A stretch of DNA of 63,190 nucleotides, the filler included, from Pelomyxa schiedti (Eukaryota > Protista > Evosea): the NCBI GenBank assembly GCA_020536535.1. It is 8 parts of 8 records of this genome, joined end to end, with 100 filler letters (N's around TTAATTAATTAA, not from the genome) between each part and the next. Parts side by side here need not be neighbours in the genome. Positions count along the whole stretch, not along the records: positions 1 to 9,202 come from JAHLWZ010001297.1; 7 more parts are not named here. One strand, 5' to 3'. A model generated the notes under the pieces. It had not been told where the DNA came from. It made no database searches and was given only the letters and a program-made list of their open reading frames with translations. Of this stretch, positions 1-63,190 are shown one piece after another; the stretch's first letter is position 1, and the number at the start of each line of letters is the position of its first letter. The position numbers and the translations under genes are program-made.

Positions 1-121
1 GTGCAGGAGTGTCCAGTTTACATGCTGTTGGTGGTTGGTCAAACGTGAGTGGAAAATTTGGAGAATTCAAAGATGTGCTGGCTGTTTGTGTGTTCGTTAC
101 AGGTGCCGAATCCATCGAGGA
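1..121. repeat. Exact 121-bp copy of 1369-1489
   Basis: Direct sequence identity at offset 1368. A more diverged copy lies at ~1710-1850. Confidence 0.95.
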
Positions 122-1995
122 AGCAACCAGTGAAGAATCCATGGTTTTGCCTGTTTGGGAGAGTGCAAACATCCAGTGTTGTCCTCCCTGTGTGTTACAT
201 GTAGATGCGAAGAAGAAGCGAGGTGGGGTGACTCGGTGAAAACCCAAAGGAGGGAAAAAAGAAACCTGGGCTTGTTGGATAAATCAAAATGCACCCAGCT
301 CGGAAATCTTCTTTCGTCAATTGGAGTTCTGTTGTGGCCTCTGATCCACGTGTCTGCCAATTTCAGAAGATCAGCGTGGCTAATTATAAATAAAAGAACT
401 TGGCTTGTCACGTCACCTTCAAGGCGCTCTTCTCATTGGATTGGCGGCAAGCATCAAGAATGCCGATCGTCAGATCGGAGTATCTCTTCATTACATCAAT
501 CACAGTGCCAAGCATTGGTGCTTTGACATCCATGAGGTCATAACTGGTCTCTGTGAAAGCACTCTCGTCTTCTGTCATCAGCAGGAAGTTGTGTCCGTCC
601 ACCTGCCTTCCGTGTCCTGCAAAATAAAAGATGCTTGCAACCTAATACTATCTGTCATTCCCAAAATTTGACACAACAAGAGAAAGAGACCACCAAACCT
701 TGTTTCCTGCCCTCTTCTGCTTGATCAGTGCTTCTTTGAATTTTCGCAAGTTACTATTAAACACGTCGAGATTTGGTACATTCTTGTGGCATACCACTTC
801 AAATTGACATTTGTTCTTCAGGAACTGCATTGCCGTCAATGTAACAACAAAACAAAGTTTGTTTGGGAAAGCGGAAGAAACCTCACAAATGGAGTCTGCA
901 TCATTGATGGCGTTTTTGAGTGAACGCTCCCCATAAGATTGATTTCCAACAACAAATGCAAAGCACTTGTACCTCATGTCAGCACCGAAAAGGGGTTCTG
1001 CTCCCACTGAAAAAAAAAATAGTGAGAAAAAGCATAGAGAAAGCGGAGGATCTTGTCTCTTGCCAATTGCCAACCTATCATCGACTTGAGGGAACTGTGG
1101 CACGATTGCTCTTGACAGCTTCTTGCCAAATGCATTTTGACTTCCTCGACAATGAATTCTGCATCACCAAAAACGAGGCCAAGGTCACACAATTTCTGCA
1201 CGGAGCAATTGGCAAGTGTTCTTCCTCTCAGTTTATTCGCTCTGATGATTTTCAGGCAGTCGTCATCCACACCAACAGATTCAAGCCACAGACAAGTTTG
1301 GTCTGCATTGGCTGTTTGAATTTGAAAGGGTGTCTCTGTTTCAGCACTCGTGAGTGTTCCAGGTGTTTGTGCAGGAGTGTCCAGTTTACATGCTGTTGGT
1401 GGTTGGTCAAACGTGAGTGGAAAATTTGGAGAATTCAAAGATGTGCTGGCTGTTTGTGTGTTCGTTACAGGTGCCGAATCCATCGAGGAGTTTGGCAACG
1501 GCAACGGTTGGTGGTTGTCTTGAGGAATTAGAATGGTTTCAGGTTTTGGTGCAGTTGTTGGAGGCTTGCTTGGGAGTGACAGTCTCAGAGAATTCAAAGG
1601 AGATGTGGGGGCTGTGGGTGGTGTGTTTGTTGCAGGAGTTGGAATTTCTGAGGGACTTGTCTTTAATTGGTTATGAAGTGGAATTTCACTGGTGAGCGTT
1701 TCAGCTGTTTTTGCAGGAGTGTCCAGTTTACATGAGCCTATTAATGACCGTTGGGAAAACGGGAGTGATAAATTTAGAGAATCCAAAGACGTGGGGGCTG
1801 TTTGCGTGTTTTCTACAGGTGCCGAAGTCATTGAGGAGTTTGGCAACGGTTGTTGGTTGGCTTGTGGAATTTCTTCAATTGGTGGTGTTGCTGACATTGC
1901 CGATGGAGTCTGTGCAGAACTTATGGGTGATCTTTTGAAGTTACTCTCGAAGTATTCTTTGCCTGTGGCGAGAGCCATTGCATTCGGGTGTGACC
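39..1995 (-). CDS. P/T/S-rich linker + SAM domain + caspase-like peptidase C14 (p20 intact, p10 truncated by a duplication junction); probably the C-terminal part of the LRR gene
   Basis: SAM-like CLWLESVGVDDDCLKIIRANKLRGRTLANCSVQKLCDLGLVFGDAEFIVEEV splices in frame (intron 1074-1007) to YKCFAFVVGNQSY...LKNAINDADSI...VASIFYFAGHGRQVDGHNFLL...IGILDACR...TRG...GCILIYPTSPG...NHGFFTGCFL. His and Cys catalytic motifs are present. 5' boundary is uncertain. Confidence 0.85.
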
Positions 1996-2329
1996 CTTTT
2001 TGGGAGGGATGGAGGGAAGATTCAGTGGATGGTGGAATATGGATATTTCATAACTGAGGGGGCGATCATGTGAATCAAGAATCTCAATGGGAATTTCAAA
2101 AAGGTCATCAGGGAGAGTGTTTCCAGGGCCTCCTGAGACAAGCCAAATGTCTGCGTTCAGGGGGTATTTCGTGCCACCAACAGTGGGGCATGAAAATGCA
2201 GATGTTTGAGGTGGTTGCAGAAAGACCAGAAGAGAAGCACCCAAAGTGGGATGGATCACCCAGGTAAACCAAAAGAGCTGTATCTCTGTCGATGAAGGGG
2301 TCACCACACAATGGAGCAATGGCACATAC

Positions 2330-3960
2330 CTCCGAGACCCAGAGACGCGAGTGACTTGTTCAATTTGAGTGCTCTCGCAATGCTTGTTGCTCCCTCACTC
2401 CCAATTTCGTTGTCTAAGTGATGTTTGATTTGAAGAGGTCAACCACCATCTGAGAATTGAGAAACGCAAAGAACGATGGGAACACACATGATATATTCAG
2501 AGACACGAGTGACTTGTTCGATTCGAGTGCCCTCGCAATGCTTATCGCTCCTTCACTCCCAATTGTGTTGCCTGAGTGATGTTTGATTTGGAGAGTAAAC
2601 CATGACACGAGAATTGAGAGAGAGCACAAGAGGAACACACCTGATATATTCAGAGTCACGAGTGACTTGCTTGATTCAAGTGCCCTCGCAATAGTTGTTG
2701 CTCCCTCACTCCCAATTTTGTTGTCTGAGTGATGTTTGATTTGGAGAGTAAACCACCATTCGAGAATTGAGAGACACCACAACAGAATGATGGGAACACA
2801 CATGATATAATCAGAGACACAAGTGACTTGTTCGATTCGAGTGCTCTTGCAATGCTTGTTGCTCCCTCACTCCCAATTGTGTTGCCTGTGTGATGTTTGA
2901 TTTGGAGAGTAAACCACCATCCAAGAATTGAGAGACACCACAACGGAACGATGGGAACACACATAATATATTCAGAGACACGAGTGACTTGTTCGATTCG
3001 AGTGCCCTCGCAATGCTTATCGCTCCCTCACTTCCAATTTCGTTATCTGAGTGATGTTTGATTTGGAGAGTAAACCATGATACGATAATTGAGAGAGAGC
3101 ACAATGGAACGATGGGAACACACATGAAAGATTCAGAGACACGAGTGACTTGTTCGATTCGAGTGCTCTTGCAATATTTGTTGCTCCCTCACTTCCAATT
3201 TTGTTGCCTGAGTGATGTTTGATTACCCGAGAATCGAGAGAGCACAAGAGGAACACACACATGATATATCCAGAGACACGAGTGACTTGTTCGATTCGAG
3301 TGCCCTCGCAATGCTTGTTGCTCCCTCACTCCCAATTGTGTTGCCTGTGTGATGTTTGATTTGGAGAGTAAACCACAATCCGAGAATTGAGAGACACCAC
3401 AACGGAATGATGAGAACACACCTGATATATCCAGAGACACGAGTGACTTGTTCGATTCGAGTGCTCTTGCAATGTTTGTTGCTCCCTCACTTCCAATTGT
3501 GTTGTCTGAGTGATGTTTGATTTGGAGAGTAACAATGATACGAGAATTTAGAGAGAGCACAAGAGGAACACACGTGATATATTCAGAGACACGAGTGACT
3601 TGTTCGATTCGAGTGCCCTCACAATGCTTATCGCTCCCTCACTCCCAATTGTGTTGCCTGAGTGATGTTTGATTTGGAGAGTAAACCACAATCCGAGAAT
3701 TGAGAGACACCACAACGGAACGATGAGAACACACATGATATATTCAGAGACACGAGTGACTTGTTCGACTTGAGTGCCCTCGCAATGCTTATCGCTCCCT
3801 CACTTCCAATTCCGTGGTCTGAGTGACGTTTGATTTGGAGAGTAAACCATGACACGAGAATTGAGAGAGAGCACAATGGGAACACACATGAAAGATTCAG
3901 AGACACGAGTGACTTGTCCGATTCGAGTGCCCTCGCGATGCTTGTTGCTTCCGCGCTCCC
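2330..3960. repeat. Tandem array of ~137-161-bp exon+intron units (LRR cassettes)
   Basis: 11 near-identical copies of GAGTGACTTGTTCGATTCGAGTG... Introns are also homologous (GTGTGTTC...CAAATCAAACATCACTCAG). Confidence 0.97.
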
Positions 3961-4103
3961 AATTTCGAGGCCAGGCTCCGCACACACCCAATCTTGGTCA
4001 CTTTGTTCGAGACTGGTGCCCCGAGAGGATGATTGTTCGGCCCCCTTCGGGTCAGTTGGTGGGGGAAAAAAAAGGGGGGGAACCTAAGTCCCCGACGTAC
4101 CAT
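2330..4103 (-). CDS. N-terminal part of LRR receptor gene: ATG micro-exon, myristoylation motif MGAEQS, 11 RNI/NLRC3-type leucine-rich repeats (one 84-nt exon per repeat)
   Basis: ATG at 4103-4101 is followed by a GTACGT...CTGAC...AG intron (4100-4045), giving MGAEQSSSRG...EIGSAEATSIARALESDKSLVSLNLS. Ten 84-nt exons follow at 3818-3735, 3657-3574, 3505-3422, 3344-3261, 3207-3124, 3046-2963, 2885-2802, 2724-2641, 2571-2488 and 2413-2330, each encoding xNxIGSEGAxxIARALESNKSLVSLxxS. Confidence 0.9.
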
Positions 4104-4164
4104 GGCACCTTCGGTTACTTTCAAATTCCACGAAATTAACGTTCATTTCGGCCGGTAAAAATGA

Positions 4165-7100
4165 TCATGACGACGAAGAGAGAAGCACGGAATTGGCTGA
4201 AACCACGAGATCTGTCGCCGTGAGGGAGGAATTGTGTGCCTTGAGTTGGAGTGTGAGCCACCTCCTGGATTTCAGTGCCAGCATCTCCCACTCATCCTGA
4301 TACTCGCAAAACTTCATATGCAGACTCGCCAGTGCTGTTGGTTTTTGGTTTGGAAAGGAAATGGTTGGTGGAAGAAGCAGGATTTGTGAAAGTGTTACCG
4401 ATTGCAGTATTCCAAAGGGATTGGCAGTTTTCCAGACCTCGAATTTCTGCGGGCATACTTTGGAGGATACGCTCTGATGTGCAACCTTTTCGTGCATTAG
4501 ATGGAGAGGAAATTGCCACATCAGGCCCACCAATGACTGAGGCTATTCCCGCAAGAGATTCAGGCCAAGAGCCATCAGAAGACTGAAGAAAGATCAACTT
4601 GTCAAGAGGTCTCACCTATATGTCATTCATGAATGGTCATTTTGGTGAGAACTGAAAAGGACAAATAAATAATATTCACCTGTGCCCCACTAGGAATATC
4701 TTGATCGATCCCTTTTGTAACGTCTGTTCTCCTTGATGAAGTTGTCGTTTGGGCACTTTGCTCCTGCTCTCTGCGTGCGTCTTTGGCTCCTTTTGTTCTT
4801 GCCATTGGTAATTCTGCTTCTTCTTCCTGGCGTCTGATTTCACCGACACAGCGTCTTTTAGAGAGTGTCTCTTCTCGGCGCTGCTTTCTCAGACATACTA
4901 CTGATTCCATCCGCAACCTTTGAAGTTCTCCCATTGCCCTTTGGCGACTTTCCTCCAGTCTCTGCCTTTCAATCTGCTTCTCTTGTTGCCGCTCCTCGCA
5001 CTGCATTCTTGTGCGTTCTTCTTGTCTTAACTTCTCCACTAGTTTTTCTCTCTCCATCCTGCGCTCTTCTTCCATTCTCCGCCTTTTTTCCTCTTCAATC
5101 CTCTCCCGTTCCAATTCTCGTTCCTCCCTCTCTGTTCTGGCGTTCTCTCTGCGTTGTCCAGTTCTTGCAGACGTTGTGGGCCGCACATTCAATGGAGAGG
5201 GGGGAGCAGATGGTACAGCAGCCTTGCTTATGCTCCCACTTGAAGGGGATAGAACACTTGAAAGTGATGTGGGAGACTAGATATGCCATAAGAGCCCCAC
5301 ATAATTAATACAGATTAGAGAGTGAACGGTTTTTTTGAGTTGAAAGAAGACTGAAAATACTGTGTGCTTCTCTGCTTTTGAGGCATACTCCACTGTGCGA
5401 AGTTGCATTGGCTCTGGGAGAAGATGAATCAGGGGACATTGAATCAACCATATGGTACCATTTACTGCTTCACTTCTGGTTTCCACACAAATAAACGTCG
5501 TGTACTTGCTTAGGAGCTGATATTTCAAAGCCAAGTCAACAATTTGTTGTTTATTCTCTGGGCTCTCTTCCAGGTCTCTACCAGATTGTTTAATTTTAAG
5601 CGTGCAGAGTCAATGGAAAGAATTCCTTTATTACTTGATGAGGGAGTGGAAGGCTAAGCGGTGTATTGATTTCCCAAGCTGAATTTTGGAGAGTGACAAC
5701 CTCACTTGTATTGGTTGTTATCAATCTGAGAAAAGTCTTACTGAAAAGGGAATGATATTTCTTGCTCATTCATGAACCCACGTACTCGCCCAGTGGATTC
5801 ACTTATATTATCAGTATTACCTAAAAACCCATACACTGGGGATTTTATTGGTCCGTTGTAAAAGAAAAGATCCAGGGAGTGATACCAAGTAGACGGTCAC
5901 CGTCAAACAGTGGAGGAACCAAAGCAGGAGATTGCTTTGCTGAGATAGTACCCCAATTAATTTCCACATTTCTAAGCACTGGCTGAAGTGCTCTCTTTAT
6001 TTGAGACATGACCTTGGACTCCAGTCTTGTTCCAGAGGAAATAAATTCTGCCTGAAATCTGTTAAGTCCCAAAAACGGCATCTGGTTACCTTGCCCCGTG
6101 TGGCCACAGCAAGACCTGTTAAATCTCACTATGAGGCTGTGGAATGCAATAGAAACAACCTGTAACAAGCTGTGGGCTGGCCTCAGCAGCTATCCCAAAG
6201 GTGAAAATCCTGGTCCCCCCTGGAAATCGTAACTTTTATTGGGTAACAAAGGGAAAAACCAGAATGACATTTCACGAAAGAAATTATGGCATTGGTGTCA
6301 CTAACATCCCCATCGGTCTTGGGGGTAACGTTGATAAAATTCAATTTCATGTGGCACTTACCAAAAAAAAGATTTGACGAGGTACATTGGGCTGAGGGTT
6401 GTGTAATAAAATATCCTGTAAAGGGGGAAGCACGTCAGTCCCTCCCAAATCAGCTCTCAGAGCGGTAATATGAGCTTTTGCAATAGTGAAGCTAATGTGC
6501 AGGTGAATAAGGAGACACGATAAAAGGTGGCAAACGATTGTTCATCGTAGGGAATACTTTCCCCAAATAACTTTTCGAAACGTGAACCAAACCCAACGAC
6601 TGATTGGAAGTCAAAGTGGGAAATGAATGAATGAGAACATACTGTTAAAGGTGCAGGTATTAGGAATGCTGCGCAAAAATAGTTGCATGGCATTTTTCAC
6701 TTGATTTATGCGTGTTCCAGACATACTTCCTGAACGGTCAACAAGGAAAATGAGCTCACAAGCAGTGTCTTGCTCAGTTTTTATGCTCGGGAAAAGAGAA
6801 ATCATGGCCACTTTGGATAAATCCTCATCCTGAAAACCTTAATCAAGATAGGAAGCTAGCACACCTACTTGCTCAATTGTTATGTACACAGAATCAGGAT
6901 TTACATTTGGCACAAGGATGAGCTCAAACCAGAATACCTCTGTGATCTGGAGAGATGGTAAAGGAATACTAATGCCTGAAGTGGCATACAGTTGAAAGTG
7001 TTGCTTTGATTGAAGACATAACCCCCTCAGTACTGCTAGAAATGGGATGTGAATGCTCAATAGAAGCAATTACTGCCGGTGCTTCAATGTCTCCAGAAAA

Positions 7101-8147
7101 CAAGAATCCGGATTCCTTGGTGTCCCCCTCCAAATAATTAAATTATAGTGTGATTGAGTTTTGGGAGAAATACCTCTCCAGAAATGGGTAAACAATGTGT
7201 ATTGGGGAGCTCGAACCTAAGGTGACCCTGATCATAATATAGCTCTAAATGGGCACATATCAGTTCTCATATACCCGAATATTTATGGCCAACCGGAGAT
7301 ATACTTTAGAGTTACAACAGCAGAAGAATGTGGTGGAAGATTTCCTATCTGCATCCTTAGCACAGCTCCCTGAAGGGGGTCTACTTCTAATTTTCCAGAT
7401 GTCACAACTAAGAATACGATTGGAGTCAAGAAACCTTTTTCAAGTAGATATGCACCATGACCACTAGCAATGGCATCATCATACTGGAGTGTGAAAGTGC
7501 AGTAAGGTGTTTGTTAATCCCTTCCATCTTGTTTTTATATAAAACCTTATTTGCAGCACTCTGTTTTTCCTGTATAACACCCTTAATTACACGGTCAGCA
7601 ACTCTAACCTCCAGTTCATAAACAGAGCATTCCCCAGGAGCAAACTTGAATCTGCAGTGCAATTAAAAATTCATTCCATTTTATATGGATAGACAGGTAA
7701 TTACTAGCAGCAACATACTGGAAAAAGGCACACATGCACCCACTGTAAAAAAAAAAAAACTTCTTATGTCACGAGTGACACCCCGGACAAATAAATCACG
7801 CAAGCATACACAGCCTCAATTGGGCAATCTTCGCGGTTCACGAAAGTGTGCACCATTGTCACGTCGGCAGTCACCCCAGTCACCCTCACGTCCACTCTCA
7901 GTCCCACGAATGGGCTTGCAGATTCACCACTGCCATCCCGCGTTCCTGTTGTTGCCGCTGTTGTTGTTTTCGGTCTCGGGATGAATACGCCACTGTAGGG
8001 GCGCCCGTATTCGACCAACTTGGTGGGGATTGGTGGAGACGGCGGCGTTGTGGTGGCGATGGCCTGTAGGGAGGGAATTGTGGGAGGGGTGGTGGTCGCG
8101 GTCGATACGGAGGCAGGCGTGCCGGTTACCCCCAACCGTTGGTCCAT
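4165..8147 (-). CDS. VIT + vWA domain protein (VWA5A/BCSC-1-like) with coiled-coil insert; multi-exon
   Basis: VIT: VTADVTMVHTFVNREDCPIEAVY...LEVRVADRVIKGVIQEK. vWA MIDAS: ELIFLVDRSGSMSG. Also ALKYQLLSKYTTFICVE, LIFLQSSDGSW and C-terminal EWEMLALKSRRWL. Confidence 0.88.
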
Positions 8148-9202
8148 TCTTCGAAAAAATCAATCAACGTTCCCGGAAATGCGCCAAAGCAAAAAAGGAG
8201 GTGAAGACCAGAGCCCAATGGGTCGTTTCTGGATCCACACGCCAAGCATTTGGTTGTCCTTTGTTGCCATCTCTCAAACTCAACCAAAGCAACTAAGAAC
8301 TCTTCGGCCAAAGTCCAAACCCAGATATTAAATGTTTTGGATCTCTTTGCCCATGAAGGAATAAATGCTCAAGAGTTCAGGTGATGACCCTTCCTTGAGT
8401 ATGTATGTCAAACCCCACTGTGGTTGTTGCAGCCCAAATAGAAGAGGGGTGCTGTGACTGTTGTGACTACTCTTGAGTGGTTAAAGAGAAGAATGGAGGA
8501 ATAGATAAAGAACATCTTCCTTGAGTGACTTTGTAATGAAGGAGGAAAAAAAATCAGCATACATACTTCAGTAATGGTGCCACCAACTTGCCATGATCTT
8601 GTTCATCACGAAAAATATTTTCAGGAACAAGTGTTTGGGAGGTTGTCCTCATTGGACAATGTACAACCCTAGTTCAATCAACATAAACAATTTGGTTGGT
8701 GGCTAACAAACCTATTTTTATGAATGAAGGAATGAAGGTCACTGCCACAAATGACTTCCCCATAAGGCAGTAAAGATGCCACACACCTCAACGCCTGAGG
8801 TGCTCACACCAACTTGGTAATAGTTACGATCTGATTGCTAGTGATAAGGGTTTCTCTTAATTCCCTTAGTTATTCTGTGTTATGTGTGATTCGTGCTTAG
8901 GGTGATTGTGACGTCAATGCTATTGTGTTGGGTGATGGGAATCTGGTGACTCCTGAGTTCACCCTGAGCTGGTGACTGGGTGGGGACCCACAACACTGAG
9001 CAGCGCCGATCGGCACGCCAACTTTGGTGCCAGCCAGAGTCGTCGGGATCGTTGGACAAAGGGTGAGACTACGGGTTGGACACAGATGAATTTTGTGAAC
9101 TCTCTCAGTACCCTGCAGAACCAAGTGTGTGGTGTCCTGCACAATTGTTCCAGTGTTTTGTTTATAAATGGCTTAAGTCTCGAAAGTGGCACGGTCCCAC
9201 TG

Positions 9203-9302
9203 NNNNNNNNNNNNNNNNNNNNNNNNNNNNNNNNNNNNNNNNNNNNTTAATTAATTAANNNNNNNNNNNNNNNNNNNNNNNNNNNNNNNNNNNNNNNNNN
9301 NN
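9203..9302. other. Artificial scaffold linker (N44-TTAATTAATTAA-N44)
   Basis: Six-frame stop linker. The same linker occurs at 15354-15453, 17098-17197, 45059-45158, 53434-53533, 56465-56564 and 58130-58229. Confidence 0.98.
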
Positions 9303-9489
9303 AGGCTCAAGATATTATTTAGGTGTAGGCCGACCTGCCTGCTCAATCTATGACCAAGGTACATTCCCTTTTTAACATCACCCCACTCAACGACAACAGG
9401 ACCCTGGATGCCAGAAGGGCTGACGAACAGAGTGCAATGTCAGGCTTTACTTCCGCCTCCACCCACTTCACCTCGGCACTAACACCCCT

Positions 9490-9553
9490 TGCCCTCGCCC
9501 TCGCCCTCGCCCTCGCCCTCGCCCTCGCCCTCGCTCTCGCTCTCTCGCTCTCT
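9490..9553. repeat. (GCCCTC)n/(GCTCTC)n microsatellite
   Basis: Visible hexamer tandem. Confidence 0.95.
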
Positions 9554-11037
9554 CACTCCTACGCACCCCACCCCACCCCACCACTGGGCTCCTGCACTCC
9601 ACGCTTCCATTCCCAACGTACACATCTCCATGATGTGGCCTGGCCTGAAGTTGGTTCGACTTCAGGCAAAAGAAAAAAAAATGTTCGCTTTCAGAAAGTA
9701 CATGGGGGAGGAGGGGGGTGGAACAGGTACCACCTGGGGACCACTGTGTGTCCACATTGGGAGCTCCCACATCGAGCCCGTTGTTATTTTACCTCCACTT
9801 TCTCCACTTGGGTAGTGTTTTTTCCGGGCCCTCACTGTATTGTTTCCTTTCTTTTTTAGTCACCCGGGTGGCGGATCTGCTTCTAGAATTCGTTGGAAGG
9901 TTGCCCAATGAGTAAATAATTCAATTGTCTGGTTCAATCAATCTGGTGCACTTTTTTTTTTCCTTTTTGTCGAATTATTTTTCCTCATTTCCCCAGACTT
10001 CCTGATGGGAGTTTCTGCCGTTGCTGTGTTTGATGAGAATGTGCCCACCTTGTGGGGTGCAGGTGATTTATGAAGATGCCCAAACGATGTTCCTGAACTG
10101 TCGCGCCCCTCGTGAGAAAAGGGTCAAATGTCATTTTACTGTGAAACTGCCAGTCGGGGATCAGATCAGAAAAAAAAAACGCGTTTTGTCGGGATGGACC
10201 TGTTCAACGTGCTTTTCATTTCCAAACTCCAACTCACTCCCACATGCTGAAGTGTTCTGACAGCATGGCACTTAAGCAGTAGGAGTAGTAGTAATCAAGC
10301 CGCAGGAGGCACCTGAGACTTACGGAAACGATCTGTTAGGCGAAGATCGTTTCAGTCTTTTTTCTCCTTGATCAAAAAATCGAAAAAAAATAGGTTTTAA
10401 TTTTTTTTCCTTTTCTTTTTTCACTTTCCCTCACTTCCTGATGGGACCCTGCCGTTGCTGTGTTTGATGAGAATGTTACTTTTTTGGTTAGTGGATGTTT
10501 GGCAATCAACGTACCAGACAGGGTTCCTGTTGGGCCTGTGTGCTCTAGCAATAGAACTCAAATGGCCCAATGTGGTTGGCGGGGGAACCTTTAGTTTTTT
10601 TTGTGAGGAGCGAAAAACTTACCATGGTGACACGGTGATGGTTCCGAAAAAAACTGGTTTTCTTTTTCCTCTTCAGGTGTCGCAAATCCGGCATCACCGG
10701 GTTTGAGTGTAAACGACTCTACTCACACTTGCGGTCACAATGGGCCACGTCACGAGCCACAGTTTGGTGGTCCTGTTTGGCCCAGGAAAAAAAAGAAAAA
10801 AATAGCTGGCTTCGCGAAAGAGATCTGATGAGAGGTGGGTGGAGGACTCTCTGTGTCTCGGGTTGCACTGCCCAACACAAGCATAAACAATCTGGTGGTG
10901 CTCTCCATTGGGACAGGGGTCTATGCTGGGGGCTGATGGAGTTCGCTAGCGTTCTGTGACTGGAAGTTGTCCCCACCTTCCTTTTTCCAAAAATCCAAGA
11001 AGCCGGCAAATCTCCGAAGTTCCCTTTGCCAGCAAAC

Positions 11038-11464
11038 CAGGGGTGGATTTTGGTCGAGTACTCATGAACTTCGGCCAATAAGCAGAAGTTTGTGAGCTAA
11101 TGAGCGCTCCTGAGCAAATCAACTGGCTTGAAAAACTTTTTGTTTTCTTCGAATTCCTCAGGATGGCCGCTGGGGTTGATCTGATGGTTCCGACCCGAAT
11201 TCTTGCTCTTTGCTGGGTTGTGAGTGAGGACTCCTGTCAGCAGATGATTGTATTCTCCCTGCTTGCAGGTACTAGCATCTCGGCTCAGACACCTTGGCTA
11301 CAGGAGTGTTACAGAGGGCCTGGAGGAATCTCTACTCTCCTTCCTAAAGCGGACCCTCACACAGGTTTTTTCCTTGAGATTGATCACAAATGAGCGCTCA
11401 TGAACCGTTGATTTTGCTCACTTAGATCTGTAATGAGCGTGAGCCACTCATAAATCCACCCCTG
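11038..11464. mobile_element. Non-autonomous hAT-type MITE (427 bp)
   Basis: 13-bp TIR CAGGGGTGGATTT...AAATCCACCCCTG, perfect 8-bp TSD CAGCAAAC (11030-11037 and 11465-11472), subterminal ATGAGCGCTC motifs at both ends. Confidence 0.92.
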
Positions 11465-11743
11465 CAGCAAACGACCATATATGGAGTTTTGCCTGATTTT
11501 TTCCCCTGGATAAGCTCGTCCCTCTATTGGACGTTTCAGTCAAAAAACGGGCAATTAAATTGCTTTTATTCGCGGTTCAGTGCCGCGCTTAAAAAGGGGT
11601 GTGGTGGTGCCGCGGAGATTCTGATTTGTTCGGCCGGATCGTTATGGTGGCGCGGTGGCGGTGGGGGCAGCGGGTGATGTGGTTGTTGTATGGTGTTGTA
11701 GCTGGAGGTGCCCTTTGTGTGGTGGTTTGTGTTTGCGTTAGAG

Positions 11744-13196
11744 CTACTGTTTCTTGGACTCCCCTTCTATGTCAACATAAAGACATTTGGTATACCAAGC
11801 TTTCATATTTTCGGCTGTAATGAGAGACAGTGCATTTATTACCTCCAACAAAAAGGACTGAGATCCTCTACTGTGTCTCAAGAAGGTTTTTGCCTNNNNN
11901 NNNNNNNNNNNNNNNNNNNNNNNNNNNNNNNNNNNNNNNNNNNNNNNNNNNNNNNNNNNNNNNNNNNNNNNNNNNNNNNNNNNNNNNNNNNNNNNTTCTC
12001 GCAGTACTGCTGCATCAATGGCTGTATGCACACGAGCATTGTCAAAGACCAGTATGTTACCTTGAGTTAACTTTGAGATAGTATATTAACTTGTTAAGTT
12101 TGCTGACCAGGATTTAGAGCACCTGATTCCCAAAATTCGAGTATATCTTGCACAAAGTCATACTGAGTATTAAGGTTTTTTGTGATAGTGAACTGGAAAC
12201 ATTGTTCACCTGGCACCAAACTAGTGATGCCAGTGACATGCAATGAGGCCCCAAGGTCATCTTTTTTTTGTATTTAAGTAAAATCAACCAGTTACTAACA
12301 TACCTGAGGAGTTTGTGAGAGAAATTGTTGAGTTTTTTGGTGCAAATATATATTTGCGCCTAGAGCTTTTGCTATCAAAGGTTGCTTCATCTGTGTTATA
12401 AGTAAAATTAAGGAAAAAATAAGTAAATATACCCAAGAACTTCAATTGCACCCAAGGGACGAATTGTATATTATAAAGGAAGGTCTGATACCATTTCATG
12501 TTCTCCACTGTGAATTTTTTGATTTCATGAACTTGCCATGCCTATAGCTTGTATGAAATATCGAAAATAACATAGATTTCTTACTTGGTGACAAGACCAA
12601 CCCCAAGATTTGAATATTCTGTGTACTGTTGATAATGAAAGTTGTACATTTAATTGCTCTTTTAAAGCCAAAACAACCTGTGCAAATAAGAAAGGGAACA
12701 TATAAAAAAGCAATTTCATACTTCAGCAAGGCGGACCTCTGGGTGTGCCACAACAAATATCCACACAAAACGTTTAATATCTAACCACTGAGAGTCAGAG
12801 TACTTTGTGTGTCGCCTTCCTCCATGTAGCCCCATCTTGTATTCAGGATGTAGGTATTTCTGTTTCCAATAGGAAGCTTGGTCCTTGGTGACATATAAAT
12901 CAGTCGCTGTTTGTGCTGGACCTTTCACCACACAGTACTTCCCTAGTTTAAGTAAATACAGATATGTGAATCTCACACACTGGCACAACATCCACAACAC
13001 ACCACTGACATCGCAATACACCCACTACACTCACAGTACACCAACGACAATTGCGATACACCCGCGACACTCGTTATTCATCACCAACAGCCGCGATATC
13101 CCCGCGAACATTACTACAATGCCACAACACACCAACACATAGATGGAATCTATCCAACAGGATCTGATTACGGAACACATGCAGCCACTCCTTCAT
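11744..13196 (-). CDS. Intron-containing IS630/Tc1-like (DDE_3) transposase, interrupted by an assembly gap
   Basis: HTH-like HPEVRLAEV...QLSLSTVHRIFKSWGWS, first Asp DEATFD, second Asp LVFDNARVH, C-terminal AKTFLR...ALSLITAENMKAWYTKC. The catalytic Glu would fall in the gap 11896-11995. Start is approximate. Confidence 0.8.
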
Positions 13197-13481
13197 CAAC
13201 CTTTTTTTTTTCTTTTTCTTTACAATTGCTTTTTCTTTGTTCGTTTTCTTTTTTGTGATTTTATTCGTCTAAAAAAAATTGTTTGGTGTGTGGTGGCACA
13301 GTGGGACTAACTTTGTTGTGACAAAGGTGTGAACATTTGCCAGTATATTTGTGGCAATATTTGTGATAATTTTGGTGCTAATCTTTGCGACAATACTTGC
13401 GGCGATTATTGCCGCGATTTTCGCTGCGATTTTCGCCGCGATATTTTCTTCATTCTATTTTCCTTATCGTTTACAGAAAAA

Positions 13482-15210
13482 AATGCAGAATACATCACCT
13501 CCATTATATTGGGATCCTGCTGAGTTTGGTACTTTGCAGCAAAAGCCTAAGAAACCCAGAAAGATTGAAACTCGCACCCTTTGTAAGAACTTAATTAAAT
13601 TAGATTTTCGATAACTTTTCATAGCTGGACGTTTACACCCACGTGGATGTCATTGCTTGAATGAATGGCCCTTGAAAACTGACTCTTCTGGCAATTATGT
13701 AACAAACTGTGATGGTTACCAAATACACTTGCAGCCGACAGTGAATGGTCATACTGAGTGGCCTTGTGCTCCATACCCTAATCACACCTATGATGAGTGT
13801 CCCCTTCAAATTCTTGGGAAACATCCAGAAGCTAAAGAGAGGGTTAAGCAACAGGTCAAGTGCTTTTTTTTTTTTTAGAAACAATACTAACTTTTCTTAT
13901 AGGTACTTGAAAAACACAATCGATTACTGCAAGAATGGACTGCACAAGGAAGAAAAAAAGATGCAGGTACTGCAAGACTTTTGATGCTAGCTTATAGTCA
14001 GGTATGATATCGTTTTTTTTTCCTGCTTTAATATTGGCCTAGAACAAAGAGGCTACCAAACATGAAACTACTCCACCTGAAGGCCCAACACCACCAGGGA
14101 CCAAGGCATTGACTTGCGCTGCAACACCAATCGAAAATGAATCATCCTTAGCAAAAAGAGGTACTAGCTACTCAGTCACATGCACTGCAACTATCATAGC
14201 GATTGTCACTGCATTAACATCATGACTGTGTTTTTGTGACTGTAGTGTTGCTGTGTGCTGCATTATTGCCGCGATTGTTGCCGCGATGATTCCACAATCA
14301 TTGCCGCGATCACTACATGTTTTGTGTTATGTAACATTACTGACCTAACACAAGGAGAATAAATGCCACAGAATCCACGAACTTGGTGAATTCAGTTGGG
14401 GAACATCTAGAATCTCGGCTGATGGCAAGACTATGTTTCAAGGAAAAAATTGGTATTAATATCTTTAAAAGTATTGTTCCAACAGCTCTTAGGTTTAGAC
14501 CATAGCCAATATGAGAAGTCCTTGAAAGCACTGAATATATTTCCTGCTGTAAGTTCCTCTGTGGGGTCCCCTTTGGTTGGTTTTGTGTTACTCTTTCGAT
14601 ATATACTAACTGTTAAATAGTCCTCCCCTTCTGAATCAAAACAGCCGTGCTCAACCTTCAGTTTTGATATGCGTGAGTTATTTGCTTGACGTGATTGTTT
14701 GTTAATCTCACATCTTGTTTAGATGACCCAAGTACGACAATTAAAATGGCACAGGCAGTCCAGGCAATCATCCCACGACTGCATTCTTTGATTTTCGATG
14801 CCCAAGCTCTTCACTTAAGCAAGGAACAACTTGATGAACTTTTTGTTGAGGCCTGGAAATACATTCTAAGCAAAGAGGCAGCCAATACTGAAAGCTCCTC
14901 TCCATCAGCAACAACTTCACCACTTTTAATGCCTTCAACAACCTCAACAACCTGCACACAGCCAACCAAAACTGTGGATCTTACAACAGGTTGTTTCCAG
15001 CACAACGATCCCCCTTTTTAACTGAAAATTTAGAAGTAAACTGCCTGGGGCCGTTACCAAAAACAAGAAAGGTTGCTCTTCCCCCTGTATCTTCAATACT
15101 TCCCACAGAACCTCAACTTTCAACCCATAATTCCCCTCCAGGCTCAGTGCCTCCCCTCGGCATTCCCTTTCACACAATGCCACCACCCCACACAACAAAT
15201 AACCTTTAAT
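13482..15210 (+). CDS. Spliced hypothetical cargo gene inside the Tc1-like element
   Basis: GT-AG-joined in-frame exons MQNTSPPLYWDP...IETRTL|SGRLHPRGCHCLNEW...CPLQILGKHPEAKERVKQQ|VLEKHNRLLQEW...; later exon DDPSTTIKMAQAVQAIIPRLHSLIFD. Ends are uncertain. Confidence 0.55.
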
Positions 15211-15741
15211 GCAATGCAGTGCCGCCACCGCACCACCATAACGATCCGGCCGAACAAACCAGAATCTCCGCGGCACCACCACACACCCCTTTTTAAGCGC
15301 GGCACTGAACCGCGAATAAAAGCAATTTAATTGCCAACAGATTCCTTCCAGTGNNNNNNNNNNNNNNNNNNNNNNNNNNNNNNNNNNNNNNNNNNNNTTA
15401 ATTAATTAANNNNNNNNNNNNNNNNNNNNNNNNNNNNNNNNNNNNNNNNNNNNGTCCAACATGAAGACAATGGCGGGGCTTGCTGATTGCTCTTGTGCTT
15501 CGAAACAACATTGCAACTGCTTTCTTGACCTTGTGTTTCGTTGCTGTGGCCACAGGTTCTGTGAACTTATGAGGCATCCCTTTGATGATTATATAAGGTC
15601 ATAATGACTTTTGGGGTTTATTGATAGCTTGCTTTTTTGAACTTTAAAAGTGGTATGTCCCAGCTTAGAGGAACATTTGTGTGGGTGCTGAGGAGTTTGA
15701 ATTCAACTTGTGACAAGTTGGAAACGTGGAATGTTCTTGAG

Positions 15742-16891
15742 TCAAGGAAGAAGGTCAAAGAGCCACAGCACCGGGTGTGAAACTGTTATTGTAACACAAT
15801 CACTTGTTGTTACATTGGAACTGCTGATCAGGTGCCCAAACTCAAGCGGTCCATCTTGAACGATTATCAGTGACCTGATTGATGTGGGTGGGGTTTACGC
15901 ACCAAGTTCCCATTTCAGTCCGGCGGTGTGGGCTCTGTCACAGCGGCATGAAAGCGGCATAATGCCACACTTGGAGTTGACTGGACAGTGTAGAATTGTA
16001 TTCCCGGGTGATATTAGCCACACCACATTGTACTTCGACATGAAAGTAATTTCCACGTTTCTGAATTGCGTGTTAACAAACTGGACGAGAGTCGCTGAAA
16101 CTCACGGAACACTCTGGAAAAGAAACAGTGCATTTAGATTGGCAAGCTCCTGGGAAACACTGTGGCCAAGCGGCCCAAGAACAGCAATGTCATGCTGGTA
16201 TTTGGTTAAGGAAAAGAAAAAGTGTCAGGGATACTTGTGCTTGCTTTATTGGAGGAATGCGACGATGTAAGTTTCTCAAACGTGTAATTTAGAGCCTTTG
16301 TGATGTCGTCAGTATCCTGGTCTTCAACATGTACAACATGTGAACCCTTCAAAACTTGTCAGGAAGGGTAGAAAAAAGGGAAACAGTCGTTACAAAGGGA
16401 GAAAAGAATTCAATGGTTTCTTTTGTCACCGAGTCCAGATCCCCGATTATACAATGAGGGTAGTACCTAATGTAATTGTTAGAAGGACATTTATTCCGGA
16501 TTAATATGTACATTGAGGGGTCTTCCTGCCGGTGTTTAAAAAACTCCACCACTCGGTTTGCTCCTCCGTCAGCACAAATTCTCAACTTAGCTTGAAAATT
16601 AATAAGGTGCGGGTCGCAACAAAAAGTAATAATAAGTACGATTTATGTATGTATGTAAATTACATTCATTCTTAAGTCATAAGAAGTGCCGCTCCGCGTA
16701 CCAGACAACCAGACGCACGCAAAAAAAGGAGGCAACGTGGTGTTGAGGGCTATTGCCGCAGCGTAACAGCCAGATCCACCGCTACCGCCGCCTATGCCTA
16801 CACCCCCTAACGACGTCCCAACAGCAAATCTAGGCAACCACAAATGCCGGTCGCCCAGCACCGCCGCGCTACTATCCCCACCAGATCTCAT
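15742..16891 (-). CDS. TPK1: Thiamine pyrophosphokinase
   Basis: ICADGGANR, IIGDLDSV, EDQDTDDITKAL, GLKWEL, LEFGHLISSSN and VSHPVLW motifs across exons. Confidence 0.9.
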
Positions 16892-17691
16892 TTTTTAGAT
16901 TCTCACTATCTTCGCTGGAGAGACTCTCCTCTACAAGTCGGGTGATGGTTCTTGGAAATTTGATCTGATGGGCTCTAACGCGTCTGGTGGTGCGCGGCCC
17001 GCGTTCATTTCGCAGACCCATAATGTAACCACGGCCAAGTCGCAGGCGATGGCGGTCTGCTGCGCGGCGATCGATCGGTGGTCGGGCTCCTACTGCTNNN
17101 NNNNNNNNNNNNNNNNNNNNNNNNNNNNNNNNNNNNNNNNNTTAATTAATTAANNNNNNNNNNNNNNNNNNNNNNNNNNNNNNNNNNNNNNNNNNNNCCA
17201 TAATTGCCTCTGGTGTGCTCTTGTGTGCCCTCAAGCCTCCTGTGGGCGATGCCTGGTGTAACGGCGAACAAAAATGAGGTCGGTCCCTCGCACCCAGCAA
17301 GGTGGTTGGAGGACAGGCTGACGGCTGCTCATCGCGATTATGGGTCGCCTGCTGCGCTGGTTGGTGACGAGCGAGAGGCGGAGACTGAGACGAAGGGGGC
17401 GTGGACGTGGTCGATGAGTCGGGAGGTATCGCTGGAAATCTCTGTTATTGTGGAGTTGGGTTATAACCTTTCGTTATAGTTATGGCACGGCACGCAAGTA
17501 AATTACCACTGCCGTTGCCTTGTTGCGGCTCATTTAACCTGTGACGTATCTAGGTCGATGATAAAATTTGGTTTTCTAAACGAAACAAAATTCTTAGTCT
17601 CTACAACACTCTGCACATTGCAACAGTACGTGGTGGGCATGGTATGTATCACAAGTCGCTATCATCTGCTTCCACTAAACGAAGTTGTTGG

Positions 17692-17913
17692 GGTATGTCA
17701 CCATATCGGGAGATGAACTGCTAAGACTATGCCCTGAGACCAAGGCAGGCCACAACAGGAATTTGGGGGTTATGACAAAGGACTGGCCAAACCTTGTGAC
17801 TGGTGGCCTTGAAACTGACGTGCTGTGGTCCTCACTACCCAAATTCCTGTTGCAGCCTGCTTTGGCCTCAGGGCATAGTTGTAGTAATTCATCTCCTGAT
17901 ATGGTGACATACC
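17692..17913. repeat. Imperfect inverted repeat (~76-bp arms, ~70-bp spacer); fold-back/MITE-like
   Basis: GGTATGTCACCATATCGGGAGATGAA...GGAATTTGGG (17692-17767) pairs with CCCAAATTCC...TTCATCTCCTGATATGGTGACATACC (17838-17913). Confidence 0.88.
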
Positions 17914-18581
17914 AACAGCTATGTGGGCAAACAGCCAGCTGTGGCTGTGTGAGTGAGAATTCACTTTTTCTGTTCATTGAGCAACAGCTGTAGAGCAACA
18001 AGCACTCCCAGAGCCATTTTTCCCACCCATGTGTTTGTTGCTTGCTGTTCCACAACCTTGTAGGTTTTTTTTGCTGGATTTAGTAGCAAAGGAGGCTATG
18101 AAAATTTCCTTATGGGATGAAACAATTTATGGACTTACACCAACCCTGTATGCTGGCAAAGAGTGATTTCTTCTCTGGGTGGTACCAGTAAAGAGTGCAG
18201 CATAAAAGTCACTTTGACTTTCAAGTTCCAGCTGACTGGGAGTGAAAAAAACATTTTTTTCTTCATTGTCCTACTTCCATTCAGCTTGGGTTGTCTGTGA
18301 CATTTTCTATTTCACAAGCACCGGACCTCAAAAAGGAAAATGCTGGGAGTGACCTTTATTTTATGCAACAAATGAGGAGCGTTTGTTGATGAGGGTGGCC
18401 ATGTCAAAGACTGCAGACTGAACAACAGATGATCCCAAAACGGCAGAGGGTAATGCTGGGTGTGTGGAAGGCAANNNNNNNNNNNNNNNNNNNNNNNNNN
18501 NNNNNNNNNNNNNNNNNNNNNNNNNNNNNNNNNNNNNNNNNNNNNNNNNNNNNNNNNNNNNNNNNNNNNNNNNNCTTTATT

Positions 18582-21500
18582 TTATGCAACAAATGAGGAG
18601 CGTTTGTTGATGAGGGTGGCCATGTCAAAGACTGCAGACTGAACAACAGATGATCCCAAAACGGCAGAGGGTAATGCTGGGTGTGTGGAAGGCAACTTGG
18701 GTTCCTGGGTGTGTTTAGTGTAAGACACAGTCCATAATTGCATATACCGTTTGGTTGCTGGAAAGAAGGGACAGGCAGCCATGGCAGAATAGGAACCTCA
18801 GGATGAAGAAGCACAGGTAGTCATCCTCAACAAACCGCAGGAATGAGGGTGCTGTGGAACGTGAGATACAAGTGGAAAATGGATGTGGAGAGAGGCTTAC
18901 GCATTGTGGATTCATTGGCAAACAACAACTGAGTTGCCTGCTGGTAAAATGCCGCAAGCCGTTCATGGCATTTGGTTGCAACAGCGTGAGGTAGTGGTGA
19001 CGTTTCAGTGAGGTAGCACAGGGCAGTGATGGGTGAGCTCAAGAACATGCTGAAGAGGCCTTGCTTGAACGTACCTGCCGAAATTAGTTCCGGTCTAGTT
19101 TTATTTTAATGAATGGTTTTTGGGAACTTACTTGTTGACGGTCCTGTGGGTGGAGCCATCATGCACACAAACGGAGCCGTGTAAATGAGCGGGAGAGTGT
19201 TGAATGGTGAATAATCCTCACTGTCCACAATAACAAACATTGCTTTGCGCATGAATGGGAGAAGATCACCAGGACACAGCACTGAAGTGCTTGTGGGGGG
19301 AGGAGTCCCACTTGTGGAGAGTATGGGGTGCAGAGGAGAAGGAGGTGGAGATACCGCGAATGCACGTACCGATGTGGGGGTTGTAGAGAGTGCAGGGACA
19401 TTGGCACTTGGAGGGGCTAATTGTGAAGCGGAATGTGTGGCATGTGGATCAGAAAACATGGTGAGACCACCGCGAGTGAACAGTTCAGCTCCCACGGCAT
19501 CCCCTGTAATAGTAAGACCACGTACGAGGAGGAACAAAGAGTGTGAACGCACCCTCGAGTGTCGGGCCACAGTGATTCGCTGCAATGTATAACATGAGGG
19601 CTTCATTTGAACGCAATTCCTAGGGTTTATCAGAAAGAAAATACAATGGTAGCACAACATACACTATGAACTGCCGCAACATTGTAGAGGACCTGTTCAA
19701 TAGATGCCTTATATAACAGAACTTTGTGAGGGTTATGTCGGATAGCATCCTGCAGAAGGTCAAAAGGAAGCAACACGTTCTTTAAAGTGGTACTGAAGTT
19801 GAAGGCGGGTTGTTATATTCCAGACCATGCATTAGATTTAACATATCCAGAGTAAGCTCACTGAATTTGACCTTGAAAGGTGTTATACTATTTGATAATA
19901 GAATTCCTGTTGTCACACCTGCCCTTGCCTGTTTGCAACAATAAGGGCTGTATGCAGTTTAAGTTTGGAAGAAGTATCCACTTTCCGTGCGTGAACAGGC
20001 AGGCTTGCTTGAATGAGCTTGTGGATGCCGGAGCTCAGCCTGTTGCTCAGAAGTTCACTGCGCCTTTGGGAGCATTAATAATTTGACTTCAGGCTTAGCG
20101 CACATACTCTGATGACGAATCAGTGATGTGCAATGGCTGGTGATTTTCACAGAAAGTCTTTATTTCGTCAAGAAGTATCATCCACCGCTGAACTTCAGTC
20201 TGATGAAGGAAAGTTAAACAAATGGATGGGTCAATTTAACCAGAAACCTTCACAGGTGAGGCATCGCGCATATACGCAAGTAAAATTCCTTTCATGTCTT
20301 CCACAACGGATTCAATGAACTGATCTCTTTAAGGCGGAATAATGCTTTTCAAATTGGCAGTACCTTCTGAGAGCATTCTAAGAAAAGACAAACGACCAGG
20401 AACCTGGCGTGGTATCTCAAATTACGAATATATATTGCATGGGAGCCTCTGGAAAGAGTGGGTTCTCAGTCAGTTCCTGCTAAAAGGGAAAGTACACACT
20501 TGATTGGGCCAGTCCCAGGATTAACCTTGAAATATTCGCGAGCCCTGATTGCATTGTAGAAGGTGAATGCCTCTTTTAGATTTGCCACATCACTGGTGCG
20601 AAGATAGTAGAAGTAATACAACCTGGAAGGAGAGTGAGACTTCCAAGTTCAAGAGTATTCGAGGGCAAACTGGGCAATCCGAGCAGCTAACTCACCCACT
20701 TCCCAACGTTGAAACCCTCTTGTTTCCAGAATTGCTCTGTTTTGCTGTTGCAAAGCCCATAACTGTAGGATAATGTCAAAAACATAGTTACGCAGTGTGC
20801 AAGCACACTTTAGAATACACGTTGAATGCTTGGTCAAAGTAAGGTTGCCAGTCAGCACCAATCAGAGGAAGTTGCCTTGTATGGTGTCAAACCAAAAGAA
20901 AGACATAGATTTCAAACCATACGCCAAGTATGAGTAAATACGATTTGCACGCTTTGAGAGTTCATCAAATTCATCGTAAATCTTTTGAGCTCCGAAGGTC
21001 GCACCAACACCACTTGATCCACCCGAGCCACCTGTTGTTGAATGTGGAACGGCATTCAACAATACCGAAGGAGTAGTCGCACCTAGGCGACATAGGTAAG
21101 GACATATTACCAAAACATTAAAGATATTAAAGTAGAGGCAGAGTACCCGTGCTAGCCAGAGAAGGAGTGTGCTGTGGAGTAGTCGAAGGCGAAGGAGTCG
21201 GAGAGTGAGCAGACGCCACCGAAACAGGCGGCGACGGCGACTTCACAGCAACGGCAGCCGACGCGGCAGCCACAGCAGGAACCACAATCGGCGCACCGCC
21301 ACCACTAGTAATAGTAGTAATAGGAGCCACCGCGATCACACAGCTCGTAGTTGTTGCTGCATTTGTAGTGGTTGTGGTGCTAGTAGTAGTACCACTGATG
21401 GCAGGTGTGGGCGTCGCAGGCGTAGGAACTGCGATCGTCGCCGCCGCTGCGCCCGTCGTTGTTGTTTGTTGCTGTGGCTGCTGCTGCTGTTCCACGTTCG

Positions 21501-21603
21501 GTTGTTGCAGAGGTGCTGTTGTTACTGGCGACGAATTGTCGTCGGCTTTTGCGGGAGTAGTGGGTTGCGCCGATGGCGTGGCGTTCGCTTGTGTCGCGTC
21601 CAT
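18582..21603 (-). CDS. SCAI: Protein SCAI homolog
   Basis: LWALQQQNRAILETRGFQRWEVGELAARIAQ, EAFTFYNAIRAREYF, LRYHARFLVVCL, KFTELTLDML, NPHKVLLYK, LCPGDLLPFMRKAMFVIVDS and DDYLCFFILRFLFC follow the SCAI motifs in order. Confidence 0.9.
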
Positions 21604-22003
21604 TTTTGGTTTTTTTCCCTCCCTGGGTTTAGTTAATGTGGGACGAACGCGACTCTGTTTAATACTATGGCGAAGATGAAGATGGAGATGACGATGACGA
21701 TGCCAAGTGTGGTCGCGGGATCTGGTTGTTGTCGGTGTTGCTGTCCCTATCACCACCCGCTCCCGTTCTTTCCTTTTCTTTGGTTTTTGTATTTTTCGGG
21801 AAATATTTTTTTTGCTTGGAGTTGCGGCGTGGTGCGAATCTTGTGGACACGGAATCGGTGATGTTTATTTGTTTGTTTTGTTTGAGTGTGATGTGGTTGG
21901 TGGGGGTAAATGGTACTGTAGAACGTTGAAGTGGAGGACAGAGATTGATTGAGACTGAGGGAAAACTACTGGGGCCGGGGGGGCTTGGCCTGGCCGCCCA
22001 GGC

Positions 22004-25000
22004 TCAGCGTTTTTTCCTGGACATTGGGCGTGCATAAGCCTTTGGGTCGGGGTTGTACGGCAGCTTGATCTGCCACTCCTCCACGGCGGCGTCGCCCATT
22101 TTGCGTTTCACGCGCGCCGCGCCGATCTTGCGCAGGCGCTCTCGGCATTGCTATTTTTGGTGAGGTTGTTGTTGTTGTTGTTGTTGTTGTTTTCGTGGTT
22201 ATTGAGATTGCTATTAACTCAAAGAGAAGCTTCGATGTGTATGTATTTACGCTATTTATGATAAAACTAGGGAATTGGAAGGGGGGTATGTATTTTTATT
22301 ATTGCACATACGATGGGTGTTAGGAGTAGGTCTTGGGCTAGTTTATCAACATCTTCCTGGGGTAGCCTCCACTCGGTTGCATACAGTGCCAGAATGAACA
22401 CTGAGTGTAGTAATAGTGACACCTGTGCCGGTGTGCGGGAATATAGCTTCTCCTTGGTACCTGGTTGGCTGGGCCGCTGTGTGGCAAACCTATGTGTTGT
22501 GTTGGTACTTGGNNNNNNNNNNNNNNNNNNNNNNNNNNNNNNNNNNNNNNNNNNNNNNNNNNNNNNNNNNNNNNNNNNNNNNNNNNNNNNNNNNNNNNNN
22601 NNNNNNNNNNNNTACTTGGTACTGTATTTGAGGGTTGGAGTGGGAAAGTAAATTTTAACAAGATGTATCTTGCTTTTTCATTACAGTTGTTATTGGTACC
22701 TGGAAAGGAATGCAGAGTTTATAGAAGCCGGAACTAGAGTGCCTCTGTGTACGGACCGCTATGCTAAATTAAGGAAATCACTCAAAGAGTGAACAGTAGG
22801 GATAACGGTATAAAACAAAAACGGGAAGAAAAGGATACGCCCTTCTCACCGTCAATCATTTGGTGAGTACCATCGTGCCATCGAACCAAAAGGTTGATAT
22901 AAATGAGGAGTGCAATGGCGCGCATAATTTTCTCGTCAGTTTGTCTTGTAAGTGCCCACTCCACATGGTCAGGGAAGAAAAAGCTAGCTTTGCTGTGGAA
23001 CACAAGTTACTCCTGGGAATTAAGTAGGAAGGAAACACACGTAGCACTTATGATTTCTTTGGCTATGGCTACTTTCTTTTTAAGGATTCGTTTAGCCTCC
23101 AAGGTAGCGGCGGATTCAGCGGGGGACTTGGGCTTTGCCTTTGCCTTTGCTTTTGCCTTTGTTGCTCTGGGTTTTGGTTTGTTTGCTTCTGCCTCTACCC
23201 GAATCATCTGCTCAATGGCGCTCATCTCAACATCTGATGGCTTGCCCCCTTCTGGTTCTGGCTTGGCTGCTTCNNNNNNNNNNNNNNNNNNNNNNNNNNN
23301 NNNNNNNNNNNNNNNNNNNNNNNNNNNNNNNNNNNNNNNNNNNNNNNNNNNNNNNNNNNNNNNNNNNNNNNNNTTGCCTTTGTTGCTCTGGGTTTTGGTT
23401 TGTTTGCTTCTGCCTCTACCCGAATCATCTGCTCAATGGCGCTCATCTCAACATCTGATGGCTTGCCCCCTTCTGGTTCTGGCTTGGCTGCTTCGTCTTT
23501 GATTTCTTCTGCTTTGATTTCTCCTGCTTCTGTATTGGCTGGCTTCCCTTCACTTTCCTCCAATGTGGCTTCAGGTGCATTTAGCTTGTCCTGAAGCTCT
23601 TGGAAAAACTCCTTGGCGAAATCAAAGCAGAGAGTCCATTCATCCATGGGTATTACATCAAATAGTTTGAATAGCGAAGCAGGAGTTGTAGCATTGATGT
23701 CAAAGGGTGGCAAATCGGGGTGGGAGACTGCTTCAACTAAAACAGGTTCAGGAACTTTTCTCTCATCTTCGGCAATGTCGGCATTCGCCATCACGCTCCT
23801 ATTAAGTGTAAGGGTGTGTGCCTAGTGCCTCGTTAGTATGGAACAGAAAAATGAAAACGTTCTTACAATTTGAGCGGCCCTCCGAGAACCGAAGTTCTTA
23901 CTCAAGACTTCTCGTTTTTCATGGAAACTACGTTTTTCGTCCTTGACGTCACTTTCCTTGGAATCCCTAAGATTATGGTCCAGCCTCTGGATTGGGGGAA
24001 CAGCAACAACTCTCACCTGTAGAAATTCTTTTGGTAAGATGTTTGAAGGAAGTTGATTTTTACCTTATTTGTATACTTGTTGTACATTGCAATGGCATAA
24101 TTGCAGTGATATGACGTGGGAGCAGTTTCTGGATTTGGACGGTAGACACACTTAGCCGTGGTTGCCATGATAGGCATTTCCTTTTTTTCCAAATTAGCGG
24201 CTGACAGAAGAAAAGAACGGATACACTACACACATGGATCCCATCAGCGTCCCCCCTCTTGAACTGGAGCTCATCTTCATCGCCGACAAATACAGTTGGA
24301 TCAGGGGGAACAGAGAACTGCACCACAACAGGAGGGATTCCCACACTGCATACTTCCAGAGGCACTTCCTCCACGGACACAGGCTTCCGTTCCACCTGCT
24401 GTTCCTGTTCCTGTTCCTGCTCTTGCTCTTGCTCTTGCTCTTGCTCTTGCTCTTGCTCTTGCTCTTGCTCTTGCTCTTGCTCTTGCTCTTGCTCTTGCTC
24501 TTGCTCTTGCTCTTGCTCTTGCTCCTCTTGTTGTTCCTGTTGCTCCGGCTCTGGCTCTTCCGCTGCATATTCATGGGCGGGTTCCTCGGCTGGAATCGCC
24601 GTGCCCTGCTGTGGCACCCCTTCCTCCTCTTCATCTTGCTGGGCCCTCTCTTCGTTTTCCTCCACCGCCACCTCATTATCCTCCTGCTCAGCCGCGGCCA
24701 TAAACGACGACTCCCCCGCCTCACCCTCGGCTTGATCTCCCCCGGCTCCGCCCTCGGTTTCCGTTTCCGTTTCCTCCATCTCGGCCACTGCCACTGCAAC
24801 TGCAACTGTCGCCGGGGCCCCCTTGTGCGCCGCATTGCCCCCCTTCCCCGCCGAGCCTGGCGCCGGGGCCGTTGCCACTGGCACGGGGGCTCGTCCCCGC
24901 GTAGTGGCGGCCGTAGCCTTGGGTGCGGCGACCACCGGGGGGGCCGCTGCGGGCTTGGCCGCGGGGGCGGAGCCGCTGGCGCGGGGCTTTGGTTTCGGTG

Positions 25001-25154
25001 AAGCCGCGGTGGAGGTGGTTGTGGGTGGCGGTGCGGCGGGGGGCGGGGGTGCTTGGCGCTGTGCGCGCTGGAATTTGGCGAGTTTAGCAAGTACCTCCCT
25101 TTGTTGCTGGAGGAGGTACGCCTCCGTCTCGGCCTCGGGTGCGTTGTCGTCCAT
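22004..25154 (-). CDS. RPA49: RNA polymerase I subunit RPA49/PAF53 (A49-like) with long low-complexity N-terminus
   Basis: YHCNYAIAMYNK, REVLSKNFGSRRAAQIV, LPPFDINATTPASLFKLFDVIP, LLLHSVFILALY...KLAQDLLL, LRKIGA...IKLPY...SRKKR*. Spans two assembly gaps. Confidence 0.8.
24400..24525. repeat. (TCTTGC)n coding microsatellite (poly-EQ)
   Basis: Visible hexamer tandem inside the RPA49 exon. Confidence 0.95.
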
Positions 25155-25343
25155 CGCCGAATTATTAGCCGAAACGCAACTGCTCTACAGATCTTGTGAT
25201 TCCGGTGGGATCAATCAAGGCCCTCAAGTACCAAACACCTACCACTGGACATCAATCGGCGGCAGAGGCAACTACAATCTCCTTTAATCATCATAGTCCT
25301 TTTCCTAATAAGCAGCAACCGGAAAAACCAAAACAAAACCAGA

Positions 25344-27122
25344 ATGTCGGGAACCAGCAGGCATAAACGGACGTGGGTGGTCCACGAGCAGGCGCCCACC
25401 CACGACGACGTCCGCGTGCAGGGGGTGGTCCCCGGCCCCGCCTGCATCCTGGCCCACGCCCAGGCCCTCGCCCTCTGCTGCGGCGCCCTCCTCCCCCTAG
25501 CGCCTCTCGCTCCTCCCTCTGAGCCCTCCTCCTCCTCCTCCTCCTCCTGTGCTCGGTCGCCGCTGGGGCTGCGGCATCTGCGGTCGCCGGCGCTGCTGCG
25601 GGCGGTGGTGGAGGGGTACGTGCTGGGGACGGGGCCCACGGCGCTGGGCGGGGCCCCGCTGTGCCGGGTGGTGGCCGTGCAGGCGACGGCGGGGTACCGG
25701 GGGCTGTCCATGTACCAGGCGGGCACGGAGGGCCGCGTGGTGCTGTGCATGGTGGTGTCGCCCACGGGCAGCCTCACGCGGCCCCTGTTCAGGGTCCCCG
25801 CGCCAGTGCTGCACCGCGTCACTCGCCCCATTCCGGGATCACATCATCTTCAACAACAACAACAACAACAACAAGCACGAGAAGGAGAAGGCATGGATGC
25901 GATTGTGGGCCAGAATAATCAGAATCAGAATAATAACCAGAATGCATTGCCTCCTGCTGATGGTAGTAGCACCGGCACTCTTGGTTCTGCTTCTGATAGT
26001 CCTGGGGGTATAGACTGATTAATCCCTTTCTTCCTCCTTTAACAGTTGTTTGCAGATAGCAGCGACACTTTTCACTTTGGTATTTCTCGGCCTGTTCCGG
26101 ATACGTCAGCTTTCTTGCTTTCCGAACCTCGCACGGCACAGGGGGCGATTGTGGGGAGACTAGGGCAGTACACAGTTCTGTGTATGACGACAACTGCCGA
26201 GGATATCAGCCTCACAACGCAGCTGCTATCTAGTGAGGGTAATAACCACAGCAGAAAAGAGGAATGGAATTTCCGGGTGCATAAAGGGACACGTCTAATG
26301 GTAGAATGCAATTATCAATGGGTGGTGGTAGCAGAGTCATCCCTCCTGGATCCCACCCCCATACTGCACATATGGAAGGTCAAAAACTGCTTACCACAGG
26401 AACCCGACGTATATTTCCGGGTTCGTGACAAAGTATGTAGTGACTACAACGTCGCATTCCATTTCACCAGCATGTGCAGTTACACTCAGAACCCAATGAT
26501 ACAATCCGGGTGTGAATTGTCATTCATCACATTCTCCGGCCCAACGTTGGGTAACACCATGTCTCTGGCTTTATCTGTGATGGATGTATCCAAGACCTAC
26601 CGGCAGAAATCCGAAGTCATTGTGCAGCAGTACCCCAGCCTGGTTATACCAGAGACCATAACCAGCTACATCCCTACTGTGTGTTGCACTTCCGCCGGAA
26701 TCCCCCATGTGCCTATGCGGAAAAATTCGTTCCAAGATGGCTTGGGTGCGGCTTACTTTTTGTCCCTTGTATCAAACCGTGCCACGCAGCTGGCTGGGTG
26801 TGGCCTTGCTTGGCTTGTAAGTGATACAGAGCTCCTTCTCCGCAAAGATGATACCTGTCACGTTTACAGTGTGAATGACCAACAGAACCCCAGTACCACC
26901 TTCCTTGTGGAGGCACACAGCGCCCGTACCGTGGGCTACTACCGGGGGCTGTCACTTACTACTGTAAACGAACAGGGGTCTCAAACAACAGTGATTACAA
27001 TACGGGATACATGCAACAACAATGAAACACTGCTCACAGTTACACTGTCACACCCCTGCGATGTGTTCCTTGATTGTGTGTTCTGGCCCTTCATAGCCAA
27101 GGAACATATATTTCTCCAATAG
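25344..27122 (+). CDS. Lineage-expanded hypothetical protein (F-box-like N-terminal motif + beta-rich C-terminus), one intron
   Basis: AHAQALALCCG...SPALLRAVVEGYV. CNYQWVVV and MDVSKTYRQKSEVIV correspond to VNRKWVV and LDLAKTYTTKQLV in 55136-56320. Confidence 0.7.
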
Positions 27123-27300
27123 ATGAATTATTTTTTTATTTATTTAAAAGTTTGTCCTCAGTCATTGAAAAATTGCTGGAATTTTTGTCTGTAGGTCTGT
27201 TGTTGTTCCTCCTAGAAATCAGTAAGGCAAATTAAATGTAGTATACAATACAATAGATATTTAATGTTTACAAAAGTAAAGGAGCCTCACAGAGAGGGGA

Positions 27301-30300
27301 TTATCTGTTGGTGATCCCAGTGATTGAATCCGGTTTTGGTTTATCTGAAGAATTTCCTCCCGGGATAGGTTCAGAATGGAATCACTGATACCGGCTGATG
27401 TGAGAAGCTGTTGCCTTTGTGCTTCTGTCAGTCTGACAATGCCTAATAAATACTTACTAATCGGAATATATTTACGAAACTACCCAACCTTTCCTCTCCG
27501 TTTCTCTGTGCCTTTCGTAGCCTTCAATGCGTTCTGTATAGGTCTCAACTAATTTGTCACTAAGGCCAAGTGGTGCAACACCTAAAAGGTTTTTTCTTAG
27601 AAATGAGAAGTAGTTCGGATGAGATATTATAACCATTTGTTGGAACAGAATCAGCAGCAACGCCGGGCTCAAAGAGTAATACTTTTACATCGTTGAACCC
27701 AACGCCAAGAGATTGTTGTTTCTTTACAGGTTCTACTCCCGCTTCTCTGGGAGAAGGTAAATTTTACGTAGGGTTTATTTCATACTTTAGGCGTCTTCGG
27801 AGGTGCAATATCTCGTTTTGTGCTGATGTCAGTGCTACTTGTAGGTCTGCCGTTTGGTTTGGGTTTCCTGTGATGTGTTACTGAGGTTGTGATGATGGTA
27901 CGATAGGCACCTGTGGTCATTTTAGAACTTGATGATTTTTGTGCTTTAAGAATTTCCAAGTCCATCCTCTCGCGCTGCAGGAATTGAGAATCCACACAAG
28001 GAAAGGGAAGGAACCTTAGCTCTGGAGATTCTATACAAGGCTTCCCTGTGAATTTCTTCCAGCTGGTCCAGTTGGTCCAAAGTCAAGTTGCCTAGATTTC
28101 TTGGGGAAAGTAAGAGGCCAGACTTGGGCAATTACTTCACTTTACCTGCCAGTAAGGTGATTCAATTGTTCTCCAAAAGAAAGTATCTCTTCCCTGAAAG
28201 CATATTAATAGGTTCATTTTTTTTGTTTGCACGTTTTTCCGAACTTGAGTCCTAGGCATTGCTTCTGCAGGATAATCACTGTAGTATCTTTTGCGGAAGT
28301 CTCGTTGCTCCCTATTGACTGTAAGCAGGCGTAGATTAATTGAGTCGAACCTGGCCTAATAGAGGGTATAGAGCCAACAGATACATCCTTAGAAGTAGAC
28401 TCACCATGCTGAGCAGGATCTGTATTGGAAGGGACATTTTTGGGGCCTGGTGGGACAGGATTTGGAAGTTCGGCAGGTGGTACTGTCTTGGGCACAACAC
28501 TGCTTGGTTGGCCAAGAGGACGTTGCGGTGCACTCTCCAAAGGGGGGACAATTTGAGGTTGTTTAACTACAAGGCTTGAGGATTCAGGTAGGACCCCTTT
28601 CTCTTTGGGAAGTACTTCGGACACTGGGGGGAAAGAAATAAGAGGAACGATAATGCTACTATTAAAACCTTTTGTTTCTGGTAGCGTTATATTCAGCAGA
28701 TAAATTTCATCAAAGAGTTGTGGTGGAACTGAAAATCCCCCAAACAAAATCATGCAGTGTCCACTTCGTCCAATAGTCGCAGCAGCATGTTTGTGACGTG
28801 CTATGGGGTTCTCCCCCTCCGTAGAATTTTGATATCGTTCCCATACCAATTTATCTTAATAGGGAAGTTAGCACATTTTCAGAAAAAGATGGAATACTTA
28901 GGTTGAGTATAAATGGTCCATTGAAGCAGAATTTCCCATCTAAACCACCATAGACCACCATTACATTATCACAAGGGACAGCGGTATGGTAAGCAATGCC
29001 AGTAATTGAGGACGTAGGAGAAACATCGCTAGGGGGGTGGAGTACTTTATTACTTTTTGTTTCAGTGGTTGGTCTATCAGAGTTCATTGCGTGCGCTGAT
29101 GGCAGAGGAGGAATGTGCATTTGGCTCCATTTCGTCTTTTCTAGACTACTGAGTTTGCAAGGGAGAAATGGTACCGACTTACCGATATCTAGTGCGTGCA
29201 GATCAGAAAAGTATGTTCCACTGGAAGACCTTCCACCAAAAATATACAACAGATTATTGGACAACACAGCTGAGTGGTGTGCTCGTGGCTGTGGTGCCAT
29301 CCCTTCACATGTTTTACGCTCCCAAATACAAGTAGCTTTACTGTTGGGTTAATTATGACAGGAAAAATTCATGTTAAGACCTGTATGCAGTATCCAGACG
29401 TCATTAACAAAACCAGACTGCTGATAGCCACCGAACAGAAGAATCTTTCCGTCACCAATAGAGGTTGCTGTATGTGCATAACGAGGGCCAGGTGAATCAG
29501 AAGAACTGGATGAGTTTTCAATGCAAGTCCAGGATAGCTCTCCTGGAAAAAGGGTTGGAATTGGCATTATGCATACAAATGCTGCACACTTGTGTTGAAA
29601 CACCAACAGTCGCTAAGGCAATCTGTATTGTATCCGCCATACAAGTAGATGTTATCTCCAACTACTGTAGCACTGTGTGAATACCTTCATATTTTAGTGC
29701 ATTTTTATAAAAGAAAGCACTGAACTACCTGGGTGAAGGCTGTCTGGGGCTGTTCTTTGGCAAAGACGAAGGTTCTGATGGGGAAACACAAGTGACTTTT
29801 GTCCATGCCACTGTTTGAACCGTGATTTCCAGACAATGAACATCACTGTTGTATGTGTGACTTTAGGTTATTCCCATTAAGTTGCTTTTTTTCTTTGTAG
29901 TGCACACCACACCATGGGAGAACAACGTGGGTGTAAACGCCGCTTGGCGCACTTTCAAAAACATGTCCTCCAATTACATAAAGAGATTTCCCTAGAGCCA
30001 TTTGAGGAAATGCAAGCAAGTAAGGAAGAGGAAAAAAATACCTACAACACTCAAACTATGTCCCACCCTTCCACCAGGTCCCTCTGTATCTGCATTGTGA
30101 GCACACAACTCTACAGAAAAAAAGAGGAATCAGTAAGTACATCCACATCCAAGAGTGCTTTCTTCTTTTCCCCAAAGTCATAGTATTCACATACTGTGCC
30201 ACTTTATCGTGACGTCACCAGAACCTCCTCCTTTTGCCTTTTCGGCGTTTTGCGGCGGCCCCAAAACTCCACCTCCTCCCCCAGTCCCACTCCCATAACC

Positions 30301-30576
30301 GCAGTTTCTCGGTGCCGCAGGGGCCGCCGCGCTTGTGCGAGGCACTTTAGGTGGCCTGGGCTGTTGTGGTGTAGTCGCAGTTATGGGACCGCGCGGCGCA
30401 CCCAATGTGCCGGTGGTGGATGACGAGGGTCGTTGTTGTTGTTGTTGTGCCGGTGGTGGATGTTGCGGCCTATTAGGCCCAGTAACCATCGATCGCAGTT
30501 GATTGCTGTTGGTCTTTTTGGTGTTGGCAGCTGCAGACCCGCTAGTCGTTCGGAGAGGCCCTCCTTGCTGCCTCAT
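27301..30576 (-). CDS. Kelch-repeat protein with C-terminal coiled coil
   Basis: GPGGRVGHSL, PGPRYAHTATSIGDGKILLFGG, PQPRAHHSAVLSNNLLYIFGG, YHTAVPCDNVMVVYGG, ARHKHAAATIG..MILFGG. Confidence 0.88.
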
Positions 30577-30678
30577 CAAAAAAAGTTCGGCTTCCCTGTG
30601 CTGGGAATTTTTTGTTTTTGTTTTTTTTTCGTTTCGTTTCTTTGGCGAAAAGACAGGTGTGGGTGGGATTGTATTGGC

Positions 30679-31892
30679 TTAGAAGTAGGCGGGGTCAATC
30701 CACCTGTTGGCAGAGCAGGAGTAGGTGTGCAGGGACATGGCCTGGTTGTTGTGCTTGACCATAACCTTGAGCCCGGCGAATGAGGGGCCCTGGAGTACAG
30801 TGCACGCGGAGCATGACACCGCGTTGGTGACGCTGGGGAAGTTAGCTCCCGGGACCCAGCCGGACCCGTCCCAGCAGTATTCCTGGATGCGGCCGTTGTT
30901 GCACACGTACACGCGGATGTGGTTGCCTGAGTCCCAGCAGCAAGCGCTGACTGTCTGGCCTGTAGCCTGTGCGAGGGTGAAGTTTGAGCAAAGATGTATT
31001 GTATTGTATTGTAGTGTATCCTATCTTAGGATATTGGGAGGAATTATACTTGGAAGCCTCCTTGGTACCAAGCACCGCCGTCGTTGCACTTCTCCATAAC
31101 AGTATTCCCCACGACATAATACATGCGAACACTTGTGGGGTTCCTGGATATTACTGACACCGACATGCTTTCCGTGGGGGCCATGACAGCCGGGACAACT
31201 TGTGCAGGTCTGAGGTGATATTAGAGAACCTGGAGGAGAGTTTATTTTTCCCGACCTGGTCTGAGACGGAGCACCTGAGAAAAGGAATGCTCCAGAGCAC
31301 AAGGAGTCCCGTTGGGTATTACCGCAGCAAGTCCAGTGCTCTGAACAGTCACGTACACCATGCGTGCAGTGTCCCCCACCATTTGGACTGTGTGGTGACA
31401 CATTGGGATAGCAATCAGGGTAACTCCTTATAAAACTCCCAGAATGCTGGTTCATAATTATAAGAAGGAAAAGGAAAACGAGGAAATGGATGCACAAACT
31501 GCAGCCGAGGCGATCCTCCCACCTTAAGGTAACGTAAACATGTTTTAACAAAACATTATGGTATTTAGAATTAACACATTGGTAAGAAAAAAAAAACCGA
31601 TGGTTAAAAAGGGAAAAAAAAAAAGGAAGCACCGCCAAGGAAACACTGGTTGCACAGCGATCCTTGTTGCGTTGATCCGCAGCACGTCCAGTGATATGTA
31701 CAGTCCCTCACTCCATGCACACAATGAAGGCCACCGTCAGGAGATCTGTTGCAGAGATTCGGGAAGCAATCCGGTGCAGACTTGATCCACTGTCCAGTGT
31801 GCTGAAAAACACCACATAACGTCAATTTAAAGGTTATTATTAGATAATTAGCGGTGGCAGGGAACTACTGTCGTGTTGCCAACAAGCGACAT
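30679..31892 (-). CDS. Fucose-specific lectin (AAL/RSL-type repeats) fused to two N-terminal Cys/His (BTK-motif-like) domains
   Basis: HTGQW...HWTCCGSTQQGSLC and HSGSF...HWTCCGNTQRDSLC, spliced to [37 protein letters not shown]|[37 protein letters not shown]. Confidence 0.75.
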
Positions 31893-32095
31893 ACTCAAAC
31901 CGCTTTTTTGATGTTTCTTTGGAAATTGGTGGTTTTTTTGTTTTGCTTTGACAGGAAAATGATGTTCTCATAACAGAAATAGTGCCAATGATGGATGGAT
32001 CCACCAGGCTCCTCTCGTTCGACATTCTTTGTTTGTTATGGCGAAGTCACAAGAGATAGAGGTCAACAGGTGGTGGTGGGGGGATTGTGTTGTTT

Positions 32096-32697
32096 TTAGA
32101 AGTGTATTGGGTCGATCCACCTGTTGACAGAGCAGGAGAAGGTGTGCAGTGACATGGACTGATTGCTGTGCTTGACTATGACCTTGAGCCCGGTTAGCGA
32201 GGATCCCTGGACTACGGCGCATGCGGAGCACGATGCTGCGTCAGTGACGCTGGGGAAGTTGGCACCAGGGGACCATACATTCCCACCGTAATCGTCCCAG
32301 CAGTATTCCTGGATGCGGCCGTTGTTGCACACGTACACGCGGATGTGGTTGAGGGAGTCCCAGCAGCAAGCGCTGACGGCCTGGCCGGTAGCCTGTGTGT
32401 ACGAGTGTGAAGCGGTTGGGTTGGGTTGGGTTGGGTTGGGTTGGTTGGTTGGTTGGTTGGTTGGTTGGTTGGTTGGTTGGTTGGTTGGTTGGTTGGTTGG
32501 TTGGTTGGTTGGTTGGTTGGTTACTTAGTTAGTTGTGGGCATCGAGACAGTAGTATATAACTTGATGGAGGGAATTGTACTTGGAAGCCTCCTTGGAACC
32601 AATCAGAGCCGTCGTTACAATTCTCCCTGACGGTATTCCCCACAACATAATACATGCGAAGAGTTGTGGGGTTCAGGGATATTATTGACACCGACAT
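32096..32697 (-). CDS. Fucose-specific lectin (AAL/RSL-type), tandem paralog
   Basis: [26 protein letters not shown]|[43 protein letters not shown] shows the R..E..W..W fucose-site pattern. Confidence 0.8.
32415..32522. repeat. (TTGG)n/(TTGGG)n intronic microsatellite
   Basis: Visible tandem in the lectin intron. Confidence 0.95.
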
Positions 32698-33015
32698 GGT
32701 AGCTGCGTTGGGTTGTTGTTTCCTCGAATTTGTGAAAAAAAATTTTTTCCTCTTTCCAGGAAAATCGTCTTTCATGGAATGATGAGCACAACAGGAATGC
32801 CAGCTGAGGGAGGCACAACATGAGGTCCCTGAGTGTCTGGGGTCTGGGATCAGTGATATCCTTGCAGCAAATAATACTCAGTTTTCAACCCCAAAAGCTG
32901 TCACCAGAATCAGCAGTTGATTAGGTAGGTTCTTCATCAACAGCACACAGTTTAAAATAAAGACCACCGGAACTGCGACACAGGCCAGCGTATTGTTGTA
33001 TAAAAGAGGGTGAAA

Positions 33016-34517
33016 ATGATGTCGTCAGATCCGCAAGCTTTTGGTGTAGATCAACAGCAACAACAAGTACCTGTGGTAAGCGTAGATCCGATGTTATTGC
33101 AACAGCAACAACAAGCAGCGATGTTCGTGGCGCCGCAACAGATCCCGCAATCGTATCCACAACAAGTACCCGTAGATCCCGTTATCACCGCTGCGGCCGC
33201 TAAGCCCCAGGCCGTGGGCGACAGCGTCACCTTGTTGATCGGTGGCAACCTTTCTACGGACCAAGTTGTACAAAATGTGAAGACGTCCGGAATGTTCAAG
33301 TTCCATGCTTTGGGCGCTCTTGCTCTTTCCGTTTTGTGCTTCTTGCGTAAGTGACATGTATTTCCGCTATGTGTATCTTACTTAACTTTCCTTCAGTGTG
33401 GATGTTCATAGGAATTGGAGTCGGGTGGTTCCCCTGGTTTATCTACCCGATCGCACTTTCCTTGATGACATTGTCAGCTCATTTTTACATCTTTATCCGT
33501 CCTAAGTAAGTAATTCTCACCTGGCAATCTGCAAAAGAATAAAAGATTACCTCTACAATACTAATAAAACGCAGGGAGTGGCTCCAAATGCATTTTATAT
33601 GGTACGTTGTCCTTAATTGCACAATGTTCGTCTCGTGGGAAGCTTCTGAAGTTTATTCATGCTTCTTTGTATATTCACTGTTTATACTGACAGAAATTTT
33701 GGGAGTCCACATTATTCTCTCTGGGTAAGACTTTGTAATGATATCCACTTTTAATGTCTGTAAGCTTCCGTCGCCCAGACAACATGTGGCTGCTCTACTT
33801 GCACGTTCTGACATTCGCTAATTTGAACTTGATCATATTCTTTGCATACCTGGACACCCGTAATACAACAACACAGCCGTGGTTTGCTATACCGCTGTTT
33901 GTTTTGGCATGCTTGCTTGTAGTACATTATTGTAGTACGTTAATCCAGTTAGCAAATTCTTCATCTGATCCCCTGCAGTCCAAACTAAGAAGGGTTGGTT
34001 CACCTTACATGTGTACCTCTTCTCTGCTGGGCAGGTACTTTTTCTCTCAAAATATGTAGGTGCTGATTCTTAACAGCTTGCATTCTTTGCCTTGTGGGTT
34101 ACATTTGGAACCGATATATTCCCCTGGTTCATCGCACCTCTAGCCTTGTGGGGCCTTGCCCTTGGAGTTCACTACTACCTACAATTTATCAAACACATGA
34201 TAGGAGGCGCCCCCGCGCAGCCGGCAGGTAAATTCGAACTTCCGTTTACAGAGGCGTTAATGTAACAACCCGTAGGGGCGGAGCAACCGGCGTCCGTACC
34301 ACCCCCGGATAACACTGCGCCAACATACATGGTCAACACACAAGTACCCGGAGGCACACAGCCTGTGTATGTTGTATCCGGCGTTGATGTCAATGGGCAA
34401 CAAGCCGTGTACATGATGCCCAACGCTCAGCAGCAAACACTAGCACAAGCACCGCAAATTGCACCCATAACCCTTCAGCCCCAGCTGTACCCTAACATGG
34501 TCCCGCAGAACCCCTAA
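33016..34517 (+). CDS. Multi-pass membrane protein built of repeated 2TM-like hairpins with Q/P-rich termini
   Basis: Repeats of H...N...PWF..P...L..H: FKFHAL...PWFIYPIAL...AHFY; YLHVLTFANLN...PWFAIPLFVLACLLVVHY; PWFIAPLALWGLALGVHY. Confidence 0.7.
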
Positions 34518-34982
34518 GTCGATCACCTAACAACACAACAAACACACCATCAATCACACAAAGCACAAAAAAAGAAAAAAAAACCGAATTTTTCCGCTTT
34601 CTTTTCGCTTGATAGCGTTTCGGGAAAAAAACAAAAAAAGAAACAACAACAAACGAGTCAAGGGACAACACCTAGCACCGACACTCGGAAAAAAAAACAC
34701 CCAGAACCCATAAAACAAACGAACAACAACAAAGGAGGCGACGTTGATCTACCAATCAACCCCACCACCACAACGACGGCATCATTGTGGGACATTTAAC
34801 TACGGCGAAAACGCAAGGGCACACACGCTGTAACTTGATATCCATTGGTACCTAATATTTCGTCTCAGTGTAATTATGGGTGAATGGGGTAAAATAAGCG
34901 TATAGTTGCTGCATGAAGGAATTTTTTGCTACTAATAAGTCGGTTTTTATTTTAACAATGGTTGTAGTATCTCTCTAGGTAA

Positions 34983-37900
34983 ATGTCATCAACACCTACA
35001 CCACCACCAAGGCCAACAGGAAGCCAACAGAAATGGTTCACAAACATGAACAAAGACCCGAAATCAAACACAAACACAAATTCCCCCAAGCAACAACCAG
35101 CAAAAAGAGCAATGCCTGCCACCCCCACCAATAACACAAAGCCAGCATCACCTGCGAATGAAGAAGATGAGGCTCAATCACTGTTAGAATCACTCATGTC
35201 AACTGTGGACAACACTCCAGAGCTGGCCAAGTCTCCATCCCCAGGAACTACTTCTAATGCTGCTACTGCTACTGAATCTTCACAGCCTGTTGCTGCACCC
35301 GCAGCTTCGGCTTCGGCTCCTCTTAAATCCTCTCGGGAGTTGCCTGCACCTCCTGGGAGAAGTAACAGCGTCTCCACACCAGTAGCCTCTCCATGTGAAC
35401 AATCTCCCCCTCCACCTCCACTTCCTGTGAGAAAAGGTAAAAAAGTGAAGCCCAGCACACCCCTACGGGCCCCTCCTCCAAAATCATCTTCTCCATCTCC
35501 CCCTCCTCCTAGGAGCATGTCCCCATCTCCACCTCCACCACCTCCACCACTGCCTCCTTCCCCTCCACCCCCGGAAGAGGTACCTCCAGACACCTCCACC
35601 AACCTTTCATCCGTTTCGAACACCTCAGAGTCTATGACCACCTCCTCGTCAACAGACTCTTTAGATTCTTTGGCATCCAGTTCTACACCACCGGTGGTTG
35701 CAACCTCGACTCCAACACCTGCAGCAACCCCTACTCCAACTCTTCCTTCAGCACATACACCACCCGTTTCCACTCCTCAAAATATCACTTCAACAGTACC
35801 TTCTGGTTCTTCTGCAGAAGGTTATTTGCTCTCCAGAGTATCCTTTCCTTAACATACAAAAAAAAGCCAAAAAAGCAAGACAAGCAGCTTTCGAGCAGCT
35901 TCTTGAGCAAAAAGGGGGGAAAAATGACAAAAAGGAAGATAAAAAAGAGGATAAAAAGGATAAAAAGGAGGAAGATGACAAGAAGACAAGGGTATGCATA
36001 CCTCTTAAGGAAAAAGTGGCTCAATTTTCCACAGCCGAGGAGAATTAGTTTCATGAAAAGAAATAAGGACTCCACAGAAAATAACGCCAAGCCCTCTGCA
36101 GAGGAGGCTCTGAAGAATGCATCTCAAGCCTCAGCTGCAGCCCCAGGGGCAACGGAAACAGCATCCCCTTCTGGATGGCGCCGGGCAACAGTGAAGATGG
36201 AACCAGGAGGTTTCTTCTTTTTCCTTTTTTTTTTTTTATTCACTTTCATTTTAGATACCCCTGAGGCAAACTCTTCACCTCAGTACTTGCACAGAAGAAC
36301 TGATTTTCGGGATACTATGAGACTAAGTATCTTTTGAATAATCTCAACTCCTCCCTCACGCAAACTAGCCGCCAGAATGCGAGCTTCCTCTCTGGAAATC
36401 GATTTTACTCCCCTAGGTTCAACAAAACCGCACTTTTCATCTGCAACATTAGCACCACAACATCTGTCACCGACCCCACCAGCAACAAAACGATTGTATT
36501 CTCCAAATATTAGCCATTAATTAGCAACTCACTAACAAAAAGAGTGGAGCAAAATCCGAAAGTCCCTTCACCAAATCCAAGTCCCCCACTTTCAGATGAA
36601 AGTACACCTGTTCAATCAGCACCAGCCCAATCTCTTCCTGTACCACAAGCTACTCCCTTGCCGAGACCAACAACACCAACTGATGAACCCAAGCCAGGTT
36701 TTTCCAATACCACTGTCTTTTTTCCCCTCATCTATCACAGCCACAAGCACAAGGAGGAAAAAAGTTGATTTTGAGAGTTTGGTCAATCCAATGAAACTCC
36801 AACCAGCCAAAGTTGGGAAGCCAGAGGTTTGCCTGCGCAATTTCAATAATTGCCAACCTTTATCAAGCCCGAAATTGATTGGGAACCGGCAATGAGAGGT
36901 ATCACACTTTTTAACGACCATCCTGTAAAGGTTTTTCCCTCTCCACAAACACTTCATTTAATCTGGGTTCAAGGGGATGCAAGTTCTTTATGAGGATGGT
37001 ATTGTTGAAAATACTCCAGTGTACATTGCCCAGTTTCTTTTCAACTGTTCGTTATTGGCAAAGGATAAAGTTGGGGATTTCCTGTCCGAGAGGTACTTGT
37101 TTCCTTAGCAACAGGCACAAAAAATCGTAACTTACTTTCAGAGAATCGACGGACATCTTGGCTGAATACTTAGCCTTGTTGAATCTTTCGAATTACGGTT
37201 TTGAAATGGCTTTGCGGTAAATGTCTTTCACTTGCACTTTCATATGTGACTTACATGCTCCAGCTTTTTCCTGCAACAGTTCAGATTACCTGGGGAATCC
37301 CAGAAGATCGATCGTCTAATGCAGGGCTTTGCTGATGCTTATTATGAATCTTGTGACAAAACGGTCTTTCTGGAAAATCGTCAGCTTCTACCCCTTAAAC
37401 TTGAGTCTTATGCTCTTTTAGCCTCCGTTTATGTTCTAGCCTTTAGTTTGATCATGCTCAACACCGATTTGCACAAAAAATCAGTGAAGCATAAGATGAC
37501 ACCAGAGCAATACTTGATAAATAGTCGCAAAATTAATAAAGTAGCCGTTTTACATCCTGCACCAAACTAAGGAAGAACAGGGAAAAGACTTCCCCAGATC
37601 CTTTATGATGCACTTATACCAACAAATTAATGACTGGGAGCTCAGGATGAATGAAAATCTCAAGTACCCTAAGGTATAAACAAAATGTGACATGGAACCT
37701 AAACCTTGTCAGGCCTTGAAAGCAGGTTGGCTCTTCAAGGATACTGGCATCCATTCAGTGAGAAGATGGTTTGAAACCACTTTTTATTGTGTAATTTGCC
37801 ACCAGGTACCTGCTATGCCCGGAAAATGGATTTCTACAATTCTACGAGCCAGAGGTATCCTTCTCCACTAACAACTTTCAAATACTTATGTAAATCACAG

Positions 37901-39562
37901 GGAGACCCTTCAAAAACCATAAGATTAGAAGGTGCCACCCTTTACGACGAACAGAATGATCACGGCAGAATTTCGTTTAAAATTGAGTATTTCACTAGTA
38001 ACGGACAGACAGTATGTGAGAACTCTTCATAATTGCGTCTTACCATCTGAAAAGCGTGAAATGAAAATGATGGCCGAAAACAAATGGAGTGGCCAAGAGT
38101 GGCTCGATGCATTCAAGCTTGTTCTGAACAATCAACAGCAAGCTCGGCCTAAATTCCTTCTTCATGGGACCACAACCCAAACTACCACTGACCCAGAATC
38201 AGACTCCGAAGTGTCCGAGACTGATGACGAGTATTTCACCGGGCCCAGATCTTCCTCCACCACACCCGATAACGAGAATTCCGAGCACAGCACACCAGAA
38301 ATCACAACTTCCGAACCAGAAACACCAGACACAGAAACTGCCACGCAGGCAAAATCACCAGAACCCACAGAAGAAGGCAACGAAGGGAGTGGAACAGATT
38401 CACCACCAGCATCATCACCCGTACTTGAAAGTACCATTCAGCCTTCATCATCCACATCACCCACATCACCCACATCAATCCAAAGAGATGAGCAACAGCC
38501 GCCACCACTACCGCCGCGGCCAAAGAAGTCCCCGGACATAGTACCAGAACATACAGAAGAAAAACCAGAAACAGAGGATACATCAAACAGCACCACTGCA
38601 TGCACCTCAACAACCACCCGGAAAAAGAAGAAGCCCACAGAACCAATTGAAATTCTGGATAGCGAAACAGGAATTGGCGTAGGGAAGGTACATTCAACAG
38701 TTGTTTTTTTACAACTTATATTCTGTTTGTAGGTTTGCTCACTAAGAAGGGCCTGCAAACGAGGCCACCCACACATGCGAGTGTGTGTGGCTGTATTTAA
38801 TAAGTAAGTTTTCCCAACACACTACAATCACAGTAACATGGGATTCAGGGAGGGACAGATTCTATGCATGCCATCATCTACCTATGAAAGTACCTGCCCT
38901 TTATATCTACAGCAAACTATTCAATAACGGTATATAGATGCATGGCAATTTTTGCTTCAGCAACATGTGCCAGTTGGCAAAGATATTACACAAATAGCAA
39001 ATGAAATTTGTGTGTCGCTTGGTGTAGTTCCAGATGATACTACAATCAAGCTTACAAAGTTATTTACAACAAAAGCTCTATTGGCCAGACTACACAGTAT
39101 GTTGGGCCACAAAAGCACACAAACACATAATTCACTACCGAACTAATTCTAATCCCTAATGTTATTGCAGGTTCCAGTATATCGGTATTTCTGGAAGTAT
39201 TCGCATTGATTGTGCCGGATATTGACTGTCTTCAGCACTTACCAACACCAGTTGTTCCACCAAAGTCAAAGAGTGAAATCATCACACACACAACTCCAGC
39301 AGCTCCGAAGAACATATCCCACTTTGTGGATGTAACCGCACTTCAGGCAGGACTCCAGAAGTATGATTCCGCCTCAAGCAGTGAGGATACAAATACAGAC
39401 GAGGATGATTTAGATGCAAGTAAAGAGACATCAGCACCAGACAACGTAGATGTGGAAGGAGCTCCTCCTGGGCCTTGGGATTATTGCCTAAGTGGTCAGG
39501 CGGGAATAAAGAGCTTCTTTGATGCAATAGCCGGAGCCATTTGGGTACTTATATTGTTGTAA
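34983..39562 (+). CDS. ARF guanine-nucleotide exchange factor: Pro-rich N-terminus, Sec7, PH, Nudix-like C-terminal domain
   Basis: FRLPGESQKIDRLMQGFADAYY, VYVLAFSLIMLNTDLH and PH motifs LKAGWLFK...VRRW...EWLDAFKLV. Confidence 0.9.
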
Positions 39563-39605
39563 TAGAAACTTTTTTTGTGCCTATTAAATTTACTCCCCAA
39601 TGCCT

Positions 39606-42438
39606 TTATTCCGTTTCATTTGAGTAGATGAGTTTCTTCTTTATGTAGAAAAGTATGTACCTAAACACAAAATGAGTCAGTAATAAGGCAGAGAGTAATG
39701 TACGCTTGTGACTGTGTTACAGAAGCGGCTGTAACTTCTGTAACAGTAACATCATCGCACTTGTACCACGCGCCTTTGTGCTGGAAAAAGCTGATGTAGT
39801 GCCCTTGGTCAATTTCCCCTACGGGTATAAGTGCTGGTAGACTCAATAGTACAAACCGGTATGGTTGATGACAGCAAAAAGGTCATACTCGTACAATGAA
39901 GTGTCCTCACTGACTGCGGGCGGTGATACAGGTGTTGGCTTGTTTACTGTGGTTGTTCGGTATGGGGCAAGGTTCATAGCACAGGGAAATTCAACGTAAG
40001 TAGGGATTTTAGTCAATTTGTGGCTGTGCTGTTCAAATCTCTGTGACAGAGATTAGCGGTAGCTAGTACGCGGTTACGCACCTTCAAATGAAAAACGACC
40101 ACGTTAGGAAGCATTCTAAAGGACATCTGCTTGGTGCACTCTTGGAGAACCTGACACTGGGCACATCGGATTTTTTCGGTGCTCCCAAGCTTTTCTTTGT
40201 GCGTGTATCTTAATGAACTTATCAGGAATTTTCGTCTTGGACCTGTATACCTATCCAGACAGGCAAAAAGGGTAACTGGTGGGGAGGTCTTGGAATTACT
40301 TGTTGCAGCTATTTCCGTAAGGAAAATAATGAGGAAACCGATATACTTGGTTTATTATTAGTAGAGACGTCAAGAGAGATGTCAAAGAATTCTTCCTCTG
40401 AAGATGTTCATTAGTACGCAACAATGAAACAAAATAAAACCTTTCGTGGAGCAGAAGCCACATTTATTGCATGTTAAATCTATTGCCGAATGAGTTGTTA
40501 AATAAAATGATAACCGTTCCACCAGAGCGGAGACAGCCTAGAAATAAATGTTAAGGACTCCTACTACACCCCCCACTTGTGTTTACCAGAAAATGTTTTA
40601 TGTACAACACATCTACAGTCAGTTGCAACACCTGGTATGTTTCTTAAAAAATTAATTGATGGGGTGTGGGAATATACCACCACAATGAGAGTGCAAGCAG
40701 TTAAGAGTTGAGATAAACAACTCATGAGAATCTTGCTGCTCTGATCCAGCAAAATTCTTGAAGTGATGCCATATTGATATGAGGAATCTGTACACAAGTT
40801 CAATGGAAACCGGTCACTCAACCCCATACCTGTGAGGTGAAAATGGGCTGGAGTTTCCAGAAAAATATTCCTGGAACATAGTGTCCATCTCACAGGCAAG
40901 GCACGCGTACTCTGCAGGAAGCCTATCTAGAACGGGACTTAGAGGCTGGCATTTTTCTTTGTGATACCTGTGTCAAACTGAAGATCCAGCTTTGGCTTTT
41001 GTCTGCACAGTTTCCTGTTATGCTGGTCGGCCAAGAAGTACGAGCGGAGCAGAGGGTTGTGCAGAAGACTCTATAGCACATCTCTATGTGAAAAAAAGAC
41101 AATGTTGTTTGATCTACTAACCTGTAAAACAGTGCTCATAAAACAGGAATTGCCCTTCAGGAAGAAGTGAGTGAAATTTAGAAATGGTTGTGATACCAAA
41201 TTGTACATGCCCCGCAGACCTGAAATAATGTAAGTGCGAGACAGAAAAAATATGAAGAGTACCAAAGAGGGGGCCAGGGTGGATCAGGTTTAGTTTCACT
41301 TGTTGTTCAAGTTCGTTTTCAGGAGCGGTCCACCCACGGTAAACTGCCAAATTGCCTTTGCAAGGAATGTCACAATATGTATTTCCTCTTGAGAGGAACC
41401 TTTTGTGGCCACACGACTCCGCTTTGGAGATACACGCAAAGTCAAGTATTGTGAAACATAAGACTCTAGTTCCTGGGGGATGGGTGGGTGGGTGGGGAGG
41501 CAACAAGTTTCCACCCTGCCCCTTCATCACTTTCGATCACATTGACAAACCTGGTCATACACATAGTCATTGCACGCAGAGCACCACACTTGCTTGTGCG
41601 AAATATCGAAGCCCAGAACATGCCCAGATTCCACGGTGTGCCTCGAAAAGTGGTCCACCGCCACGTCTTCCACGCCCTCCGTTGCTGGCGACGCCGACGC
41701 CGACGCCGAGGACGAGGCCGAGGCCGACGCCGCGGCGGGGCTTCCCCCCGAGGAGGAGGAGGAGGAGCCGCCGCTCCTGGCCGCCCCCCCCGCCCCCGCC
41801 CCCGTCCCGGTGCTCGCCGCCACACCCAGCCTCAGGCACCCGAAGAAAGAGCACTCCAGGCATGCGTGCAAGCCCCCCCACGCGCTGTTGCACACCCTGC
41901 ACTGTGGCGTCACCACGCCAACCCCCAGCCCCACCGCGGCCTGCGGCCAAGACACCGCCCCGCCGCCGCCGGTGTTAGTCCCGCTGCCGCCATTGCCCCC
42001 ACCGCGCTCATTGCTGCTGCTGGCGGCGGTGGCGGTGGCGGCGGTGGTGGGCGTGGCATTCGAGTTTTGTTGGTGCACCACCACCACGTGTGGCTGTGGC
42101 TGTGGCTGTGGATGGGGATGTGGATGGGGATGGGGAGTGGCGAGGGAGTGGCACGAGGACAGGAACTGCAACATCCTAGCGAACATCTCCATGCCGCCGC
42201 CGCCCTTCGCTCCCCCTCCGCCGCCGCCGCGGGCGCCCTTGTACTCCTCCACGTGCTCGCACCCGCTGCTGGCCACCGAGACAGACACGCCGCCGCCCGG
42301 TCCTCCTCCTCCTCCTGGCAGTCGGCGGTGCTGCCCCCCCGTCGTTGTGGTGGTGGTGGTGGTCGCTGTTGTGCTGGGTGTGTCGTCGCTGCTCGCGGAA
42401 CCCCCCCACGTCGAGCTTGTTGTGGTGGTCGTGGCCAT
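39606..42438 (-). CDS. USP22: Ubiquitin-specific protease 22/UBP8-like (zf-UBP + UCH)
   Basis: CRVC...LHACLECSFFGC...H...H...VWCSACNDYVYD, GLRGMYNL|GNSCFMSTVLQ|SLLHNPLLRSYFL, GHYISFFQHKGAWYKCDD, YILFYIK. Confidence 0.9.
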
Positions 42439-43162
42439 GACGCCGGATGGCACTTCAGATAAACTTCAAGTTTGATTCATTGATGTGATGGACCGAGGTA
42501 CTTGATACTACGAAACAATGTTGTGGTTCCAAGGCATTTGAGTAGAATGATGTGGTTGACACAGCCTCGTTTTTTGGGAGAAAATGGTCAACAAAAAGGG
42601 AGTGGAAATGACAACCACAAGAAGTGTTGTTATTATTCAAGTTTATTGTCCTTTTGGTGCGGGGTGTGATTCGGGCATTGTGTAATTGTTGTTTTGTGAG
42701 TGGTGGTGGGATTCGAAGAATAAAACGAAAATGCGCATGGTGGGGTTAGCTGCTGCCGGGTGGAAAAGGCTGTTGGGAATTGTTGTGATTCGCCGGCGAT
42801 GCAATTGCCTTTCCATCCACATCATAGTTACAGTTGTTCCGCACCACTGGCTGCACTTGAGTTAAGTTCGGCGATTTATTGATTTCTGTAGCGGAGTTTA
42901 GTCTGTAGCGGTGATTGAAGAGTTACCTGCCGGAACAACTGGGGGCTCCGTGCAGAGGCATGATTCATTCCACGATACGGAGGTTGTTCTGAGGTGGGGG
43001 TGGTGTCAGTGATCTATCAGGATGTAAATTCTCACGTTGTGCAACTGTGGTTTTTGGTTTTTTTGATTTAAAAGGTCAAATTTTGAAGGAGACGAACCAC
43101 TTTTGCTTTTTTTTCGAGTTTGAGTTTTCTTGCATACCGTATTACCGCACATACAAGCGACA

Positions 43163-44401
43163 ATGTTAGGAAGCGTGTTTGTTACGATCGCTGTTTTGGG
43201 TATTGCCGTCCTCGTACGGTGAGCATTTCTCCATCAATTTTTGCGGTGTTTCCCTCGTCTCGAGACTAACGTTTTTTTGCAGCCGGGCCATGCCCGCGAG
43301 TACTAGTGCCACGACCAGCAGACGCGATTACACCCCCGCGAGCCTCCCAGTTGCCCGCGCCTTCGCTGCTCCGACCAGCAGCTTCGCAGCCGAGCCACGC
43401 GTCCCCTCCTCGTACATCGGTGCTCCTCGTCGCGATCCGCTCGGTGGCTGGCCCATGCATCCCCTCCTGGACTTGCACGACCACGATCAGCACCCCCGCG
43501 TGCTCGACACTCCCCGTCCCCGCCCCCGCTCCTCCTCCTCCTCCTCCTCGGCGCCGACGAGCTCCCCCCTCGCTGCTGGCTTCTCCTCCTCCTCCTCGTG
43601 GTCATCCTCGCCGCCCTTATCGTCGCCACCCTCCTTTCCCTCGTCGTCGTCGTTGTCTTCGCCTGCGCCTTCCCCGTCATCTTCATCACCGTCATCGGCC
43701 GCTGTGCCGCACCCGTTTGGATCTGTGGGCAGCGGGGCGGGCACGGGGTGGTGGCGAGCCCTCCCCGACGAGTGCTATTGGGTCACCGCCGACGACGAGT
43801 CGTTCTGCGCCCCGGGGCGCGAAGTTGACTACGTGCCGCCGTGGCTGGCCGACACTCTGTTCTTGGTTGCAGCCCAGTCGGTTGCTGGCGCAGTGGCTGA
43901 CGTGCTTTACGAGGTGTGTTGCTGTGATGAGTGATATGACTGTGTTTGGGTGTTTCTTCCTGCTGTAATCTCACTGATCCATACCCAACGACAGGTCTTT
44001 CGACAAAGAGTAGCATTCATCGTTCCTAAGTTGAACAGACCGGCTGGGTCGACTGAGTACTTCTTTGCATTTGATTTCCAACGCGATGGGAAGCTGTTCT
44101 CTCGCATTGTGGCCCGGCCACGCCTCGCTCCTGCCGCTGCCGCTGACACTGCCACAACAACAACAACAGAGACCCCGGCCGCCCTGCTCCGTGCTGCTGC
44201 TACCGATGGTTCTCGTGCCGCGTCGCCGCCGACCCCCCTGCTTCGCATCCCACCCTCCTCCTCCTCCTCCTCCTCCTCCTCCTCCTCCTCCTCCTCCTCC
44301 TCCTCCTCCTCCTCCTCCTCCTCCTCCTCCTCCTCCTCCTCGGCCTCGCCGTCGCCCCAGCCACGACGCACTCCCAGTGCAGCCGCTCCAGCTGATGACG
44401 A
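43163..44401 (+). CDS. Secreted Ser-rich hypothetical protein (3' end lost in gap)
   Basis: Signal peptide MLGSVFVTIAVLGIAVLVR, GT-AG introns, poly-Ser tracts. Confidence 0.55.
44255..44341. repeat. (TCC)n microsatellite
   Basis: Visible trinucleotide tandem. Confidence 0.95.
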
Positions 44402-44501
44402 NNNNNNNNNNNNNNNNNNNNNNNNNNNNNNNNNNNNNNNNNNNNNNNNNNNNNNNNNNNNNNNNNNNNNNNNNNNNNNNNNNNNNNNNNNNNNNNNNNN
44501 N

Positions 44502-44853
44502 TTGTATACTTGTTGTACATTGCAATGGCATAATTGCAGTGATATGACGTGGGAGCAGTTTCTGGATTTGGACGGTAGACACACTTAGCCGTGGTTGCCA
44601 TGATAGGCATTTCCTTTTTTTCTAAATTAGCGGCTGACAGAAGAAAAGAACGGATACTCTACACACATGGATCCCATCAGCCTCCCCCCTCTTGAACTGG
44701 AGCTCATCTTCATCGCCGACAAATACAGTTGGATCGGGGGGAACAGAGAACTGCACCACAACAGGAGGAATTCCCACACTGCATACTTCCAGAGGCACTT
44801 CCTCCACGGACACAGGCTTCCGTTCCACCTGCTGTTCCTGTTCCTGTTCCTGT

Positions 44854-44885
<32 letters not shown>

Positions 44886-45058
44886 TTGCTCTTGCTCCTC
44901 TTGTTGTTCCTGTTGCTCCGGCTCTGGCTCTTCCGCTGCTGCATATTCATGGGCGGGTTCCTCGGCTGGAATCGCCGTGCCCTGCTGTGGCACCCCTTCC
45001 TCCTCTTCATCTTGCTGGGCCCTCTCTTCGTTTTCCTCCACCGCCACCTCATTATCCT
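44502..45058 (-). repeat. Second (allelic/haplotype) copy of RPA49 segment ~24070-24680
   Basis: Near-identical sequence with a few SNPs, an extra Ala codon and a shorter EQ tract. Confidence 0.9.
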
Positions 45059-45158
45059 NNNNNNNNNNNNNNNNNNNNNNNNNNNNNNNNNNNNNNNNNN
45101 NNTTAATTAATTAANNNNNNNNNNNNNNNNNNNNNNNNNNNNNNNNNNNNNNNNNNNN

Positions 45159-45683
45159 GTTGGATTGTTCCCGATGCACCACAAGGTGCACACAGTGGTA
45201 GCGGCAGCATTCTTTGGACTGGGGATGGCCACGGCCATGTTCTCCACCCTGGCAACAATGGCACAGCGCCCGAAGCACATGATAATGCCAAAGCGGGCCT
45301 GCATCGTGTGGGCCTCAGTTTTGGGTGTTTACATTGCGTTCATTGCCAAACTGGTTGCCTCCGCAGCCTCACAGGGCAGTACCTCCAACCTACTGTCACC
45401 CTCGGTGTATGCCAGCACACTGGCAGCACTGACCAAATCATCAGTGCACCAACACTCCGCTGTTGTTGCAGCTGCAGCAACAGAAGCAGCACAAATACAA
45501 GGAGGAGACATCACCAGAGAACAGTTTATACAGTTGCTCAGGGGGTGGGACAGAACTGGCCCAATCAGCACAATAACGGCACTGGAGTGGACACTACTTT
45601 TTGCAGTAACCATCAGCATCCTCATTGTTGGCCTCAACACCCTAAAGATGGGTTTGTTCCCAAAAACCTCACCAAAAACATGA
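45159..45683 (+). CDS. C-terminal part of DUF998/Frag1-DRAM-Sfk1-like membrane protein (belongs after 51875)
   Basis: LVGLFPMHHKVHTVVAAAFF...ALEWTLLFAV; first ~120 bp are identical to 51757-51875. Confidence 0.75.
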   Translation, partial: VGLFPMHHKVHTVVAAAFFGLGMATAMFSTLATMAQRPKHMIMPKRACIVWASVLGVYIAFIAKLVASAASQGSTSNLLSPSVYASTLAALTKSSVHQHSAVVAAAATEAAQIQGGDITREQFIQLLRGWDRTGPISTITALEWTLLFAVTISILIVGLNTLKMGLFPKTSPKT

Positions 45684-45704
45684 CTGTACATTCTTGAGTT
45701 TCTT

Positions 45705-46078
45705 TTACAGGAGGGGCACGAGGGGCATAAGCTTGATGGACTTGACTTGACCATACACATCGACCAGAACAAAGAGGGGCCTGTCAGTGGGCATCACAGG
45801 GTAGTGTTCTGTGTGCAGGGTGCCGCAGTTGCGGCCATTGTGCCACAGAAAAGTACGCCCTGGCCCGGGTTCTAGTGAGATTCCAATGCGGTCATAGATG
45901 GCAGTGTCAATTTTGAGATTCTCCAAGGTGCCAGAACTGTGGAGATCGTGAGGCATGTTTGATGGAAGCTGAATGCAGAACATCATGGAAATACTGCCAC
46001 TCCACTGTGGGTCAGTCTCCAGTATTTGAACTTCAAAGCGATGGGTGCAGGGGTTGGGGATAGCTGCCTTTGGTGTGA
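45705..46078 (-). CDS. C-terminal Neuralized (NHR) domain of the RING-TRAF gene at 51977-53248
   Basis: FEVQILETDPQWSGSI...DRIGI...HNGRNCG...PTDRPLFVLVDVYGQVKSIKL; ~120-bp overlap with 51977-52097. Confidence 0.8.
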
Positions 46079-46178
46079 NNNNNNNNNNNNNNNNNNNNNN
46101 NNNNNNNNNNNNNNNNNNNNNNNNNNNNNNNNNNNNNNNNNNNNNNNNNNNNNNNNNNNNNNNNNNNNNNNNNNNNNN

Positions 46179-47214
46179 GTCATCTCCTGGTGATGGTATA
46201 TTTAATACTCTCTGACTTGTTGTGAGGAAAATGAATGTAGTGCTTGTTGGTGATGAAGCCATATCCAGGAGGACACAAGTAACTTTGAGGTATCCAATGG
46301 AACATGGGATTGTGACAAACTGGGAGGATATGGCCCAGATATGGCACCACACTTTCTACAATGAACTCAGAGTGTCACCACAGGAGCAGCCTATTTTACT
46401 AACCGAGGCACCAATAGGTGCTAAGGCCAACAGAGAAAAGATGACTCAGATAATGTTCGAGCAGTTCCGGACACCGGCAGTCTATGTATCCCTTCAGCAA
46501 GTACTAGCACTTTATGCTTCTGGAATCACTACCGGAATAGTTGTGGACTCTGGTGATGGAGTGACTAGGTCAGTTCCGATATACGAAGGATATGCACTTC
46601 CGCAAGCCATAATTAGGCAGGACTTCGCAGGCCGCGATCTCACCGATTACCTTGTAAGGCTCTTGGCTAACCGCGGCTTCTCTTTTACCACTCCCGTGGA
46701 CCGTGATATTATTAAAGATATGAAGGAGACTATGTGTTATGTAGCCTGTGACTTTGACGGGGAGGAATCCACCGCCAGAACACTCCCGTCTACTATCTGC
46801 AAGGACTACAGCCTTCCAGACGGCCGGACTGTGACTGTTTCCAACGAGAGGTTCATGTGCCCAGAGGCCCTATTCCGGCCTTCACTTATTGGGCTTGATG
46901 CTGACGGGATACATGAGGCCTGCTACACCTCAATCAGCAAGTGTGATATAGATATAAGAAGGATACTGTACGGCAACATAGTGTTATCCGGTGGAACCTC
47001 CATGTTCCCGCATATTTCAGAGAGAATGGAAAGGGATGTAGAAATACTAGCACCAACAACAATGAAAGTTCGAGTCAAAGCACCACCCGAGAGGAAATAT
47101 TCTGTGTGGATTGGTGGTTCCATACTGGCCTCAATGAGCACCTTCCAAACCATGTGGATAACTGTATCTGACTATAATGAATCAGGACCTGGTGTTGTAC
47201 ATCGTAGGTGCTGA
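46179..47214 (+). CDS. Divergent actin/actin-like protein (5' end in gap)
   Basis: [77 protein letters not shown]. Confidence 0.93.
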
Positions 47215-47423
47215 GGAGATAAGAGATGAGGGCTGTTTTCACGTTAGTTGTTGTTCTATTTCTTTCCTTCTTTCATTTTTCTGGTGTCGGTTGCGGGGCT
47301 AAAACTAAAAATAGAACTGCGAAATCAATAGGAAAAAAAAGCAACCAAAAAATCACAACGAAAAAAAGAAAAGACAACCAACAAGCGACACCTACACGCA
47401 AGAAGGCGTAGATCCAACACAAA

Positions 47424-50400
47424 ATGAAACTCTTCAGGCCAGTGAATGGTGCCGACTGGAAGTACAAGGACGCAGCGGACAAGGCCCCCGCCGTCGCGCC
47501 GTATTTGTGTCCCGTTTGCAAGGGTCCCTGGATGGATCCGATGACCCACACTGAGTGCGGTTCGACTTTTTGCCACGCTTGCATTTCGGTGTGCTTTTTT
47601 TTTTTTTTTTTTCCCTTTGAAAGATTGTACGAGGGATCTTACCTTCTCGTAGGGCGAGCAATGCCCCGTTTGCAAATTGGAGCTCGGCGTCTTGCAGACC
47701 ATTCCTATTCGCGCGTCCAACGTTCTTGCGGCGGTGGAATCACTCCCTGTCGAGTGCCCATCCTGTTCTAATTCTGTTATCCGCAAGAAGGCTATTAACC
47801 ATTGGAATCACTGTCCACTTCGTGTGTTTGACTTTTGGTGACCCTTATTCGCTTACCTTGCACCTAGCCTGCCCCCAGGGCTGTGGCATTAAAGTGGCAC
47901 CACTGCTCTACACTCAGCACCGAGACACCTCTTGCTCTCAGAGTGTTATTACTTGCCCCCTCTGCCAAACTCAGGGAAAGAGAAGTGTTATTACATCTGC
48001 TGAGCATAAAGATTCATGCCCTGTTGGTACGTTCTATCCCTTTCCAGTTTGTCGGTAACACGCTTCCTAGCTTGCCCAAATGGTTGTACACAGAAGGTCG
48101 CTCCCAAAGATTTTGCTGCTCACAACAGTACGTGCCCTGAGGCTCTTGTGGCTTGCTCTAGGTGCAAAACTCAAGTAAAGCGCGGCAAGTTCATGACGGA
48201 CCACGTTCCAGCCTGCCCAGTTCGTGAGTGCCTCTTTTGTATTGCTAGTTCTAAGTTAAAAAAGCATGTGCCTGTGGCGATCTGGTTGCTCCTAAGGACA
48301 TGGATACGCACTTAAAATCTGGATGCAGGATGGCTCCTGTACCTTGCTCAGGTTCCACACTCATGTGCCCATGGACTGGACCTCGTCCTCACCTTGATGC
48401 TCATGAGAAGTCGTGCAGATTCCTTGCCATCAAGGATATTCTTACCCCCCTCCTTGAAATTATGCATGGGGCCGGAATGCACCTCTCTTCCAACAGCAAG
48501 GGAAAGAATTTGGCAGGAGTTGACCTATCCCGCAAAGTCATGCGTGGATGGACCCTGGCTGGATCCGACCTTCATGGGGCCAATCTGGAGATGAGCGACT
48601 TGTCCAACGCAGATTTGACTGGGGCCAACCTTAGCGGTGCAAATCTTACCAAATGCCGCCTGAAAAATGCTATTTTGGCAGGAGCTGACCTCTCCGGTGC
48701 CATCTTGAATGGATCTACCTTGAAGAAGGCCGATTTGAGCAAGTGCAATTTGAAAAATGCAAGGCTTCAAGACTGTGACCTGACAGGAGCAACCACCACT
48801 CTGGCTAATTTCGAAAAAGCGTGGCTGGTGGGTGTCAAGAAAGAAGCAGTTGAAGAGTCCTACGCGACTCCTGATAAAGTCATTTGTACATCCCTTTTTA
48901 CCATTACATTCTCTGTCTCACATTTCGTTTTATAGCCGCGTGGCCCCGCAACAAGTGGAAACAGATGCCCAGCTTGGATATCGTCTTCAGTAACAATAAC
49001 CTGACGGTGTCCAACACTTCCAACGGGACCCAGTGCACGTTTGCAGATATTGGAATTCCTCTTGGTGCAGTTGTGACGTGGAAAATAAAAGTCAATGCTG
49101 CGGACTGCAGCCATGCTGGCTGCGGTGTTGCCATTCCTACAGCTCAAATTGGCAAAGGCCACCACGGTGACAAAGAAGGGTGCTGGAAGTGGCAATGCGG
49201 TTGGCACACTTATTTTTTCTTTTCTAAATGTTGATATCATCTGTAGGAGGTCTCACTGTTACCAATGGAACCAACACAGACTCCTCTGATAAGTTCGGTG
49301 CCGGTGACACCCTGACTCTGTACTGTGACAGGCGCACTGAGCCAACTATTTTCACTATTGCCAAGGGTGACCGAGAAGTGAAGCGCTTCCAAATTGTATG
49401 CTCCGTTTTGTAGTACTTTTTGTTCTGACTTCTGGCAGCGCACCCGAGCTGATTTGATCCCTTTCGTTGCTGCCTGCTGCAGGGGAAATAACCTCACTGC
49501 GGAGTTCAATATCCCCCAACCTTTGTCCTTGGACCTTCAAGGAGTAGAAGGAATGGACACAGCCACTCTTATTGATCCCAATGGACCAGCAGAGGCAGAG
49601 CCTCTCAGTATGTACAGTTGCGATCTACTCCATTCTCACCTTTATTTTAGAGCCTGTTGCAGCTGCCTCGGCTGCCCAGTCGGCTGACGTTTGGACTGAG
49701 AATCGCTGGAAAAAGCAGAGCCAACACAACGCTGAATTCACCAATAACGATCTCACTCTAAAAAATACAACCAATACTACTCAGACCGTTATGTCTGTGA
49801 TCCCCGTCAAGCCCGGCTGCGTAAGGTACTGGGAAGTCAAAGTACTCAACCAGAGCTGCGAAGGCTGCGGCTTTGGAGTTGTTCATGAGGACCGCTGCGA
49901 GGCTGTACTGAACACACACGCAGACAGTGACCGGTGCTGGAAGTGGGAGGCCGGATCAAGGTACTACGAGAACGGCAACAGGTTGGATGGTGGCAAATTC
50001 ATTACTGGTGATGTTATTGGAATTCTGTGTGACAGGCGCCCCGGTCAGAACACCATCACCTTCTTCAAAAACGGTGAACTGGCCAAGGTCTTGCAGAACT
50101 TACCAGAGTCATCTCTCCTCTATCCATCCATCACTCCTTGCTGCACAAACGTATCATTCACAACTGACTTCGCTGCACCCCCACCAGCCAGCGTCAACAT
50201 TCCCGAACTTCGCCCTGGCCCACCACCCCCTCCACCCGTAACAATCGACACCAACCTTTGGCCAAAGGACACATGGAACAGGATCGAGGGAATCGAACTC
50301 GACTTCACAAACAACAGCCTCACTGTCACCAACCCCGCACGCAGGACTCAATCCACAACTTCACTCTACGGTATCCCAATGAACGGCGCTCGCTACTGGG

Positions 50401-50897
50401 AGGTTGCTGTGGACGCCGCTCACTGCCCGGCTTGTGGAGTCGGTGTCTCACTTGATGGTGCCCCTGTTGGAATGGGACACTACGCAGATAAGGCCGCATG
50501 CTGGAAGTGGGAGGCACTGGGAAGGTTCATCGCCAACGGCGTGGTGATGAAGCATGGCACAGGCTTTGTGGAAGGAGATGTACTCGGTATTTATGTTAGC
50601 CGTGCTGCCGGTAAAGGAACCGTTACCTTCTACAAGGTATCATCCTAAACCCTTAGCTAAGTTACCCGTACTCACTCTCTACAGAACGGAACTGAAGTAT
50701 ACACACTGAGCGGGCTACCCGAGGACCCAGCTGTTATTGTCATGCCCACCGTGACACCCTGCTGCGAGAACGACTCTTTCACCGGCCGGTTCAATGCACC
50801 AATGCCCGAAGTTCTCGGCGCAGCTCTCGAGGCCGAAGCAGCCAAGAGCGCCAAGCCTGCCGCCGCCAAGCCCCCAACACCTGCTTCCAACAGCTAA
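47424..50897 (+). CDS. RING + TRAF-type zinc fingers + pentapeptide repeats + three SPRY domains (E3 ligase)
   Basis: CPVC...ECGSTFCHACI...CPVC; repeated CPxGC...H...C; ADLTGANLSGANL repeats; three SPRY-like units (YWEVKV...CGFGV...CWKWE...FITGDVIGILCD...ITFFKNG). Confidence 0.88.
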
Positions 50898-51130
50898 ACA
50901 AACTCCATCCTGTTACAACAAACGAATAGAAGTTCTCGTCTTTTCCTCTAAAGACCCAATGTACCTTGGTGTGTTCTACCTTACCATCACTCTGTGACTA
51001 CTACTCCACCACACCACGTTAACCCTCTTCACTCATTCACATGAATGAATGATTCGCGGAAACAACCAATCATCGATTTCTTGGTTCCACATTTGATGAT
51101 GCCCCGACGAAGCGAAAAAACAATTAATTT

Positions 51131-51875
51131 ATGATTACTCGAGTGTGTTCGGAGACCAAGGGACCACCACCCACAGCGGCACCTGGTACTACTACCAACA
51201 CCGAAGCAATCAGCGATTACGACAAGGTGGCGGGCAGCAGTAACCGGAGCCGGACGAGGAGAATTGTGGGGCGCGGGGGGGCGCGCGGGTGGTGGGGGCT
51301 GTACGGGCGCACGGGGGTGGGGGCGTGGGGCGTGGGCGGGTCGGTGGTGCTGCTGGCGTCTGTGGGGGCGTGCGTGTGGGCGGCGCAGCGCTGGCGGGAC
51401 CACGACGGGGCCGCGGGGCCTGGGGATGGGCCTGGGGCTGGCTCAGGGGCAGGGGTGCTGAGGTACTTTGTGAGCGAGCTGGGGGTCGGGCCACTGGGGG
51501 GCGTGTTCAACGCCGGGTTCGGCGTGGGGGGGTTGCTTATGGCTCCCTTCATGTGGGGTGTGTGTGTGTGTCTTTGAATTCGTTCCAGAATAATTTTAAT
51601 TAATTTATTACTTTATTATTGAAGAGATACTTTGAGCCTATTTTATTTTTATTTCCTATCTCATTCTTGGGCAAGGTATTGGAATGCAGTTTCATACATT
51701 CTGGGGTGACCTTGTTGGAATATGTGGGGTTCTGACCAGCTTGGCGTGTTCCCTTGTTGGATTGTTCCCGATGCACCACAAGGTGCACACAGTGGTAGCG
51801 GCAGCATTCTTTGGACTGGGGATGGCCACGGCCATGTTCTCCACCCTGGCAACAATGGCACAGCGCCCGAAGCAC
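51131..51875 (+). CDS. N-terminal part of DUF998/Frag1-DRAM-Sfk1-like membrane protein
   Basis: RYFVSELGVGPLGGVFNAGFGVGGLL...LVGLFPM..H pattern. Confidence 0.7.
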
Positions 51876-51976
51876 ANNNNNNNNNNNNNNNNNNNNNNNN
51901 NNNNNNNNNNNNNNNNNNNNNNNNNNNNNNNNNNNNNNNNNNNNNNNNNNNNNNNNNNNNNNNNNNNNNNNNNNNN

Positions 51977-53248
51977 TTTGATGGAAGCTGAATGCAGAAC
52001 ATCATGGAAATACTGCCACTCCACTGTGGGTCAGTCTCCAGTATTTGAACTTCAAAGCGATGGGTGCAGGGGTTGGGGATAGCTGCCTTTGGTGTGACCA
52101 CGCAACCACCAAAGCCCGCCACGCGTTTCACTGTATCTTGTGTAATACCAGCATTGACACCACGTAAACTGAGATTCCATCCAAGCGGTTTTGCTGCCGG
52201 AACCATCCTAGGGATGGGAACTGGGGTGTTTCCCGTGGTAGTAGTGGGTGTTTTGCTGGAAGCACACTGTGTGGTTGCCTTTGCCAACGAGTCTTGGAGT
52301 TCGTGAACCTGCTCCTCAAGTGATTTAACTCGCTGTGTGAGTGCCGTGACTTGTGATTTGCAGTCATTGATCACAGAGAAAATAAGTGGTTGCATCTGTG
52401 CAAAGGCACATGACCTGGAATGGTCTGGCTGTTCCTTGCGTGTTCCAGTCCATTTGCATGACAGTCCAGCCCCAGGACAAGGTACAACTGCCATGACACA
52501 GACCTCTTCGTGTTCTTTCTGCTTGATTGGTGCCACGAGTGCACCACATCCAAGTTGGCATTCTGTTAAGTAAAGAGATGTGTGAAAATGGAATTGCTAA
52601 GCTTTGTGGGGCTCACCAATTGGGCAACTTGGGGTGTGGTCAACGGCCATTCTTGAACGTGGAATCATAGCTCCACACCGCAAGCAAGGAACAGGTTTCA
52701 TTGGACACACGATTTCATGTTCGTTCATTTCAATTGGTTTGACCCTGGCAGAGCACTTGTGTGGGCAGTCTCTTGAAGTGTGAATTTAATTGATAGAAAT
52801 GGGTTTTTACCGATTGGGCACTGCTCCATGTGAGAAAACAGCTGTGACCTTTTTTGGGTTCCTCTACAAGAGGGGCAGTAGACTTCCATTGCATCCAGCT
52901 TCGTCAGCAATGTCTTGTTCACTGCTGGCACAGCACCCTCCCTCAGTTGTTCAGAACACAATGGGCATTCCTGTTGTTCCTTTTGGGTTTTTTTTACTGA
53001 ATTTTAAAGGAATGAACAATTGAGAAAGATACTTTATCGATGCATAGTTGGCAAACCCACTCACCGCACGTGTGCACCATGGGCTCAACCGGGGGATTGT
53101 GACACACAACACACAGCCGCGCAAACGACCCCCGCGAAACGTAATCGTACGTAACTTTCGTTGGTGCCCGATGACCAAATGTCTAAAGATGGGGGGAAAA
53201 AAGGTAAGTGTGACCGCAAGTTGGTAGTGCCGATACCTCGCCCGCCAT
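51977..53248 (-). CDS. RING + TRAF zinc fingers + coiled coil + Neuralized (NHR) domain E3 ligase
   Basis: YDYV...CVVCHNPPVEPMVHTCGEWVCQLCI...CPLC; CQLGCG...EHEEVC...CKWTGTRKEQPDHSRSC; coiled coil; GWNLSLRGVNA (NHR start). Confidence 0.85.
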
Positions 53249-53306
53249 TGATCGGACGAGAGCGAAAAATCCACACAACAGAAAGTTTTGGACTCTGATT
53301 CTGGTT

Positions 53307-53410
53307 GTGACCTTGACTGTGATTGGTCACTGGGTTGGGTGGTACCCCACAGTTATGGAAACAACAGTGCTCAAGGCGCTTACTTTCTGACCAATCACAG
53401 TCAAGGTCAC
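53307..53410. repeat. Perfect 23-bp inverted repeat upstream of the RING-TRAF gene
   Basis: GTGACCTTGACTGTGATTGGTCA (53307-53329) and TGACCAATCACAGTCAAGGTCAC (53388-53410). Confidence 0.9.
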
Positions 53411-54382
53411 CCCGACCAGAACTGACTCAGGACNNNNNNNNNNNNNNNNNNNNNNNNNNNNNNNNNNNNNNNNNNNNTTAATTAATTAANNNNNNNNNNN
53501 NNNNNNNNNNNNNNNNNNNNNNNNNNNNNNNNNAGGGATGCTCCGCGAGAGAGCGGATACCTTTCGCACTTGCTCTGTCAGCCATAATGTCATCGTCATC
53601 CCTGTCATCACCGTCACCGGCAGCACCAACAACATCCGGCTTCGGTGGTGGCGAAACCATCAAGATGACATTTGACCACGACCCTGTGTTGTATTCGGAA
53701 AGAAGCCTTTCTTGCATGAGCGATTGCTTCCAGAACCTCCTTGAGAGAGTTGTGACAAGTCCACCAACCTCGCCGATTTCAAGAATCAGAGCAGCATCAT
53801 CACCCAGCGACAACCAACGGCTGAGAGTTTCCGATGCAACCGAGACAATAAACCGCATTAAGTGTAATAGAACAACAGAGGAAGTGCAAGAACTCCCAGA
53901 AGGTGGGAGCAGTCAATTCACGACAGCTGCCGGCTGCAAAGAAAGCCAAATTTGATGCGACACAGCATGATTTTTTAGATGAGGTGCCCTGCTGAATTGT
54001 AGAGAGCCCCTCCCCATGTGCATAGAATTCAGTGTATTGACACAAGAAAAACATTTTTTTGTTCCATAAACCGTTGTTCTTTTCTTTGGAATGTTCACCG
54101 CGGAAAGACTGGTGTTGCCAAATGAAATGCCATAATATGTGATAGTGTGAGGAGTGATGGCCGATGGATTCAGGGAATCTCGCCGCGGTGATTGGGCGCC
54201 AAGTTGGCCAACTAATTATGGTCATTCACGGGAACAAGTGTGTTCAAGCTAACAGGCACCAGCCAACCGACCCACCTTATAAACCCCCTCTGTATCGTGT
54301 AAATAGTTAAGACAAAGTTGTTATATAAGCAAACACAAACATATGAGAACAGCAACACTATTCAGTCCACAACGTCCCTCTC

Positions 54383-54769
54383 CTAGACCACCACTCTTAC
54401 AAACGTGATCACACAATGCTTGCCCTTGCCTCTGCCACAGGGCATCACCTCGGCGTCGAGTACAGCGACCCTCTGGCAGCCCACGACCCAGTCGTCCCAC
54501 AATTGCCTCAGCATGTGGGCTCCCAGCGCGCGGGTGGGCGACCGTGCCCCACACCTTGCTGAGACAGCAGCGAGCGCCAACGACGAGAACTGCGCGTGGG
54601 CACTCAGGCCACCTTCGTGGATTATGATGTCGCCGAGCCAGTCTGGCTTCGTCACTTTGATGCCGGTTGCTCCTTTAGTTGTAGAGGTGGAAACACGTTG
54701 GCCGGGCGTTCTCAAGGGATCATCGATCCTCGGTTTCTTGTGTGTGGGTGATGTTGGTTCGTCCGTCAT
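54383..54769 (-). CDS. Lineage-expanded family member (N-terminal exon; remainder unclear or degenerate)
   Basis: AHAQFSSLALAAVSARCGARSPTRALGAHMLRQLWDDWVV motif. Confidence 0.55.
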   Translation of the reverse strand: MTDEPTSPTHKKPRIDDPLRTPGQRVSTSTTKGATGIKVTKPDWLGDIIIHEGGLSAHAQFSSLALAAVSARCGARSPTRALGAHMLRQLWDDWVVGCQRVAVLDAEVMPCGRGKGKHCVITFVRVVV

Positions 54770-55135
54770 TGTTTGTTTTCATCAAAGTCCTTTTACCCTC
54801 AAATCCCAGCTTTCTCCCCTTGGATTTCTTCCTGGTCATGTACACTCCTTGTTTTCACGCACCATACAAAAGTGGGCGAACGAAGTGAGCCAGTTTGGTG
54901 CGGTTAACCCTTTCTGTGTTGCCCTTTGCCTGGTCTTTTGTGGATTTAGAGTAGCCCCTTAAAACCGAGTAACAAAACTAAAACCCGTGTGGCGAGTGCC
55001 TTTTGAAGAGCTAAAGCTGGACGACTTGATCGTTGGCCAACACAAAACTGTGCGGTGTGACATGGATCGGCTTCCACGAAATTTGATACCGAGTTGCGTT
55101 TTTTGTTTCTGAGTTGGGTTTTAGGGGCTACTCTA

Positions 55136-56320
55136 ATGGTAACACTGGTGCCGGACCACAATGCGCGTGACCAACTGCTCGCGTTGGCCATGGCATCTCA
55201 CCCACGGTGCGGAGCGCGGAGCGCAGCGCGGTCCTTCATGTCCCTCCCGCCCCTGGCCACATCCCCATTGTGGGAGTGGTGCCTCCGCGACTCCGCCGTA
55301 TCGCTCGTCGTGTACGCGGCGATCGGCAGCCCGCACTGCCCCGTGTGCATCCACGTGACGCTGTCGTCGGCCCTCGGCAGCCGGATCGGCGCCCTCAGGA
55401 CCACGCGCTGCGTGGGCTGCAGCCTCGAAGGCGCGCCGCGCGCCGACTGCCTTGTGATGAGAAGGTACCGCGACCGCAATTGTTACGTAATGGAGGTATT
55501 TGCTCTGGACGTGGCAAGTGGGTGCGAGGCATGCTTGTGGAGGGGCAGAAGCATGTCGAATGTCGCTGTGAATCGGAAGTGGGTTGTTGCCTGCAGCTTT
55601 GGCAACGACATCGTCGTTTACCTGGAGGATAAACACAATAGTAGCCAAGGAGGAGTGCAATTGAAGTTGACGTGGCCTGATGACGACCCAGATTACTCCA
55701 GATTTGGGTGCCGGGGGGCTTTGTTCAACAAGTACCCTGCTGGCGTTGGTACTGGTGGTGATGTTGATGAGGCCGTTGTTGTGTCTCAGACTGCAAGGCA
55801 TTTGTTTCTCATGACACTCGACCTGGCCAAGACATACACGACGAAGCAACTGGTTTTCGGCCGCTGTGTCAAGTGCCCAAAGCTTGATTACGGGAGTTCC
55901 TTTGGAACTGGAATAGTGATGGCCAAGTCAACAACCGGGCAGCGCGTTGTGTTTGTTGTGCTGGGTGACATTGGATCTTCCACTGTGTTGGAATTACCAG
56001 CTGACTGCGATGACCTGAGGCCAATCTCCCGCGTGGTTGATGCTGTTGTACTGTCTCAGCTGACGTCATCGCTGTTTTGTATCTCCAAGACTGACGCCTC
56101 GTTTGAAATTTGGAATTGCAACGACACAACAGGCCCACTGAGGACTGTGGGACACCGGGACTGTCTTTACCCGCCACTGATTGCTGCTTCGGGGTTCCTG
56201 TTCTGCAGGAAATTCCATGATGAGATTGTGGTCAATGATTCTCATGGAAACCTTGTGTGTACACTCAGGTTACCCTTTGAAGCCAAGAATGGCATCTCTG
56301 CCACAGGGTTTTTGGTGTGA
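55136..56320 (+). CDS. Lineage-expanded hypothetical protein (F-box-like N-terminal motif + beta-rich C-terminus), intronless
   Basis: 394-codon ORF with ARDQLLALAMASHPRCGARSAARS...LWEWC. Confidence 0.8.
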   Translation: MVTLVPDHNARDQLLALAMASHPRCGARSAARSFMSLPPLATSPLWEWCLRDSAVSLVVYAAIGSPHCPVCIHVTLSSALGSRIGALRTTRCVGCSLEGAPRADCLVMRRYRDRNCYVMEVFALDVASGCEACLWRGRSMSNVAVNRKWVVACSFGNDIVVYLEDKHNSSQGGVQLKLTWPDDDPDYSRFGCRGALFNKYPAGVGTGGDVDEAVVVSQTARHLFLMTLDLAKTYTTKQLVFGRCVKCPKLDYGSSFGTGIVMAKSTTGQRVVFVVLGDIGSSTVLELPADCDDLRPISRVVDAVVLSQLTSSLFCISKTDASFEIWNCNDTTGPLRTVGHRDCLYPPLIAASGFLFCRKFHDEIVVNDSHGNLVCTLRLPFEAKNGISATGFLV

Positions 56321-56741
56321 TAAAGTAGAACCTTTTTGGAGTGAATTCACATTGAAACTTGGTTAGATTTTCACATTTTATGGATACACAACTGCAATTG
56401 CTTTTCTGGTTTTAGCTCAGATGTGTGGCCTGGCTGTGCTTGCCACAGGGGGTGTCACGTGACCNNNNNNNNNNNNNNNNNNNNNNNNNNNNNNNNNNNN
56501 NNNNNNNNTTAATTAATTAANNNNNNNNNNNNNNNNNNNNNNNNNNNNNNNNNNNNNNNNNNNNGACACACAACATTCATCCTTCAAGTCTGGCATCCAC
56601 ACATGACCAAAAATTTCCTTAATCACTCCTTCCACTGGAACACTTGACAGCCCTCAAGAAACAAGGAGGCTGGCAACACTCCCAAAAGATTGCAGTGGCT
56701 GTCTCAGGATATCAGAACCCCAACTGCATATCTGGGTCAAT

Positions 56742-56846
56742 GGGCGGAAGTTTTTTACCTATCAAAAAGTACATACTTCCGCCCCGACAAAAACTTCCGC
56801 CCGGGTGGAAGTATGCACTTTTTGATAGGGAAAAAAACCTCTGCCC
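56742..56846. repeat. Inverted repeat with reiterated CTTCCGCCC motifs next to the transposase 3' end
   Basis: GGGCGGAAGTTTTTTACCTATCAAAAAGTACATACTTCCGCCC pairs with GGGTGGAAGTATGCACTTTTTGATAGGGAAAAAAACCTCTGCCC. Confidence 0.85.
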
Positions 56847-56932
56847 TGGGGGTGGAGGTATGGACTTTTTGGTATGAGAAAAAGTTTTTAAGTTTTAAGC
56901 CAACTCAATATTTAACAGTGCTGACAAGGTTG

Positions 56933-58129
56933 TCAAAGCAACAAACACTCCCAAGTGTTGTGTGGGTCAGATGAAGAAAGTCTACCACGGCAACAAACTT
57001 CCTTTAGATGTTTATGCCATTTGTTCATAGCTTCAGCTAGTTCTTGTTTGAGAATACTTGGGGGACCATAAAATTTAGCATCTGACCATGAATGCTCACA
57101 CCAATAGTGAACAGAAGGGGTTGAGCTTTTGGCTAAACAAGGAGTATAAAGCTAACATGTTATTCCTAGTTGTGGTCCAATATCATCAGTCAACTTCTCA
57201 CAATGTAACCACTCATAAGCAAAATTCAAGACAGACACTAAGTCATTCAAAATATTTCTCAAAGATCTGTTTTGAACATCATTTGGCCTCCAGAGAACAT
57301 AAACTTTTTGGCTCAACTCAGTTTGAACCCTGGTAGAAGCAGAATCCCAAAGATGGTCCAAACAATGAGATTCCATCACTGCTTTGGCTGTGTTTGCTTG
57401 AAAAGTTTTTTTTGGCCAATGAGAGGCACATGTGTTGATAGCAACCTTTAGAGTTGTGGCCAAAGCTTTATAGCCCTGAGACTTCAACCAGTCATAACAA
57501 GAAAATAAAAGATTCAACATCACATTGGCAAAACAGTGCAAAGGGTCATACACCAACCTTTGCAATATTGGTTTAATCTTCTGCTTCAGTAAGATGATAA
57601 TAAAACTTCCAAATGTCATTCTTCCAGTCCCTCAGTTTGTGCTTCACACAAAAACCACACCCATCTTTGATGCAGATGCATTCATCATCACAGGAAGCTT
57701 GTGATGCACTGGGCATGGCACAAGAAGATGACAAAGGCACAGCCTGCATCCAGTCTACACAACAACAGGTTCTCACTTGCACAGTTGAAGAGGAACCATC
57801 AGTGAGACCAACAGGTAACTCTTTCAGATGAAGGTGATTCAGAAAGGCATCACAGGAACCATCTTGTTTCAACATTGCAATTGTACCAAAGCAAGCTTGG
57901 TGTTGGGGAGATTTGACAGAGCCAAGACTCAAGCCATAAAAGAGATTTTTTCCCCACAGTTGCCGACCATCAATGAAACCTTTCACAAGGATGTGGCCTA
58001 AACCATGTAGATGCCACAGTCTGTGAGAAGAAGCATGTTTCACTAGAAAAGAAAACATTGCTGGACAAGAGAGAAATGCTCCATTCAATGGTGGTTGTAG
58101 TGGTGTAATATGGGCCCAATCACTGTGCT
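56933..58129 (-). pseudogene. Degenerate RAG1/Transib-like DDE transposase core
   Basis: Ordered motifs LVKGFIDG (D1), CVDW (D2), CGFC, YDPLHC, TPSVHYWCEH (HxxxxH), QELAEAMNK (E). One frameshift near 57600 and an in-frame TAG at 57154-57152. Confidence 0.7.
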
Positions 58130-58229
58130 NNNNNNNNNNNNNNNNNNNNNNNNNNNNNNNNNNNNNNNNNNNNTTAATTAATTAANNNNNNNNNNNNNNN
58201 NNNNNNNNNNNNNNNNNNNNNNNNNNNNN

Positions 58230-59149
58230 GCCCTTTTTTTTTGTGTGTGTGTGCGTGAGACTTACTTACCATGCCATCATTCAAGATTTCGGCACATCTC
58301 GGAACATTTCACAAGCACAACAAACACAAGCCCTGACACAAGGGGTATTTTTTTCAACTCGTTCACATTCTTATGGCTCACTCCAAGAATGTTACAATTC
58401 ACACAGATTGGCACACCGGCATTTATGGCTCCTGTGAGTATCCAACAAAAATAACTAACTCTCTCTCACAATCAACAAAAACAACGTAAACAAAAACAAC
58501 TAAAAAAAACAATTTAAAAAAAAGGAACTGCTTTCATCGAACATGTACACCTGGAGTGCTGATGTATACAGGTGTGTGTGTGTGGGTTGAGTGTGGGAGT
58601 GTGAAGATTGAATCTGAACTTGTGCATGCACACGCACATGCACACCAACCAATCAAACATTGTGTTCCCATTCCTAAGTGACACAAAAAAAAAATAGTTT
58701 TGCACTGATTGTGTATCAAGTTGCAACAGGAAAAGTACCTTACTCGGAGTTCTCAAACCTTTGGCGTATGAATTTCCTTCCCCCACACCCCCTCCCAAAC
58801 AAATAATCGAACCAACCAACCAAACACCATCAGAAATAACTGAATTTGTTCTTGCCGGAAAGGTATCTCCCAAAAGCACACCCCAATTTGTTTGACACTG
58901 TGACAAACACCCACATACACACCAACAGAGATTGCCACTTGAAGGCTTTCCTGACGAACTCGCATCCTTGACCTCTGACTGCTGGGCTCACGACAGACAC
59001 GCACGTCCAAGTTTGGCTTCTTCTCTTTCGTTCCTTTCTTTGTCCTGAACAAACCCAACAAAAAAAAAAAAAAACACAACAACAAAGCATTCCAGGTGTG
59101 TGCCACCCGGCTCGAATCCCTTTTGAAGAAAACTGCTGCCTCTCACTGA
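58230..59149 (+). CDS. C-terminal half of a TKL-type protein kinase (many small exons)
   Basis: DFGTSR, IGTPAFMAP|E, ADVYS|FALIVYQVATGKVPY, SDCWAHDRHARP, ending LESLLKKTAASH*. Confidence 0.88.
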
Positions 59150-59399
59150 GAGAGAACCAATTTCAAGATGAAGCCAATAAAAAACCCAGATGAGCAAAAA
59201 CCCTCTTAACCACTTCTGAACCGCCAGAGGCTGTTCATCAAACCCACACAAACAGAGAGTGTAATGTGAAAATAAATGCCACTGTTTTTTCCAGATCCGC
59301 TTTTTTTTGTTGGTTTTGGAAAAATTTCGTTTTCAATTCTGAAGGAATCGAGTCCAGTCGCCTACGTCCACTTCCTCAGGAGAGGGTAGCCTGCCCAGG

Positions 59400-60420
59400 G
59401 CAACGAGGAACCCATGTATCTGGCCCGTGCGTCCCTTCCCTGGCATCCGCCTCGGCGGCGCTGCTGCTGCGCGCGGCTGTGGCCGGCCACCAGCGGGCCA
59501 TGTCGGGGCTCGCCGCGTGCTTCCTCGACGGCGTCGGCGTGGCCGCCAGCGACTACGAGGCGCAGCACTGGTTCGAGGCTGCCTCGCTCGAGCAGGGGCA
59601 GTGCCCGAGGAAAACCTGGAGCCTTCCAGTGGCATTGGGGCTGTTCGGTGTCCTCACTTGGAGAACTGGGACAAAATGGGTCTGAAGCCGGTGATACCGT
59701 TTCCATGTACCACCTTGATGTATGCTGTTGAGCATGCAATGTTGATGAAGGTTCTTTTCAACTGGGAGAACACACCACAACAGCCTCTGCTGAAGCAGGG
59801 TACATGGCTGAGCGTGTGAACCTGTGTCTGGTCCCTGATCACCCAAACGTGATTCACCCTCTCGGTTCTCTTGTCCTCCAACGGTACAATTACAATGCAC
59901 TGCTAAAGTGACTAACGAGCCAAACACACATAGCCTTCCAGTCGACTTTGTTGAGAAAATACTGAGTGACCAACGCGTCTTCAGGGAGCTGTGGACCAAC
60001 AAATCACTTGCCTCACTGTGGAATCACCTTGTCTTCTTTCTTCGCTTCTTTGTTGGCAACGGACCCTCCTTGATCGAGCACCGCTGCAGCAGGACCCAAA
60101 CATTGAAGTCACCCTATAATCCCCTACAGGGACATCAAGGGAGACAACCTCCTGGTCGACGAGGCGAGTGGCAAGCTGACCCTGATCGACTTTGGCGAGG
60201 CGCAGCACTGCCCCGGGGCCCAACATGGAGCTCCCGCCGCCACGCAGCCGTGGGGCAACCAACACCGGCACGATCCCGCCCGAGCTCAGCGAGCACTGCT
60301 GGAGGGCCTCGTGAGGGGCGCGAGCGCCGCGTTCTCTTACCGCAATTGCGACTCGTTCGCGCTCGCGCTCACGTTCTAACGACGCGATGCTTTCGGCGTC
60401 CCACAAAGTCATTGGCAGTT
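59400..60420 (+). pseudogene. Fragmentary SEL1-repeat/protein kinase pseudogene
   Basis: SEL1-like AAVAGHQRAMSGLAACFLDGVGVAASDYEAQHWF; RDIKGDNLLVD...LIDFGEA followed by a frameshifted WGN..TGTIPPEL. Confidence 0.6.
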
Positions 60421-60711
60421 CAAAGTCCTGCAACACGAGCGAGTTCAACATGCAAGCGCTCGTAAGCGATTTCCCAGTCGTGTGTCTGACATGATCCACC
60501 TCTGTTCGTGTGCTCCTCTCTCTTTTCACCAACTTTGTCTCCTGCCTAATTATAGTCTATTGTTTTTCACGCTAATTACCCGAGGTGCCGGGGACCATTA
60601 ATAGAAGTGACCTGCCGTTGGATCATCTCGACATTTCCGGGATGAGAACGAAACTTTCCCTTCATCACAACCCCTGAACTGTTTTGTTCTTTATTGACAA
60701 ATTGTGGAACA

Positions 60712-63101
60712 ATGAAGAACACGGGGCACACTCTGGCAGTTGAGGCGTTTGTTGCTGTTGTTTTCGTTTTTCTTTCACGTGTGGTCGGGCATTGCCGAGG
60801 AGATCTTTCGACTTGCTCTGATGTTCCTGGTGCCATTGGATACGACGTAGATGGTTATCCCAGCTATACAACAAAAACAATTCGCTGTGGTAAGTTCCTC
60901 CTAGATATTTCTTGTTGTTGATGTGGGAACAACAGAGCCAGATCACAATCGAAGCTGTGGTGTTTACTTGCAGGAGATTAGGGTGCCCACAGTCCCGTTC
61001 CAGATAACAACCGTGTGTTCCAATTCTCTTGAGTTGTTTGCCCAGATAATAATTGGCAGGTTTGTGGAAAGTTCTGTGGTCAAGAAGGCTCTGTCCAGAT
61101 AAATTTAACTCCTGTAATGTACTATGATGCAGCATTCTCTGTTGCAGCACACACAAAAATTGAGGGTCCAGTGTCGGTACACACTGCACCTTACATCACA
61201 CAATGTGGTCTAGGGCAGGCGTGGATCTCTGTGGACGTTTCTGCATATAACTTTAGTATGTTGAGTACCGTGCTGAATTACAAAACCTTACAAATTGCGA
61301 ATGTTTGCGCAGCTGCATTCTCTGATGTGGTCTATGTCGGGTTTAGTATTGAGGCAATCTACCCGTTTCAGCCTGTCTCAATGATTGTGGACTTCCAGGA
61401 GGGGAGCTACCACACTGCTTGGGTCAGTGACAACGGTAACAGCTTCACCCTACTACAAGCAGATTGGCCCGCTTATTACACTGCAATGCTCCGTGTCGTT
61501 GGAAATGCAACAGGTTGTTGCTGTTGTTGCAAATGATCTTCTTTGTTTTTCTGTTCACACAAGAAACAACAGACCTTGCCGCTGTTGGTGGTGCCCCACC
61601 TTTTTGGAAGTGCGACTCGGCAAAGTGGAATGACGGCACATGCGACTGCGGCTGTGGATGTTATGTACTGTGTCTGTCTTCACTCTTCTTATCTTAAAAA
61701 CAAACACAGGACATTGATTGCGAGAACCACACGAATCCATCAAGTTGCGCGACCGATCAGTTGTGCCACCCCACACTCTTGTCGTGTGAGTCACCATGGT
61801 TCAACTGTTCGGCGAGCGAATGGTGGGATGGGAGCACGTGTGACTGTGATTGTGGGAGCGGTGTGGCTGCGGATCCAGATTGCCTCGATCGGAGGTGGGA
61901 GTTTGGTGGGTGGAACACTCCCGCCTTGAATGTCTCGGGATGTCGCAATTTCTCGAATGCTTATTGCGACGCTCTCAAGCTGACCTGTGGAAGTTGCGTT
62001 TTGCGTTCCATCCCATCCCTTCTTCTTCTTTTCCTTTCTGCTGTTTTATTTTCATTCCCCCAATGCGTCGTGCTCGTCTCTGTCTCTCTCTCTGACTTGA
62101 AATGCAGTTTACAACTACAAATGTGAGTTTTCTACGTACTCTGCGTCAGATGGATGCAACTGTGAGTGTGGATCGGCAGAAGACCCCGATTGCAAGATTG
62201 CAGGTGAACCGACTCTGAACTGCCCGTCAAACTCGACATGTGTTGCTGGCAAATGCGAAGACGGTAATTTAATTTATTTTGGCTCTTCCTCGTTCCTCTT
62301 TCCTCTCGTGTGCCAACTCACATCTGATATTGGCCTTAAAAATTGCCTTCTCCAGAGTCATCAAGCTTTTCTTCGTCAAGTGTTTCTTTCTCCAGCAGTT
62401 CGGCGAGCAGTTCCTCGTCGAGTGTCTCATCAAGTGTCTCTACTTCCTCAAGTGTTTCTTCGTCAAGTGAATCATCTTCTTTATCATCGAGCCATTCATT
62501 CAGTTTTTCTTCGTCCAGTGATTCACTGAGCGTTTCTTCGTTCAGTCATTCATCCAGTTTTTCTTCTCTCAGTCGTTCACTGAGCGTTTCTTCTTCATTC
62601 AGTGATTCGCAGAGTGTTTCCTCTTCAGGAGGTGATCTCCCAGGTGTCTCCACTTCGCTCAGCGATCCATACAGCACCCCCACTTCATCCAGCCATTCAC
62701 CAAGCGTTTTCACTTCGCTCAGTTCATCCAGTCATTCAACGGGTGCTTCCACTTCATCCAGTGCCTCACCAAGCTGGAGTTCATCCGAGAAAATCACAGA
62801 GCCAAGTGACAGCAGCAGTGAAGAGAAGAAGAACCAAGACGGCCTCAAGTGGGGGCTCGTTGGTGGATTTTCGTTCATCGCAATCGCTGCGATCGTTGGA
62901 GGATGCATTGCTACCATATTTCTGTATGAGACCATAAATGGCCCCAGTTTCTTTTTTTCCATGACAGTTGATCAGGTGGCGCAGATCAAAGCAACAACAA
63001 CAACAAGAAGGAGAAGGAGAAGAAGAACACACACCAAAAGTCGAACTGGCAAATGTAAGTTCAGCTGCAATGCCACGCCTGTCCAAGTTGTGTTACACTG
63101 A
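60712..63101 (+). CDS. Type I surface protein: signal peptide, three Cys-rich CDCxCG..DPDC repeats, Ser-rich stalk, TM helix
   Basis: MKNTGHTLAVEAFVAVVFVFLSRVVG; WKCDSAKWNDGTCDCGCG; FNCSASEWWDGSTCDCDCGSGVAADPDC; YKC...GCNCECGSAEDPDC; GLVGGFSFIAIAAIVGGCIATIFL. 3' end is uncertain. Confidence 0.78.
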
Positions 63102-63190
63102 CCCTTCACTGGACCTTGGATCACGAGAGTGAGTGTTCCATTCTCATTCCCGTTCCTCCCGCCCCTGTATTTGTTGTTGATTGTTATCAC

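Follow-up and report, generated by a model that had tools for sequence, protein, structure and literature searches.

The window, that is the whole stretch of DNA analysed (63,190 nucleotides, filler included), contains contig C1297 of Pelomyxa schiedti, whose assembly comprises 52.4 Mb in 5,337 contigs. On the minus strand of this contig lies a gene of 19 exons, modelled from 4103 to about 122, with 927 codons and zero stops. All 18 introns of the model are of the GT-AG type and measure 44-78 nt. The openness of the frame was checked on the joined spliced model, while similarity searches queried single exons or deposited proteins. The modules named by the initial annotation (an MGAEQS start, 11 LRRs, a P/T/S linker, a SAM domain and a C14 protease) were all recovered, arranged as follows:

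4101-4103, minus: exon 1, which consists of just the ATG and precedes a 56-nt phase-0 intron (4100-4045); a prediction, with the same ATG, intron and GG split in paralogs on C1567 and C721
3888-4044, minus: exon 2, predicted start exon with an N-myristoylation-type start (GAEQSS) and the degenerate LRR1; paralogs start with MGAETS, MGGQTS or MGAEQS
2330-3818, minus: ten 84-nt phase-1/1 exons, each encoding one 28-residue RI-type LRR (Pfam LRR_6, RNA joints)
2055-2285, minus: exon 13, 77 codons (RNA joints 2285/2330 and 1994/2054; paralog matches)
1328-1995, minus: start of exon 14, a short conserved motif and then the P/T/S-rich linker (exon model, paralog matches)
1112-1327, minus: SAM domain of five helices, with a basic mid-loop and an acidic helix-5 start (weak Pfam match, fold match of a paralog model, charges)
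1007-1074, minus: 68-nt phase-1 intron from the SAM exon to the protease (spliced in RNA contig X1 record 1)
882-1006, minus: protease exon 15, with an S1 Asp (902-900) at the position of MALT1 Asp365 (RNA, alignment)
699-824, minus: protease exon 16 (RNA, exon model)
417-641, minus: protease core exon 17, with His 614-612, S1 Asp 455-453 (MALT1 Asp462) and Cys 449-447 (RNA, alignment)
266-353, minus: protease exon 18, whose first residues are the RG conserved in loop L4 (RNA, exon model)
115-187, minus: protease exon 19, with an S1 Asp at 173-171 (MALT1 Glu500), broken near 115 (alignment, paralogs)
1-121, no strand assigned: contig-end copy of 1369-1489, 100% identical (self-comparison)

Splicing, the broken 3' end and the repeat array

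The RNA evidence consists of assembled Logan contigs from one study, which are not equal to single molecules. The 68-nt intron already proposed between SAM domain and protease is removed in them, as are three introns of the LRR array (joints 2413/2488, 2570/2640 and 2724/2802), and a continuous spliced run leads from the linker through the SAM domain to exon 18. An intron of ~330 nt had been proposed between the last LRR and the linker. This interval is occupied by a 231-nt coding exon (2285-2055) between two RNA-supported introns of 44 nt (2329-2286) and 59 nt (2054-1996). This exon 13 is conserved among the LRR paralogs; structure prediction for it and for the motif behind it yielded nothing usable, with a pLDDT below 50 for exon 13. 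The linker is composed of P, T and S to 45% and holds an internal duplication, 1345-1501 resembling 1687-1849. No RNA contig covers 3823-4116, and the start exon is predicted; it encodes Gly2 and a small residue at position 6, as in N-myristoylation signals, and an NMT gene is present in the genome.

The protein deposited for C1297 (P0128, 977 aa) shares this layout with two exceptions: intron 3887-3819 is kept in frame, and the reading frame runs through into the contig-end duplication. For the former, the LRR repeat pattern favours splicing over retention. The latter C-terminus, with its stop near 39, was rejected. Since 1-121 is an exact copy of 1369-1489, joined at a 7-nt microhomology, the gene end placed at 39 by the initial annotation is not a real stop. 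In all likelihood, this copy arose as a join during amplification or assembly, and it stands in place of the last intron and exon. In seven close paralogs a splice donor lies a few bases beyond the break, and in complete family members, P0004 and P0127 among them, the final exon encodes about 45 residues. At 115-118, loose ends of RNA contigs continue into such a final exon, although their owners are other paralogs. Exon 13, the duplicated 121 nt and the reuse of the C-terminal cassette behind unrelated N-termini had all been overlooked before.

The 11 LRRs, the first one degenerate, each count 28 residues of the RI-like pattern LxxLxLxxNxI (Pfam LRR_6 E 2e-49). In the array, pairs of one exon and one intron recur in tandem with a period of 161, the LRR exons having been duplicated together with their introns. 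The residue at the exon junction, situated on the concave face and split across the intron, takes 16 identities. Concave LRR positions are variable in many repeat proteins. Here, when 56 different LRR exons of seven loci were compared, four concave-face positions picked from the LRR consensus gave a dN/dS of 1.47 (bootstrap 1.17-1.76), in a crude pairwise test with non-independent pairs, gene conversion ignored and no codon model. The same test gave 0.24 (0.20-0.28) for positions elsewhere and 0.55 for exposed positions on the helix side. The LRR branch of the family also displays recent copy gain, changes in repeat number and decay. In Ectocarpus, the LRR-ROCO and NB-ARC-TPR candidate receptors likewise have one repeat per exon, rapid birth and death, and diversifying repeats (PMC3341825). 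The likeness lies in the single-repeat exons, the gene turnover and the diversification, exon shuffling or skipping being no part of it; the lineage is another one, and a GTPase or STAND effector stands in place of the SAM-paracaspase.

The protease and the SAM domain

The C14 motifs FYFAGHG (His 614-612) and ILDACR (Cys 449-447) are intact, with a Peptidase_C14 E of 1e-19, and the protease core has a pN/pS of 0.19-0.59. Among 13 aligned proteins, the catalytic His is kept in all and the Cys in 12; two S1 Asp are kept in 12-13 and a third in ten. These three Asp align with MALT1 Asp365, Asp462 and Glu500, the S1 residues setting Arg specificity (PMC4357240). As this pocket is acidic like that of MALT1, the protease is predicted to cut after Arg, not Asp.

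MALT1 is also the top match in the profile search (E 1.6e-27), the first in Foldseek and the best in VIA-align (Z 25.4, versus up to 22.7 for caspases and up to 19.4 for metacaspases). The structure model used is that of paralog P0004 (pLDDT 86), about 80% identical to the C1297 protease. It has six core strands and a hairpin and ends at the strand-6 equivalent, as expected of a paracaspase sheet. The C1297 protease lacks the last strand of this sheet on its contig; queried alone, it still finds MALT1 first, weakly (E 0.039). By the tested features it is a paracaspase-type C14 protease, and not a MALT1 orthologue, a caspase or an NLR. Metacaspases are marked by an eight-stranded sheet, in which extra strands block dimerisation. 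That class was rejected on the six core strands, the Z of at most 19.4 and its absence among the best 60 profile matches. Orthology to MALT1 was rejected as no death or Ig domains surround the protease (Pfam found LRR, SAM and C14 only), and an NLR/STAND assignment as NACHT and NB-ARC are absent from the deposited protein and its paralogs.

Paracaspases become active when they dimerise along strand 6, whereas metacaspases are Ca2+-dependent monomers (PMC4357240). The earlier idea of activation by induced proximity thus gains support from the modelled paracaspase topology. The RG in loop L4, nearly invariant in the family, could serve as a self-cleavage site.

The SAM domain of C1297 lies below the Pfam cut-off (E 0.017), and its assignment is supported by the P0004 model, which superimposes on the solved SAMs of CNK, PHC3, Scm and DGK-delta with Z 8.0-8.9 and rmsd 1.7-3.1 Å; the five helices are those of this paralog model, not of the C1297 copy. 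SAM domains assemble head to tail, and many are non-polymerising. In 12 of 13 members, the mid-loop carries a net charge of +2 to +5 and the start of helix 5 one of -2 to -4, a polarity opposite to that of ANKS3. Judged from these residues, the opposite charges of the two faces would be compatible with self-association inside the family.

A cassette with many front ends

The protease core exon matches 26 places in the genome, 22 of which have a same-strand SAM match within 1.2 kb upstream; the genome holds 28 SAM matches altogether. The SAM-paracaspase cassette is thus present at at least 22 loci, ten of them in the order LRR-SAM-protease. Deposited members begin with LRR, Sel1, MORN (two members), ankyrin and PARP regulatory domains, or unannotated N-termini; further front ends are TRAPPC13 and Ras, a second C14 domain, and dynamin-kinase domains. 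The deposited labels (NLRC3, NOD3, protein kinase, RIT1) hide the common cassette. Those of NLRC3 and NOD3, given to two paralogs, reflect LRR similarity alone.

In a quick, unrooted protease tree, 17 C-terminal protease domains form one group (SH-aLRT 97), within which six LRR-type members form a subgroup (100). Its rows do not include MALT1 or Dictyostelium, and neither a donor nor an order of events can therefore be read from it. Beyond Pelomyxa, matches concern only the protease, at no more than 37% identity, and are bacterial where named. These bacterial caspase-like Peptidase_C14 proteins are the nearest non-Pelomyxa sequences (27-37% over the protease) and also occur in fusions with Sel1, MORN, TPR and further repeats. 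Unlike the Pelomyxa proteins, they often carry the protease at the N-terminus, and none of those retrieved has a SAM domain; the Pelomyxa genes, rich in introns, make up a single clade.

The SAM profile matches 16 Pelomyxa proteins versus none of the other retrieved proteins and none of 61 metagenome loci. No non-Pelomyxa match combined SAM and C14, in searches that favour close relatives and have thin protist and eukaryote coverage, so that SAM-C14 or LRR-C14 fusions of independent origin may exist in other organisms. The metagenome scan returned only protease-domain matches (21-34%) without SAM, and among the Atlas clusters none had SAM plus C14, the whole paralog having no usable match. In these searches, the sequences delimit a Pelomyxa-specific family whose conserved unit is a C-terminal SAM-paracaspase cassette joined to many unrelated N-termini.

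Proposed mechanism, alternatives and significance

We regard it as somewhat probable that ligand-driven SAM clustering activates a membrane-tethered LRR paracaspase. An N-myristoyl group would hold the protein at the membrane, and the LRRs would bind a ligand, probably derived from a microbe or symbiont, or else a modified host protein. Binding would raise the local concentration or lift an inhibition, and the SAM domains would associate through the basic mid-loop and the acidic end-helix. Neighbouring proteases would then dimerise and cut Arg sites in their targets, perhaps after cleaving their own L4 loop. One chain would work in this way like SARM1 or the MALT1 signalosome, without an ATPase.

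SARM1/TIR-1 is an ARM-SAM-SAM-TIR protein, in which repeats, SAM domains and a clustering-activated enzyme share one chain. Tankyrase, an ankyrin-SAM-PARP protein, is likewise described as a clustering-activated enzyme in one chain (PMC4980433, PMC9712121). The order of repeat domain, SAM and enzyme is the same in Pelomyxa; the effector there is a protease, the SAM is single and of reversed polarity, the front end is made of LRRs, and homology is limited to the SAM fold. The CARD11-BCL10-MALT1 system (MALT1 being a C14B protease) shares the best structure and profile match, the His/Cys dyad, the acidic S1 pocket and the six core strands. Unlike MALT1, the Pelomyxa proteases are only 16-19% identical to it, lack death and Ig domains, carry SAM and a variable front end in the same chain, and exist as at least 22 paralogs. 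NLR inflammasomes have RI-type 28-residue LRRs and a caspase-fold protease output in common with C1297, which differs in lacking NACHT/NB-ARC, CARD and PYD and in having its protease, predicted to be Arg-specific, in cis. The earlier label "inflammasome-like" therefore holds as an analogy but not as a description of an Asp-cutting caspase, given the acidic S1 pocket as in MALT1.

The biological role is addressed more tentatively. Pelomyxa schiedti hosts three prokaryotic endosymbionts, of which the bacterial ones are removed by vancomycin (PMC10579272). It is possible, though we would not rely on it, that the LRR members are stand-alone cytosolic immune receptors, made of diversifying LRRs, a charge-reversed SAM polymer and a bacterially derived paracaspase, without STAND ATPase or death-fold adaptor, and possibly policing endosymbionts or invaders.

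The main alternative, rather less probable than the clustering mechanism, is a constitutive signalling or trafficking protease. The cassette would then be always assembled, or assembled by concentration, and the repeats would pick substrates or membranes, with no foreign ligand and no immunity. Repeat domains often act as substrate adaptors. Several unrelated members have an MG start, and the MORN, Ras, TRAPPC13 and dynamin-kinase front ends fit such a role, the first three suggesting membrane trafficking over immunity for part of the family. However, the concave LRR positions outpace synonymous sites, and the gain and decay within the LRR branch resemble those of brown-algal candidate immune receptors (PMC3341825).

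Less probable is that the family is real while the C1297 copy is a mosaic or dying, either because its array belongs with the linker of C1567 or because the 3' break is real and the dimerisation strand lost. Both ends of C1567 lie inside exon 13 of the C1297 gene with 100% identity, and this contig carries a second MGAEQS gene of about 16 LRR exons, whose linker is frameshifted and truncated. Among the RNA contigs, linkers of both types are intermingled. The one covering SAM and protease (X1 record 1) has C1567-type linker letters followed by exons 15-18 exactly as in C1297, and no RNA contig was found to span LRRs to protease with C1297 letters. As this near-identical copy tangles the assembly and the RNA linkers are mixed, the LRR array partner of the C1297 protease is uncertain. 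The architecture itself is independent of this tangle, the same order occurring at nine other loci.

The last exon is missing from C1297, but the frame is open, the catalytic residues are intact, and C1297-type linker letters also occur in RNA (X2 record 9). An orphan last intron and exon (C1104:19396-19616) begins at the break; it is 90% like the paralog on C933, to which the C1297 gene is 92% alike, and a core-exon search of the genome gave zero protease core matches on C1104. The missing exon is probably this one, and the C1297 gene is thus probably complete in the cell. Moreover, 121 nt, the length of the contig-end copy, is also the largest k-mer of the SPAdes assembler used on the amplified DNA of this single-cell assembly (PMC8887013).

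Two separate genes, one for the LRRs and one for SAM and protease starting near 1980, had been set as the outcome that would refute the single-gene reading. There is an ATG at 1978, but in the RNA contigs LRR11, exon 13 and the linker exon are spliced together in frame, nine other loci have the same order, and the deposited paralogs are single proteins; this alternative is largely refuted, and very improbable. One gene with LRRs, linker, SAM and C14 but without NACHT is accordingly upheld by the RNA joints, the open frame and the exon order elsewhere. A genuine caspase, specific for Asp and working as caspase-1 does in inflammasomes, is hardly credible: caspases also match the fold (Z up to 22.7), but C14A was rejected on S1 residues Asp/Asp/Asp versus Arg/Gln/Arg and on DACR versus QACxG.

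The SAM-clustered paracaspase proposed here combines parts that are each known, as are chains of repeats, SAM and enzyme (SARM1, tankyrase), and no description of the SAM-paracaspase combination was found. Our literature search retrieved no account of this cassette, its LRR form or any Pelomyxa caspase-family proteins. One review places paracaspases in animals and dictyostelids (PMC3417536). Archamoebae now join the lineages with paracaspases. If the proposed mechanism is true, SAM assembly would be another route to the activation of a caspase fold. For the sensing of microbes inside single-celled eukaryotes, the family offers concrete candidates in a free-living anaerobic amoeba with three endosymbionts, and a candidate one-piece immune receptor whose SAM-protease part is testable in vitro.

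Upstream gene and post-LRR segment

Upstream of the LRR gene, a gene encoding VIT and vWA domains as well as a charged coiled-coil-like stretch was identified on the minus strand (window 4165-8147). Its stop lies ~60 nt ahead of the ATG of the LRR gene, and its 3' exon is contained in the RNA contigs (assembled RNA sequences from one study). Within the LRR gene, a segment of ~100 residues located 3' of the LRRs (window 2285-1930) is kept among the LRR-type paralogs. It includes a hydrophobic stretch; fold prediction on this segment yielded no usable model.

Variant domain layouts and separate matches

Four deposited proteins of the SAM-paracaspase family (P0007, P0012, P0013 and P0129) have an N-terminal segment in common, as judged by eye, which has no match in Pfam. 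Two others, P0008 and P0018, carry two C14 domains per chain. The SAM domain of P0008 is more canonical and lacks the reversed charges (basic mid-loop, acidic helix-5 start); P0018 has no SAM match and also contains dynamin-like and kinase domains.

Family-type SAM matches are also present on contigs C1366, C630, C141 and C2141, with no protease core match nearby. Further C14 genes outside the SAM family were found at five loci (L001, at C511:3452-4195, L002, L003, L006 and L011), some as long open frames, one of these with a DCCR motif. More arrays of the family LRR exon type are located on C720, C2066, C995, C617, C733, C815 and C2132, contigs on which no protease match was found.

Paralogous loci

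Contig C721 (20200-30100 and 95800-99800) harbors three LRR-SAM-paracaspase genes, two of them in direct tandem; the deposited annotation splits the first into P0130 and P0002. On C933, a ~70-nt sequence situated 3' of the stop of the paralog (L020:1152-1220) recurs on at least 25 contigs with 82-90% identity and is possibly a small dispersed element.

A second MGAEQS gene, with ~16 LRR exons, is located on the loop-like contig C1567 (L067, C1567:1-4687), both ends of which match window exon 13 at 100%. Its linker, found in the RNA contigs, is frameshifted and truncated, and this gene may possibly give rise to an LRR-only product.

Follow-up and report, generated by a model that had tools for sequence, protein, structure and literature searches.

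Gene structure and domain organization

The window analysed here (63,190 nucleotides, filler included) comes from Pelomyxa schiedti, an amoeba under whose name paralogous proteins are also deposited, and the minus strand of its first contig (C1297) carries a gene in which ten LRR exons, each exactly 84 nt long and phase 1-1, encode one 28-aa RI-class LRR apiece (Table 1). Every one of these exons is preceded by CAG/TAG and followed by GTGTGT/GTATGT, and an eleventh, partial LRR lies at the end of the 157-nt exon 2. Exon and intron together form units of 137-161 bp, repeated head-to-tail. The ten introns measure 69, 77, 68, 77, 53, 77, 77, 77, 69 and 74 nt and are homologous, with 94-97% identity within the 77-nt type and 94% within the 68/69-nt type; the remaining ones are a mosaic (84-90% identical to both types), a shortened intron and a diverged one. 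The codon of the residue just before N (x8) is split at each junction, and reads Y,C,H,G,C,Y,C,Y,G,Y along the array. An earlier, sequence-only reading of this DNA had placed in an amoeba an array of ten such 84-nt exons with homologous introns of 53-77 nt and these junction residues, all of which we re-found; its claim of two intron types plus mosaics is borne out by the intron identities.

RNA contigs show the last inter-LRR intron spliced (joint 2413-2488, run X4) and also support the downstream exons and the intron at 2286-2329. The remaining nine LRR introns are defined from sequence, eight of them being present in the deposited gene model as well. Joining the exons gives a stop-free open frame of 905 aa that agrees with the deposited protein of 977 aa, the main gap between the two being that the deposited model retains the first LRR intron (69 nt, in-frame and stop-free) as coding. 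Both 69-nt LRR introns (3819-3887 and 2572-2640) are multiples of three, the former also being stop-free, and family-wide 25 of 195 LRR introns are in-frame and stop-free.

The predicted protein consists, in order, of an MGxxxS start, 11 RI-class LRRs, a linker, a Pro/Thr-rich stretch, a SAM domain and a C14 protease. The start (MGAEQSS) is identical in the deposited model, and the paralogs P0004, P0002 and P0005 likewise begin MGxxxS/T. The SAM_2 match falls below the Pfam cut-off here (E 0.017) and reaches E 1e-14 in the relative P0008. In the C14 domain, which ends at the contig end about 50 aa short, both members of the predicted catalytic dyad are intact: His at 614-612 (AGHG) and Cys at 449-447 (DACR). 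The sequence-only reading described the LRR array correctly and omitted this C-terminal SAM and caspase-like protease tail, which is the best clue to function. Pfam assigns P0166, P0004 and P0002 no families other than LRR and C14, NACHT and NB-ARC both being absent; since NACHT is lacking, we rejected the GenBank names NLRC3/NOD3 of the paralogs, which are similarity labels only. Directly upstream lies a multi-exon VIT + VWA gene, recognised through weak exon-by-exon Pfam matches, with RNA support for an intron near 4335-4398.

The LRR region, modelled with AlphaFold (pLDDT 97), resembles NOD2, NLRP3 and ribonuclease inhibitor (TM about 0.9). In this predicted model the LRR strand corresponds to x3-L-x5, and x8 falls in the following loop, three residues beyond the DSSP strand. 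In ribonuclease inhibitor, the loop after the strand is a ligand-contact region. The junction residue had been assigned to the ligand face; it does lie on the concave side, in the loop after the beta-strand rather than on the strand.

Table 1. Features of the LRR-SAM-C14 gene and its surroundings in the window
Feature	Position	Strand	Basis or remark
VIT + VWA gene (VWA5A-like) with charged coiled-coil stretch	8147-4292	-	directly upstream, same strand
Start codon, 3-nt coding exon (inferred), then 56-nt phase-0 intron	4101..4103	-	GT..AG, CTGAC motif
Exon 2: putative N-myristoylation start (MGxxxS) and first, partial LRR	3888..4044	-	motif only
Ten-exon LRR array with homologous 53-77-nt introns between; x8 residue built at each splice junction	2330..3818	-	sequence; AlphaFold pLDDT 97
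LRR exons 1-5	3818-3735, 3657-3574, 3505-3422, 3344-3261, 3207-3124	-	84 nt each
LRR exons 6-10	3046-2963, 2885-2802, 2724-2641, 2571-2488, 2413-2330	-	84 nt each
Last inter-LRR intron	2414..2487	-	spliced in RNA contigs
304-bp linker, identical to both ends of contig C1567	2004..2307	-	collapsed repeat in assembly graph
Post-LRR linker exon, family-specific, without Pfam match	2055..2285	-	sequence, RNA contigs
Large exon: Pro/Thr/Ser-rich region, then SAM (about 1312-1136)	1075..1995	-	SAM_2 profile match
Caspase-like C14 domain (exons 1006-882, 824-699, 641-417, 353-266, 187-122)	122..1006	-	sequence, RNA contigs
Exact copy of 1369-1489	1..121	.	contig end; graph node, chimera or local duplication; shortens protease

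Assembly context

The genome assembly (PMC8887013) was built from DNA of amplified single cells, the largest k being 121. The longest exact repeat is 69 nt within the array and 76 nt when C933, a paralogous contig, is included; because both are below the largest k, the order of units is unlikely to be a collapse artefact. Collapse was likewise considered as a source of the mosaic units and found unlikely here (longest repeat 69 nt), and is possible in the paralogs C995, C617 and C475, which hold exact repeats of 136-199 nt.

The 304-bp linker is identical, intron included, between copies that are otherwise about 90% alike, which may reflect recent conversion, a tandem pair or a haplotype difference. 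Contig C1567 (L032), which carries a further LRR array, about 15 repeats long, together with a truncated tail, joins C1297 at both linker ends, and read contigs follow either path. The pairing of LRRs with the protease tail crosses this collapsed repeat, and either the C1297 or the C1567 array may carry the tail; C933 has an array like that of C1297 with a full protease tail. A crossover within the linker would swap sensor and tail. At the contig end, the 1-121 copy meets the protease exon over a short microhomology, as an artefact or a real truncation, and an RNA loose end at 118 continues into a normal protease end, possibly from a paralog.

A caspase-like protease family in Pelomyxa

The protease exon has 27 genomic copies, about 10 of them directly downstream of LRR arrays (C1297, C933, C569, C644, C626, C721 with three, C495 and C863) and 17 others known via deposited proteins. 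His and Cys are invariant in 10 aligned copies, and PF00656 is matched at E 1e-20 in full-length paralogs. A sequence search with the protease against PDB gave no match, and only a fold search found relatives: for the predicted protease model of a complete paralog the best fold match is the MALT1 paracaspase (TM 0.71, E 6e-14), at an identity of about 16-17%. Acidic residues are conserved in NDA, as the D before AC and as the D after the YPTSPG loop; we take these to correspond to the MALT1 S1 pocket.

Homology searches took single exons or retrieved proteins as queries. In a protein search of 1.84 billion representatives, the top 14 matches stand out by a wide margin in score, and Pelomyxa is the source of those that were looked up; the next-best protease relatives are bacterial-type caspase-like proteins (about 27% identity), the closest outside Pelomyxa being multi-domain caspase-like proteins found in metagenomes and in Microcystis. 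For the LRR part, the closest homologs belong to the NACHT-LRR proteins, and among the matches found the combination of LRR with C14 occurs in Pelomyxa only. The deposited proteins P0005-P0014 represent an expansion, specific to Pelomyxa, in which a caspase-like protease of bacterial appearance is combined with exchangeable N-terminal parts. The SAM-C14 module in this set is joined to Sel1, MORN, ankyrin+PARP regulatory, Ras and kinase/dynamin-like domains.

Variation and selection along the LRR exons

We assembled 220 exons of 84 nt and phase 1-1 from 20 arrays, with 6-17 exons per array. The most variable position is x8, with 19 amino acids and a within-array diversity of 0.86. Expressed as a pooled pairwise count over non-independent, recombining repeats and not on a tree, pN/pS across the 20 arrays is 1.9 at x8 (bootstrap over arrays, CI 1.62-2.35), 1.56 at x7, 1.3 for the concave set (CI 1.13-1.54), 0.57 in helix/loop and 0.21 in the core; the array here alone gives 2.6 at x8 and 0.26 in the helix. 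By itself pN is 0.049 in the helix and 0.287 at concave positions. The helix, earlier called nearly invariant, does show low variation, with T/I and S/N/T varying at two positions. In pairs of units with introns 3% apart, base 1 of the x8 codon is different in 54% of cases and base 2 in 39%, and the adjacent third-position base in 0%. These counts agree with the earlier claim that variation clusters on the concave side. Exposed positions vary more than helix and introns, and change at them is above both the synonymous and the intron level, several-fold so at x8. Positional hypermutation at exon ends was considered and is disfavoured, the base beside the variable one being invariant in close pairs.

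The very young arrays C475 (L045) and C2132 (L046) share both end 121-mers; their exons are 3-5% apart and their introns up to 97% identical, and x8 is still widely varied (R,W,G,C,D,Y,N). P0171 (L051), from Eukaryota sp. TZLM1-RC, another anaerobic-type protist genome, is an intronless RCC1-like + LRR gene with near-identical repeats that vary almost solely at codon positions 1 and 2 of surface residues, which we read as a strong diversifying signal.

Recombination and turnover of units

A PHI-like recombination test is significant for the array here (p 0.005 and 0.002) and for most young arrays, not for old, diverged ones; pooled across arrays such tests give p 0.07-0.9 and no signal for exchange between genes. 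For 86 of the 220 exons the nearest exon lies in another array. In the closest paralog, C933, the flanks are 92-94% identical and the internal repeats are not colinear with the array here, being no closer in register than random (p 0.16-0.93); the terminal repeat alone matches in place. A dead, donor-less half LRR exon between two copies of an intron end in the C721 paralog (L033, about 22165-22315) is a direct footprint of unequal exchange. Judging by the sequences, the pattern is one of unequal crossing-over and conversion in a heritable array, and the earlier claim that units recombine and turn over finds support in the PHI-like values of 0.002-0.005 and in the non-colinearity with C933. 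We reject a plain recent tandem duplication because x8 is so variable (pN/pS 1.9), a recombination signal is present and the paralog is not colinear.

The split codon at the junction

It had been proposed that the splice junction itself writes the variable residue. Among 84 non-Pelomyxa LRR proteins, x8 is also the most variable position, with a diversity of 0.87, against 0.86-0.87 in Pelomyxa, and a similar residue spectrum; two of the 84 that were checked are intronless, and have x8 diversities of 0.85 and 0.88; in them, too, the excess of change falls on codon positions 1 and 2. The junction itself does not account for the diversity, since x8 is hypervariable to the same degree, and with the same spectrum, in intronless LRR genes. 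The prediction that codon halves are reassorted at the junction fared better: in the 14 younger arrays the halves of the split x8 codon are unlinked (z 1.1), and unsplit codons are linked (z 6.3 for x7; z 3.0 for x8 of the two intronless genes), a weak link between x8 halves persisting over all 20 arrays (z 2.3). This uncoupling suggests reassortment across the intron, and recurrent mutation could also yield it, because linkage is also lost 9 nt away within the exon. Plausibly, the intron adds hybrid codons at a site already under selection.

Exon skipping and rearrangement

As the sequence-only reading had anticipated, skipping would keep the frame: computed from the exon ends, all 45 skip pairs of the array here are stop-free, and D and R would appear as new junction residues. 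Across arrays, 26 of 994 skip pairs create a stop, against 31 expected, and such pairs are present in 6 of 20 arrays; stop-making pairs are not depleted, and no selection for skip-compatibility is seen among the 994. The RNA and DNA evidence comprises four runs of short-read contigs from one study. No skipped junction occurs among the RNA joints listed in these short-read contigs, all of which connect ordinary neighbours. Within-array joints in two probable DNA runs were considered as rearrangements and rejected, the 124 and 71 multi-mapping contigs concerned pointing to paralogs or repeats. Opposite-strand, inverted or spare LRR exons are absent from 21 loci, which hold one dead half-exon, and no recombinase or mobile element was seen in the window.

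Proposed function

We consider it probable that the gene belongs to a P. schiedti-specific family of intracellular, probably membrane-anchored LRR-linker-SAM-paracaspase-like C14 sensor-proteases, in which the LRR face is diversified by germline shuffling and selection. Unequal crossing-over and gene conversion in the heritable genome would drive the turnover of LRR exon+intron units, and would keep the frame because all exons are 84 nt long and phase 1-1. Diversifying selection would favour new concave-side residues, above all at x8, and crossovers in introns would also make hybrid x8 codons, as a bonus and not as the root cause. Binding of a ligand to the LRRs would lead to clustering through SAM, and clustering, going by MALT1 and SAM biology, to a dimerised, active Arg/Lys-directed protease; the output may be defence against, or control of, intracellular bacteria, archaea or viruses. 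According to PMC10579272, the host carries three prokaryotic symbionts. The observed anatomy, family expansion, catalytic dyad, recombination signal and nonsynonymous excess support a sensor-protease. Against it stand the SAM match below cut-off, the missing protease end, the counting-based pN/pS, the tail pairing across a collapsed repeat, and the use of RI-class LRRs in cytoskeletal and flagellar proteins as well.

The selected LRR diversity could instead serve a non-immune role, in prey or kin recognition or in cytoskeletal or signalling scaffolds, with the protease as one swappable tail. The 84-nt LRR exon type is also found in LRR-kinase and LRR-only genes (P0207, P0232, P0173), and the protease is also joined to Ras and kinase domains, both of which fit this role; the nonsynonymous excess on one face and the quick gain and loss of copies are better explained by conflict with fast-changing ligands than by a scaffold role, and we think the non-immune reading unlikely. 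Both of these traits are established for R genes, VLRs and ROCOs (PMC3341825). A recent, neutral tandem duplication whose variable positions are unconstrained would draw on the tolerance of LRR surface positions to change, and an assembly artefact on the amplified single-cell template; x8 change well above the synonymous and intron levels speaks against the former and exact repeats shorter than the largest k against the latter, leaving the pair highly improbable.

Diversification could also take place within the lifetime of the cell, through regulated exon skipping or rearrangement among many nuclei that yields new repeat orders and junction residues. The frame compatibility of every exon, with 45 of 45 skip pairs here stop-free, and the unlinked x8 halves of the 14 young arrays beside linked unsplit codons favour such a combinatorial receptor, and there are precedents for the skipping of LRR exons both in the ROCOs of brown algae (PMC11378527) and in human NLRs (PMC6642158). 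Yet x8 is just as variable in intronless genes, stop-making skip pairs are undepleted, the RNA joints listed include no skipped one, and neither inverted or reserve LRR exons in the 21 loci nor a recombinase or mobile element in the window came to light, so that we regard lifetime diversification as quite unlikely. Very unlikely is that a multinucleate amoeba builds a lifetime receptor repertoire by skipping or rearrangement, with the most variable ligand-contact residue written at the junction, coupled directly to a paracaspase that polices symbionts or invaders.

Comparison with known systems

Brown algal LRR-ROCO genes, as in Ectocarpus (PMC3341825, PMC11378527), are likewise built from symmetric exons of equal length that each encode one LRR; they vary in repeat number, show positive selection on the concave face, lie in tandem clusters and have been proposed to act in immunity. 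The sequence-only reading had drawn this parallel, and the traits recur in Pelomyxa as equal-length symmetric exons, paralogs that differ in repeat number and order, and diversifying selection on the concave side by a counting method. The algal genes, however, have 72-nt phase-2 exons and a ROC-COR GTPase, whereas those of Pelomyxa have 84-nt phase-1 RI-class exons and a SAM-paracaspase tail, no ROC or COR domain being found in the protein by Pfam; inverted or intronic spare exons, common in the algae, are absent from the opposite strand in the 21 Pelomyxa loci. Tetrahymena LRR genes, as far as the available part of PMC6564038 describes them, share identical-length exons, a single intron phase, homologous introns and unequal crossing-over, and a 'junction amino acid' has already been named there; unlike Pelomyxa, they number in the thousands, have 90-bp phase-2 exons and are linked to a REP retrotransposon. 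In that part of PMC6564038 we found no report that the Tetrahymena junction residue is hypervariable or selected. NOD/NLRC genes (PMC6642158) and coral NLRC3-like NLRs share the 28-aa RI-class LRR, and in NOD/NLRC most genes have one LRR per exon, with a frame-preserving border near the beta-sheet. In contrast to NOD/NLRC, Pelomyxa has no NACHT/NB-ARC, an N-terminal LRR region and the effector protease in the same chain.

With MALT1 and the bacterial orthocaspases (clan CD, family C14) the protease shares the His-Cys dyad (AGHG/DACR) and a predicted caspase-haemoglobinase fold, but it lacks death and Ig domains and is joined to LRR and SAM. The VLRs of jawless fish arise somatically, as cassettes are inserted into a germline gene that is itself incomplete. 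VLRs resemble the Pelomyxa genes in having LRR modules with a variable concave face (also cited in PMC3341825), whereas the latter are complete, with no cassette library or somatic assembly found.

We found no published description of these genes, and the genome paper (PMC8887013) mentions neither leucine nor caspase. Exon-per-repeat LRR shuffling is already known from Ectocarpus, Tetrahymena and NOD/NLRC; new here are the amoebozoan case, which adds to the independent origins of such shuffling, the split codon at the most variable site, which offers a clean test case for asking if diversification is faster when an intron interrupts a selected codon, and the LRR-SAM-paracaspase fusion, a single-chain counterpart, lacking NLRs, of the way animal inflammasomes pair a sensor with a caspase. 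For Pelomyxa, host to an obligate three-member prokaryotic consortium, the fast-evolving, exon-modular LRR-paracaspase family supplies named candidates for discriminating symbionts, prey and pathogens. By their sequence features, these genes appear to work like the brown algal ROCO and Tetrahymena arrays and to belong to none of the ROCO, Tetrahymena or NLR families.
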